Shown: one piece after another, positions 1 through 39,981 of the stretch
How the letters are laid out: each line of letters begins with the position of its first letter
Numbering within the stretch: the stretch's first letter is position 1
Source of the DNA: Anaerolineae bacterium
GTDB taxonomy: Bacteria > Chloroflexota > Anaerolineae > B4-G1 > SLSP01
DNA: 39,981 nt
Assembly (NCBI GenBank): GCA_018055515.1
Contig: JAGPHL010000002.1
Span: 1 to 39,981, forward strand
Direction of reading: 5' to 3'
Notes under the pieces: generated by a model
What the model was told of the DNA's origin: nothing
The model's database searches: none
Seen by the model: the letters and a program-made list of their open reading frames with translations, nothing else
Translations under genes and position numbers: made by a program

Positions 1-52
1 TCGCCTCTTCGACAGTAGGCGCCGTCATGACCATCTCTTGTTCGAGATCCAC
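1..52 (-). CDS. Partial CDS (N-terminus only, runs off the window); possibly KhpB/Jag-like RNA-binding protein
   Basis: GTG at 52 lies six nt after AGGAGG. It reads VDLEQEMVMTAPTVEEA and stays open to the window edge. Its position downstream of yidC fits the common yidC-jag arrangement. Only about 17 codons are visible. Confidence 0.3.
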   Translation of the reverse strand, partial: MDLEQEMVMTAPTVEEA

Positions 53-66
53 CACGTTCCTCCTCT

Positions 67-189
67 GAAAATAGAGATCAGTGAGTTGTGAGAAGAGAGT
101 CGTCGCAGCCCTCGATCACGACTCACAGCTCACGCCTCACATTGTCATCCGCGGTGGTGTGCCGCAGGAACATGTCAACCCCTCAGCAA
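67..189 (+). repeat. Dispersed intergenic element, copy 1 (module A ATAGAGA..GTGAGAAGAGAGTCGTCGC, a CTCAC heptamer arm, module B CGGTGGTGTGCCGCAGGAACATGTCAAC.CCTCAGCAA)
   Basis: About 90% identical by eye to 9380-9479. Both modules recur inverted at 39721-39793. Confidence 0.8.
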
Positions 190-246
190 GTCAGCGAATC
201 ACTTACGTTACCACGTGTGTGTCCGCGTTCGCAAACGCCAGGCCGG

Positions 247-1065
247 CTATTTGCCTTTAGCTTTTGCCGGCACTTTGGCAGGCGGCTTGCGCGACGTCTT
301 ATCTGCCGTCACAACCGATGCAGAGCTGGCAGCCGCTTTCTCGCTACTGACCGGCGCCCCGACGTAGTGACGCCGGAACAGAAAATATTGAGCAATCCCG
401 ATCAAGTTTGAAATCAACAGGTAGACCGAAAGCCCCGTCGCGTACTGAGCGGAGAAAAATCCCATCATCAACGGCATGGTGATCAACATGGACTGACTCA
501 TGGATTGCGCCTGCGGGTCGGCGTTGGCAGTCGCGGGGGTGAGCAGCTTTTGCTGATACCAGGTCGTCGCCATCACCAACAGCGGCATGATGAAGAACGG
601 ATCGCGCACGGCCAGATCCATCCACAGGAAACGGCCATTGAGGGGGGCCAGCGCACTGAGGCCGGGGATCCAGCGGTAGATGTGCGCCGACAGATCCAGC
701 AGCGCGATCGGCGTCGAAGCCAGCGCGCGAATGATCGCCCCATAGAGAGCGAACATCAACGGCAGCTGGATCAACATGGGCAGACAACCGCCAAGAGGGT
801 TAATGCCCAGCTCCTTGTACAAAGCCATTTGTTCCTGCGCCAGCCGTTCGCGGTCATTCTTGTATTTCTCCTGCAGCGCCTTCATGCGAGGCTGCAGCTC
901 CTGCTGTTTGCGCGCCATCTTCTGCTGGCTCAAGGTCAGCGGGGTAAGCGCTAGCCGCACGAGCAAAGTCAAGGCGGCTACCGCCAGCATCGTCTGATTC
1001 CCCAGCAGCTGGTAGAACAACAACAGCAAATTGGTCAACGGGTCAACAATGAGATAATCCCACAC
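247..1065 (-). CDS. yidC: Membrane protein insertase YidC (short, Oxa1-type)
   Basis: The ORF carries the typical YidC core (LTLSQQKMARKQQELQPRMKALQEKYKNDRERLAQEQMALYKELGINPLGGCLPMLIQLPLMFALY). It has a GTG start and sits in an rpmH-rnpA-yidD-yidC context. Confidence 0.92.
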   Translation of the reverse strand: MWDYLIVDPLTNLLLLFYQLLGNQTMLAVAALTLLVRLALTPLTLSQQKMARKQQELQPRMKALQEKYKNDRERLAQEQMALYKELGINPLGGCLPMLIQLPLMFALYGAIIRALASTPIALLDLSAHIYRWIPGLSALAPLNGRFLWMDLAVRDPFFIMPLLVMATTWYQQKLLTPATANADPQAQSMSQSMLITMPLMMGFFSAQYATGLSVYLLISNLIGIAQYFLFRRHYVGAPVSSEKAAASSASVVTADKTSRKPPAKVPAKAKGK

Positions 1066-1109
1066 AGCTTTTCTCCCTACACTCGCCCCCAGGTTTGAGA
1101 CTTACCGCT

Positions 1110-2291
1110 TCACTCCGGCAACGGATACTGCCACAGCAATTTGCCGTCTTCCGCATCCAACGCCTGGACGCGCGTCGCGGCCATAATGGGCATGACGTAG
1201 ATACGTTCCCCATCGGTTGTCAGATCGCCAGGAAGGCGCGCTCCCTGGGCCACCGAGATCTGCGGCAAGATGCTGCCCGTCGCCGCCTCCAGCGCCCGAA
1301 TGACGCCACTTTGGTATCCCGGCAGGTAAAGGGTCTTTCCATCAGAGCTCAATACACCCTGCCCGCGGAAAATTTCCCCCTCGACACGCTGCTGCCATAT
1401 CACCGAGGGGGTGCGAGTGTCAAACGTGATCACGTTGCCCCCCACGTCAGCGAAAGTGATGCGGCCTGCGCCCGGTGTGCCGGTACTCCAAAACCAGTTT
1501 TCCCCTTCCTCAAAAGTCCACAGGACGGCCCCGGTTTCAGGATCGAGCCGATAGACGCGGTCGCCAAAATCGCCAATCCACAAGCCGCCGTCTACCAACA
1601 CCGGCGCCCCGCCGAAAGCGCCGCGCCCTTCAAACTTCCACTTGAGCGCCCCATCCGCAAGAGCGAGAGCATACAGCCCATGATCCATGGAAGCGACATA
1701 GACGGTGTCCTCCACAATCAAGGGAGTCGTCCAGATGCGCTCCCGCGTGGCAAAACGCCACGCCAACGTGCCATCCGCCAGATTCAGCGCATAAACGCTG
1801 CCGTCACCATTGCCGATGACGAACAAATCGCCGCCAATGGCGCCGCCCGCGACATATTGTCCCTTGGCGCCCTCGGCTTCAGGCAGGGCTCCCAGCGCCT
1901 GCAACAGGGGTCCGACGAGGGGGATCGTGCTCCCCTTCTCACGCGGATAGACCCAGGCGACGCCGGGGACCGCGCGGGTGTTATCGGTCAGTTGCAAAGC
2001 ATAGACTTCCTGACCGTGCAGGGTCGCAACCAGCAACAGTTTGCGTTCCGCATCGTAGGTTGGCCGGGCATAAAAGCCCGTCGTCGCCGCGTTAGCGCGC
2101 GTGCCGGGCATCCAGCTCCACAATTCCTCTCCCGTCTCCGCATCCAGCGCGCGGACGTGGTCCATATCGGCGATGTACAGCACGCCATCGGCCACTACCG
2201 CGCCTGCCCAGCTTTCCTGTCGCGCGCCAGCGCAGCCGGAAAGCGCCAACAATACCAGACTCAGTCCCAAAAGGACCCACCAGCGTTTCAT
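1110..2291 (-). CDS. PQQ-like beta-propeller repeat lipoprotein (BamB/YfgL-like fold)
   Basis: It has a lipobox-like signal peptide (LLALSGCAG). Repeated G.L(W/Y).(F/Y) blades (DGVLYIA, DTVYVAS, GLYALALADGALKWKF, GAVLWTF, DGKLLWQY) are typical of PQQ-type propellers. Confidence 0.8.
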   Translation of the reverse strand: MKRWWVLLGLSLVLLALSGCAGARQESWAGAVVADGVLYIADMDHVRALDAETGEELWSWMPGTRANAATTGFYARPTYDAERKLLLVATLHGQEVYALQLTDNTRAVPGVAWVYPREKGSTIPLVGPLLQALGALPEAEGAKGQYVAGGAIGGDLFVIGNGDGSVYALNLADGTLAWRFATRERIWTTPLIVEDTVYVASMDHGLYALALADGALKWKFEGRGAFGGAPVLVDGGLWIGDFGDRVYRLDPETGAVLWTFEEGENWFWSTGTPGAGRITFADVGGNVITFDTRTPSVIWQQRVEGEIFRGQGVLSSDGKTLYLPGYQSGVIRALEAATGSILPQISVAQGARLPGDLTTDGERIYVMPIMAATRVQALDAEDGKLLWQYPLPE

Positions 2292-2303
2292 GCATCCTCC
2301 AAA

Positions 2304-2513
2304 TTACGGGACGGGATCATAGCCCCCCGGGTGAAAAGGATGGCAACGCAGGATCCGATGCACTGCCAGCCATCCGCCGCGCCACACGCCATAGCGACTG
2401 ATCGCTTCATAGCTGTACTGTGAACAGGTGGGGGTAAAACGACATGAGGGAGGTAAACCCGGAGAAATCGCCCGTTGGTAAAAGCGAATGACTGCTAAAA
2501 CGATTGCCTGCAT
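2304..2513 (-). CDS. yidD: Membrane protein insertion efficiency factor YidD
   Basis: 69 aa with the hallmark sequence [31 protein letters not shown]...G..LAV.RILRCHP. Confidence 0.92.
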
Positions 2514-2522
2514 AACTGTCGC

Positions 2523-2900
2523 TCAATCTTGCCACAATCCCGAACGCTGCAACAGCGCTCTCAACGCCGCTTCAACCTGCGGCTCACTGGCAGCATTCAA
2601 CGTAGCACGCGCTACCAACACCAGATCCCAGCCAGGTTCCAGATGCGGATAAAGATGGCGTGCCGCCTCGCGCAACAAGCGTCGCGCCCGATTGCGTTGC
2701 ACTGCGCCGCCCACCTTCCGGCTGGCCGTTATGCCAATTCTGGAGCTCGACAAATCGTTGCGAACGCACCATAACACAAACAAGGGATGCACCCATGACT
2801 GCCCGTGATTCCACACATGGCGAAAATCCTCTGGGCGCCGCAGGCACATTCCCTTGTGCCAGGGAAACTCCCCCAATGCAATCGTAGCCGGCGCCCTCAC
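2523..2900 (-). CDS. rnpA: Ribonuclease P protein component
   Basis: Contains the RnpA motif block [12 protein letters not shown]......F, then [23 protein letters not shown]. The GTG start at 2900 overlaps the rpmH stop (GTGA). An alternative ATG start lies at 2849. Confidence 0.85.
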
Positions 2901-3100
2901 GCCCGGCGTGGACGCTGAGCGCTTTCCTTCCAGTTGATGCGCTTCGCGCCGCCGAGGCTCACGGACACCAGGCGCTTGCGGCCGCGCAGGCGCCGTCGCT
3001 TGAGGACGTTGCGCCCGTCCTGAGTGGCCATGCGCGCCCGGAAACCATGCGTGCGCATCCTTTTACGCTTCTTGGGTTGATAAGTGCGTTTCGTCGCCAT
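2897..3100 (-). CDS. rpmH: 50S ribosomal protein L34, with a C-terminal extension of about 19 aa
   Basis: [44 protein letters not shown] is canonical L34. The ORF then continues with [20 protein letters not shown]. Confidence 0.92.
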
Positions 3101-3231
3101 GCTTCATGCTCTCCTTACCCTTGTATTTCTCGAAAATTCAAGCCTGGATCTTTTCAGAGTGCGCAAACCTTGTTCACACACACAAAACCGCGCGGTCGCC
3201 CGCTGCGGTTTTGTGCCTCCAGGGCCAAGAC

Positions 3232-3259
3232 ATTATACCGTAAGCGGTCACTAAGTCAA
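3232..3259 (-). promoter_or_regulatory. Candidate sigma70-type promoter for rpmH (TTGACT-16-TATAAT on the minus strand)
   Basis: The reverse complement reads TTGACTtagtgaccgcttacggTATAAT, about 130 nt upstream of the rpmH ATG. Confidence 0.5.
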
Positions 3260-3287
3260 CCTTGCGCTGACCCAACCTCCCGCTCCC

Positions 3288-3315
3288 TTGCTTCCATGAA
3301 GCAGTATGGTAAACT
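3288..3315 (+). promoter_or_regulatory. Candidate promoter for rsgA (TTGCTT-16-TAAACT with an extended TG)
   Basis: TTGCTTccatgaagcagtaTGgTAAACT lies about 105 nt upstream of the rsgA ATG. Confidence 0.45.
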
Positions 3316-3421
3316 GAGGGGCAATCAGGCGGCATCGTGTGCAAGGGTCAGGAGATAAAGGCAGCGGCTCCCATTCATCCCGGGGCGGCACCGGCTCAGC
3401 CAGACGGCTCAGAAAGGGGCC

Positions 3422-4414
3422 ATGGACTCATCTAACCAGGAAGCGCAAGTGATCAAGGCGCAAAGCGGCTTTTACACGCTGCGGACAGCCGACGGCAGCA
3501 CGATCGTCGCGCGCGTGCGCGGTAAACTCAAACACAAGCAGCAAGATAGCACAATCGTCGCCGTCGGCGATCGCGTGCGCTGGGAGCCCAGCCCCGAAGG
3601 GGGGTTCAGCATCACCGAGGTGCTGCCGCGCGACCGCGCGCTCAGCCGTCTCAAGCCGCTCTCCTCCGGGCGCGGGACCCGGCGTTGGGATCGGCAGGGC
3701 TATCTGCGCGAGAAAGAGCAAATCCTCATTGCTAACCCCGATCAAGTTGTGTTTGTCCTGGCGTGCGCGCAACCTGACCCCCATCTGCGGATGCTGGATC
3801 GGCTGCTGGTAGGCGCCGAGCGGCAGAACATCCCGGCGCTGATCTGCGCCAATAAGGTAGACCTGGTTTCTGAGGCGGACGCCCGGCAGCGTTTCGCCAT
3901 CTACGAGCGGATCGGCTACCCGGTGCTCTACACCAGCGCGAGCACCGGCGCCGGCATCGAGGCCCTGCGCGCCAGCCTCAAGGATCAGCTCAGCGCGCTG
4001 GTCGGCCCCTCGGGAGTGGGCAAGACCAGCCTGCTCAACGCGCTCCAGCCGGGGTTAGGGCGCCGGGTCAAAGCAGTGAGCGAAGCGACCGGCAAAGGTC
4101 GTCACACCACGACGGTGACTGAAATGATCCCGCTGGAGATCGGCGGCTGGGTCGCCGATACTCCCGGCATCCGCGCGCTGGCGTTGTTCGACCTGGAGCC
4201 GGAGGAAATTGATGCGTACTTTCCTGATATCGCGCCCTACGTGCCGCACTGCGCGTTTTCGGATTGCAGCCATCACCTGGAGCCCGGCTGTGCGGTGCTG
4301 GCAGCGCTCGCGGCCGGCGCGATTGACCGGCATCGCTACGAGAGCTACGTGAGATTGCATGAGGAACATCGCAAGCTCGCCGACATGTACTGGTGGGGCA
4401 TTGATGAAGACTAG
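3422..4414 (+). CDS. rsgA: Ribosome small-subunit-dependent GTPase A (RsgA/YjeQ)
   Basis: Shows the circularly permuted GTPase order NKVDL ... GPSGVGKTSLLNAL ... GRHTTT ... DTPG. A C-terminal Zn-finger-like segment CAFSDCSHHLEPGC follows. Confidence 0.92.
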   Translation: MDSSNQEAQVIKAQSGFYTLRTADGSTIVARVRGKLKHKQQDSTIVAVGDRVRWEPSPEGGFSITEVLPRDRALSRLKPLSSGRGTRRWDRQGYLREKEQILIANPDQVVFVLACAQPDPHLRMLDRLLVGAERQNIPALICANKVDLVSEADARQRFAIYERIGYPVLYTSASTGAGIEALRASLKDQLSALVGPSGVGKTSLLNALQPGLGRRVKAVSEATGKGRHTTTVTEMIPLEIGGWVADTPGIRALALFDLEPEEIDAYFPDIAPYVPHCAFSDCSHHLEPGCAVLAALAAGAIDRHRYESYVRLHEEHRKLADMYWWGIDED

Positions 4415-4499
4415 CATTCAGGCTGCAACCGCAGAAATCACACCAAAGCATTCTACGAGTTAAAAAACGCCATGAGACCTCATCCAAAGGAGACAGGAA

Positions 4500-5168
4500 A
4501 TGTCCAAACACTTGCGTCTAGGGATCGCCATCCTGGCAATAGGGTTGGCGCTGGCGACGCCGACCGTCGCGCTCGCGTACCAGCATGGCCCGGGGCTTCC
4601 ACCGCCGCCCGAGTGGCCTATCATCGGCCCCATTTTGCGCTGGCTGGGGATAATTGAGGAGACTCCCGCAGAGATGCCAACGTTCGATCCCACCTATACC
4701 GAACATCGCCTCACGACACTCCAGGACGCGCAGTCGCTATGGGAAAGCCTGGAACCTGAGGCGCGCGTCCGCGTCATCGTCGGCCAGGAAGACGCGAACG
4801 CGGCCTTGCAGACAGCGGTGCAAAACGTGCCGGGACTCGACGACGTCACACTCACCTTCGAGAGCGGCTCCATCACCCTGGCGGCGACGGTCAAGCGCTC
4901 GGTGCTGGAACGCCAGGGCGTTCAACTGCCGTTCTTCATCACCAGCCAGGAAATCAAGGGAGAGCTTCAAATCGCCCTGGGCGCTGCGGAATGTCGCCCG
5001 ACCCTCACGGTGCAAAAAGTGCGTCTCGGGAAAATTGGGCTGCCGCTGCGAAGCCTGGCAGAGGAAGCCTTCAATGAGCAAATGCAACAAGAGTGGATGT
5101 CCCAGGTGTGCATCGAGCGCGTCTTCATGCTGCCCGGGGAATTCGCGGTAGAAGGTTATCGGCGCTAA
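4500..5168 (+). CDS. Hypothetical secreted protein
   Basis: The SD AAAGGAGA precedes the ATG. The N-terminus is signal-peptide-like (LRLGIAILAIGLALATPTVALA). No family was recognised. Confidence 0.6.
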   Translation: MSKHLRLGIAILAIGLALATPTVALAYQHGPGLPPPPEWPIIGPILRWLGIIEETPAEMPTFDPTYTEHRLTTLQDAQSLWESLEPEARVRVIVGQEDANAALQTAVQNVPGLDDVTLTFESGSITLAATVKRSVLERQGVQLPFFITSQEIKGELQIALGAAECRPTLTVQKVRLGKIGLPLRSLAEEAFNEQMQQEWMSQVCIERVFMLPGEFAVEGYRR

Positions 5169-5176
5169 AGGGAGGC

Positions 5177-5893
5177 ATGATGTCCATCCAGGCCATTCTC
5201 TTCGATCTTGACGGTACTTTCCTGGAATTCGACATGGTTCAGGAGTTATTTCCCCACTACCTGCGCGCGCTGACCGAGTGGATGTCGCCTTACGTACCGC
5301 CGGAGCGCTTCGTTCCGGCACTATACGCGGGCACCGAGGCCATCACCCACAACGACGGACGGCAGACCAACGCCGAAGCCTTCGCCGCGGCCTTCTTCGC
5401 CCGGGTGGAGCAACCACGGGAGCTGCTCGAACCGGTGTTCGAGGCTTTCTACCGCGAGGCCTTCCCCGCCCTGCAACATCTCGCCCGTCCCCGCCCGGCA
5501 GCGCGACGCATCGTAGAACGGGCCTTCGCCCTGGGATATGAGGTGGTCATCGCCACCAACCCGTATTTCCCCGCCAGCGCCACGCTCGAACGGCTGCGCT
5601 GGGCCAATGTCGCGGATTTCCCCTATCATCACATCACCACCTACGAAAACAGCCGCGCCGTGAAACCCACCCCCCGCTATTACTACGACATCCTGGAACT
5701 CCTGGGCCGCGGCCCGGCGGAAGCGCTCATGGTCGGCGACGAGGCGATGGACATGGCGGCCGGGGCACTGGGATGCCTCACCTACCTGGTCAAGAGCCCG
5801 GCGACCACCGCGGAGGCCTTCAACCCGCCGCCGACATTCCAGGGTGACCTGGAGACGCTGGAAGAAGTGTTGCTGCAATTGCGCGCTCAATAG
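5177..5893 (+). CDS. HAD-superfamily hydrolase
   Basis: The internal ATG at 5177 is preceded by AAAGGGAGG. HAD motif I (LFDLDGT) lies near the N-terminus and a late GD motif (VGDEAMD) follows. The track ORF start at 5093 would overlap the upstream gene. Confidence 0.8.
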   Translation: MMSIQAILFDLDGTFLEFDMVQELFPHYLRALTEWMSPYVPPERFVPALYAGTEAITHNDGRQTNAEAFAAAFFARVEQPRELLEPVFEAFYREAFPALQHLARPRPAARRIVERAFALGYEVVIATNPYFPASATLERLRWANVADFPYHHITTYENSRAVKPTPRYYYDILELLGRGPAEALMVGDEAMDMAAGALGCLTYLVKSPATTAEAFNPPPTFQGDLETLEEVLLQLRAQ

Positions 5894-5909
5894 AGTGCAT
5901 CAAAAAAAC

Positions 5910-5941
5910 GTTCCCCTTTCCCCGATGGAGGAAAGGGGAAC
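5910..5941. terminator. 12-bp GC-rich hairpin after the HAD gene (terminator-like, no clean T-tract on the plus strand)
   Basis: GTTCCCCTTTCC-ccgatgga-GGAAAGGGGAAC, preceded by A7. Confidence 0.4.
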
Positions 5942-5959
5942 AACAACGAAAGGCCGGCC

Positions 5960-7192
5960 ATGAACCATTATCCACGGGTCTACCTGAAACCTGGACGCGA
6001 GGCCTCCATCCAACGGCGACATCCCTGGGTGTTTTCCGGCGGAATCGCGCGGGTCGAAGGGCAGCCGGCGCCCGGCGCGCTGGTCGCCCTCCACAGCGCC
6101 GAGGGGAAATTCCTCGCCTGGGGACATTACAGCGCCGCCTCGCAGATTCGCGTGCGGCTGCTCTCCTGGGATCCGGCAGAGGATCCTGAGGCCCCAGAGT
6201 TCTGGCGGACGCGGCTCAAGCGCGCCCTCGAAGCGCGCGCGCCGTTGCTTGCGGACGGACGCACGACGGCCTGTCGGCTGGTCAACGCGGAATCGGACGG
6301 CCTGCCGGGCCTCATCGTGGACCGCTACGGCGACGTCCTGGTGCTCCAGGCCCTCACGGCCGGCATCGAGGCGCGGCGAGCTCTGCTGGGCGAGCTGCTC
6401 GTGCAGGCACTCCACCCCCAGACAATCTATGAACGCAGCGACGCGGACGTGCGGCAGCATGAGGACCTCCCCTCGCGGGTTGGAATCCTCTACGGCGCGG
6501 AACCGCCAGAGACGCTGGAAATCCTGGAAAACGGCCGGCGCTTTCGGGTGGATGTGCGTCGCGGACACAAGACCGGCTTCTACCTCGATCAACGGGACAA
6601 CCGGCGACTGCTCGGCGAGCGGATCGCGGCCCTCGCGCGGGCGGGGCGGCTCCTCGACATGCTCAACGTCTTTTCCTACACGGGCGGCTTTGCCGTTTAC
6701 GCGCTGGCTTACGGCGGCGACGCCGTGCGCAGCATCACCAACGTGGATGTCTCCAACGACGCCCTTCAAATGGGACGCGCCAATCTGGCGCAGAACGGCC
6801 TCAAAGCAGAGCAGGTGACCGACATCAGCGGCGATGCGTTCCAGGTGCTGCGGACACTGCGTCAGCAAGGCCGCTCCTTCGATGTGATCGTGCTCGACCC
6901 GCCCAAATTCGCCTTCACGCAAAAAGACGTCCAGAAAGCCGCGCGCGGCTACAAGGACATCAACTTACAGGCGCTGCACCTGCTGCGCGCCGGCGGCTAT
7001 CTGTTCACCTTCTCGTGCTCCGGGGCAATTTCGGCGGATTTGCTGCAGAAGATCGTTTTCGGCGCCGCCCTCGATGCCGGCCGGGACGTCCAGCTCGTCG
7101 GCTGGATGACGCAGGCCGAGGATCACCCGGTGGCGCTGACCTTCCCCGAAGGCGCCTATCTGAAAGGCTTGCTCTGCTATGTGGCCGCCTAG
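5960..7192 (+). CDS. rlmI: Class I SAM-dependent 23S rRNA (cytosine-C5) methyltransferase, RlmI-like (PUA plus MTase)
   Basis: The N-terminus (L.PGRE.S...RHPW.F.G) is typical of RlmI/YccW. It also shows LVNAESDGLPGLIVDRYGD, KTGFYLDQRDNR and VIVLDPPKF. Confidence 0.87.
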   Translation: MNHYPRVYLKPGREASIQRRHPWVFSGGIARVEGQPAPGALVALHSAEGKFLAWGHYSAASQIRVRLLSWDPAEDPEAPEFWRTRLKRALEARAPLLADGRTTACRLVNAESDGLPGLIVDRYGDVLVLQALTAGIEARRALLGELLVQALHPQTIYERSDADVRQHEDLPSRVGILYGAEPPETLEILENGRRFRVDVRRGHKTGFYLDQRDNRRLLGERIAALARAGRLLDMLNVFSYTGGFAVYALAYGGDAVRSITNVDVSNDALQMGRANLAQNGLKAEQVTDISGDAFQVLRTLRQQGRSFDVIVLDPPKFAFTQKDVQKAARGYKDINLQALHLLRAGGYLFTFSCSGAISADLLQKIVFGAALDAGRDVQLVGWMTQAEDHPVALTFPEGAYLKGLLCYVAA

Positions 7193-9404
7193 CTCCAGCC
7201 CTCCGGTACGACGCCTCGGCGTGCGAGCCGTCGGCTTGCTGATGGCGCTGGCCCTGCTGCTGTCCGTTTCCACAGCGACCTCCGCGCGCAGGCGGGCCGA
7301 CGCCCCCACCCTCGACATCACGCTGCCCTGGGAGGGCGCGGTACGCTTCCCCGGTTGGACCGAGGTGCAGGTGACCCTCACCGCCGCGAAGACCCCCTGG
7401 AGCGGCGAATTGCGCCTCGAGGACCGCGGACAGAAGCTCACCTATCGGCGGGCGCTCACTCTTCCCGCCGGCGGCCGGCAATTCCTCCGCCTGCCGCTCT
7501 ACATCCCCGAATTCAGTCACTACACCCTGACGCTGGTCGAGCAGGGGAAAGCGCCCGCCTCCGGCCAACCCCTGCCCTTGCGTGCACTGGACGCGCAGGC
7601 GCGGTTTTGCGTCGCCGTGGACCCGCTGGGCCGCCTGGCGCCGGGAACGATCAATGGCTGTAAGAGCAGTTTGCTGCTCACCGACCTGGGGACATTGCCA
7701 GAAACCGCGATGGCATGGGATAGCGTGGACGTGTTGATCCTGCACGAGGTCGCGACGAGTGCGCTCACCGCCGCGCAACAGGAAGCGCTCTGGGCCTGGG
7801 TCAGCCTTGGCGGACACCTGACCGTAGTGGAAGGGCCAGGAACCGCGCAAACGCTCGCCGGTTTGCCCCGCGCGCTCCAGCAGGCCCTTGCGGCCCTCCC
7901 CGTGGGGATGACGTCCTCCCTTGGCGCGGGGACCCTCTCCCGCGTGCGGGCAGAAAATCCCGCCGCGACAGACTCCACGGCCTGGTTAGGGGACTGGACC
8001 GGGGAGCGCGTCCCGGCCGTCTCATGGTCGAACCTCAGGATTCCCCCTGCACCAGCGGCCGAAGCGCTCATGTCGGTGCCGCAAGCGTCGTTTCCCCGGC
8101 CGGCGCTGCTGTTGGGACTGCTGCCGGCCTACGCCCTCCTCGTCGGCCCGGGCATGTGGTGGCTGGCGCGGCGCCTGCACCGGCCCCGGCTCGTCTGGTT
8201 GCTGACGCCGTTGATGATCGGGGTGGCCGCCCTGAGCATGTGGCTGGGGCTGACCACGATTGTCGGCGGAGTCTTCCCCATCACCCACGAAATCGCCGTG
8301 ATCTTTGGCAATGACAAGGGAGGCCCGGCACGCGTGCTGCAAACGACGGCCATTTTCGCGCCTCGCGCCCGCGTCCTCACCTGGAACACGCAGCTCGCAC
8401 CCCGCCCTTTCGTCGGCTATTTCGATGCGGCAGCCAGCAGCTACTACTTCACCGCCAACCGGCCTTTCCCCGCCGAGGTGCTGTGGGCTGAAGGGACAAG
8501 CCAGATCCAGGCAACGCATCCCCCCGGCCCGCTCAGCTGGGCCGCAGAGGGGCTGATGACGCTGCCCGCTCTCGAAGCACAACTGGCCTTCGACACCGTC
8601 GCCGGCCGCACGGTGTTGCAGGGGACGCTGCGCAGCGAGATCGCTCTGGAAAAAGCGACGCTCATCCTGGGGGATGGGACCCATCGCCTGGCGTTGGCGG
8701 ATAATGTGCCGGCAGGCGTGCGGACTCAAATTTCTGTGCCGCTCCATTGGGTGCAGGAATTCGACCCCAACCTGCCCATCTGCTCCAACCTGAGCGGCGG
8801 GAATTTCTACTTCCCGTCGGCTGCCTTGACGCCGGTCACACCTCCCGAAAAAGGCTCCAACGTCCTCTGCTATCTGGTCGCGACGACCCCCGGCGTCCCC
8901 TACCCCACCCAGAATGCCAGCCAGAAGCGTGTCGAGGAAAGCTGCCTGATCCTCACCCTCCCCTGTCTGGCTTGGGGAAGTGGTCGTATGCCGTTGCTTC
9001 CCGCCCTCAGTTCCGAGAATCGGGGTTATGGCTGGCTGGATCCGACGGGAGGCGTCGCGCTGGCCAGCACCATGCCGGTGACGCTGATCTACACGCCGCT
9101 ATACTCAGGCACAGGCAACGACGCCTTCTCTGCACAAAGGCTTATCCTCAGCCTTGAGAAAGGAGGGGCGCTGCCGTCCTTCAGCCTGAAAATCTGGAGT
9201 TGGACCACGGAAGAGTGGATATCACAGCCGCCGCCTACGTCCACGGCGCCGCTGATTCTGGAAGGCGAGCTGGCCCGTCAGGTCTACGATCCCCGACAAG
9301 GAGTGCGGGTGCGCATCACCCCGGCTACCGAGACCTACTTCACCTTGTATCTCGACGTGAGCGTCGAAATCGCTTCTCAGAAAATAGAGAGCAGTGAGCC
9401 GTGA
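7179..9404 (+). CDS. Large hypothetical secreted/membrane protein
   Basis: The ATG overlaps the rlmI 3' end by 14 nt. It has a signal-like N-terminus (LLMALALLLSVSTATSA) and central TM segments (LLLGLLPAYALLVGPGMWWL, LLTPLMIGVAALSMWLGL). The last 8 codons lie inside repeat copy 2. The start is uncertain (alternative ATG at 7242). Confidence 0.65.
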   Translation: MWPPSSSPPVRRLGVRAVGLLMALALLLSVSTATSARRRADAPTLDITLPWEGAVRFPGWTEVQVTLTAAKTPWSGELRLEDRGQKLTYRRALTLPAGGRQFLRLPLYIPEFSHYTLTLVEQGKAPASGQPLPLRALDAQARFCVAVDPLGRLAPGTINGCKSSLLLTDLGTLPETAMAWDSVDVLILHEVATSALTAAQQEALWAWVSLGGHLTVVEGPGTAQTLAGLPRALQQALAALPVGMTSSLGAGTLSRVRAENPAATDSTAWLGDWTGERVPAVSWSNLRIPPAPAAEALMSVPQASFPRPALLLGLLPAYALLVGPGMWWLARRLHRPRLVWLLTPLMIGVAALSMWLGLTTIVGGVFPITHEIAVIFGNDKGGPARVLQTTAIFAPRARVLTWNTQLAPRPFVGYFDAAASSYYFTANRPFPAEVLWAEGTSQIQATHPPGPLSWAAEGLMTLPALEAQLAFDTVAGRTVLQGTLRSEIALEKATLILGDGTHRLALADNVPAGVRTQISVPLHWVQEFDPNLPICSNLSGGNFYFPSAALTPVTPPEKGSNVLCYLVATTPGVPYPTQNASQKRVEESCLILTLPCLAWGSGRMPLLPALSSENRGYGWLDPTGGVALASTMPVTLIYTPLYSGTGNDAFSAQRLILSLEKGGALPSFSLKIWSWTTEEWISQPPPTSTAPLILEGELARQVYDPRQGVRVRITPATETYFTLYLDVSVEIASQKIESSEP

Positions 9405-9479
9405 GAAGAGAGTCGTCGCAGCCTCCGCTCACGACCACAGCTCACATTTTCATCCGCGGTGGTGTGCCGCAGGAACATG
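9380..9479 (+). repeat. Dispersed intergenic element, copy 2
   Basis: Aligns with 67-175 (GAAAATAGAGAgCAGTGAGccGTGAGAAGAGAGTCGTCGCAGCC...CATCCGCGGTGGTGTGCCGCAGGAACATG). Confidence 0.8.
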
Positions 9480-9544
9480 GCGGCTCCTGGGGAACCAAAG
9501 AGCCGGCCAATTGCTCCAGGCATGTCAGACGATGTAAGTCTTTA

Positions 9545-9553
9545 TGGTATAAT
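9545..9553 (+). promoter_or_regulatory. Extended -10 element (TGgTATAAT) upstream of ychF
   Basis: TGGTATAAT lies 35 nt upstream of the ychF ATG. There is no good -35. Confidence 0.45.
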
Positions 9554-9587
9554 CAGGGCACAGCCCAAAATTTAGACGAGGCACAGC

Positions 9588-10670
9588 ATGAGATTAGGCA
9601 TCATTGGACTTCCCCTGAGCGGCAAAACGACCGTCTTCAATGCGCTGACCCGCAGTGACGTTCCCCCCACTACCGCCACAACCGGCAAGCTGGAAACGCA
9701 TACCGCCATCGTGGACGTGCCCGACGAGCGTGTGGACCGTCTGAGCGCCCTGTTCAAACCCCGCAAGACCATCTACGCCAAAGTCACCTACACCGATTTC
9801 GCCAACCTGGAGCAAGACGTCGGCAAGACCGGCCTCACGGGGCCCTTGCGCAACCAAATCGCCACCACCGACGCCTTCGTGCTGGTCATTCGCGGCTTCG
9901 AGAGCAGCGTCAGCCCTCATCCGCTGGGCAGCATCAACCCCCAACGCGACCTGGATCTGCTGCATAACGACTTCATGCTGGCGGACCTGGTCACCGTCGA
10001 GAATCGCCTCGCCCGAATTGATGAAATGCTGCACAAGGGCGCCCGCAGTGAGGAGCGCACGCGCTATCAGGAAGAACGTCTGCTGTTCGAGCGCCTGCAC
10101 GCGGGCCTCGAAGCCGGACAGCCGCTGCGCGATCTGGCCCTCACCCCCGCCGAAGTGGATAGCCTGGCAGGTTTTGGCCTGTTGAGCCTCAAGCCCACGC
10201 TCGTGCTGCTCAACACCGGCGAGGATCCCTGCGATCCCCACACGGTGCTTCGCTACGCACACCAGCAGACCGCCGTGATGGCGCTCCAGGGGAAGCTGGA
10301 GATGGAGCTGGCGCAGTTGCCCCCCGAAGAAGCCGCCATGTTCATGGAGGAATTCGGCATCCAGGAACTGGGGCTGGATCGGGTCATTCACACCTCCTAC
10401 CGATTGCTGGGATTATGCTCCTTCTTCACCGTAGGCGAAGACGAGGTGCGCGCCTGGACTCTGCGCCAGGGCTCGACAGCGCTCGATGCCGCGGCCGCAA
10501 TCCACACCGATCTGGCGCGCGGCTTCATCCGTGCGGAAGTGATCAGCTACGACGAATTGATCGCTCTTGGCGGCATGGTCGCCGCCCGCAAGGCCGGCAA
10601 AGTGCAGCTCGAGGGCAAAGAATACCTCGTGCGTGATGGCGATATTGTCCACATTCGCTTCTCGCTCTAG
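9588..10670 (+). CDS. ychF: Ribosome-binding ATPase YchF (Obg-family, TGS C-terminus)
   Basis: MRLGIIGLPLSGKTTVFNALT P-loop. The length and C-terminal end (EGKEYLVRDGDIVHIRF) are typical of YchF. Confidence 0.92.
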   Translation: MRLGIIGLPLSGKTTVFNALTRSDVPPTTATTGKLETHTAIVDVPDERVDRLSALFKPRKTIYAKVTYTDFANLEQDVGKTGLTGPLRNQIATTDAFVLVIRGFESSVSPHPLGSINPQRDLDLLHNDFMLADLVTVENRLARIDEMLHKGARSEERTRYQEERLLFERLHAGLEAGQPLRDLALTPAEVDSLAGFGLLSLKPTLVLLNTGEDPCDPHTVLRYAHQQTAVMALQGKLEMELAQLPPEEAAMFMEEFGIQELGLDRVIHTSYRLLGLCSFFTVGEDEVRAWTLRQGSTALDAAAAIHTDLARGFIRAEVISYDELIALGGMVAARKAGKVQLEGKEYLVRDGDIVHIRFSL

Positions 10671-10694
10671 CCGTCGCAGAAGCCGCTGTTCCCT

Positions 10695-10722
10695 GCTCAC
10701 AACTCACCGCTCACGGCTCGCG
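10695..10722 (+). repeat. Four tandem heptamers (GCTCACA ACTCACC GCTCACG GCTCGCG)
   Basis: Read directly. It has the same CTCAC core as the arms of the dispersed element. Confidence 0.55.
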
Positions 10723-10749
10723 TTCCCTGGAAGTAACGAGAATTACGAG

Positions 10750-10755
10750 TATAAT
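10750..10755 (+). promoter_or_regulatory. TATAAT box 6 nt upstream of the kinase ATG (leaderless-type start)
   Basis: gagTATAATtggggtATG. No SD can fit between the box and the ATG. Confidence 0.45.
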
Positions 10756-10761
10756 TGGGGT

Positions 10762-12519
10762 ATGAAAAAAACATACGACGAGCAAGAGCTCAAAATCGAG
10801 TGGCTTTACAGCAACTTGCGCTGGTTCTTTCTGCTGGCGGTAGGCGTCGTCACCACCGCCAGCGCCCTCTCCTCAGACACCGAATTTCCGCCCGCGGTCA
10901 TCAGCCTGCTCGTCGCCGGCGGTATCGCCAACATGCTGGTCACCCTCTTGCTCATCCTGCGGTCGTTTCATGTCTCCATAGCCCCTTTTACCCTGCTCCT
11001 CGACATCACCCTGACGTTGGGCCTCATTGTCACGTCGGGGGGCGCCAACAGCCCCCTGCTTTTCATGTCGCTGATTCCCATCATCACCACCTCCCTGCGC
11101 TACAACTGGTTGGTCAGCCTGGGGATGGCGCTCCTGACGGTGCTCATCTACTGGTGGGGCGCGTGGATCGAAACCGGATTACAGAGCAATGCGTCTTTTC
11201 AAATAATGATTGGAAATGCGGCGCCCTACCTGCTCAACGGGCTGATTCTACTGCTGGCAGGGGGCGGGGTGAGCTACATCGGCACGCGGATTCGCCAGCA
11301 GCTCAACGAGGAGCGCCAACGTCAGGAGCTGGCCGCGCACACCGCCATCGAAGCGGCTCACCAAAAAGTCCGCCTGATCTTCGAGCTCGCCAGCACTCTC
11401 AGCGCCACGCTGAACTACGAGCGCGTGCTCGACGCGGCGTTGGACGTCACACAGGCGGGCCTGGAGGAATTCGTCGGCGCCAACGTGCGCCAGGTCCAGA
11501 TCATTATGCTATTTGGCCTGGATCACAAACTCTACGTCGAAACTTCGCGCGGCTTGACGATGCAGGACAAACGTCTGCGCCTTCCCGGCCATGAGGGCGG
11601 CCTGGCGGAGGCCCTCGAGACGGCCGGCATCGTACTCATCAACGATCCGGGGTCCGACCCGGAATTGGGGCAGTTTGTCGTCATCCACCAATGTCGCCAG
11701 GCAGTCATCGTTCCCCTGCGCGCCGGTTTTGAAAACTACGGCGTCATGGTCATGGCCAATCCCGAAAGCGGCGATTATCCCGAAGATTTCCGCGACTTGC
11801 TGGAGGCCGTCTGCAATCAGGCCGTCATGGCGCTGCAAAACGCCCGGCTCTACCAGAACCTCATGGACGAGAAAGAGCGCCTGGTAATGGTGGAAGAAAA
11901 CGCGCGCAAGAAACTCGCCCGCGACCTGCATGACGGCCCCACGCAGACGATCGCCGCCATTGCGATGCGACTCAACTACGCTCGCATTCTGCTGACCAAA
12001 TCGCCGCAGCAAACGGCGGAAGAATTGCTGCATTTGGAAGACCTGGCGCGACGCACAACCAAGGAAATCCGCCAGATGCTCTTCACCTTACGGCCGCTCA
12101 TCCTGGAGACCCAAGGGCTCGCCGCCGCCCTGGAACACTACGTCGAGAAGATGACGGAGCTCGAGGACCTTGCCATACACCTGGAATTGGAGGCCGGCAT
12201 TGACAATCGCCTGAGCAAAGAGGCGCAAGGGGCACTGTTCTACATCATCGAAGAAGCCATCACCAACGCGCGCAAGCACGCCAACGCCTCGGACCTGTGG
12301 ATACGCCTATTCCGCAAGGGCCTCAGCGTCATCGCCGAGGTGGAAGACAACGGCAAGGGTTTCGACGTGGCAGCCGTCGAGTCGAACTACACGGAACGCA
12401 GCAGCCTCGGTTTGCTCAACCTCTATGAGCGCGCGACGCTCGTCAACGGCAAGACGGTGATTCAGTCCGCGCCCGGCAAAGGCACGAAGGTCATCATCAG
12501 CGTTCCAACACGGGAATAA
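10762..12519 (+). CDS. Sensor histidine kinase (multi-TM N-terminus, GAF, HisKA_3, HATPase_c; NarL/LuxR-partner type)
   Basis: The internal ATG at 10762 avoids overlap with ychF. The H-box LARDLHDGPTQTIAAI is of HisKA_3 type. The N-box IIEEAITNARKHA and a G-box (DNGKGF ... SSLGL) are present. About 6 hydrophobic segments sit at the N-terminus. Confidence 0.87.
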   Translation: MKKTYDEQELKIEWLYSNLRWFFLLAVGVVTTASALSSDTEFPPAVISLLVAGGIANMLVTLLLILRSFHVSIAPFTLLLDITLTLGLIVTSGGANSPLLFMSLIPIITTSLRYNWLVSLGMALLTVLIYWWGAWIETGLQSNASFQIMIGNAAPYLLNGLILLLAGGGVSYIGTRIRQQLNEERQRQELAAHTAIEAAHQKVRLIFELASTLSATLNYERVLDAALDVTQAGLEEFVGANVRQVQIIMLFGLDHKLYVETSRGLTMQDKRLRLPGHEGGLAEALETAGIVLINDPGSDPELGQFVVIHQCRQAVIVPLRAGFENYGVMVMANPESGDYPEDFRDLLEAVCNQAVMALQNARLYQNLMDEKERLVMVEENARKKLARDLHDGPTQTIAAIAMRLNYARILLTKSPQQTAEELLHLEDLARRTTKEIRQMLFTLRPLILETQGLAAALEHYVEKMTELEDLAIHLELEAGIDNRLSKEAQGALFYIIEEAITNARKHANASDLWIRLFRKGLSVIAEVEDNGKGFDVAAVESNYTERSSLGLLNLYERATLVNGKTVIQSAPGKGTKVIISVPTRE

Positions 12520-12521
12520 CC

Positions 12522-13283
12522 TTGAACACCGATCTCGCGCCGTGGGAAGAACGTTGGGTTTGGCTGGGCGGCTCCGTGCTGCTGGCCTGTCTGGTTGCCT
12601 GGACTGGCTGGGCGATTCGCCAGATGGGAGGTGCCCCTCAACGCTGGTATCAGGCGTGGCATCGCTGGCGCGGCCGCCCCTGGATCGAGCAGACAGCGCG
12701 GTTTCTCTACACGATCGGCGTCCCCGCGGCGGCGTTGCTCTGGCGCGGGGTGCTCAAAGAAAGCGCCCTGGGATTACAACCCTTCCCCTGGCAAAGCGAC
12801 GCGCCGCTCACCGCGGCACTTCCCGGCGGTTGGGACAACTGGCTGCGGGACCTGCTGTGGGCACTGGCGCTCGGCGCCGGGATGGCGGTGTTGGTAGCGG
12901 CGACGGTGCGCACCCTCAAACGCGCCGGGGCGTATCGGCTGACCCTGCGACACGATGGCGCTGTGGCGCTGCGTGAGGCGGCGTTCCACGAGACGCATTG
13001 GGCCTTCTACCGTGAGCCTTTCATCCTGCTCTGGGGGATGGAAATCGGCGCGTGGGCCGGGGCATTCCTGGCGTTGCTGGAAGCGGCGGTGAATCCGGCA
13101 TGTTGGGCCAGACTGCGCGATCCCGCCGCCGGTCGTGACCTGGTGCTGCGCCTGGCGCTGGGGATCGCCAGCACCCTGCTCTTTTTGCTGACCCAGAATT
13201 TCTGGTTGACAGTGCTGTTGGACGCCGGCCTGGGCTGGGGGTGGGGGATAGCACACCCACGGCCAGCGTCGCCCGACGCCTGA
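12522..13283 (+). CDS. Hypothetical integral membrane protein
   Basis: TTG start 2 nt after the kinase stop. Several hydrophobic segments are visible. No family was recognised and the start codon is uncertain. Confidence 0.5.
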   Translation: MNTDLAPWEERWVWLGGSVLLACLVAWTGWAIRQMGGAPQRWYQAWHRWRGRPWIEQTARFLYTIGVPAAALLWRGVLKESALGLQPFPWQSDAPLTAALPGGWDNWLRDLLWALALGAGMAVLVAATVRTLKRAGAYRLTLRHDGAVALREAAFHETHWAFYREPFILLWGMEIGAWAGAFLALLEAAVNPACWARLRDPAAGRDLVLRLALGIASTLLFLLTQNFWLTVLLDAGLGWGWGIAHPRPASPDA

Positions 13284-13361
13284 CCCTCGGGGAATCACGA
13301 CCCACAGCACGGCGCGGACAACGGGACTACCCCGTCATCCGCGCCGTCGCCATCACCGCGC

Positions 13362-13538
13362 TCAGACCAGGATGAAAGCCAGCAACACGAGCAAAGCCAG
13401 CATCGCCGCCGCAAGAATGGCAATGCGCTTGAGATCGGTGATCACGTAGCGATACTCCTCCTCCAGACTGGCGGGAGACACCTCCTGCTTCGTCACCCGC
13501 GTGCGAGCACTATTCCCCTGCACCTTTTTCTGCGACAT
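13362..13538 (-). CDS. Small (58 aa) C-terminally anchored membrane protein, below the ORF-track cutoff
   Basis: The ATG at 13538 is preceded by AAAGGAGGAAGAGC. Translation: MSQKKVQGNSARTRVTKQEVSPASLEEEYRYVITDLKRIAILAAAMLALLVLLAFILV. It lies immediately downstream of the sortase gene. Confidence 0.5.
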   Translation of the reverse strand: MSQKKVQGNSARTRVTKQEVSPASLEEEYRYVITDLKRIAILAAAMLALLVLLAFILV

Positions 13539-13579
13539 GCTCTTCCTCCTTTATCGGCGCGAGTCTTCCGCGCCAGAAT

Positions 13580-14512
13580 TCACGGCTCCAAGGATGCGAT
13601 GACGACGATCCGTTGAGTATCCACGCGATAGGGATAGCACGAGATCAACGTCAACACGGGACTGTGGGTCGGCAGCATCACGCTGACGTCGGTCGGCTCG
13701 ATGATGCGCGTTTGCCGTACAACGTAGCGGTAAATCTGCGAGGTCGTGTGGACGAAAATCTCGTCCCCCACCCGCAGCTCCGGCAAGCGCCGGAAAATCT
13801 CCCCATAGATGTCGTTGTGCGCCGAGATCACGCAATTGCCGCGCTCGCCGGGATTGGCGCTGCCAATGTGATGCCCCGCCCCCTTCTTAAGGGACTCCCA
13901 ATCGTCGCCTTCGACGACCGGAGCGTCAACGCCGATAGCCGAAATGACGAGGCGCTGCGCCTGTTCCGGCCCCGGCGTGGGCGGCGGCAGCGGCGTGATT
14001 TCCGCGACGAGATGTTGCAGGTGCGCCGGCACCGCCAGCGGTTGCGACTCGCCGCGCACATCCGGCGGCGTGTGCCCGCCGGGCAGCACGATCACGTTGA
14101 TCACCGGCGTGGGCGTAGGAGTAGGCAGCGCCTGCTGCTGTTGACTCTCGGCGTTCAGCGTGCGGATGGTGAGCAGCAGCTGCCCCACGACGACGGCTAA
14201 CCCCAACAGCGCCAGAATCTCGACCAGCAGCAACAGCCGATCGGCGATCCAGCGCCAGCGAATGTGGTAAGATGGCGGGTTGCTGCGCGATTTAGCCTCT
14301 ACGATCACGCTGCTGTAGCGTCCCGACGAGGCCGACGAGGGTGACGCTGGCGCCGGTGATGGCACGGGCGGCGTAGAAGGTTCAGCCGGGGCCGCCGGCG
14401 GCTCTCCCTGACGCAAGCGCAACCGCTCCAGACGCGCCTCACGTTTTTTCAGGCGGAGGATCTCCTCCAGCTCCTCGATGGAGAGCTCATCAACCGGGCG
14501 CCGATCTTTCAT
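13580..14512 (-). CDS. Sortase-family transpeptidase with a long cytoplasmic coiled/Pro-rich N-terminus and one TM
   Basis: Catalytic signatures are present: VISAHND (His), LTLISCYP (TLxTC Cys) and TQRIVV (Arg). The ATG at 14512 overlaps the stop of the upstream methyltransferase (ATGA). Confidence 0.85.
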   Translation of the reverse strand: MKDRRPVDELSIEELEEILRLKKREARLERLRLRQGEPPAAPAEPSTPPVPSPAPASPSSASSGRYSSVIVEAKSRSNPPSYHIRWRWIADRLLLLVEILALLGLAVVVGQLLLTIRTLNAESQQQQALPTPTPTPVINVIVLPGGHTPPDVRGESQPLAVPAHLQHLVAEITPLPPPTPGPEQAQRLVISAIGVDAPVVEGDDWESLKKGAGHHIGSANPGERGNCVISAHNDIYGEIFRRLPELRVGDEIFVHTTSQIYRYVVRQTRIIEPTDVSVMLPTHSPVLTLISCYPYRVDTQRIVVIASLEP

Positions 14513-15315
14513 TTCTCCCCTACGGCAAAAATCTCGCGCTCGAAGAACCACCGAAACGGCGGCGCGCCGAAAAGGAAATGGCGCAACTCCCCCAACACCG
14601 CCCCTTCACGGCGCTGCTGAGGCGGGCTGCTAAGCCAGACGCGGATGTCGTGGAAGCCCGCTCGCTGCAAGACGCGGCGCAGGCTCAACAACGACTGCTC
14701 GTTGACGTGCACGCGGGCATTTTCCGGCACCAGAAATTCTCTCGGGTTGCGCGGATAGGCCGCCCCCTGCCCCATCAAACGTCGTACCGTGCGCACCACC
14801 GGGTAAGCGTAGCGATCATACCACACGTTGGGCGCGGTGTGCACCACCAACCGGCCCCCCGGTCGCAAGACGCGAAAAGTCTCGGCCACCGCCTGGTCGA
14901 GTTCCGGCGGGTAAAGGTGCTCCACGATGTCGAGCATCAACACACGGTCAAAACCGGCATCGGGAAAAGGCAAATGCTTCGCATCCGCCCGGTAAACGCC
15001 AACCGGATATTGGCCCGCCGGCACGGCATCCCCCACACGGCGGGACATGCGCACGGCGGCAGGCGCATAGTCCACCCCCACAGCGCGCGCTCCCAACGCC
15101 GCGACGTGCCGCAAAATCTCGCCGCGCCCACAACCGACATCCAGAATCGTCATGCCCGGCGCGACCCCAGCCACCCGCCATGCCGCCGCCAGCCGCCGGG
15201 AGAGCTCGGCCCCCTCCGTAGAAGTGAACTCGGCGTAGCCCTCACAGGCATGGAGGAAATAAGCCTCGTCGTACAGTTCCGGCGCCACACCCGTCGTCCG
15301 CGCGTCTTTCTTCAT
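14509..15315 (-). CDS. Class I SAM-dependent methyltransferase
   Basis: Motif I ILDVGCGRGE, and later VLRPGGRLVV. Confidence 0.85.
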   Translation of the reverse strand: MKKDARTTGVAPELYDEAYFLHACEGYAEFTSTEGAELSRRLAAAWRVAGVAPGMTILDVGCGRGEILRHVAALGARAVGVDYAPAAVRMSRRVGDAVPAGQYPVGVYRADAKHLPFPDAGFDRVLMLDIVEHLYPPELDQAVAETFRVLRPGGRLVVHTAPNVWYDRYAYPVVRTVRRLMGQGAAYPRNPREFLVPENARVHVNEQSLLSLRRVLQRAGFHDIRVWLSSPPQQRREGAVLGELRHFLFGAPPFRWFFEREIFAVGEK

Positions 15316-15324
15316 GCAGTGGCC

Positions 15325-16737
15325 TCAATAAGCGTTCGGCGAGCGGAAAATCTGCAAGACCGTCCGCACGATGATCTTGATATCCAACAGCAACGACCAG
15401 TTCTCGATGTACCACAAGTCGTATTTGGTGCGCTCCGTGATGGACGTGTCGCCGCGCAGGCCGTTGACCTGCGCCCACCCCGTCATCCCGGCCTTTTCAC
15501 GGTGGCGCTCCATGTAACGGGGGATACTGCGCCGGAACTGCTCCACGTAAACCGGGCGCTCCGGGCGCGGTCCCACCAGGCTCATGTGCCCCAACAGCAC
15601 GTTGATGAACTGCGGAAGCTCATCCAGGTTGGTCTTGCGCAAAAAAGCGCCCACGCGCGTGCGGCGCGGATCGTCGGAAGTGGTCCAGCCCGGCCCCGTC
15701 TTCTCGGCGTCCGAGCGCATCGAGCGGAACTTGAGCATGGGGAAAGGGCGTGCGTCTAATCCCATCCGCTCCTGTGCGTAGAACACCCCGCCCGGCGATT
15801 CGAGGCGGATCAACACGGCAATGATCATCATCAGTGGCGAAAGCAAAATCAGCGCCGCCATAGACCCCACGAGGTCCATCCCGCGTTTGACCATCCGCCG
15901 CCACCCCGTCTGGGCGATGTCGCGCACCGTCAACAACGGCAGGCCCCCCAGCTCACCGATGCTCACCGGCCCCGCGATGATCTGGAACAGGTCAGGGTAA
16001 ACCCGAATCGTCACCCGTCCGCGCTCACATTCGGAGATGAGCCAGAGGATTTCCTGATGCGAGGTCTCCTCAGGGAGCGCAATGATGACTTCGTCAGTCT
16101 TGAGAGCCTCGATGATCTCCCCCAGCTGCGCTGTCTTGCCCACCACCGGCACGTCGAGGAGCGCCGCAGGCATATCGCCGTTGTTGGCGACAATGCCTAC
16201 CACATCATATCCCAACGACGGCGTCCAGAGAATCTTCTGCAAAATCATCTGCGCGATGGAACCCGTCCCCAGGATCAACACCCGTCGCCGTCCCCAGCCG
16301 GCGCGTACCAGTCTGCGTCGCAACCAGCTGTTCAGCACCCGTCCCAACGTGAGGAAAAGGATGGACAGCAGCCACACATAGCCCAACATCGCGCGAGAAT
16401 AATCCCGTCCGACGTTGAAGTCCCGCAACAGCAACGCCCCCAGCGCCACCCCCATCAGCGTGCCAATGGTGCAGGCCGCCACGATGCCGTAGAACTCATC
16501 CACGCGCGAAAAGTACGAGAGGTTGTAGAGCCGGGCAAAAAACAGGACGAGCAAGACCGAGACCACCTGGAGCACGAGCATCCCCACATACTCGCGCAGC
16601 GGGCCCATCTCCGCGGCCTGAGGAAAAGGCACCGCGAGACGCAGGCCGTAGGCCGCCAGAAAAGCGGCGCCGGCCATCAGCGTATCGGTCAACAATAGAA
16701 ACAGCGTGAAGCGTCGAATTGCATGTTCGTATTTCAT
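15325..16737 (-). CDS. Polyprenyl-phosphate glycosyl-1-phosphate transferase (WbaP/EpsB-like bacterial sugar transferase)
   Basis: C-terminal block PMLKFRSMRSDAE...DPR.T..G..LR....DELPQFINVLLGHMSLVGPRPERP, with multi-TM N-terminus. The ATG at 16737 overlaps the GT2 stop (ATGA). Confidence 0.9.
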   Translation of the reverse strand: MKYEHAIRRFTLFLLLTDTLMAGAAFLAAYGLRLAVPFPQAAEMGPLREYVGMLVLQVVSVLLVLFFARLYNLSYFSRVDEFYGIVAACTIGTLMGVALGALLLRDFNVGRDYSRAMLGYVWLLSILFLTLGRVLNSWLRRRLVRAGWGRRRVLILGTGSIAQMILQKILWTPSLGYDVVGIVANNGDMPAALLDVPVVGKTAQLGEIIEALKTDEVIIALPEETSHQEILWLISECERGRVTIRVYPDLFQIIAGPVSIGELGGLPLLTVRDIAQTGWRRMVKRGMDLVGSMAALILLSPLMMIIAVLIRLESPGGVFYAQERMGLDARPFPMLKFRSMRSDAEKTGPGWTTSDDPRRTRVGAFLRKTNLDELPQFINVLLGHMSLVGPRPERPVYVEQFRRSIPRYMERHREKAGMTGWAQVNGLRGDTSITERTKYDLWYIENWSLLLDIKIIVRTVLQIFRSPNAY

Positions 16738-17612
16738 AGCTTGAACCTGACCAGGCAGCGCGTGAAGTGGAGAACGACCCAAATCGCGGTGAGAATCAGA
16801 ACATGCAAGGGCCACGGAGTCTCAGCGGCGTAATGTTTGCGATAGAAAATCTCCATAGCGCGCCAGAATTCCACCCGCGCGCGAGGGCTCTGACGACTTG
16901 CGGCGCGCTTCACATGCAGCACGGTGACCTGGGGTGTGTACAGAATGCGCCATCCTGCCTGCTTGATGCGAAAAGCCCAATCGAGATCCTCGCCATACAT
17001 GAAAAAACTTTCGTCCAGCAATCCGACCTGAACGATGGCCTCCCGGCGCACCAGCATGAACGCGCCCACCACCGAATCCACTTCGGCTTCCTCGTCAGGG
17101 TCGAGATAGGTGAGATTGTAGCGCCCGAAGCGTCGGCTTTGGGGGAACAGCCGCGACAGTCCCACCATGCGGTAGAAGGAAACCTCCGGCGAGGGAAACG
17201 AACGCCGGCACGCCAGGTCGAGGCTGCCATCGGGACGGACGAGCTTGGGACCGAGCGCGCCGAGCTCCGGGCGCGCTTCCATGAGCGCCACCACCTGCTG
17301 CAGCGCGTCTGACGGCAGCTCCGTATCGGGATTGAGCAGCAGCGCATAGCGCGGCGCCGTCGCGCCATCGTCCCCGAACCCCAATGCCCGCAGCCCCTGG
17401 TTGTTCGCCGTCGGGTAGCCGACATTCTCCGTGTTAGCAATGAGCATCACCTGCGGGAACTCCCGCGTCACCATGGCCGTGCTCTCATCCGACGAGGCGT
17501 TATCCACCACACAAACGCGAAACATCACCCCGACGCTGGCAAAGACGGTTTCCAGGCACCGTCGCAGCAATTCGCAGGTGTTGTAATTAACGATGACGAT
17601 TCCCAGATCCAT
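16734..17612 (-). CDS. Glycosyltransferase family 2
   Basis: N-terminus IVIVNYNTCELLRRCLETV...VVDNASSDES, and an ED motif (YGEDLDW). Confidence 0.88.
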   Translation of the reverse strand: MDLGIVIVNYNTCELLRRCLETVFASVGVMFRVCVVDNASSDESTAMVTREFPQVMLIANTENVGYPTANNQGLRALGFGDDGATAPRYALLLNPDTELPSDALQQVVALMEARPELGALGPKLVRPDGSLDLACRRSFPSPEVSFYRMVGLSRLFPQSRRFGRYNLTYLDPDEEAEVDSVVGAFMLVRREAIVQVGLLDESFFMYGEDLDWAFRIKQAGWRILYTPQVTVLHVKRAASRQSPRARVEFWRAMEIFYRKHYAAETPWPLHVLILTAIWVVLHFTRCLVRFKL

Positions 17613-17660
17613 CGCCCGTATTCTAACACGAAGGACATAAGGGGCAAACGCCGGGCCGCC

Positions 17661-18326
17661 CTACTCTTCGAGCGGCACCAGCGTCGCCGGGTCGGTCGCG
17701 ACCACGACGGCTTCCCATGCACCGCGCGAGAGCTCCCGCAGCGCGGCCTGAAATTCCTCTACGCGCGCGAGGGGAAAGCGCGCCGTGAGGGTAATGTCCG
17801 CGCCGAAATCCTCTTCCAAGATGCTGCCTTGATAGCGCGGAATTAGCAGGCGCACGCGCTCAAAACTGCTGTAGGGCACGGACAGCAGCAGCACTTGTGT
17901 GACCATCTTCACGGCGCGAGGGGTGAGCGCCAGAACGGCGCGGACCGCATCGCCGTAAGCGCGCACCAGGCCGCCCGTCCCGAGCTTGGTCCCGCCGAAA
18001 TACCGCGTCACCACCACGGCCACGTCCCCCAGACCGCTGCCCTGGAGCACGGCCAGCGCTGGACGCCCCGCCGTCCCTGCCGGTTCCCCGTCATCATGGC
18101 AGTGCGCGATGACCGACGCCCCATGCCCGATGACGAACGCCGGCACGTTATGGGTCGCATCGGCGAATTCGGCTTTGATGCGGGCAACGAAAGCGCGCGC
18201 TTCCTCCACGCTAAAAACCGGCGTCAGCGTCGCGATGAAACGCGAATTCACCACCACAATCTCCGCACGCGCCGGCGCTGCAGGTGTCAACTGTCGTTCC
18301 ATGAGGTCAGTATAACCCACTTCCAT
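17661..18326 (-). CDS. yigZ: YigZ/IMPACT-family protein (UPF0029)
   Basis: SRFIATL..V.S.EEA..F...IK.EF.DATHN..AF and DDGEPAGTAG.P are characteristic. Confidence 0.83.
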   Translation of the reverse strand: MEVGYTDLMERQLTPAAPARAEIVVVNSRFIATLTPVFSVEEARAFVARIKAEFADATHNVPAFVIGHGASVIAHCHDDGEPAGTAGRPALAVLQGSGLGDVAVVVTRYFGGTKLGTGGLVRAYGDAVRAVLALTPRAVKMVTQVLLLSVPYSSFERVRLLIPRYQGSILEEDFGADITLTARFPLARVEEFQAALRELSRGAWEAVVVATDPATLVPLEE

Positions 18327-18401
18327 CCAGGGAAAATCCCCCGCCCTCCCCTGCCGTCCGGCGGCTGGCTAATTGTCAGGTTGTGCAGTGACGAAACACC
18401 G

Positions 18402-18430
18402 TTGACAGCCCCCCGGAACTTGCCTACAAT
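18402..18430 (+). promoter_or_regulatory. Near-consensus sigma70-type promoter (TTGACA-17-TACAAT)
   Basis: TTGACAgccccccggaacttgccTACAAT, read directly. Confidence 0.65.
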
Positions 18431-18541
18431 GAACCTATGATGACGATGGCGCAGCGTGCTGCATTTCTCACCGGGCTGAATCTCCTCGCGTCAGGGGCGA
18501 TTTTGTGTTCGGGCCGCCCTGGCCCGCAATGCTGTGTTCCT

Positions 18542-18577
18542 GTCTCCCTGCCTGGCATCTTCGCAGGGAGACTTTTT
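18542..18577 (+). terminator. Intrinsic terminator/attenuator inside the aminotransferase leader
   Basis: 10-bp stem GTCTCCCTGC / GCAGGGAGAC with an 11-nt loop, followed by TTTTT. It lies 30 nt upstream of the ATG and before the SD. Confidence 0.6.
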
Positions 18578-18606
18578 GCATCACCACAAGATCAAGGAGG
18601 GTTTTT

Positions 18607-19833
18607 ATGACAGTATATGCGAATTCCGTCGAAGGCAGCGTGCGATGGGAACGGTTGTTGGCCGAACGCACTCAACACATGCAGAGCTCCGCGATTCGAG
18701 AGCTGCTCAAAGTGACGGAACAGCCAGATGTGATCTCTTTTGGCGGCGGTATGCCCGCACCCGAGCTCTTCCCCGTGCGCGAGATCGAGGAAGCGTGCGA
18801 GTACTTGCTACGCGAAGAACCGATGACCGCCTTGCAATACAGTGCCACCGAGGGCTACCGTCCCCTCCGGGAATATCTCGCCGAATCCATGGCCAGGTAC
18901 GGCATCCAGCACGGAGCGGATAACATCCTGATCACCACCGGCTCACAGCAGGCCCTGGACCTGGTTGGCAAAATCTTCATAGACACCGACGCGCCGGTCA
19001 TCACCGAGCGCCCGACCTATCTCGGCGCCATCCAGGCCTGGCAGGCCTACGAGGCGCGCTTCCTGACGGTGCTCCTCGATGACGACGGCATGATCGTAGA
19101 TGAGCTGCCGGAATTGCTGAAGAAGGAAACCCCCCGCTTCATCTACGTGCTGCCCAACTTCCACAATCCCGCCGGCACCACCCTCTCCGAAGAACGCCGC
19201 CTGCGCCTGGTCGAGCTGGCACGCGAACACGACCTCATTATCATCGAGGACGATCCCTATGGCGCGCTGCGTTTCGAGGGCGAGGACATCATCCCCATCG
19301 CCGCCCTCGCGCCGGAGCGCACGATCTACCTCGGCACCTTCTCCAAAACCCTGGCGCCGGGCCTGCGCATCGGGTGGATTGTCGCGCCGGCGGAAATCAT
19401 CCGGCGGCTCGTGCAGGGCAAGCAGGGCACCGACCTGCACACCAGCACCTTCGATCAGATGATCGCCAACGACATTGCCCAACGCGGCATCCTCAAGGCG
19501 CACGTGCGCAAGATTCGCGCCGTCTACCACGAGCGGCGCGACGTCATGCTGGACGCGCTCGAGGAATTCTGGCCCGAAGGCAGCTCCTGGACCCGCCCGG
19601 TCGGGGGGTTGTTCCTCTGGGCGCAGGTGCCGGAGCCGATCAACACCCTCGACTTCATGCGGACCGCACTGGCCAACAAAGTGGCCTACGTGCCCGGCTG
19701 CAATTTCTATCCGCTCAAGGACGGCGGCTTCAACGCCATGCGGCTCAACTTCTCCAATGCCAGGCCGGATAGAATCGTGGAAGGCATCCGCCGCCTGGGC
19801 GAGGCCCTCAAGGAAGAGCTCCTCCACCCCTGA
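18607..19833 (+). CDS. PLP-dependent aminotransferase, class I/II (ARO8/LysN-like; no HTH domain)
   Basis: The ATG at 18607 follows AAGGAGGG. The N-terminal SSAIRELLK motif, NFHNPAG and GTFSKTLAPGLRIGW (PLP lysine region) are present. Confidence 0.87.
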   Translation: MTVYANSVEGSVRWERLLAERTQHMQSSAIRELLKVTEQPDVISFGGGMPAPELFPVREIEEACEYLLREEPMTALQYSATEGYRPLREYLAESMARYGIQHGADNILITTGSQQALDLVGKIFIDTDAPVITERPTYLGAIQAWQAYEARFLTVLLDDDGMIVDELPELLKKETPRFIYVLPNFHNPAGTTLSEERRLRLVELAREHDLIIIEDDPYGALRFEGEDIIPIAALAPERTIYLGTFSKTLAPGLRIGWIVAPAEIIRRLVQGKQGTDLHTSTFDQMIANDIAQRGILKAHVRKIRAVYHERRDVMLDALEEFWPEGSSWTRPVGGLFLWAQVPEPINTLDFMRTALANKVAYVPGCNFYPLKDGGFNAMRLNFSNARPDRIVEGIRRLGEALKEELLHP

Positions 19834-19850
19834 GGCGGCGCGCCGTGCGC

Positions 19851-19878
19851 TTGACAGGCGACTGAAACATGGTATACT
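19851..19878 (+). promoter_or_regulatory. Candidate promoter for csp (TTGACA-16-TATACT with an extended TG)
   Basis: TTGACAggcgactgaaacaTGgTATACT lies about 190 nt upstream of the csp start. Confidence 0.6.
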
Positions 19879-19984
19879 CCCGCTCGTTCAGGCACGACAG
19901 CCGTGAGAGGGAATGACAGAATGGTACGCCCGTACATCAGGTAATGCAGAGTGCTCCGCTGCAAATCCCTGATTGAAATGTGTG

Positions 19985-20026
19985 ACAGGCCGTTCAGGGG
20001 ATGCCCTCAGAGCGGCCTGTTGTTTT
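19985..20026 (+). terminator. Terminator-like hairpin within the csp 5' leader
   Basis: ACAGGCCG ... CGGCCTGT stem with an imperfect inner helix, followed by TGTTTTG. Confidence 0.45.
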
Positions 20027-20070
20027 GACTGGACTAACAGATTTACATCAGTATGGAGGACTTACCTGAG

Positions 20071-20307
20071 ATGGAGAATATGGAAAGCAATCAAAGCGCC
20101 GTGTGGACCGGCACCGTCAAGTGGTTCGATGAGAAGAAAGGCTACGGGTTCATTACCCCCTCAGATGGCGGCAAGGACGTCTTCGTTCACTACTCCGACA
20201 TCCAGTCTGGCGGGTTCCGCACCCTTCATGAAGGCGATCAGGTGCAGTTCATGGTCACCCAAAGTGATCGTGGCCTGAAGGCGGCTAACGTCAGCCGCGT
20301 GGCGTAA
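20071..20307 (+). CDS. Cold-shock protein (CSD family)
   Basis: [15 protein letters not shown] (RNP1) and DVFVHYS (RNP2). The start is ambiguous (20053, 20071 or 20080); 20071 has the best GGAGGA spacing. Confidence 0.92.
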
Positions 20308-20328
20308 CTGACCTCACCTCGAAGCTGC

Positions 20329-20358
20329 AACCGCCCCCTTCTGTTGAAGGGGGCGGTT
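20329..20358. terminator. Hairpin between convergent csp and rtcB (bidirectional terminator candidate)
   Basis: 13-bp stem AACCGCCCCCTTC / GAAGGGGGCGGTT with a 4-nt loop. Confidence 0.65.
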
Positions 20359-20366
20359 ATCGTTAC

Positions 20367-21818
20367 TCAGCCCTTGATGACCGCGATAGGTCGCACGCGC
20401 GCCACCTTGCGCGCCAGGCCCGCCCCGACAACGGACTCCACCACCAGGCTGACGTCTTTGTACGCCTGCGGCGCCTCTTCGGCGAGACCCCGCAAGCTGC
20501 CGGTCTGCACGAAAATCCCCTGGCGCTGGAGCTCCGCCTGAACCTGCTCGCCGCGCGTCTGACGGGTCGCGGCCTTGCGGCTCATCGTGCGTCCCGCCCC
20601 ATGGCAGGTGGAGCCGAAAGTCTCCGCCATTGCCTGCGACGTGCCGACCAGCACGAACGACGTCGTGCCCATCGAGCCCGGCACCAGCACCGGCTGTCCC
20701 GTCTTCTGGAAGCGCGCGGCCAGATCGGGATGCCCCGGCGGGAAGGCGCGGGTCGCGCCCTTGCGGTGCACGACGAGTTTCACCGATTTTCCCCCCACGG
20801 TGTGCGTCTCGATCTTGGCGATGTTGTGCGCCACGTCATAGACCTGCCGCAGCTGCCAGTCGCGGACCTTGCCCGCCAGCACCTGCTCGAACGACAATCG
20901 CACGAAATGCGCCAGCACCTGCCGGTTGGCGAAGGCATAGTTCGCTGCAGCGAACATCGCCGCCAGATAGTCCCGCCCTTCCGGCGAATTCAGCGGCGCC
21001 GCGGCCAGCTCCCGATCAGCGATGGGGATGTTGTAACGCTGAGGGGCGTCTTGCAATCGGCGCAGATATTGCCCGCAAACCTCGTGTCCCAGGCCCCGCG
21101 AACCGCAGTGAATCTGCACCACGACGCAGCCCTCCTGGAGGCCCAAGTCGCGCGCTACCTCCGCATCGAAGATCTCGTCCACCACATCTATCTCAAGGAA
21201 GTGATTGCCCGCGCCCAGCGATCCCAGTTGCGGGACTCCCCGCTCCCGCGCGCGCTGCGGCACCGCATCCGGGCGCGCACCGGGGATGCATCCGCCATCC
21301 TCCGTCGCCTCGAGGTCCTCGCGCGTCGCGTAGCCGTTGGCTTTAGCCCACGCCGCGCCGCTCTCAAGCACTTGATCCAACGCCTTGGGGCTCAGGTGAA
21401 CCGCGCCGCCTTCCCCCACACCGCTGGGACAGTTGCGGTAGATCGTCCGCGTCAACGCCTCCAGGTGCGGCATGATTTCTGACTGCGGGATAGTCGAAGC
21501 CAACATCCGCACACCGCAGTTGATGTCGTACCCCACCCCACCGGGGGAGATCAGCCCCGTAGCGACAGGAAACGCCGCGACGCCGCCGATGGGGAAGCCG
21601 TAGCCCTCATGGACATCGGGCATCGCCATGGCCGCCTCGACAATGCCGGGCAGCATCGCCACGTTGCACAGCTGCTGCACCGAACTGTCGCCAAATGCCT
21701 GCTCGAAGACCTCAGCGCTGCCGAAGATGCGCGCCGGCACCTGCATCCGTGGGTCATACGTCTTCGGCAATTCCCAAATGTAGGGGGTCAGTTGTCGGAA
21801 ATGGCGTTTCTCGATCAT
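20367..21818 (-). CDS. rtcB: RNA 3'-phosphate/2',3'-cyclic-phosphate to 5'-OH ligase RtcB
   Basis: 483 aa with hallmark blocks: MPDVHEGYGFPIGGV, GYDINCGVR, GSLGAGNHFLE, HCGSRGLGH, HNIA, GSMGT.SF and the guanylylation His in CHGAGR. Confidence 0.95.
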   Translation of the reverse strand: MIEKRHFRQLTPYIWELPKTYDPRMQVPARIFGSAEVFEQAFGDSSVQQLCNVAMLPGIVEAAMAMPDVHEGYGFPIGGVAAFPVATGLISPGGVGYDINCGVRMLASTIPQSEIMPHLEALTRTIYRNCPSGVGEGGAVHLSPKALDQVLESGAAWAKANGYATREDLEATEDGGCIPGARPDAVPQRARERGVPQLGSLGAGNHFLEIDVVDEIFDAEVARDLGLQEGCVVVQIHCGSRGLGHEVCGQYLRRLQDAPQRYNIPIADRELAAAPLNSPEGRDYLAAMFAAANYAFANRQVLAHFVRLSFEQVLAGKVRDWQLRQVYDVAHNIAKIETHTVGGKSVKLVVHRKGATRAFPPGHPDLAARFQKTGQPVLVPGSMGTTSFVLVGTSQAMAETFGSTCHGAGRTMSRKAATRQTRGEQVQAELQRQGIFVQTGSLRGLAEEAPQAYKDVSLVVESVVGAGLARKVARVRPIAVIKG

Positions 21819-21830
21819 CCTTCACCTCCT

Positions 21831-22751
21831 TCACATATCGAAGACCAGCGTCGTCTCCAGGCCCACAGCGCTCTGGCGGATGGCAATATCGTGGAAGGTA
21901 GCCGCCTTGACCTCATTGCGGCGCGCCGTGACCTGCGCCCCTAGCGCGAGCGCGCGCAGCGCCGTCCCCGTGAGGGTCTCGAAGCGAAAGGCGCCATACG
22001 CCCACTGCCCGGCGCCGGCCTCGCTGAGGTAGAGCAGCTCGTTGAGCCAGTCCACCAGCAACGCCTCCCGATCCCCCGCGCGCAAGGTGACCTGTTCAGC
22101 GTGAGTGAACGTCGGCGCCGTCGCCGCGGCGCTCAGCGAGAACATGCCCCGCGCCGCCGCAACAAACAGCCCCGGCAGGTCCGGCGCCCACACCCGCAAC
22201 GCCAGATCCGCCGTGTGCTCCAGCTCCTCCCAGCCCCCCATCCCCGCCTGCGCCGCGACGATCCATTCCTCGATGAAATTCGCCAACGCCATGTCAGCGT
22301 CGAGGGCGAAGGCAAGCCCATCCCAACTCAAATCGGGCACGTCGGTGACGCAGGCGATGCGCCCAACCAGATCGGGGAGCACATCGGGGGCGCAAGCGGC
22401 GCGCACCACTTCGATTTTGGGCAGCGGGCCGGTTTTATCGCCCTCGACCAGCACGACATCCACATCACGGATCCCGGCAAGCACGTCCCCGAGGGCCGGC
22501 GCGGCGACGCGACGGACCTGCGCCACCCGCTCCGGCGTGATCAACACGGTCTGCACGGCGCCGGCGTCCCAGAAACGACGGGTGTCCTTGCCGGGCAAGT
22601 CAGTCTCGAGGTCGGCGTGTCGCGTGTGCTTGATCGCGGCCACGCGATAGCCACGCTGCGCCAATGCCGCAACCACCCGCTCGAGCACCGTCGTCTTGCC
22701 GACGCCACTTCGCCCCACGAAACTAAAGCAAGGAATGGCCCAACGTTCCAT
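21831..22751 (-). CDS. Two-domain fusion: MobB-like P-loop GTP-binding domain (N-terminal) plus archease (C-terminal)
   Basis: The N-terminal half resembles MobB (FSFVGRSGVGKTT, AAIKHT.H, LPGKDT, VVLVEG.K). The C-terminal half resembles archease (WEELEHTADLALRVW, EALLVDWLNELLY, VKAATFHDIAI). The ATG at 22751 places the P-loop near the N-terminus. A 12-nt spacer with AGGAGGTGA separates the stop from the rtcB ATG. Confidence 0.85.
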   Translation of the reverse strand: MERWAIPCFSFVGRSGVGKTTVLERVVAALAQRGYRVAAIKHTRHADLETDLPGKDTRRFWDAGAVQTVLITPERVAQVRRVAAPALGDVLAGIRDVDVVLVEGDKTGPLPKIEVVRAACAPDVLPDLVGRIACVTDVPDLSWDGLAFALDADMALANFIEEWIVAAQAGMGGWEELEHTADLALRVWAPDLPGLFVAAARGMFSLSAAATAPTFTHAEQVTLRAGDREALLVDWLNELLYLSEAGAGQWAYGAFRFETLTGTALRALALGAQVTARRNEVKAATFHDIAIRQSAVGLETTLVFDM

Positions 22752-23136
22752 TTTCAGATTCCGTTCCGCCTGTCGGGCGGCGCTCCCAGGATTCCAGGAA
22801 TTCGCGCACCAGAGTGAAAATTTCTTGGGGAGCAAGCGCGCTGGTGTCGAGGTAGAAATCGCAGTGCTGACGGGCATGGGCCAACCGGAACTCGCGCTCC
22901 TCCACCCACCAGGATGAAGGCGCCGCCAGTCCCTCGCGCTGAGCCGCGACGTCCATGCTCACATCGAGGTAGATCAACACATCGGGGTGGGTGAGGCGCT
23001 GCCACATAGTCGGCGTTACCGAATGCTCCTGGCGAATCTCGCGCACCTCGTATCCCGCAGCGCGCAGCCGCCGCGCGAGCACCGACTTGCCCGCAGAGCA
23101 CGGCCCCACGATTCCGACCAGTGGCTTCGTTGTCAC
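22723..23136 (-). CDS. Small P-loop NTPase/kinase-like protein (137 aa)
   Basis: Walker A GPCSAGKS at residues 11-18 and a Walker-B-like VLIYLD. GTG start. The 3' end overlaps the next gene by 29 nt. No specific family was recognised. Confidence 0.6.
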   Translation of the reverse strand: MTTKPLVGIVGPCSAGKSVLARRLRAAGYEVREIRQEHSVTPTMWQRLTHPDVLIYLDVSMDVAAQREGLAAPSSWWVEEREFRLAHARQHCDFYLDTSALAPQEIFTLVREFLESWERRPTGGTESENGTLGHSLL

Positions 23137-23163
23137 TTCCTCACAGCCGGTTCCCAGCTGGCT

Positions 23164-23197
23164 AAAAAAAATAAAACCTTGCGCTCGGGTCGCAATT
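23164..23197 (-). terminator. Candidate intrinsic terminator after the PP2C gene
   Basis: The minus strand reads TTGCGacccgagCGCAAggTTTTATTTTTTTT. The stem is short (5 bp) but the U-tract is long. Confidence 0.45.
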
Positions 23198-23235
23198 AGA
23201 TCTGTTTTTTTGCTGCCTGACCGCGTCGGTCCTGC

Positions 23236-23952
23236 CTATCCCAGATCATCCGGAAGCGGCATCTCCACCCGCATGAAGCGCGGCCCGGCAGTAGCACCGG
23301 GGAGCACTTGCAGCACCGCCACGCTCGCGTCGTCCAGCGGACGTTGCTCCTCGAGCTCCAACGCCCGCGCCAACAGGCCGTCGGCGAGCGCCTGCGCCGC
23401 CGGGGAAACTTTCCACAGCGCGGCCAGCGTCGCCGCCACATCGAGCGCTTGCCCTTTACGGCTACCCGCGTGCAAGACCCCATCGGTGAACGCGCACAGC
23501 ATCCAATTGGGCTCCAGCGGCAGCGAATCCACCAGCGGACGCACGTGACGGTAAAAGCCCAGCGGCGGCGCGGTCCCTTCCAAACGGCGGAAGCCTCCCT
23601 CCGGCTCCCGAAGGTAGACTTCCGGGTTGCCGCAGCGAGTGACGACCAGCGAATGGCTTGCCAGGTCGGCCGAGAGAATGACGAGGGTCGCGGAGACTTT
23701 GCCGTCGCGCAGCGCATAGAGGACGTCGTTCGCGGCGCGAGCTGCCGCGCCATCGCGCACCCCCTCCGCCAGATCGGCGATGACCTTCCGCACAACCCAC
23801 ATGCTCACCTGTTTGGCGGCGCGCCCGGAGCTCTGCCCGTCTACCAGCACCACCGAAAGCCCGCCGCGGGGACGCTCGATCATCTCCAACGTATCGCCGC
23901 TCTGCTGCACGGCCCATTTGTTGATCTTCGCCGCCGCCGCCGAAAGATGCAT
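23236..23952 (-). CDS. Stand-alone PP2C/SpoIIE-family serine/threonine phosphatase
   Basis: GD..E (SGDTLEMIE), VVLVDGQSSG, AFTDGVLHAG and a C-terminal DDASVAVL match the metal-binding blocks of PPM phosphatases. Confidence 0.78.
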   Translation of the reverse strand: MHLSAAAAKINKWAVQQSGDTLEMIERPRGGLSVVLVDGQSSGRAAKQVSMWVVRKVIADLAEGVRDGAAARAANDVLYALRDGKVSATLVILSADLASHSLVVTRCGNPEVYLREPEGGFRRLEGTAPPLGFYRHVRPLVDSLPLEPNWMLCAFTDGVLHAGSRKGQALDVAATLAALWKVSPAAQALADGLLARALELEEQRPLDDASVAVLQVLPGATAGPRFMRVEMPLPDDLG

Positions 23953-24011
23953 CTCTCACCCCGCGCCCCGCACATGACAGGTGCCCGGTCAGCTTCTTTC
24001 CCCGACTGGAA

Positions 24012-24344
24012 TCAGGATTCCGAATCCAAATCTGAGTCCGAATCTGCCTCCGACTCCGGCTCTGGCGTCTCCTCCACAACAGCTGTCTCCGGCAAGGGAC
24101 GGGCAATGGCGTTCAACAGGATGTTCGCCTCCATCCCTTCAGCGAGCTTAATGCGCGCCATGTTGTGTTCCCGGTCAATGGAGGTCAGCTGTCCGATAAA
24201 ACCGCCGATGGTCAAAACACGCTGTCCCACCTCCAGCGTCGCCATCTTTTGCGTTTCTTTACGGCGCGCCAGCCATTGAGGCAAGAAAAGAAACAACACC
24301 GCCGCCACGATGAGGATCAGCCAGATTGTCGTATCACCATTCAT
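24012..24344 (-). CDS. yajC: Preprotein translocase subunit YajC with an acidic C-terminal tail
   Basis: An N-terminal TM is followed by L.VGQRVLTIGGFIGQLTSI......IKLAEG. The ATG at 24344 follows GAAGGAGC. Confidence 0.87.
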   Translation of the reverse strand: MNGDTTIWLILIVAAVLFLFLPQWLARRKETQKMATLEVGQRVLTIGGFIGQLTSIDREHNMARIKLAEGMEANILLNAIARPLPETAVVEETPEPESEADSDSDLDSES

Positions 24345-24543
24345 GCTTTTTGCTCCTTCACAGAAAAATTGAGTGTGCCAGACGCGACGCAAAGAATCCC
24401 CGCCGGCCCGCTACACCCTGTTCACACGACACGTGATACACCGGCGCGCTTCTAAAAATGGCTCCAGCGTCGCCAGATGCTTTGATTATACCCGCTCTGA
24501 GACGGAAAACAAGAACGTGGGGAAGGACGTGCCTTCAGGCCAT

Positions 24544-24571
24544 TTGCCAGCTGGCCTAAGCCGGCTACAAT
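24544..24571 (+). promoter_or_regulatory. Candidate promoter (TTGCCA-16-TACAAT) for the Wzz-like gene
   Basis: TTGCCAgctggcctaagccggcTACAAT lies about 70 nt upstream of the start. Confidence 0.5.
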
Positions 24572-24639
24572 CATAGCCAGGGACGGGCAAACAGGACAGG
24601 TCCCCTCCCCTTAATTCACGTCCCGCAAGGATGGCGATT

Positions 24640-25329
24640 ATGGAATTACGATCGTACTTCAAATATCTGTTGCGGCGCTGGTGGCTGGCAGCTCTGCCGG
24701 TGCTTGTCGTCGCCGCGTATGTGGCGCTGACCTTTCACCCGGCGTCCCCGACTTATCAAGTGGTGATGCGCTTTGCTACGGGGACGGAGCCGGCCGACCT
24801 CTCGGTTGATTACGATCGCTACTACCCCTGGCTCACCTCCGAGTATATCGCCAACGCGCTGGCAGACGTCGCAGTGACCCAGGGTTTCGCTCAGGCAGTG
24901 TCGGAGCGGCTCACTGCGCAGAATCTCCAGGTAGCGGCGGGCGCGCTGCAAGCCAACATCGCCAGCGATAACGTCCAATCGGTCTTCATCATCTATTTCA
25001 ACTGGCCTGATCCCGCACAATGCGTGCAGATCGCCGAGGCCATCAGCGCGGAGCTGACCGAAAACGCCGCCGCGTATTTTCCCCAGCTCGACGGCGTCGG
25101 CACGCCGGCCCGACGCCTCGACGCGCCCTATCCCGCCCTCATGGCGCCCTCATTGCGCTCACGCCTGCTCGGACCGGGGCTGAAACTGCTCCTCGCGGTC
25201 GTGGCCGGATTGGCACTGGTACTGCTGAGCTACTATCTTGATCCCTACATCTACAACAGCGAGGATGTGGAGACGGCGGGGGTGAAAATCCTCGGCGCCG
25301 TGCCGGGAGCAAAACGCGCGCTCCACTAG
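24640..25329 (+). CDS. Wzz/chain-length-determinant-like protein (two TM, no kinase domain)
   Basis: The MELRSYFKYLLRRWW N-terminus followed by a TM is typical of Wzz/CpsC-type proteins. A second TM lies near the C-terminus. An alternative ATG lies at 24631. Confidence 0.68.
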   Translation: MELRSYFKYLLRRWWLAALPVLVVAAYVALTFHPASPTYQVVMRFATGTEPADLSVDYDRYYPWLTSEYIANALADVAVTQGFAQAVSERLTAQNLQVAAGALQANIASDNVQSVFIIYFNWPDPAQCVQIAEAISAELTENAAAYFPQLDGVGTPARRLDAPYPALMAPSLRSRLLGPGLKLLLAVVAGLALVLLSYYLDPYIYNSEDVETAGVKILGAVPGAKRALH

Positions 25330-25381
25330 TACTTTGGTGTTTGACAAAATACTGGCGCGGCCGTCAGCAGCCTGCACGACA

Positions 25382-25417
25382 ACAAACGACCGACCCTCTC
25401 ACAGGTCGGTCGTTTGT
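25382..25417. terminator. Perfect 14-bp hairpin between the convergent Wzz-like and glutaredoxin-like genes
   Basis: ACAAACGACCGACC-ctctcaca-GGTCGGTCGTTTGT. Confidence 0.7.
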
Positions 25418-25431
25418 CATCTCAGAGCCAT

Positions 25432-25737
25432 CTAGGCGGCGAGCGCCGGGCCCTCGTCGTCCGCCGCGTCGCTGCGTTGGTTCAACCCCAACAGGCGGTC
25501 AATCCTGGCGCGATTAAAGCCGACGACCATACGTCCGTCAATTTCCAATTGCGGCACCCCCTGTTCGCCGGTGCGCCGGACCATATCGCGCGCAGCCGCG
25601 GCATCGCGGGAGACGTCCACTTCCACGTAGCGGATGCCGTGCTGCTCCAGGTAGCGCTTCGCCGCGCGGCAGTGCGGACACGTCGGCGTCGAAAACACAA
25701 TGACCCGATGATGCTTCTTCTCAGATTTGGGACTCAT
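25432..25737 (-). CDS. Glutaredoxin-like protein (YruB/NrdH-like, CPHC active site)
   Basis: VIVFSTPTCPHCRAAKRYL......Y.EVDV......A..MV..TG..GVPQL.I.G..VVGF. Divergent from nrdR-nrdJ. Confidence 0.88.
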   Translation of the reverse strand: MSPKSEKKHHRVIVFSTPTCPHCRAAKRYLEQHGIRYVEVDVSRDAAAARDMVRRTGEQGVPQLEIDGRMVVGFNRARIDRLLGLNQRSDAADDEGPALAA

Positions 25738-25766
25738 CTTATCACCTCCGTCAGTTTAGTAGCTTT

Positions 25767-25794
25767 ATCATACTCATATCTGATTTTTTGTCAA
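25767..25794 (-). promoter_or_regulatory. Candidate promoter for the glutaredoxin-like gene (TTGACA-16-TATGAT on the minus strand)
   Basis: The reverse complement reads TTGACAaaaaatcagatatgagTATGAT. Confidence 0.55.
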
Positions 25795-25831
25795 CTGCTC
25801 CCGGCGTCACAAGTGGTATCATCCGCTCAAT

Positions 25832-25847
25832 TGCAATCATGATTGCA
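25832..25847. promoter_or_regulatory. Perfect 16-bp palindrome TGCAATCATGATTGCA (candidate operator)
   Basis: Read directly. It sits in the divergent grx / nrdR control region, just upstream of the grx -35. Confidence 0.4.
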
Positions 25848-25901
25848 GTATGCGGATAGCTTGACCACAGAAAGACGGCCCCGACGAACGGCGAAATGAC
25901 C

Positions 25902-25929
25902 TTGCCAGAAAACGCCTCTGTGCTATAAT
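25902..25929 (+). promoter_or_regulatory. Candidate promoter for nrdR (TTGCCA-16-TATAAT with an extended TG)
   Basis: TTGCCAgaaaacgcctctgTGcTATAAT. Confidence 0.65.
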
Positions 25930-25935
25930 GAATTT

Positions 25936-25982
25936 ATCCAATAGATAGTGAGCGCATCACCACATACCCCTAAATCTAGGGG
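25936..25982 (+). promoter_or_regulatory. Two candidate NrdR boxes with centres 31 bp apart
   Basis: ATCCAATAGATAGTGA (25936-25951) matches 12/16 to acaCwAtATaTwGtgt as I recall that consensus. CCCCTAAATCTAGGGG (25967-25982) is a near-perfect palindrome and matches 10/16. Both lie just downstream of the -10. Confidence 0.5.
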
Positions 25983-26003
25983 TTACATTTTGGGAGCCCA
26001 GGC

Positions 26004-26459
26004 ATGAAATGTCCCTACTGTCATTCGCTTTCGACCAAAGTCGTTGACACACGACAAGACCCGCAAGGAAATATACGGCGACGACGTGAATGCCTGGAAT
26101 GCGAGCGGCGCTTTTCCACCGTCGAGCGCCCCATCCTCTTGAACCCCCTCGTCGTGAAGCGTGATGGACGCCGCGAAGAATTCGACCGGGAGAAAATCCT
26201 TTCGGGCCTGCGCATTGCCTGCGCCCGTCGTCCCATCTCCGCCGAGCGATTGGAAAGCCTGATTGACCACGTAGAATATGCCATCCGCCAGATCGGGCGA
26301 GCAGAAGTCTCCAGCCAAACCATCGGGGACATGGTCATTGATGAACTGCGCCAGATTGACGAAGTCGCCTACATTCGCTACGCCATCGTTTACCTGGGAC
26401 TGAGCGATTTGGAAGCCATCCGGCGCGAGATTGACACGTTGCGCACCCAGCGCGATTGA
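26004..26459 (+). CDS. nrdR: Transcriptional repressor NrdR (Zn ribbon plus ATP-cone)
   Basis: MKCPYCHSLSTKVVDTRQ...RRRRECLECERRFSTVER, followed by an ATP-cone. Confidence 0.95.
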   Translation: MKCPYCHSLSTKVVDTRQDPQGNIRRRRECLECERRFSTVERPILLNPLVVKRDGRREEFDREKILSGLRIACARRPISAERLESLIDHVEYAIRQIGRAEVSSQTIGDMVIDELRQIDEVAYIRYAIVYLGLSDLEAIRREIDTLRTQRD

Positions 26460-26573
26460 ACCCACTCTGATTACGTTACCCCCTCTCGGAAGAGAACCTC
26501 TCACCAGCCTTTCCCAAGGGAGATAATTTTGCGCCCGGCGTATGCCCAGGATGGGCTGGCCACAGCCGATCCA

Positions 26574-26602
26574 GGCGTCAACACCCGATAGATGTTGACG
26601 CC
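26574..26602. promoter_or_regulatory. 9-bp inverted repeat GGCGTCAAC-N11-GTTGACGCC just upstream of nrdJ
   Basis: Read directly. The loop/right arm CCGATAGATGTTGA resembles NrdR box 1 (CCAATAGATAGTGA). Confidence 0.4.
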
Positions 26603-26633
26603 TGCCCAAAATACGTGTTTGCAGGAGGAAATC

Positions 26634-29165
26634 ATGAAGAGCACAACCGAGGCAGCGCTCTCCGACGCCGCGATCGAGGCGCAATTCTCAGAAAATGCGT
26701 TGGAGGTGCTGCGGCGCCGTTATCTACGGCGCAATGAGCGCGGTGAGCCAGCGGAGACGGTCGCCGGCATGTTCCACCGTGTCGCCCATCACATCGCGGC
26801 CGCCGAAAACGACGCCGGCACCGCGGCAGAAGCGGAAGCACGCTTTTTCGCCATGCTGGCCCAGCTGCGATTCGTGCCCAACTCGCCGACCTTCACCGGC
26901 GCCGGCACGCCTCTGGGACAACTGGCGGCCTGTTTCGTCCTGCCCATCGAGGACGACATGGGCAAAGAACCGGGAGGGATTTTCCAGACCCTGCGCGACG
27001 CGGCGCTGATCCAACAGACCGGCGGCGGCAACGGCTTCTCCTTTTCCCGCCTGCGTCCCAAGGCCGCGCTGGTATTTTCCAGCATGGGGAAAGCGACGGG
27101 GCCCGTGGGCTTCCTGCGGGTCTACGACCGCGCGTTCGGGGAGATCGCGCAAGGCGGATCTCGGCGCGGCGCCAACATGAGCGTGCTGCGCGTAGATCAC
27201 CCCGACATCGAGGCTTTCGTCACCTGCAAGACCAGCGAGGACGCCATCACCAACTTCAACATCTCCGTGGGCATTCTCGACGCCTTCATGGAAGCCGTGG
27301 AGGCCGATGGCGCATGGACGCTGCGCTTTCCTGACATCGAAAGCCCGCTCTACCGTAAATTTCACGGCACGCTAGAACAGGCCGAAGCAGCCGGCATCGG
27401 GATCAAGGCTTATCGCACGGTGCGCGCCCGCGAGCTCTTCTCCAAAATCGTCCGCCAGGCATGGCAGAACGGCGAGCCGGGGATGTTGTTCCTCGACGCC
27501 GCGCAGCGCGACAACCCCGTGCCGCACCTTGGGCGTTATGAATGCACAAATCCGTGCGGAGAACAATTTTTATTGCCGTACGAGAACTGTTGCCTGGGAT
27601 CTGTCAACCTGGCGCGGCTGCTGGGCCACGATGCAGAAGGTCAGCCCGCCTTCGATTGGGAAGGGTTGGCGGAGACGGTCCACGACGCCACCCGCTTCCT
27701 GGACGACGTGATCTCCGTCAATGCGTTTGTGCCGGCGGTTCCCCAATTGCGCGAGGCGGCGTATCGCACCCGGCGCATCGGATTGGGGATCATGGGTCTG
27801 GCGGACGTCTTGATTCACCTGCGGATCCCCTACGGCAGCGAGGCCGCGCAGGATTTCGCGGCGCAGCTGATGGAATTCGTCCGCTATCACGCCATGCAGG
27901 CCAGCATCGAGCTGGCGCAGCAGCGCGGAGCCTTCCCCGCCATCGAGGGCAGCGTCTACGATCCCCACGCGCTGACCTGGCAGCCGCCTCACTGGCCCAT
28001 CGGGCTGAACGGCGGCCCGCGCTACGATTGGGGCCGTCCGCCCCTGGCGTGGGAAAGCATCGTGGCGGGAATTCGCGCGCACGGAATTCGCAACGCCGCC
28101 CAGCTCACCATCGCGCCGACGGGCACCATCGCCACCGTCTCCGGTGTGGAGGGCTACGGTTGCGAGCCCATCTTCGCGCTCGCCTACACCCGCTACGTGC
28201 AGGACGAGGGCCAGACGCTGCCCCTGCGCTACTTCAGCCCGGCGTTTGTCAAAGCCCTCGAAGAAGCACACATTGACGCGGAGACCCGCGAGCGCATCTT
28301 CCAGAAAGTGGCGCCGACCGGCAGCTGCCAGGGCGTAGAGGAAGTCCCCGAGGCACTGCAGCGGGTTTTCGTGGTCGCCAGCGACATTCCGGCGGAAGGA
28401 CACATTCGCATGCAGGCGGCGTTGCAGGCTTTCACCGACGCCAGCATCAGCAAGACGATCAATTTCCCCGCCACCGCGACCGAAGAGGACGTCGCCACGG
28501 CGTTCCGGCTGGCCTGGCACCTGGGCTGCAAGGGCCTGACCGTCTACGTCGCCGGGTCGCGCGAGAAGGTGGTACTGGAGACGGAGGCCACGCGCCAGCA
28601 GAAAACGTCCCCACCCTGGCAAGCGCCCCACATCCGACCACGTCCGCAGCGGCTCAATGGGCGCACCTATCGCGTCCCCACGCCGGTAGGCACCGCCTTC
28701 ATCACCGTGAACATGAACGGCAACGCGCAACCCTTCGAGGTCTTCCTCAATGTCGGCAAGGCGGGTTCGGAAACGGCGGCGGTCGCCGAAGCCATCGGCC
28801 GGCTCATCTCGTTGAACCTGCGACTGCCCTCGCCGCTGGAGCCACGGCGCCGGTTGGAGGAGATCGTGGCCCAACTGGGCGGCATCGGCGGCGGCAGACC
28901 GCTGGGCTTCGGACATCAGCGCGTGCTGAGCCTGCCCGACGGCGTCGCCCAGGCGCTGAACGATTACCTCAACGAGATGGAGGAGCATGATGACGCCGTC
29001 CTGCACGCAGACGAGCCGGAAAGCGCCGCGGCGCCGCTATCCGCGCCGTCCCCCACGGCGTCCCCCATGCAGGTGGGCGATCTGTGCCCCAGCTGCGGAC
29101 AGGCAACCATGGTCTACACCGAAGGCTGCCGACGCTGCTACGTCTGCGGGCACAGCGAGTGTTGA
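26634..29165 (+). CDS. nrdJ: Adenosylcobalamin-dependent (class II) ribonucleotide reductase
   Basis: The ATG at 26634 follows GCAGGAGGAA. TNPCGEQ.LLPYE.C.LGS.NL is the active-site Cys region. ISKTINFP is present, as is a C-terminal CxxC...CxxC Zn ribbon (CPSCGQ...[12 protein letters not shown]). Confidence 0.93.
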
Positions 29166-29201
29166 TCCGCTGCGACCTGCAGCTTTTGCCCTTCCCCCTG
29201 C

Positions 29202-29237
29202 CCCCTCCCCAACGGCGCATACCCCGTTGGGGAGGGG
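29202..29237. other. Perfect 14-bp hairpin (CCCCTCCCCAACGG / CCGTTGGGGAGGGG) after nrdJ
   Basis: Read directly. No T-tract follows on the plus strand, so its terminator function is uncertain. Confidence 0.45.
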
Positions 29238-29288
29238 AGAAAAAATATAGGGGTTTTGCAGGCGGGCTACGTCCGCCTGCAAAACCCC
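29238..29288 (-). terminator. Intrinsic terminator of the S8 protease gene
   Basis: 16-bp stem GGGGTTTTGCAGGCGG / CCGCCTGCAAAACCCC. On the minus strand it is followed by TATATTTTTTCTCC. Confidence 0.6.
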
Positions 29289-29344
29289 ACAAAAACCGAT
29301 CTCAATTTTCCGAGAAGGTCTTCTGAGGCCCGCCAGGGCCATTT

Positions 29345-32300
29345 TTACGGCAGGGACAGCACCAACGGCAGGTAGATCAAGCGCAGCTCGCGTACCGTGA
29401 ACGTCCATGGCGCTTGCTCCGGGCTGACGCCGCCCCACACGTCATAGGCTGTCACCGTCCAGGTGTAGACGCCCTCCGCCAACACTGAAGGGGTATACGC
29501 CGTCGCCGCGCCCACGTCGTGCACCGCACCCGCCAGGGTGACGCGATAGCCCGCCGCCTCCGTCACCGGCTGCCATAACAGCGTCGGCGTCGTGTCAGTG
29601 ATGATCGCTCCATCTGCCGGGCTGAGCCGCTGCGGGGCAGGCAGTACGTCGCGCACAGTCAGAGCCGCGGGAAGCGTCGCCGACACGCAATCACCGTTAA
29701 AGAGAGTCGCCGTGTAGCTGCCCGCCGCGAGACCCGCCGGCAGGATCCCCGTCACCGACGTCGAGCTCACCAGCGTGACCGAAAGCAGCCACGTCGCGCC
29801 CACCCGCACGGCAGGCAAACCCGCAAAGCGTTCGCCTGTCAACGTCAACAACGTCGGCATATTGCCCACCACAGAGGCCGGCGTGAGAGTTGCAATCCCC
29901 GGCGCCGGATGGGGAGGGAGCAGGCTCGTGAGCTGCACATCGTCAACGTACCAGCCAGAAGCGCCGATGCTGCTATCACACCCGATGCGCCAGCGGATCT
30001 GCACGGCGTTCCCGGCGTAGGCGCTCAAATCCACCACGACTTCACTCCACGCGCTCAGCGCGCCCGTCCAGCCAGAACGCCCCGCCAATGGATTGGAAGT
30101 CCCCGACTGAATGAGGCCATTGTAGCCATGGGACGTCATGTGCGAGCCCAAATCGGCCCACGTCGCCCCGTCATCGGTAGAAATCTCCAGCACCGCGCCA
30201 TCCCAGGCAAAAGAACCGCTGCCCTCAAACTCATAGCGGTGCCAGAAACGCAACGTGCTCCCCGCGCCTACCGGCACCGCAACGACGTTCCACAAGCGGC
30301 TGTCGGTCGTGGCCGGCGCATCGGGGATGAACCAGGCGTGGACCGGGCTGTGCGATTCCGCTGACGAGAGCGTCCAAGAAGCCTCACCGGTGACAGTCTG
30401 CCAGGACCACTTCCCGTCGCCGGATTCCAGATCGTCGGCAAGGCCCACTCCCAGCGCGGCAGTCGCAAAATGGAAGGGTTCAGCCCAGGCCCCATGGCCA
30501 CAGGCATTGTCGCCCTGCGCGCGCCACCAGTAACACACACCGCTCTCCAACGTCGCCGGGGCCGAATAGGTAGCCGTGCTCACCCGCGTATCCACGAGCG
30601 GCGCGATAAACGTCGGGGTACGATCCACCTGCACGCGATAGCCGGTCGCCAGCGGCTGCGCCTTCCAGGCGAGAGACAGGGCATCGAAGGGTTGAGCGGT
30701 CGCCCCGGCGGGGGGAGTCAACAACGTCGGCGTCTCAGGCACGCAGGTATTGATCCACAACGCCAGCTCCGCCGTGTGCACATGCGTGCCCTCCGCCGTC
30801 GCGGAGATGACGAGGGGATAACGCCCGGCAAGCGCTTCAGGCCCCGCTGCCAGCGTGAGGAGCACCTCCGCCGGCGGCAACACCACCGCCGACGAGAAGG
30901 TCGCCGTCACCCCCAACGGGGCTTGCAACGCGAGAGCGACCTCTTCCGCGTACCCCGCCAACTGCCCCACCGCGACGGTCGCCGTCACCACGCCCGGGGC
31001 GCAGACCGCCGCCGCTGACGGTTCGACCGTCAACGTGAAATCGGGCTCCCGCAGGCAGTTGTAGCAAACGAAGGCAAAATCCTGATCGGTCGTGTCGCCG
31101 ACATGGGGGACGCCGTCGCCGGCGATATTGGCCGCGAGCACGCGGACGGTAAAACGCTCCGGCGCTGTCGGGCCGAGGAAAACGCCCTCGGTGTTGTTCC
31201 TTCCATCCGCCGCGCCGCCTGGCTGCGACCAACCGCTGGCAGCGAAGGCATTCCCACGGTAGGTGTTGCCGTCCGCGAGCACTTCCAGGTTCAGGTCGTT
31301 TACCCAGGCGGGGGTGCTGCCGCCCAGTCCGTGGCCGGGGGCATCGGTCCACACCAGCATCATGCGCACCGGCTGCGTGGGATCCGCGGCGCGCAACGGC
31401 TGTTCCCACAGCTCCCCCGTCGCCTCGAGGATCCGGGGAGCATCGAAATACAGCACCGGCAAGGCCGGATCCACAACGGCTTCGAGGTCCAACCGTCCCC
31501 ACCCCTGCTTGCTGTCGAAGGGATGCCCCAAGATACCGCCGTCGGCGTCATGAAAACCCGCGAGATCGTGCGCCGCCGGCAGGAATGCCGCCTTCACCAG
31601 CGCGGGGCTGGGATCCACGCCGGTCAGGCCGCGATAGTATTGGATGAAGAGCGCTGCGGCGCCGCTCACCTGCGGCGAGGCCATGCTCGTGCCGCACATC
31701 GTGCCGTAGGAATCCGTGGGCAGGGTCGAATCCACGTAACACCCCGGAGCGACCAGGTGCGGGATGTTGCGCCCATCCAGGGCGGGACCGTGCGCCGAAT
31801 TGGCCGAGATGTCGTTGATGGCCAGGATCTGCGAGCCGGTGCTGGTCTGCATCCTGGTCGAGCCGACGGTGAAAATGTTCTTGGCCTCATCGGGGCTGCC
31901 CTGCGAGCTCACGCCGCCGTTGCCATTCATGATGGAGAGCACGTAGGTAAGCGACTGATTGCCCGCGTGCGTCAGATCGGCGTCACGGACGCCCACATCC
32001 ACTTTGCGCGTGTCCGCATCGTAACCCTGGGGCGTGCCCGCCAGCCCCCAGCTGTTGCCGGAGATCAGCGCGCCGTTGGCGACGGAATCCTGCATCAAGG
32101 CGGTGAGATCGTAGGTGCTGTAAAGCTGCTCCACGAGCCGGGCACCGGGCGCGACACCGAGTCCCCGCAGAAAGCCGCGGCTATCCACGACGCCCGAACT
32201 TCCGTCCGCCGCCATGATGCCGGCGGTGTGCGTGCCGTGTGCGCTGGAGATGGCCGCGCCACAGGTCACGCCGGCACAGGGAGCCATCCGGTGCACCAGG

Positions 32301-33109
32301 TCGGGATGGGTCTCCTGGATGCCGCTGTCCACGTGCGCGATGATCACACCCGCGCCATCGAGTCCTACCGCGGCGAGCCAGTCGCGGTACCCCGGAAACG
32401 CTTGATTGCCCGCGTCCACGTTGTTGACGTTGACCTGAGCGCTCATTTCGCCGCGCGTCGCGCGTGTGGTGGAGATCGGCTGGAGGGTATAGACGCCGGG
32501 AATGCGCGCCGCCTGCATCAGCCGATCCCCCGGCAGCGTCATCGTCAGGCCGTCGAAGCCGTAGCCCAGGTCCAGGGGCTCCTCCTGCAGCTGCGCCCCC
32601 AGCGCCGCGAGATCGCTGAGCACCGATGCCCGTCCCGCGCCGCGATACACCAGCGCTTGAACGGCGAGGGGCGTCGCCTCGAGGGCGCGCCACGGCGGCA
32701 AGACGCGATACGCCGGGGCGAAGGGGCCGGTCCAGCGGACGAAATTCAGCGCGGAGGCCCGCTTCAGGGCAGAAGAGTCGCCCCATACGACATACGTGAA
32801 GGGGTGGATGTACTGCACAATCTCCAGGCCGCTCTGCTCCAGGGCCGGCAGCCAGGTCACCTGCGTCGGACCGAACAGCTGCACCAGCTGCAAATCGGGG
32901 CCCCCTGTCGAGGCGTAGCGCGCCGCTAAAGAGAATGCCGGCTCGTCCACCAGCGGGTCGAAGGTCACCCCGCCGAGGTCGAGCGTGTAATCGTAGGATG
33001 GCGCCGCGCCCTCAACGTCGGCACTCAAAGAAGAAGCTGTCGGAGCAACCGGGGCAAACCCCAACATCAAAAGCGCCACTACAGCGCCGCCGCGACACCA
33101 GGTCTGCAT
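29345..33109 (-). CDS. Large secreted multidomain subtilisin-like (S8) serine protease
   Basis: It has a signal peptide. The catalytic triad blocks are AHVDSGI (Asp), HGTHTAGI (His) and GTSMASPQVSGAAALF (Ser). A beta-sandwich region follows the catalytic domain (MLVWTDAPG...NDLNLEV). C-terminal Ig/FN3-like repeats and a MAM-like domain (GWYVDDVQL) complete it. Confidence 0.9.
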   Translation of the reverse strand: MQTWCRGGAVVALLMLGFAPVAPTASSLSADVEGAAPSYDYTLDLGGVTFDPLVDEPAFSLAARYASTGGPDLQLVQLFGPTQVTWLPALEQSGLEIVQYIHPFTYVVWGDSSALKRASALNFVRWTGPFAPAYRVLPPWRALEATPLAVQALVYRGAGRASVLSDLAALGAQLQEEPLDLGYGFDGLTMTLPGDRLMQAARIPGVYTLQPISTTRATRGEMSAQVNVNNVDAGNQAFPGYRDWLAAVGLDGAGVIIAHVDSGIQETHPDLVHRMAPCAGVTCGAAISSAHGTHTAGIMAADGSSGVVDSRGFLRGLGVAPGARLVEQLYSTYDLTALMQDSVANGALISGNSWGLAGTPQGYDADTRKVDVGVRDADLTHAGNQSLTYVLSIMNGNGGVSSQGSPDEAKNIFTVGSTRMQTSTGSQILAINDISANSAHGPALDGRNIPHLVAPGCYVDSTLPTDSYGTMCGTSMASPQVSGAAALFIQYYRGLTGVDPSPALVKAAFLPAAHDLAGFHDADGGILGHPFDSKQGWGRLDLEAVVDPALPVLYFDAPRILEATGELWEQPLRAADPTQPVRMMLVWTDAPGHGLGGSTPAWVNDLNLEVLADGNTYRGNAFAASGWSQPGGAADGRNNTEGVFLGPTAPERFTVRVLAANIAGDGVPHVGDTTDQDFAFVCYNCLREPDFTLTVEPSAAAVCAPGVVTATVAVGQLAGYAEEVALALQAPLGVTATFSSAVVLPPAEVLLTLAAGPEALAGRYPLVISATAEGTHVHTAELALWINTCVPETPTLLTPPAGATAQPFDALSLAWKAQPLATGYRVQVDRTPTFIAPLVDTRVSTATYSAPATLESGVCYWWRAQGDNACGHGAWAEPFHFATAALGVGLADDLESGDGKWSWQTVTGEASWTLSSAESHSPVHAWFIPDAPATTDSRLWNVVAVPVGAGSTLRFWHRYEFEGSGSFAWDGAVLEISTDDGATWADLGSHMTSHGYNGLIQSGTSNPLAGRSGWTGALSAWSEVVVDLSAYAGNAVQIRWRIGCDSSIGASGWYVDDVQLTSLLPPHPAPGIATLTPASVVGNMPTLLTLTGERFAGLPAVRVGATWLLSVTLVSSTSVTGILPAGLAAGSYTATLFNGDCVSATLPAALTVRDVLPAPQRLSPADGAIITDTTPTLLWQPVTEAAGYRVTLAGAVHDVGAATAYTPSVLAEGVYTWTVTAYDVWGGVSPEQAPWTFTVRELRLIYLPLVLSLP

Positions 33110-33129
33110 GTCACACCTCCTCGAAAATA

Positions 33130-33162
33130 GCGAAAAGGCGAAAAAGCGAATCAGCGAAAAAA
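33130..33162. repeat. Four tandem octamers GCGAAnnn in the protease 5' leader region
   Basis: GCGAAAAG GCGAAAAA GCGAATCA GCGAAAAAA, read directly. A related CAGCGA motif occurs at 190-200 and 36297-36320. Confidence 0.55.
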
Positions 33163-33281
33163 CTACTTACATGGCAAAGAGGGCACGAACTTCAGGCCGC
33201 TCTGAAGAAGACACGCAAACTCATTCTTATTCTCGGCAATACACGGGCGTGATTGCGACGCGACGGATTCTACACTTCGGG

Positions 33282-33287
33282 TATAAT
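33282..33287 (+). promoter_or_regulatory. TATAAT box 7 nt upstream of the GT2 ATG (leaderless-type start)
   Basis: gggTATAATccccgctATG. Confidence 0.45.
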
Positions 33288-33294
33288 CCCCGCT

Positions 33295-34746
33295 ATGATA
33301 GCACAAGTGATTGGATTGCTCTATACCGCTGTATTGGCAGCGTTGGCAGTGTATGCCCTGCACATCATGATCTTGATCGGGCTGTATTTTCGGCATCGGC
33401 ACGATCCCCAGCCCACGCCCCCCACGCCGGCGGAAGCCCAACTGCCGGTCGTGACGGTTCAGGTCCCCCTGCGGAACGAGCGCTATGTGGCAAGGCGAGT
33501 GCTGCAAGCCGTCGCGGCGCTGGATTGGCCCCGCGATCGGCTGGAACTCCAAATTCTCGACGACTCCGACGACGAGACCACCCTCATCGTGGAGGCCGAA
33601 TGCACCCGGTTGCGCGAGCAAGGCTGTCAGGTCACGTTGCTCCACCGGACGCACCCCACCGGCCACAAGGCCGGCGCGCTGGCGGAAGGAACGCAGCAGG
33701 CGCGGGGGGAATTCATCGCGCTCTTCGATGCGGACTTCTGCCCGGAGCCAGATTTCCTGCGGCGCACCCTCCCGTATCTGCTGGCCGATCCCCGGCTGGG
33801 CATGGTACAAACGCGCTGGAGCCACCTCAACGCCGAGTATTCGCCCATCACGCGGGCGCAGGCGCTGGCGCTCGATGCCCACTTTGCCATCGAGCACATT
33901 GCCCGCAACCGCAGCGGCCTGCTGATGAACTTCAATGGGACGGCGGGTGTCTGGCGCAAAAGTGCGATCGAGGATGCCGGAGGGTGGCAATGTGACACCA
34001 TCACCGAGGATCTGGATTTGAGCTATCGCGCACAGTTGCGCGGCTGGCGTGTCGGCTATCTGCCCGAGGTCACCGCAGCGGCGGAATTGCCCCCGCTGGT
34101 CGCCGCGTTCAAACAGCAGCAATACCGCTGGGCCAAGGGCGCGGCGCAATGCCTGCGGAAGCTCGCCGGGCCCATCGTGCGCTCAAAGCAGCTCCGACCG
34201 GCGCAAAAAGTCATGGCGCTCCTTCATCTGAGCGGGTACTTCACGCAACCGCTGTTCCTGGCATTGATGGTACTCCTGCTGCCAATGGCGCGCTATCACC
34301 CCGTACTACCGTCGCTGAGCGGCATTTTAGGGGCGATCATTGCCGTACCGCCGCTGCTGTATCTGCTCGGGCAGCAAGCCCTCTATCGAGACTGGCCACG
34401 GCGCGTCCTGGCCTATCCCGTGCTGATGGTGTTGGGAATGGGCATAGCCTGGAGCAACACTCTCGCGCTGATAGACGGCCTCACGCACTGGGGCGGGACA
34501 TTTCAGCGCACCCCTAAATTTCATCTGCAGGCACGGGAAGGTCACTGGCGGCATACTTCCTACAGGATCAAACCCGACCGCACGATGTTTGGAGAAGCCC
34601 TGCTGGGCCTCTATACGTTGATCGCCGCCTGGCAAGCCGTGCAGGGAAGGCAAGAAGCGCTCCTGCCGTTGGCGCTGGTCGCTGTCAGCGGCGAAGCATT
34701 GATGGTTGGGAGCACCTTGCTGCAAGCGCGCGCCGCAGCCCACTGA
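33295..34746 (+). CDS. Processive family-2 glycosyltransferase, CesA/CslA-like, with a C-terminal multi-TM domain
   Basis: An N-terminal TM, then ILDDSDDET, KAGAL, FDADF, TEDLDLSYR and QQYRWAKG (the QxxRW motif). The track start at 33253 is a TTG; the ATG at 33295 is preferred. Confidence 0.87.
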   Translation: MIAQVIGLLYTAVLAALAVYALHIMILIGLYFRHRHDPQPTPPTPAEAQLPVVTVQVPLRNERYVARRVLQAVAALDWPRDRLELQILDDSDDETTLIVEAECTRLREQGCQVTLLHRTHPTGHKAGALAEGTQQARGEFIALFDADFCPEPDFLRRTLPYLLADPRLGMVQTRWSHLNAEYSPITRAQALALDAHFAIEHIARNRSGLLMNFNGTAGVWRKSAIEDAGGWQCDTITEDLDLSYRAQLRGWRVGYLPEVTAAAELPPLVAAFKQQQYRWAKGAAQCLRKLAGPIVRSKQLRPAQKVMALLHLSGYFTQPLFLALMVLLLPMARYHPVLPSLSGILGAIIAVPPLLYLLGQQALYRDWPRRVLAYPVLMVLGMGIAWSNTLALIDGLTHWGGTFQRTPKFHLQAREGHWRHTSYRIKPDRTMFGEALLGLYTLIAAWQAVQGRQEALLPLALVAVSGEALMVGSTLLQARAAAH

Positions 34747-34760
34747 GGTCACACAAAAGA

Positions 34761-34793
34761 CCCTCCCTCCAGAAAGCGCTTCTGGAGGGAGGG
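34761..34793. terminator. Perfect 14-bp hairpin between the convergent GT2 and bactofilin genes
   Basis: CCCTCCCTCCAGAA-agcgc-TTCTGGAGGGAGGG. Confidence 0.7.
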
Positions 34794-34802
34794 TGTTGTA
34801 AA

Positions 34803-35282
34803 TCACTCTTTCTTCGCTGCAGCCGGTGCTGCAGGAGCGGGGGGCTGCTTCGACAATTCCGGTTCCATCTGTGGCGGTTTGATGTCCTTCGGCATGATGA
34901 CCTGCCCGCTCACGTAGGCACCTTCATTGGTGAGGATGACTTTGACGGTCATATCGCCCCACACCCGTCCGGTCGCCAACACCTCGACGCGGTTCGCGGA
35001 GATATTTCCCTTGACCGCGCCGGCAATAGACACGTTGCCGGCCTTGATTTCGGCAAGCACCTTAGCGCTCTCGGTGATCACCAGATTGCCCGTCGTCGTG
35101 ATGGTGCCTTCGACCACCCCTTCGATGCGCAAACTGCCATCCCCCTGGATGTCGCCTTTGACATGGGTGTTCGGACCGATGGTGGTCTCGATGGGCCGGG
35201 AGGGAGCCGCAGCCGGACGGACCGCAGGCGTGACGGATACGGCGGGCGCCTCCTCTTCTCGTGTTTTTTCCTTACCCCACAT
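34803..35282 (-). CDS. Bactofilin (polymer-forming cytoskeletal protein)
   Basis: Beta-helical repeat pattern (I.G.V.G.I......V.I...A.V.G.I.A..V.V.G.V.G) flanked by Pro/Ala-rich termini. Confidence 0.9.
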   Translation of the reverse strand: MWGKEKTREEEAPAVSVTPAVRPAAAPSRPIETTIGPNTHVKGDIQGDGSLRIEGVVEGTITTTGNLVITESAKVLAEIKAGNVSIAGAVKGNISANRVEVLATGRVWGDMTVKVILTNEGAYVSGQVIMPKDIKPPQMEPELSKQPPAPAAPAAAKKE

Positions 35283-35308
35283 AGCAATCCTCCTTCGAAA
35301 ATAGTAAT

Positions 35309-35357
35309 CCGTGAGCCGTGAAGGGTGAAAAGTGCACGCATGAACGTGCGCATGTGC
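35309..35357. repeat. Degenerate 7-nt periodic tract (CCGTGAG CCGTGAA GGGTGAA AAGTGCA CGCATGA ACGTGCG CATGTGC) in the bactofilin leader
   Basis: Read directly. The periodicity is degenerate. Confidence 0.4.
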
Positions 35358-35386
35358 TCACGTAGCCATGATTTTACCGTAAGGTG

Positions 35387-35409
35387 CGAAAAGCCGCAAC
35401 CCGCGGCTC
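35387..35409 (-). terminator. Intrinsic terminator after the DUF4446 gene
   Basis: The minus strand reads GAGCCGCgggttGCGGCTTTTCG. Confidence 0.55.
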
Positions 35410-35411
35410 GC

Positions 35412-35900
35412 TCAGGGTGCGCTTTCCATCATTTGTCGCGCCGCTGCCAGCACCGCCTGCTCCTCGGCGCTCAACGTGTAAGAAGCGCGCCATTGCACTA
35501 ACGGCTTGGCATACACGCGCGTTTCATCCCGTCCATGCAGGCCGGAGAGCACGAAACCGCTGCCATGCCCATCCACTAACGCCAGAGAGAAGCTCTGATC
35601 GCCGCCGACGTTGGCAAATCCCTGATAGCGCTGAATGCCATACCCCTGAAGGGTGTGAGGAAGGATCGCCTCGACTCTCGTCAGAGCGCCCTCCGCCGCC
35701 TGCAGGCGCGTGTTCTGCTGTTCCAGACGATGCAAGAAATCCGCCAGGGTGGCCTGATCACCGCTTTCGGCGAGCGTCAAGAGACGACGGTATTGCTTCT
35801 CCAGGCCATTGAAGCGCTTCTCCAGCGTGTAGATCCAATACGCCGCCACGAACAGCAACACCGTCGCAGCCATCACCCAGGTAATCAAAACGCTATCCAT
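35412..35900 (-). CDS. DUF4446-family protein (N-terminal TM plus coiled segment)
   Basis: The ATG at 35900 gives MDSVLITWVMAATVLLF. The C-terminal block IQRY.GF...GGDQSFSLAL.D..G.G.V.S.LH.R is as I recall DUF4446. Confidence 0.75.
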   Translation of the reverse strand: MDSVLITWVMAATVLLFVAAYWIYTLEKRFNGLEKQYRRLLTLAESGDQATLADFLHRLEQQNTRLQAAEGALTRVEAILPHTLQGYGIQRYQGFANVGGDQSFSLALVDGHGSGFVLSGLHGRDETRVYAKPLVQWRASYTLSAEEQAVLAAARQMMESAP

Positions 35901-35982
35901 AGACGTCTCCCGGCAAACTCTGCACAGCTCCGCCCTCAGCTGCAAGCCGGATTATAACGCATTTCGCACGCCTGTCGAACCT

Positions 35983-36234
35983 CTACGACAACCCCAGCAA
36001 GGCGTCCAGGCGGGCGCGGTCGAAGCCTACCACTATCTCATTCCCTACCTGAATGACCGGCACGCCCTGCTGTCCACTGCGCTGCACCATGTACTGCGCC
36101 GCGATCATGTTCTGTGAGACGTCTTCGTCCTCAAAAGGCACGCCGCGCTGCTGCAAATAGCGCTTCGCCGCCTGACAGTAAGGGCAGGTCGGCGTCGAAA
36201 AAACGATGACGCGAGGCCAGGATCGAGTCGCCAT
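35983..36234 (-). CDS. Glutaredoxin-like protein (CPYC), paralogue of 25432-25737
   Basis: VIVFSTPTCPYCQAAKRYLQQRGVPFEDEDV...GQQGVPVIQVGNEIVVGFDRARLDALLGL. Confidence 0.9.
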   Translation of the reverse strand: MATRSWPRVIVFSTPTCPYCQAAKRYLQQRGVPFEDEDVSQNMIAAQYMVQRSGQQGVPVIQVGNEIVVGFDRARLDALLGLS

Positions 36235-36254
36235 AGACGTACCTCCTTCAAAAA

Positions 36255-36282
36255 TGCGTAATGCGTGATGCGTAATGCGTAA
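36255..36282. repeat. Four tandem heptamers TGCGTAA/TGCGTGA in the grx2 leader
   Basis: TGCGTAA TGCGTGA TGCGTAA TGCGTAA, between the SD and the rest of the leader. Confidence 0.7.
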
Positions 36283-36605
36283 GTGATCTCCTCAAAAAAT
36301 CAGCGAGTCAGCGAAAAGGTGAAAAAGCAAGAAAATCGCGTGCAAGGCAAAGGTAACGCAAACTTCAGGCTGCGCTCAGGCCGCCCCGGAATGAATTCCG
36401 GGTCTGACAGGTCGAGTTCGCTGAAGCGATCTCCCCAACAACGCGCTTCAGCGCGGTTGCCTTTATCAGGCTGAGATTTCATCGCCGGCCGAACTGCTCG
36501 CAACTCACATTCCTGTTCTCGGCTGCTTCTCACCATCCGCTGACAACGCCTTCAGTATAAAAGCATTTGGCGCGGGGTCAATCCCCCCTATCCCATCGCG
36601 CACTC

Positions 36606-36633
36606 TTGCCTTCTTCACAACCGCGCCTATAAT
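36606..36633 (+). promoter_or_regulatory. Candidate promoter for the metalloprotease gene (TTGCCT-16-TATAAT)
   Basis: TTGCCTtcttcacaaccgcgccTATAAT. The track ORF start at 36632 lies inside the -10, so the ATG at 36674 is preferred. Confidence 0.6.
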
Positions 36634-36673
36634 GGTTTTCATTCTGGCAATAAACAAAGAGAGGTCCTTCCCC

Positions 36674-38776
36674 ATGAACATGAATGGACAAACGAACCGC
36701 TGGTTGACCTATGCTATCATCGCTGTGGTGATCTTGCTACTGTCAGGCGCGTGCTGCTGCTGTGTGGGAGGCATCGTATGGTGGGTTGTCAATAACACCG
36801 ACAATCCTATCAGCACGCCGTTGCCCAAATGGCCTACGTTGGAGCCCGGCGGTGAAGTCACGCCGGAACCGCCCCTCGAAACGCCGCTCGTCACCGAACC
36901 GTTGCCAGATGAGGCTCTCGAAACGCTGAATGCGGTCCTGCAAAGCGACATTCCGGTCTCCGACATGCACGAGCTGGGCATCCGCTACCTTGGCGTGCCC
37001 GCAGATACTTCCCGCGTCGCCTCAACCGTGAACCCCGATTACCCGGTCGGCACCGAGCGTCAGTTCAACGCCCAGAACCTGGATACCGAACAGCAATTTG
37101 TCATCACCGCCGTGCTGGCGTACAAGACCGATCACGTCTATATGTGGGTCGAAAAGGGAGCGCGGGTCAATCAGGACGACCTGGAAGCAGCCGCGGAGCT
37201 CTTCGAAAATCACACCTACGTCACCAACCGCGAATTCTTCGGTCAGGAGCCGAACCCCGGCATTGATGGCGATCCGCACCTCAACATTCTCCATGCAAAG
37301 GGACTGGGGTCCAGCATCGCGGGATATTTCTCCAGCACCGATCAGTACGTCCGCGCGGTTCGCCCCGATTCCAACGAGATGGAGATGTTCTACATCAACC
37401 TGGAAAATGTTGACGTTGGCGATGCCTTCTACAACGGCGTGCTCGCGCATGAATTCCAGCACATGATCCACTGGTACCGCGACCGCAACGAGAGCACCTG
37501 GCTCAACGAAGGCTGCTCGGAAATGGCAATGGCGCTCAACGAGCGCTCCTACCGTCGCAGCGGCAAGTATGACGTCGGCGGCAGCGACTTCGCCTACATG
37601 CTCCAGCCCGATACACAACTCACCAATTGGCCGGAAGAAGACGACACCTCCCCTCACTACGGCGCCGCGTACCTGTTCATGGAGTACTTCCTCGATCGTT
37701 TCGGCGAAGAGGCCACGAAAGCCCTGGTGGGGCATCCAGAAAACGGCATGAAGAGCGTGGACCTGGTGCTGCAGGAAAATCTGGGACTGGACATGACTCA
37801 CAAAGATCTCTTTGCCGACTGGACTGTGGCGAATTTGCTGGACAGGCCCGATCTCGAGGATGGACGCTACGGCTATAGCCAGATCAACCCCCTCACGCCC
37901 GACATCGCCGAGGAACTCGACTTCTCCGGCAGTTCGCACCGCCTTAACGGCACGGTGAGCCAGTACGGCGTGGATTATATCGAAATCAACGGCGAGCAGC
38001 CCGTAGCGGTGACCTTCACCGGCGAGACGCGGGTAAAACTGCTCGACACCGATGCCTATAGCGGCAAATACCTGTGGTGGTCCAACCGCGAGGACGAATC
38101 CGACTCCCGCCTCACCCGCATTGTGGATTTGACCGACGCGCGCACCGCCGAACTCTCGTTTCAGACGTGGTATTACATCGAGGATGAATGGGACTATGCC
38201 TACGTGGCGGTCGGCTACACCGCAGAGGGGAGCTTCCCCCAGGATTTGAACGACACGCGCATCCAATGGCGGCTCCTGGACGATCCCGGCCTGAAGTGCA
38301 CCCGCAGCAACCCGAACGGCAACAATTACGGCTGTGGCCTCACTGGCCAGAGCAACGGCTGGGTCAAACGCACTGTGGATCTGTCCCCCTACGTGGGCAA
38401 GACCATTGCCATCCGCTTTGAATACGTCACCGACGCGGCCGTGAATCAGCCCGGACTGGCCCTCGACGACATTCAGCTGACTGTTGACGGCAAGACGGCA
38501 TTCATGGACGATGTCGAGACCGCAGATTCCGCCTGGATTGCGGAAGGCTTCTTGCGACATGCCAACATCTTGCCGCAAGAATGGCTGTTGCAGGCCGTGA
38601 CCTTTGGACAGGACGGCATCACCGTGACCCCGCTGCTGCGCTGGAACGGCAACACCGGCAGCTGGACCCTGCCGATGAGCCGCCAGGACGACCGGGTCGT
38701 GCTGGTCATTTCGGCGCTCGCGCCGGTGACGACGGAACTCGCGCCCTATCAAATTACCCTCGCCGCGGGAGAGTGA
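36674..38776 (+). CDS. Membrane-anchored/secreted HExxH zinc metalloprotease (InhA/M6-like by architecture)
   Basis: An N-terminal TM with a Cys cluster, and the HExxH site VLAHEFQHMIHW with a downstream E (WLNEGCSEM). A C-terminal beta-sandwich ends in ALDDIQL, similar to the S8 protease domain. Confidence 0.83.
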   Translation: MNMNGQTNRWLTYAIIAVVILLLSGACCCCVGGIVWWVVNNTDNPISTPLPKWPTLEPGGEVTPEPPLETPLVTEPLPDEALETLNAVLQSDIPVSDMHELGIRYLGVPADTSRVASTVNPDYPVGTERQFNAQNLDTEQQFVITAVLAYKTDHVYMWVEKGARVNQDDLEAAAELFENHTYVTNREFFGQEPNPGIDGDPHLNILHAKGLGSSIAGYFSSTDQYVRAVRPDSNEMEMFYINLENVDVGDAFYNGVLAHEFQHMIHWYRDRNESTWLNEGCSEMAMALNERSYRRSGKYDVGGSDFAYMLQPDTQLTNWPEEDDTSPHYGAAYLFMEYFLDRFGEEATKALVGHPENGMKSVDLVLQENLGLDMTHKDLFADWTVANLLDRPDLEDGRYGYSQINPLTPDIAEELDFSGSSHRLNGTVSQYGVDYIEINGEQPVAVTFTGETRVKLLDTDAYSGKYLWWSNREDESDSRLTRIVDLTDARTAELSFQTWYYIEDEWDYAYVAVGYTAEGSFPQDLNDTRIQWRLLDDPGLKCTRSNPNGNNYGCGLTGQSNGWVKRTVDLSPYVGKTIAIRFEYVTDAAVNQPGLALDDIQLTVDGKTAFMDDVETADSAWIAEGFLRHANILPQEWLLQAVTFGQDGITVTPLLRWNGNTGSWTLPMSRQDDRVVLVISALAPVTTELAPYQITLAAGE

Positions 38777-38788
38777 CGCGCGGCCTGG

Positions 38789-39655
38789 ATGTTCACGGCT
38801 GTGATGACGGAAGTGTTGGCTGACCCTCTCCGCCCGACCGGGCCCATCGGCGTCTTCGATTCAGGCGTCGGTGGACTCTCCGTCTGGCGGGAGCTTGTCC
38901 GACAACTTCCCCACGAAAGCACCCTCTACGTCGCCGATCAAGCTCACGTGCCCTACGGGACGCGGTCGTTAGCCGAGGTGCGTGACTACGCGAAAGGCAT
39001 CGCGCGATTCCTGCGCGCGCGGGGTGCCAAAATCATCGTCATCGCCTGCAACACCGCCTCCGGCGCGGCCCTCCGCACCCTGCGCGAGGCCTTCCCTGAG
39101 ATTCCCTTTGTCGGCATGGAACCCGCCGTCAAACCCGCCGCAGAACGCACCCGCAGCGGCGTGATTGCCGTCATAGCGACGCCGGCGACCTTTCAAGGAG
39201 AGCTCTTCCACAGTCTCGTGGAGCGCTTTGCCACGAACGTGCGGTTGGAGACGCAAATTTGCCCCGGCCTGGTGGAACAAGTCGAGCGGGGTGAGTGGGA
39301 CGCCCCCGAAACGGAGGCCCGGCTACGGGAATGCCTCACCCCCTTGCTGCACGCCGGTGCAGATCAGCTGGTGTTGGGCTGCACGCACTACCCTTTCCTG
39401 GCGGAGGCCATCGCCCGCATCACGGGACCAGAAATCGCGCTGGTGGATCCCGCTCCCGCGGTGGCGCGACAGACCGCGCGCGTCCTGGAGCAGCTGGAGC
39501 TGACCGCTCCCGCTTCGGCCACGGCACGACACCTCTTCTACACCACCGGGACGCCGGAAACTCTGCGCATCCTGGCCCGACGATTGGTGGCGTTTGAGGG
39601 ACCGGTGCTGCAAGCGACCTGGCAGGGGAACGATCTCAGAGAAAATAATGTGTGA
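38789..39655 (+). CDS. murI: Glutamate racemase
   Basis: IGVFDSGVGGLSV, IVIACNTAS and LVLGCTHYPFL (both catalytic Cys blocks). Confidence 0.93.
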   Translation: MFTAVMTEVLADPLRPTGPIGVFDSGVGGLSVWRELVRQLPHESTLYVADQAHVPYGTRSLAEVRDYAKGIARFLRARGAKIIVIACNTASGAALRTLREAFPEIPFVGMEPAVKPAAERTRSGVIAVIATPATFQGELFHSLVERFATNVRLETQICPGLVEQVERGEWDAPETEARLRECLTPLLHAGADQLVLGCTHYPFLAEAIARITGPEIALVDPAPAVARQTARVLEQLELTAPASATARHLFYTTGTPETLRILARRLVAFEGPVLQATWQGNDLRENNV

Positions 39656-39660
39656 AGGGT

Positions 39661-39709
39661 GAGTTGCGAGTTGTGAGTTGCGAGTTGTGAGTTGTGAGTT
39701 GTGAGTTGT
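39661..39709. repeat. Seven tandem heptamers GAGTTG(C/T)
   Basis: GAGTTGC GAGTTGT GAGTTGC GAGTTGT GAGTTGT GAGTTGT GAGTTGT, starting 6 nt after the murI stop. Confidence 0.88.
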
Positions 39710-39720
39710 AAGCGGAAACG

Positions 39721-39793
39721 GCGACGACTTTCTTCTCACGGCTCTCTATTTGCTGAGGAGTTGACATGTTCCTGCAGCACACCACCGAAAATG
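39721..39793 (-). repeat. Dispersed intergenic element, copy 3 (inverted; modules B and A directly abutted)
   Basis: The reverse complement reads CATTTTCGGTGGTGTGCTGCAGGAACATGTCAACTCCTCAGCAA|ATAGAGAGCCGTGAGAAGAAAGTCGTCGC, matching module B (147-189) and module A (71-106) of copy 1. Confidence 0.75.
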
Positions 39794-39799
39794 CAAATA

Positions 39800-39839
39800 A
39801 CGTGGGCACGTGGGAACGTGGGAACGTGGGCACGTGGGC
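39800..39839. repeat. Five tandem octamers ACGTGGG(C/A)
   Basis: ACGTGGGC ACGTGGGA ACGTGGGA ACGTGGGC ACGTGGGC, followed by a degenerate ATGTG. Confidence 0.85.
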
Positions 39840-39864
39840 ATGTGTTTATTTTCGAGGAGACGCC

Positions 39865-39981
39865 ATGTGCTGGCGCACATCATCCAAGGATGATCGCGTC
39901 AAGAAGCCCGTAATGATGGGAAAGGAGGCTTCCTGGAAATTCATTGAGGTTAGCCAGTGGGTGCAAAGCCCACCTACCCAA
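39865..39981 (+). CDS. Possible partial CDS (5' end only), unknown product
   Basis: The ATG is preceded by TATTTTCGAGGAGacgcc, the same leader context as four other genes here. The frame is open to the window end (39 codons, MCWRTSSKDDRVKKPVMMGKEASWKFIEV...). No homology was recognised. Confidence 0.3.
   Translation, partial: MCWRTSSKDDRVKKPVMMGKEASWKFIEVSQWVQSPPTQ

What the first reader, a model, noticed from the sequence alone, without database searches (positions are those of the whole stretch)
59..189. Dispersed intergenic element family (3 copies) with GTGAG/CTCAC heptamer arms and a predicted three-helix hairpin
SEEN: 67-189 and 9380-9479 are about 90% identical by eye over about 100 nt. 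Both conserved modules recur inverted at 39721-39793, but there module B abuts module A directly. This is a circularly permuted order, as if sampled from a tandem array. In copy 1, GTGAG (81-85) and GTGAG (88-92) can pair with CTCAC (136-140) and CTCAC (129-133), and GAGTCGT (97-103) pairs with ACGACTC (118-124). The result is a long imperfect hairpin. The CTCAC arm varies in unit number: 3 in copy 1, about 2 in copy 2, 7 in copy 3. INFERENCE: this is either a structured RNA/DNA element (REP/MITE-like, or a leader RNA module) or a hotspot of heptamer slippage. I do not recognise it as a named family. Spurious ORFs 88-411, 9401-9658 and 39636-39833 share peptide fragments only because they read through it.
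Basis: partly seen in the sequence, partly recalled or inferred. Interest (0 to 1): 0.6.

Follow-up and report, generated by a model that had tools for sequence, protein, structure and literature searches.

The report
Repeat cassettes carrying ribosome-binding sites
The three look-alike stretches belong to a family of over 200 small repeated cassettes in an uncultured Anaerolineae bacterium that sit in front of about a tenth of its genes, always point the same way as the gene, and end in that gene's ribosome-binding site; this is a rare but previously described kind of bacterial repeat.

Summary
Copies 1 and 2 are about 87% identical, and copy 3 is inverted and permuted.

- **Family size.** The assembly is a 2.7-Mb Anaerolineae MAG. 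It holds 248 non-overlapping family hits, 220 of them intergenic.
- **Orientation.** The family is strand-locked. Of 161 hits with a neighbouring gene, 141 point toward a co-oriented downstream gene, 106 of them within 30 nt.
- **Architecture on the functional strand.** An SD copy comes first, then box B (spacer, ATG, TTCCTGCGGCACACCACC, AATGAAAATG), then an interchangeable core. In the reported copies the core is a hairpin with GTGAGNN/CTCACNN arms. The unit ends in CTCTATTTTC followed by the gene's own SD.
- **Insertion sites.** Two clean filled/empty sites against a close relative (thrS behind its T-box, and the RtcB operon spacer) show insertion exactly at the SD, with 5–6 nt of SD duplicated. 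Repeated hits would build head-to-tail chains, which explains the "circular permutation".
- **What is missing.** I found no Rfam match, no sigma-70 promoter or terminator motif, no Y1 transposase or reverse transcriptase, and only weak covariation.
- **Closest known.** Neisseria REP2-type RBS-carrying repeats and the TAACTGA/STRR heptamer leaders.

This scan had already noted a similar "mobile leader cassette" in another Anaerolineae genome.

The parts
1..55 (-). 5' end of the jag/KhpB-like gene. It starts with GTG at 55-53 or 52-50 and is the gene served by copy 1. yidC (247-1065, minus strand) lies upstream.
   Evidence: The orthologous yidC-jag junctions of G002, G003 and G005 share VV(D/E)(L/F)EQE... 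starts. YidC matches Pfam 60KD_IMP.
59..76 (-). Copy 1, module S: CTCTATTTTC plus AGAGGAGG. This is the A/U-rich cassette end plus the working Shine-Dalgarno of jag.
   Evidence: Coordinates. Genome-wide, 119 of 154 S motifs are followed within 3-13 nt by an ORF of at least 100 aa, against 13.7% for random positions.
81..140 (-). Copy 1 hairpin core. The 5' arm GTGAGGCGTGAGCTGTGAGTCGT is at 140-118, the loop region at 117-93, and the 3' arm CTCACAACTCAC at 92-81.
   Evidence: RNAfold of the copy. Pair counts on 42 copies give 83.5% paired, against 35-49% when slid.
141..173 (-). Copy 1 box B1 with tail t: ATGTTCCTGCGGCACACCACCGC plus GGATGACAAT. The ATG is at 173-171.
   Evidence: Coordinates. 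About 37 B1 copies are listed. The S-B-t stretch is 80-87% identical in other Anaerolineae families.
174..232 (-). Copy 1 upstream part: the 5-nt spacer TTGAC, a degenerate SD copy (GAGGGG), and remnants of an older unit made of ACGTG-type and CGCTGA-type octamers.
   Evidence: Read directly. Compare the module grammar.
9373..9492 (-). Copy 2: a complete S-h3-loop-h5-t-B1 unit with a decayed SD (GAGAAG) and no TTGAC. It is antisense to both neighbouring genes. It replaces a roughly 620-nt small membrane-protein gene that G001, G002 and G005 carry here. It also supplies the last codons and the stop of the upstream 727-aa gene.
   Evidence: Synteny with G001 and junction sequences.
39639..39760 (+). 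Copy 3, first unit. It has a t-like start straight after the stop codon of gene 38789-39655, then 7.3 GTGAGTT units, a loop, one CTCAC unit, and module S (CTCTATTTGCTGAGGAG).
39761..39859 (+). Copy 3, second unit. It has box B1 (TTGAC-ATGTTCCTGCAGCACACCACC...), then 5.6 ACGTGGGC octamers in place of the hairpin, then module S (TTTATTTTCGAGGAG).
39860..39981 (+). Start of a third unit (box B2, ACGCC-ATGTGCTGGCGCACA...) that runs off the contig end.
   Evidence: The same sequence ends contig C23.
35283..35370 (-). Short family member (CTCAC units plus S) serving gene 34803-35282. G001 has a full S0-B2-t-hairpin-S unit at the same site.
   Evidence: (D5).
33110..33165 (-). K-tail, CGCTTTTT/CGCTGATT arrays and S in front of the 1254-aa gene 29345-33109. 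G001 has an ACGTG-octamer array joined to the same SD (GGAGGTGTGACATG).
36235..36560 (-). Long-form family member (h5, X, K, F and D arrays, S, ACGCATY heptamers, S) in front of gene 35983-36234.
21819..21830 (-). Empty site. This is the native SD (GTGAAGGAGGTGAAGG-ATG) between two genes of the RtcB operon. G001 carries a 247-nt family insertion exactly here, flanked by a GAAGG duplication.

Best explanation
The element at 59-189 is one unit of a lineage-specific, high-copy, mosaic "leader cassette" family. Read on the strand opposite to the window's + strand, it lies in the yidC-jag spacer.

A unit runs from box B through an interchangeable structured core to CTCTATTTTC.
- Box B is a 5-nt spacer, an ATG, TTCCTGCGGCACACCACC or the B2 variant, and AATGAAAATG.
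- The core in the reported copies is a hairpin whose arms are GTGAGNN and CTCACNN heptamers. Other copies carry octamer arrays or a multi-hairpin body of about 250 nt.

Cassettes land in or directly beside a gene's Shine-Dalgarno (SD) sequence and leave an SD copy on each side. The right-hand SD, now preceded by the cassette's A/U-rich end, remains the gene's ribosome-binding site. The left-hand SD sits 5 nt before the cassette's own ATG. Repeated insertion at SD copies builds head-to-tail chains, which explains copy 3.

**Shown here:**
- the copy number;
- the strand lock;
- that the 3' module is a real translation start region;
- location inside a 5' UTR and inside operon spacers;
- insertion and replacement differences against a close relative;
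- conservation of the S-B-t end across Anaerolineae families.

**Inferred:**
- The cassettes are co-transcribed with the gene.
- Only sense-oriented copies that restore an SD and carry no terminator are tolerated.
- The compact fold and the in-frame TGA codons in the heptamer and octamer arrays keep them harmless, or insulate or stabilise the mRNA start.
- Spread uses host recombination or template switching at SD microhomology, or an enzyme I did not identify.
For: **Abundance and orientation**
- There are 248 non-overlapping hits, 220 of them intergenic.
- 141 of 161 hits that carry the SD end have a co-oriented downstream gene, 106 of them within 30 nt. The binomial p is 1e-23.
- Companion arrays are equally strand-locked: CGCTGAYT 50 to 1 and CGCTTTTT 51 to 4.

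**The 3' module is a real translation start**
- 119 of 154 S motifs precede an ORF of at least 100 aa within 3-13 nt. The figure is 13.7% for random positions and 18.6% for any GGAGG.

**Location inside transcripts**
- C11:1-92 is the 3' part of a T-box leader, followed by a roughly 300-nt cassette and then thrS (Pfam).
- Five congeners have T-box terminator, AAGGAGG and ATG with no cassette. G000 has AAGGAG on both sides of the insert.
- The RtcB-operon spacer is empty in G000 and holds a 247-nt insert flanked by GAAGG in G001.
- The yidC-jag spacer is 33-60 nt in cassette-free congeners, 195 nt in G000 and about 390 nt in G001.

**Turnover**
- All 8 alignment breaks in 36 kb of G000/G001 synteny (93-97% identical blocks) fall at intergenic spacers. 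The five I read all carry repeats: four of this family and one of the separate hairpin family P.

**Grammar and conservation**
- The module order is constant while cores are interchangeable.
- The S-B-t end is 80-87% identical in four other Anaerolineae families, with the same layout.

**Strand of the structure**
- The functional strand folds more stably than its complement in 29 of 36 copies, because of G·U pairs.

**Downstream genes**
- They are unrelated housekeeping genes.
Against:
- **SD duplication is not general.** It is seen in just two recent events. Genome-wide, the SD before B and the SD after the unit are no more alike than shuffled pairs.
- **Many differences are replacements, not clean insertions**.
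- **Copies are fairly diverged.** They are 75-92% identical to one another, which is low for a recently active mobile element.
- **No mobilising enzyme found.** Y1_Tnp is absent from G000, and RVT_1 is absent from all six carriers among the 41 genomes searched (G000 and 40 relatives).
- **Structural covariation is weak.** 8 pairs show double changes against 4.3 in shuffles. An alternative inner helix fits equally well, the t:S pairing shows no covariation, and RNAalifold predicts no consensus.
- **Gene calls are my own.** They come from a crude coding-score caller on a fragmented MAG.
Confidence: 0.6

Rival explanations
1. It is a cis-regulatory leader with an upstream mini-ORF. Box B's SD and ATG would start a short peptide (MFLRHTTxNEN...). 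Translating or stalling on it would open the hairpin and control translation or read-through of the downstream gene. This would resemble attenuators or a natural bicistronic design.
For: - The SD, 5-nt spacer and ATG are present in about 32 of 37 B1 copies and in 6 of 7 cross-family examples.
- B1 and B2 differ by two compensating 1-nt indels that keep the 36-nt ATG-to-tail length.
- GTGAGNN arrays put a TGA in every frame within three units, so any mini-ORF ends in the 5' arm (read directly).
- The tail GAAAAT can pair with ATTTTC next to either SD.
Against: - The ATG is no better conserved than neighbouring bases.
- The shared GCACAYCAYC core is read in different frames in B1 and B2, which points to conservation at the nucleotide level.
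- Several copies carry frame-breaking indels, and stop positions vary.
- Downstream genes share no function.
- Orthologous genes gain and lose the cassette between close relatives.
Confidence: 0.15
2. It is a conventional non-autonomous transposon (MITE or REPIN-like) moved by a transposase encoded elsewhere. The orientation bias would then arise only from selection.
For: - The family shows presence/absence differences between close relatives, with short direct duplications at two fresh insertions.
- Its distribution is patchy: 1 of 5 congeners, and 5 of 300 sampled class members.
- 71 of 248 hits lie within 300 nt of contig ends, so the family breaks the assembly.
Against: - There are no terminal inverted repeats. 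The ends are box B and TATTTTC.
- G000 has no Y1 transposase, while cassette-free congeners do.
- Carriers have no reverse transcriptase.
- No related coding element was found.
- The duplication signal is not general.
Confidence: 0.1
3. It is a portable promoter or operator cassette, a "mobile promoter" like Neisseria REP2. The arrays or box B would bind a transcription factor, and TATTTT would serve as the -10 element.
For: - S contains a -10-like TATTTT.
- In CGCTGACT-array copies a CTGACT sits 17 nt upstream of it (read directly).
- Some copies begin right after an intrinsic terminator of the upstream gene (C232, C274), so a downstream promoter would be needed if termination is efficient.
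Against: - The sigma-70 scan finds no promoter-like site in any of the three window copies.
- The thrS copy lies downstream of a T-box, whose read-through transcript must traverse it.
- Many copies sit in operon spacers such as yidC-jag and the RtcB operon.
- Hairpin-type copies have no -35-like hexamer.
Confidence: 0.1
4. It is a neutral by-product of replication slippage and recombination in spacers, with no selected role.
For: - Unit numbers vary.
- About 150 intergenic 7/8-nt arrays exist.
- Turnover between relatives is high.
Against: - The strand lock is strong (p = 1e-23).
- The module order is fixed.
- 54 nt of S-B-t are conserved at 80-87% across families.
Confidence: 0.05

Closest known systems
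Neisseria REP2 repeats and Borrelia plasmid IR-A/IR-B (Parkhill 2000; Morelle 2003; reviewed by Delihas 2011, PMC3184786)
   Same: - Dispersed repeats of 120-180 nt without terminal inverted repeats.
- Internal stem-loops.
- Placed immediately upstream of, and co-oriented with, unrelated genes.
[quoted passage not shown]
- Thought to derive from a gene's 5' UTR.
   Different: - Different phylum, and no sequence relation was tested.
- Copy number is about ten times higher (over 200 against about 26).
- Cores are mosaic and interchangeable, with heptamer and octamer arrays.
- No promoter motif was found.
- Insertion at the SD with SD duplication is documented here.
TAACTGA heptamer direct repeats of Beggiatoaceae, cyanobacteria and Bacteroidetes, and cyanobacterial STRR heptamers (MacGregor 2015, PMC4679880)
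   Same: - Tandem 7-nt units in forward orientation just upstream of start codons.
- Patchy phylogenetic distribution.
- No pattern in downstream gene function.
- A proposed translational role.
- Stop codons contained in the repeat unit (my own recollection of that paper; not among the parts I read).
   Different: - Here the heptamers are arms of a hairpin inside a longer conserved cassette.
- A canonical SD is present and used, whereas canonical RBSs are rare at the TAACTGA sites.
- The unit sequences differ.
Pneumococcal BOX and enterobacterial BIME/ERIC mosaic repeats (own knowledge; Delihas 2011)
   Same: - Modular build with a variable number of internal units.
- Intergenic and co-transcribed.
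- Fold into stable hairpins.
   Different: - Those occur in both orientations, often 3' of genes, and do not supply the RBS.
- BIME/REP families are linked to RAYT transposases, which were not found here.
Putative mobile promoters (Matus-Garcia et al. 2012; commentary PMC3575422)
   Same: Highly similar 5' regions in front of non-homologous genes within one genome.
   Different: - No promoter motif was found.
- At least one copy lies downstream of the promoter and the T-box leader.

Membership tests
REP / REPIN / BIME | A RAYT (Y1 transposase, PF01797) is encoded in the genome | tested here: not met
   G000 has 0 matches, while cassette-free congeners G002, G003 and G005 have 2-5. The MAG is 94% complete, so absence is not proven.
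REP / REPIN / BIME | Short G+C-rich imperfect palindrome with a conserved GT[AG]G head, found in either orientation and mostly 3' of genes | tested here: not met
   Hairpin arms exist. However, 141 of 161 copies are co-oriented with, and 5' of, a gene.
MITE | Terminal inverted repeats | tested here: not met
   The unit ends are box B (ACGCC/TTGAC-ATG...) and ...CTCTATTTTC. These are not inverted copies of each other.
MITE | Target-site duplication of fixed length | tested here: inconclusive
   AAGGAG is duplicated at thrS and GAAGG at the RtcB spacer. A genome-wide comparison of flanking SDs shows no excess identity. Several events are replacements.
MITE | A related autonomous element that encodes a transposase | tested here: inconclusive
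   Only Y1_Tnp and RVT_1 were searched, and both were negative in carriers. The one B2-led unique continuation sits at two contig ends and is absent from G001.
REP2-type RBS-carrying leader repeats | Immediately upstream of, and co-oriented with, unrelated genes | tested here: met
REP2-type RBS-carrying leader repeats | [quoted passage not shown] | tested here: met
   S supplies the SD. Box B has an SD copy, a 5-nt spacer and an ATG. Hairpins are predicted.
REP2-type RBS-carrying leader repeats | Contains a promoter | tested here: not met
   There are no sigma-70-like sites in the three window copies. The thrS copy lies behind a T-box. Activity itself cannot be tested here.
TAACTGA / STRR heptamer leaders | Tandem 7-nt units, intergenic, in forward orientation just upstream of starts, with patchy distribution | tested here: met
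TAACTGA / STRR heptamer leaders | The repeat itself replaces or overlaps the RBS, and a canonical SD is mostly absent | tested here: not met
   A canonical GGAGG-type SD follows the cassette and is used.
Described cis-regulatory RNA (Rfam) / riboswitch | Match to a curated covariance model | tested here: not met
   There are 0 hits at gathering score in the window. In E-value mode on 10 loci, the only meaningful hit is the neighbouring T-box.
Described cis-regulatory RNA (Rfam) / riboswitch | Covariation-supported structure and functionally coherent downstream genes | tested here: not met
   Covariation is weak, and RNAalifold gives no consensus. Downstream genes are diverse.

The most novel reading that the evidence does not exclude
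The cassettes could be a genuinely SD-targeting mobile element class. In that reading, an unidentified site-specific system would recognise the conserved box B/TATTTTC ends and integrate at Shine-Dalgarno sequences. Alternatively or in addition, box B is conserved at 80-87% across Anaerolineae families and could be the docking site of a trans-acting RNA-binding factor. Such a factor would coordinate translation of about a tenth of the proteome through these leaders.
Probability: 0.15. Interest if true: 0.8.

Novelty: new variant of a known kind. Interest (0 to 1): 0.5.

Why it matters
If the reading holds, roughly one gene in ten in this Anaerolineae lineage is translated from a ribosome-binding region supplied, or re-framed, by a repeated cassette. 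That cassette is gained, lost and swapped between genomes whose genes are about 95% identical. The family would then be:
- a main source of spacer variation;
- a cause of small-gene loss;
- a main cause of assembly breaks in these MAGs;
- a natural set of portable translation-start modules.

It also links two poorly understood phenomena, REP2-type RBS-carrying repeats and heptamer-repeat leaders, in one system. The system has clear filled and empty sites, so the insertion rule (at the SD) can be tested. For annotation, ORFs that read through these cassettes should be treated as spurious.

Tried and rejected
- **Rfam.** Gathering mode on the window and E-value mode on 10 loci found no family for the element.
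- **IS200/IS605 or RAYT link.** Rejected. PF01797 is absent from G000 and present in cassette-free congeners.
- **Retro-element spread.** Rejected. RVT_1 is absent from all six carriers among the 41 genomes searched (G000 and 40 relatives) and present in 18 non-carriers.
- **Sigma-70 promoter or intrinsic terminator in the copies.** None found.
- **Covariation.** The signal is weak in the hairpin and absent for the t:S closing helix. RNAalifold gave an empty consensus.
- **Genome-wide target-site-duplication test.** Negative.
- **A "master" coding element behind box B2 at the window end.** The sequence occurs only at two contig ends and not in G001.
- **Integron attC or VCR-like array.** Considered and dismissed, because copies are scattered beside housekeeping genes on many contigs.
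- **Pairing of box B with the SD copy just upstream.** Predicted in G000 copies but not kept in other families, so I do not claim it.
- **Literature.** A search for a Chloroflexi description of such repeats found nothing.

Full report
**1. Observation**

The three stretches are real.
- Window 60-122 against 9373-9435 is 87% identical, and so is 131-183 against 9436-9488.
- Both blocks recur as inverted repeats at 39705-39798 (I1-I3; alignment).
- TRF reports 7.3 GTGAGTT units at 39659-39709. Copy 1 has three CTCAC units. Copy 2 has two intact units and one degenerate unit.
- Rfam finds nothing in the window at gathering score.

**2. A large family, not three copies**

The window is contig C39 of a 2.70-Mb, 300-contig genome with 63% G+C. 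Its closest public relatives are Anaerolineae MAGs.
- A DNA search finds 49 matches in the genome. Iterated nhmmer finds 82, then 223, then 294 hits, of which 248 are non-overlapping.
- 71 of the 248 lie within 300 nt of a contig end, against 6.7% expected. The family therefore breaks the assembly, and the counts are lower bounds.
- The C50 hit is simply the overlap with the start of C39.

**3. Orientation and gene context**

I called genes with my own codon-score caller, which gave 2253 genes and 90% coverage.
- 220 of the 248 hits are intergenic.
- 161 hits carry the CTCCTC..GAAAATAG end and have a neighbouring gene. For 141 of them the gene lies downstream on the same strand when the element is read in reverse of the window's + strand. 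For 106 the gene is within 30 nt. The binomial p is 1e-23.
- On that "functional" strand copy 1 reads ...TTGAC-ATGTTCCTGCGGCACACCACCGC-GGATGACAAT-(GTGAGNN)3-loop-(CTCACNN)2-TGAT-CTCTATTTTC-AGAGGAGGAAC-GTG. It runs into the jag-like gene that follows yidC.
- The motif TATTTTC-N-RRGGAG is a genuine translation start region. 119 of 154 occurrences are followed within 3-13 nt by an ORF of at least 100 aa. The figure is 13.7% for random positions and 18.6% for any GGAGG.

**4. Modular grammar**

Regex and fuzzy annotation of all upstream regions gives a constant order with interchangeable cores:
- an optional ACGTG-octamer array;
- S;
- B1 or B2;
- tail t;
- one core;
- S, optionally followed by ACGCATY heptamers and another S;
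- the start codon.

The core is one of these:
- GTGAG arm, loop, CTCAC arm;
- GTGAG arm, loop, X, K, then CGCTTTTT and CGCTGAYT arrays;
- K plus arrays;
- an octamer array;
- J, loop, CTCAC arm.

A long form of about 330 nt exists in roughly 37 copies. The reported hairpin form looks like an internal-deletion derivative of it.

The genome holds about 150 intergenic 7/8-nt tandem arrays, and they are equally strand-locked.

Each unit ends in S and the next begins with B. A chain of units therefore shows B directly after S. That is the "circular permutation" of copy 3, which is in fact two and a half units.

**5. The cassettes lie inside transcripts**

- In E-value mode Rfam finds no family for the element. 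It does identify C11:1-92 as the 3' part of a T-box leader (38 bits, E = 8e-6, cut by the contig end).
- That T-box is followed by a roughly 300-nt long-form cassette and then threonyl-tRNA synthetase.
- In five congeners the same T-box terminator is followed directly by AAGGAGG-TGCAGCA-ATG. In G000 the cassette sits between two AAGGAG copies.
- In the RtcB-operon spacer the roles are reversed. G000 has the empty site GTGAAGG|AGGTGAAGG-ATG (window 21819-21830). G001 has a 247-nt family insert flanked by GAAGG.
- The yidC-jag spacer is 33-60 nt in cassette-free congeners, 195 nt in G000 and about 390 nt in G001, with different modules.
- No sigma-70 promoter-like or terminator-like site is found in the three window copies.

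**6. Turnover**

G000 and G001 are syntenic over window 220-36255 in blocks 93-97% identical.
- All eight breaks in the alignment are at intergenic spacers. The five I read all carry repeats: four of this family and one of a second hairpin family.
- Copy 2 replaces a roughly 620-nt small membrane-protein gene that G001, G002 and G005 have upstream of ychF. It is antisense to its neighbours and has a decayed SD. It also provides the last codons and stop of the upstream gene.
- Other contigs show the same pattern. A few sites are shared, most differ, and one G000 gene is replaced by repeats in G001.
- Copies are 75-92% identical to each other. The young thrS insert has a best match of 92%.

**7. 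Structure**

- Every full copy folds into the long hairpin. The functional strand is more stable than its complement in 29 of 36 copies (mean -46.4 against -42.0 kcal/mol), as expected from G·U pairs.
- On 42 aligned hairpins, 83.5% of cells pair, against 35-49% when the partner is slid. Double changes are only modestly above shuffles (8 pairs against 4.3; 7 of 500 shuffles reach that). An alternative inner helix fits as well.
- The tail GAAAAT can pair with ATTTTC, but without covariation.
- RNAalifold returns no consensus.
- The hairpin is therefore a conserved inverted repeat. Its selection at the RNA level is plausible but not demonstrated.

**8. Distribution**

- Among 40 relatives, the full family occurs only in G001, which is 1 of 5 congeners. 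Parts of it occur in G007, G012 and G021, with a single weak match in G027.
- In 300 genomes sampled across the class, the 54-nt S-B-t end is found at 80-87% identity in four further genomes of three other families, as well as in G021.
- Those copies have the same layout: S0, B, t, a different core, S1, then the gene.

**9. Mobilising enzymes**

- Y1 transposase is absent from G000 and present in cassette-free congeners.
- RVT_1 is absent from all six carriers among the 41 genomes searched (G000 and 40 relatives) and present in 18 non-carriers.
- A genome-wide test for identical SDs on both sides of a unit is negative.
- The mechanism of spread therefore remains open. Candidates are host recombination, template switching at SD microhomology, or an unidentified site-specific system.

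**10. Function**

- Downstream genes are unrelated housekeeping genes: ADH, HMG-CoA reductase, GlnA, ThrRS, Adk, MiaB, AtpG, a nucleotidyl transferase and a ROK kinase. A specific regulon or riboswitch is unlikely.
- I commit to this reading: these are tolerated, self-propagating leader cassettes. They survive only when sense-oriented, free of terminators and able to restore an SD.
- They may add an A/U-rich enhancer and a 5' hairpin to the gene's start region.
- The mini-ORF reading of box B is kept as the main rival. In its favour, the SD, 5-nt spacer and ATG are mostly kept, and the ATG-to-tail length is kept between B1 and B2. Against it, the shared core is read in different frames and frames are often broken.

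**11. Comparison with what is known**

- The nearest described kind is the Neisseria REP2 / Borrelia IR class. These are TIR-less, stem-loop-containing repeats with an RBS and an ATG, located directly upstream of genes.
- The heptamer aspect matches the TAACTGA/STRR leaders.
- This scan's earlier notes describe a "mobile leader cassette carrying ribosome-binding site" and TTCGCTGA octamer leaders in other Anaerolineae genomes. I reached the same reading independently before seeing them, and took from them the REP2 lead.
- I found no paper describing such repeats in Chloroflexota.

**12. Verdict**

This is a real, abundant and well-organised family. It is a new variant of a known but rare kind of repeat, and its effect on RNA is unproven.

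Noticed in passing
window 29168-29315: A second, unrelated dispersed repeat family. It consists of twin G/C-rich hairpins (CCCCTCCCCAACGGCGCAT..GTTGGGGAGGGG and GGGGTTTTGCAGGCGGGCTACG..CCGCCTGCAAAACCCC) and ends in an S-like AATTTTCCGAGAAGG. It lies between convergent genes. It is absent at this site in G001, where a plain bidirectional terminator hairpin stands. It is present in G001's yidC-jag spacer and interrupts a box B1 in G001 C44.
   Followed up: partly
window 9405-9543 versus G001 C20 27086-27744: G000 has lost a small membrane-protein gene of about 620 nt that G001, G002 and G005 carry upstream of ychF. The ychF promoter (TGGTATAAT) and a remnant of the lost gene's last codons are retained.
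   Followed up: yes
G000 C161 11340-11780: The reverse case. A small AhpD/CMD-like gene is present in G000, while G001 has family modules at the same place.
   Followed up: partly
window 39860-39981 and the end of contig C23: Box B2 is followed by a unique continuation (ORF MCWRTSSKDDRVKKPVMMGKEASWK...). It occurs only at these two contig ends and not in G001. This is probably a two-copy region that the assembler could not resolve.
   Followed up: partly
G000 C11 1-92: The 3' half of a T-box leader upstream of thrS, cut by the contig end. The full leader, with its TTGACA/TATAAT promoter, is visible in G001-G005.
   Followed up: yes
long-form copies, e.g. G000 C81, C65, C140, C274 versus C232, C11: The hairpin GGCTGGGGAT-GGA-ATCCCCAGCC occurs with its loop inverted (TCC instead of GGA) in several copies. 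This looks like loop flipping of a quasi-palindrome at the DNA level.
   Followed up: no
G000-G005 genome sizes: The two cassette-rich congeners have smaller assemblies (2.7 and 3.5 Mb) than the four cassette-free ones (4.1-4.9 Mb). The carriers among the 40 relatives also lack reverse transcriptase genes.
   Followed up: no
window 25610-25708 and 36116-36214: A 99-nt direct repeat at 76% identity lies inside two small minus-strand genes (25432-25737 and 35983-36234). These are probably paralogous genes and not part of the repeat family.
   Followed up: no
window 33122-33161 and 36253-36282: CGAAAAAG octamers and AATGCGT heptamers on the + strand are the reverse complements of the CGCTTTTT and ACGCATT arrays that belong to the leaders of the minus-strand genes 29345-33109 and 35983-36234.
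   Followed up: yes

Follow-up and report, generated by a model that had tools for sequence, protein, structure and literature searches.

A MobB-family GTPase gene linked, and in places fused, to archease in the RtcB operon of an Anaerolineae clade

Why should MobB, which binds GTP and has had no clear role for decades, be encoded in one polypeptide with archease, immediately upstream of the RNA ligase RtcB? The question is raised by a 39,981-nucleotide stretch of an Anaerolineae genome (GCA_018055515.1, contig JAGPHL010000002.1), hereafter the window. Structural understanding of how archease activates RtcB is recent. An initial annotation of the window had described three tightly coupled minus-strand genes, encoding a small P-loop protein, a MobB::archease fusion and RtcB, and all of the features it listed were found in their places (Table 1), including the GPCSAGKS Walker A motif of the 137-aa P-loop protein. 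The fusion starts at the ATG at 22751, in agreement with homolog N-termini (M-x-IPCFSFVGRSG), rather than at the longest-ORF start at 22877, and it is this start that gives the P-loop and fusion genes their 29-nt overlap. The rtcB gene follows the fusion stop after 12 nt that include AGGAGGTGA. As for the terminator-like signal that was thought to separate this unit from the upstream PP2C gene, a hairpin and T-run are present, but the signal is weak, with a stem of 5 bp (minus strand, 23195-23179), and there is no excess of sites of this kind (6 observed vs. 3.5 ± 2.0 expected in shuffled sequence). Because the PP2C and P-loop genes, 99 nt apart in the window, are separated by just ~10–25 nt in several other loci, the terminator is no conserved feature. 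The absence of molybdenum-cofactor genes noted earlier was borne out by a Pfam scan of 26 window ORFs, most of the large ones included, and PADLOC anti-phage defence models gave only generic P-loop matches (E > 1e-3) to the four proteins.

Table 1. Coordinates of the genes, domains and signals discussed, in window positions
Feature	Position	Strand	Detail or basis
PP2C/SpoIIE-type phosphatase gene, 238 aa	23236..23952	-	PF07228, E 9.5e-24
Terminator-like hairpin and T-run, PP2C/P-loop gap (99 nt)	23165..23195	-	pattern scan
Small P-loop NTPase gene, 137 aa, GTG start	22723..23136	-	Walker A GPCSAGKS
MobB::archease fusion gene, 306 aa	21831..22751	-	Pfam, NCBIfam, AlphaFold2, Foldseek
MobB domain, aa 1-170	22242..22751	-	motifs; match to E. 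coli MobB 1np6
Walker A GRSGVGKTT of MobB domain, aa 13-21	22689-22715	-	
Archease domain, aa 171-306	21834..22241	-	P. horikoshii 4n2p match; activation residues
EHTAD motif of archease domain, aa 178-182	22206-22220	-	
Fusion stop codon	21831-21833	-	
12-nt spacer with Shine-Dalgarno-like AGGAGGTGA, 5' of rtcB	21819..21830	-	read from sequence
RtcB RNA ligase gene, 483 aa	20367..21818	-	PF01139

The assignment of MobB, archease and RtcB domains holds in both profile and fold searches. PF03205 matches aa 9–125 of the fusion (E 2e-32, 112.3 bits against a cutoff of 26.6), the mobB model TIGR00176 scores 112.5 bits against a cutoff of 76.2, and the E. coli MobB sequence (1np6) aligns across aa 5–165 (E 1.9e-18). 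The MobB domain retrieved 1np6, 1p9n, 2f1r, 1xjc and 4nkr in Foldseek searches at E 3e-10 to 1e-5, with 1np6 on top, and it resembles E. coli MobB (1np6/1p9n; Foldseek E 3e-10) in fold, family, Walker A and conserved positions. Besides the Walker A motif, IKHT (aa 40–43), PGKD (53–56), VLVEGD (100–105) and PKIEV (111–115) are in place, and the residues of the family (Walker A GxxGxGKT, KH, D51, D56, R59, D98, EG, PKIEV) occur in the window protein and in 60 of 60 members of its clade. Members of the family bind GTP and have a role in MGD or tungsten-cofactor maturation; by family, the domain is a putative GTP binder. The nearest solved P-loop folds besides MobB are HypB, MeaB/MMAA and FtsY/SRP54, so that SIMIBI/G3E GTPases form a second tier of structural neighbours. 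HypB and MeaB/MMAA are GTP-binding accessories that help a client enzyme to receive its metal or cofactor. Membership of the G3E metallochaperone GTPases (HypB/UreG/MeaB/CobW) was rejected, the MeaB match (E 0.0019, 17.7 bits) falling below its cutoff of 23.1; since no G3E profile in Pfam reaches threshold for the MobB domain, the resemblance serves as an analogy for mechanism only.

The remainder of the fusion is matched by the archease model PF01951 (aa 174–305, E 1.8e-27, model positions 1–135 of 136) and by P. horikoshii archease 4n2p (E 1.4e-10), and its best Foldseek match is human archease (8btx/8odo; target-normalised TM 0.70–0.74, rmsd 2.1–2.4). The start Met of the ancestral archease corresponds to M171 of the fusion. 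P. horikoshii archease needs His9, Asp12, Lys117, Asp141 and its C-terminal residue to activate RtcB (PMC3973293), and D51 and K156 are the tip residues for activation in human archease (PMC10944509); counterparts of the activating residues are present here in EHTAD, VKAATFHD (281–288) and the C-terminal VFDM (303–306). RtcB itself matches PF01139 from end to end (E 1.7e-169, model positions 1–426 of 426) and carries DINCG, GNHF, HCGSRG, AHNIAK and CHGAGR, motifs which match the metal-binding Asp, Cys and His and the guanylylated His of human RTCB (PMC10944509). With rtcB adjacent, the archease domain is predicted to activate RtcB, in guanylylation and in turnover. As in the RtcB–archease operon of tRNA splicing and RNA repair (PMC3973293, PMC4604427), archease is encoded immediately 5' of rtcB, on the same strand, its activation residues are conserved and the active-site motifs of RtcB are intact. 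The difference is the addition of a MobB-family GTPase, co-translated with archease and, in the window, part of the same polypeptide; no MobB appears in the rtcB–archease operons of bacteria and archaea illustrated in PMC3973293.

Could the fused frame be an error of sequencing or assembly, or a frameshift, that joins two genes? Relatives mostly have two genes, with more than 100 clusters of stand-alone archease of 134–136 aa and ~47 clusters of stand-alone MobB. However, the 90%-identity cluster of the fusion contains 44 members from NCBI, JGI, ENA and Logan assemblies, one of them found on 36 contigs, and the same architecture recurs in 13 further clusters at 49–67% identity. In one fused lineage (L012), the ancestral archease Met codon is now GTG, an internal Val of the fused frame. 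The AlphaFold2 model of the fusion (pLDDT 87.7) is confident over the junction, where the MobB C-terminal helix (aa 153–171) runs directly into archease strand 1 (aa 173–177). The fusion is genuine, and the artefact reading is effectively refuted. Where mobB and archease are unfused, they are joined by TAATG, TGATG or TAAGTGATG junctions, and in L014 the two are in-frame. The RtcB tree groups the short-linker fusions (window, L012) with the unfused L015, L014 and L002 (63–71% bootstrap) and places the long-linker fusions (L008, L010) apart from them, and this separate placing suggests that MobB and archease were fused at least twice independently.

The link between MobB, archease and RtcB, which had been proposed from the window only, is older and wider than the fusion. 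The closest unfused MobBs (47–61% identity) are encoded in separate mobB, archease and rtcB genes with overlapping stop and start codons, and the trio is found in 11 of 11 examined lineages whose MobB is at least 47% identical to that of the window (window/L001, L002, L008/9, L010/11, L012/13, L014, L015, L016, L097, L098 and L100/101). Neither archease nor RtcB was found within 5 kb of more distant MobBs (34–52% identity; 0 of 80 loci), whose nearest neighbours gave 18 MoeA, 19 MoCF_biosynth, 8 MobA-like and 4–5 MoaA matches. Conversely, no mobA, moeA or moaA gene lies within 5–6 kb of the RtcB-linked MobBs in the 11 lineages; those examined are always beside archease–rtcB, whereas other MobBs are often beside MoeA, MobA or MoaA. 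In the MobB tree, 60 RtcB-linked sequences form a clade exclusive of 88 other MobBs, and the window protein shares with this separate clade T43, R58, W61 and R131, which are rare or absent in other MobBs. The signature substitutions sit in the PGKDTRRFWDAGA loop adjoining the P-loop. In NCBIfam, the partners in known MobB fusions are MobA, MoeA, FeS domains or a domain named only as unknown; fusions of MobB to MoaC were also found.

Because the trio is present in all 11 lineages, because its MobB forms a clade of its own with signature residues, and because none of the 80 distant loci shows the link, we favour the reading that MobB would be a GTP-dependent accessory in the activation of RtcB by archease, at a probability of roughly 45%. 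It is also quite conceivable, if short of even odds, that mobB is an ordinary accessory gene of the molybdenum/tungsten cofactor which by chance came to lie upstream of archease–rtcB in the ancestor of the clade, that synteny and operon packing have kept the order, and that the fusion arose harmlessly, when a stop codon at an overlapping junction was lost, with no role in RNA ligation. An entire 10-gene neighbourhood (YajC, PP2C, P-loop, the trio, CSD, aminotransferase, Impact_N, GT2) is syntenic in most of these genomes, and mobB is overlapped by unrelated genes, namely the P-loop gene in the window and an ECF S-component gene in L015, which makes conservation and tight spacing weaker evidence than usual. 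With stop/start junctions such as TAATG, and an in-frame pair in L014, fusion would be a one-mutation event. Even at the other MobB loci, the nearest neighbour is a molybdenum-cofactor gene in just ~1/3 of cases.

Yet the trio is intact where both flanks differ: in L015 the upstream neighbours are a CRISPR RAMP gene and an ECF transporter, a hydrolase follows downstream, and both the PP2C and the P-loop gene are absent. The trio of L009 has a different upstream region. In L102/L103, the PP2C and P-loop genes are kept and the whole trio is missing. The contrast of 11/11 with 0/80, the clade substitutions beside the P-loop and the probable two or more origins of the fusion also argue against a neutral neighbour. 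On the other side, the MobB domain scores above the cutoff of the mobB equivalog model and retains ~thirty positions conserved across both MobB groups, which speaks against the accessory reading as much as it suits an ordinary cofactor gene. The syntenic, packed neighbourhood weighs in the same direction, and archease–RtcB works without an adjacent MobB in other phyla (pairs were fetched from Planctomycetia, Gemmatimonadales, Myxococcota and Nitrospiraceae) and in a lineage where archease is fused to RibF.

That lineage belongs to sister Anaerolineae (L104/L105), in which RibF::archease is followed by RtcB ~70 nt downstream and the two close a nusA-infB-rbfA-truB-ribF operon. As in the window, archease is the C-terminal domain of a fusion to the upstream gene and RtcB is next; the partner, however, is an FAD synthetase at the end of that operon. 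The RtcB of this locus is 58% identical and branches outside the MobB-linked clade in the RtcB tree. Fusion of archease is therefore not confined to mobB but extends to an unrelated housekeeping gene upstream, and a GHMP-kinase::archease fusion was seen as well, both observations counting against the accessory reading. Archease evidently becomes fused at its N-terminus to whichever gene precedes it, with no obvious link in function, and the RibF case, being the same kind of fusion, fits a neutral origin of the MobB fusion. It also weakens the step from fusion to GTP loading of RtcB that the initial annotation had taken.

The variety of partners could be turned around, with archease as a general activator of pyrophosphate-releasing nucleotidyl (NMP) transfer which, besides RtcB, serves MobA, the guanylyltransferase partner of MobB, and RibF, an FMN adenylyltransferase. 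Two of the three fusion partners come from NTP-dependent nucleotidyl-transfer pathways, the third, GHMP kinase, using ATP as a kinase. For RtcB, archease brings the NTP phosphates and a third metal ion into position and may also promote pyrophosphate removal (PMC10944509), and it widens the NTP use of RtcB (PMC3973293). This purely inferential proposal appears very improbable to us: RtcB is immediately downstream every time and alone explains the presence of archease, GHMP kinases are phosphotransferases and not nucleotidyl transferases, and there is no MobA gene nearby.

The 137-aa P-loop protein had been suggested as a nucleotide or polynucleotide kinase-type accessory of RtcB, a suggestion that we abandon. 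Its gene has the PP2C gene directly upstream at every locus where it occurs, and since the partner of the protein is PP2C and the pair occurs without the trio (L102/L103), just as the trio occurs without the pair (L015), it is no RtcB accessory. To judge from gene order, it belongs functionally with the upstream PP2C and not with RtcB. In the window, the P-loop gene would be co-transcribed with the trio and yet be part of a separate PP2C/P-loop pair. Pfam gave sub-threshold matches only (AAA_18, CPT, RapZ-like_N). The family comprises 330 clusters at E <= 1e-3; among the 120 clusters listed, identity is 56–99% and the organism-bearing source names are all Anaerolineae, Anaerolineales or Chloroflexota. 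Its invariant motifs are VGPCxxGK, EIRQEH, YLDV and RLAHAR. A polynucleotide kinase of the Pnkp/Clp1 type was rejected, with no Pfam, NCBIfam or PDB-sequence match. The AlphaFold2 model (pLDDT 86) is closest in Foldseek to the RapZ N-terminal domain (5o5q, 8b0i; E ~1e-3, TM 0.55–0.61); the other best fold matches are to the N-terminal domain of Rv1421 and to shikimate and guanylate kinases, with no polynucleotide kinase among them. The protein shares the fold and Walker A of RapZ and the small-molecule P-loop kinases, but it is a ~115-aa core with no substrate-binding or lid domain and no profile at cutoff, and what accompanies it across loci is a PP2C phosphatase rather than an RNA-binding domain.

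How might a MobB accessory work? Under the favoured reading, in one clade of uncultured Anaerolineae the RtcB–archease operon would have gained a third, co-translated component, a P-loop GTPase of the MobB family, and loss of the stop codon between mobB and archease would have made them a single polypeptide in the window genome. Because MobB structures are dimers, the MobB domain would probably present two archease domains. Activation by archease depends on the positioning of Mn2+ and GTP phosphates (PMC10944509), and MobB may be a GTP-dependent adaptor or switch for this step, the Mn2+/GTP-dependent guanylylation of the active-site histidine of RtcB, perhaps timing the docking of archease on RtcB and its release. 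Alternatively, MobB may ensure that the archease tip and the RtcB active site are loaded with the correct metal. Parallels for metal loading would be HypB and MeaB among the metallochaperone GTPases and the MoeA1–MobB platform, in which MobB is a GTP-binding accessory that aids tungstate insertion (PMC13197769). A passive hand-over of GTP is in our judgement mechanistically unlikely, and a GTP-dependent switch or a metal-handling role would better suit this class of protein. More specifically, and more doubtfully, the MobB-family GTPase could be a dedicated third component of the bacterial RtcB system, a dimeric GTP-dependent switch or metal-fidelity factor that controls the loading of Mn2+/GTP by archease.

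In the literature searched, MobB and archease never occur together, in keeping with the earlier remark that no characterised fusion was known, and the three papers that name both MobB and RtcB concern unrelated topics, to judge from titles and abstracts. The sequence comparisons hint that the MobB-linked trio and its fusion are an undescribed elaboration of the known RtcB–archease operon. If the link is neutral, it is a warning that fusion-based ("Rosetta stone") inference fails for overlapping stop/start genes in tightly packed genomes. If MobB is instead an accessory of archease, the family would have its first role beyond molybdenum/tungsten cofactor assembly; taken with the RibF::archease fusions, such a role would be a hint of wider cooperation between archease and proteins that handle nucleotides. 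MobB is tied to RtcB–archease both by a naturally occurring fusion and by a conserved operon, a link that could reveal a new accessory factor of RNA ligation and a new activity of MobB.

The three genes of the locus are co-directional on the minus strand, and their layout is exactly as first described, with a 29-nt overlap between the P-loop and fusion genes and a 12-nt spacer containing AGGAGGTGA before rtcB, both read from the sequence. Profile searches bear out the two domains assigned to the fusion, matching Pfam MobB and Archease, and its MobB half also passes the cutoff of TIGR00176, the NCBI mobB equivalog model. A longer, 348-aa reading of the fusion starting at 22877 was discarded because the N-termini of homologs fit the 306-aa start. 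The RtcB active-site motifs are intact in the window translation, and the Pfam matches of the 137-aa P-loop protein to AAA_18, CPT and RapZ_N are all sub-threshold. By Pfam, a PP2C/SpoIIE phosphatase gene and yajC lie upstream of the P-loop gene, and a cold-shock gene on the opposite strand lies downstream of rtcB. The terminator-like signal noted upstream of the unit is present as a hairpin and T-run in the 99-nt gap before the P-loop gene, but it is weak, and a pattern scan found it statistically unremarkable. As the initial annotation had stated, no molybdenum-cofactor gene was seen in the window, among 26 ORFs covered by the Pfam scan, most large ones included. Rfam gave no match in the window, and PADLOC matched none of the four proteins of the locus to a defence system; the remaining genes are housekeeping or envelope genes (YidC, RsgA, YchF, NrdR/NrdJ, sortase, glycosyltransferases, S8 peptidase).

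Features of the window at the MobB::archease locus and ORFs without a Pfam assignment
Feature	Position	Strand	Remarks
RtcB, 483 aa	20367-21818	-	Pfam E 1.7e-169
MobB::archease fusion, 306 aa	21831-22751	-	Pfam MobB aa 9-125, E 2e-32; Archease aa 174-305, E 1.8e-27
Small P-loop protein, 137 aa	22723-23136	-	Walker A GPCSAGKS
PP2C/SpoIIE and P-loop gene pair	22723-23952	-	tightly spaced
ORF, 741 aa	7179-9404	+	no Pfam match at E <= 1e-5
ORF, 222 aa	4500-5168	+	no Pfam match at E <= 1e-5
ORF, 253 aa	12522-13283	+	no Pfam match at E <= 1e-5
ORF, 232 aa	24631-25329	+	left out of the Pfam scan

The MobB::archease fusion is real. At 90% identity its cluster has 44 members, drawn from numerous independent assemblies; every one comes from uncultured Anaerolineae or Chloroflexota and is annotated simply as MobB. 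The same architecture recurs in 13 further clusters at 49-67% identity. The concern that the junction reflects a frameshift or assembly error is thereby removed, the near-identical copies and the additional fused clusters being joined by a fused homolog, L012, in which the ancestral archease Met codon has become GTG. An AlphaFold2 model of the fusion is confident (pLDDT 87.7), with the first archease strand directly continuing the C-terminal helix of MobB. Foldseek matched the first half to E. coli MobB and the second to human or P. horikoshii archease, including the archease-RTCB complex. Mutagenesis has shown that RtcB activation requires His9, Asp12, Lys117, Asp141 and the C-terminus of P. 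horikoshii archease (PMC3973293) and D51 and K156 of the human protein (PMC10944509); counterparts of all of these are conserved in the window archease. At one locus 93-98% identical to the window (L001, MAG AMR_MDS_1531), about 250 extra bases (6921-7184, corresponding to window 21819-21830) separate the stop codon of the fusion from the ribosome-binding site of rtcB. They carry a perfect 36-bp direct repeat (6943-6978 and 7133-7168) that is absent from the window and all other loci, have no match in Rfam, and may represent a short inserted or duplicated stretch that splits the operon.

The closest stand-alone MobBs, at 47-61% identity, were placed on their contigs, and in every case (L002, L014, L015, L016, L097, L098) the order was mobB, archease (133-135 aa), rtcB, with the mobB stop and archease start overlapping or almost touching (TAATG, TGATG, TAAGTGATG). 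In the fused forms the former start Met of archease survives inside the chain, except in L012 with its GTG codon. The link between MobB, archease and RtcB predates the fusion. All MobB-linked loci group together in a neighbour-joining tree of RtcB, where the short-linker fusions (window, L012) stand apart from the long-linker ones (L008, L010), with unfused lineages between them. At least two independent fusions are therefore likely but not proven, bootstrap support being 63-71%. Two loci show irregularities of their own. In L100 (5462-6715), MobB and archease share one frame through a tandem-repeat linker of about 115 aa (APQSAD... / SRRMRH...) containing a run of Ns; this may reflect a further fusion, the third to arise independently, or faulty assembly. 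In L097 (4089-5539), the RtcB match is broken into three pieces, each in a different reading frame, and the called gene has only 251 aa; this points either to a pseudogene or to frameshift errors of the assembly.

Under rearrangement, mobB, archease and rtcB behave as a unit. In L015 this trio is flanked by a type III CRISPR/ECF-transporter region on one side and a hydrolase gene on the other, and no PP2C or P-loop gene stands beside it; conversely, L102 and L103 carry the PP2C and P-loop pair, followed by DUF5673, DUF5981, MTHFR and MetH, and lack the trio. There are therefore two modules, PP2C with P-loop and MobB with archease and RtcB, which are usually adjacent yet separable. L015 is the sole lineage with the trio in different flanks; there (5444-6513) the first base of mobB is also the last base of a gene for an ECF-transporter S-component, and the region immediately upstream holds a type III CRISPR RAMP/Cas6 cluster.

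These arrangements exclude the P-loop protein from the RtcB module. Its suggested role as a kinase-type RtcB accessory is thus not sustained, and searches of Pfam, NCBIfam and PDB sequences gave no polynucleotide-kinase signal. The family comprises 330 clusters at E <= 1e-3, and VGPCxxGK, EIRQEH, YLDV and RLAHAR are invariant in the best 120 of the 330, which are 56-99% identical. The predicted fold is that of a minimal P-loop kinase-like domain, with the N-terminal domain of RapZ as its nearest match. Longer proteins with this domain have mixed partners (HD-GYP/GAF, transketolase, IPPT, beta-helix), which we discarded as a functional clue because such heterogeneity resembles gene-call noise. 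The Walker A motif contains an invariant Cys (GPCxxGK), and the protein has no characterised relative. Its tightly spaced pairing with the PP2C/SpoIIE gene is conserved in Anaerolineae (also L102 4281-5363 and L103 719-1801), and the two may form an undescribed kinase-like/phosphatase regulatory pair.

Association with archease-rtcB is particular to one group of MobBs. As a control we used at least 80 metagenomic MobB loci from an alignment search, at 34-52% identity among the matches listed, all of them too distant to add members to the RtcB-linked group. None of the 80 listed had archease or RtcB in its flanks, and their nearest neighbours were enriched in MoeA (18), MoCF_biosynth (19), MobA-like transferase (8) and MoaA (4-5). 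The trio was also absent at the nearest outgroup looked up (P0069, 44% identity). A scan of genome contigs returned two close loci and archease-RtcB pairs of other phyla, and at such pairs from four other phyla MobB was not found. In a tree of 148 sequences, the 60 RtcB-linked MobBs form an exclusive clade; they retain some 30 positions conserved in both MobB groups and have in common T43, R58, W61 and R131 (window numbering), present in 0-10% of other MobBs.

Archease tolerates N-terminal fusions and acquires them repeatedly, which bears on how such an association is read. Among the hits of the first homolog search were about 20 RibF (FAD synthetase)::archease clusters and a single GHMP-kinase::archease (P0113). 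In other Anaerolineae, RibF::archease ends a nusA-infB-rbfA-DHH-truB-ribF operon; as in the window, archease is C-terminal and rtcB follows directly (fusion and rtcB at L104 5001-7914 and L105 3638-6551), but the partner is an FAD synthetase, so archease readily fuses to the gene preceding it, including a housekeeping enzyme without an evident link to RNA ligation. The RtcB of such a locus branches just outside the MobB-linked clade. MobB might then be a neutral neighbour, keeping its ordinary molybdenum-cofactor role beside archease-rtcB. Besides these unrelated fusions, that reading draws on the synteny of the yajC-to-glycosyltransferases region in most of these genomes, on the overlap of mobB with unrelated genes, and on stand-alone archease being the majority state among the matches listed (the best 120 of the archease profile search were all stand-alone); we regard it as the main rival, somewhat less probable than the reading we favour. 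That reading, at a probability of roughly 45%, is that archease and RtcB have recruited MobB as a functional partner, because the trio behaves as a unit under rearrangement, the association is exclusive across a clade with signature residues, fusion has probably been repeated, and the mechanism fits.

The literature search, outside whose coverage lay the Burroughs and Aravind RNA-repair survey, found no MobB-archease link, in keeping with the initial annotation, which knew of no characterised fusion; the three papers naming both MobB and RtcB concern, by title and abstract, unrelated topics, and databases label the fusion simply MobB. The window locus is a variant of the known RtcB-archease operon with MobB added. 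RtcB is activated by GTP- and Mn2+-dependent self-guanylylation; archease contributes the third metal site of this reaction, holds the GTP phosphates in position and has to depart before RtcB binds RNA (PMC10944509). Leaving aside MobB itself, the solved folds most similar to that of the MobB half are HypB, MeaB/MMAA and FtsY/SRP54 (Foldseek), and MobB and MoeA1 were recently found to make up a platform for metal insertion (PMC13197769). Given this chemistry, these folds and this platform, a recruited MobB domain would more plausibly act in GTP-dependent docking and release of archease, or in metal fidelity, than in passive "GTP loading".
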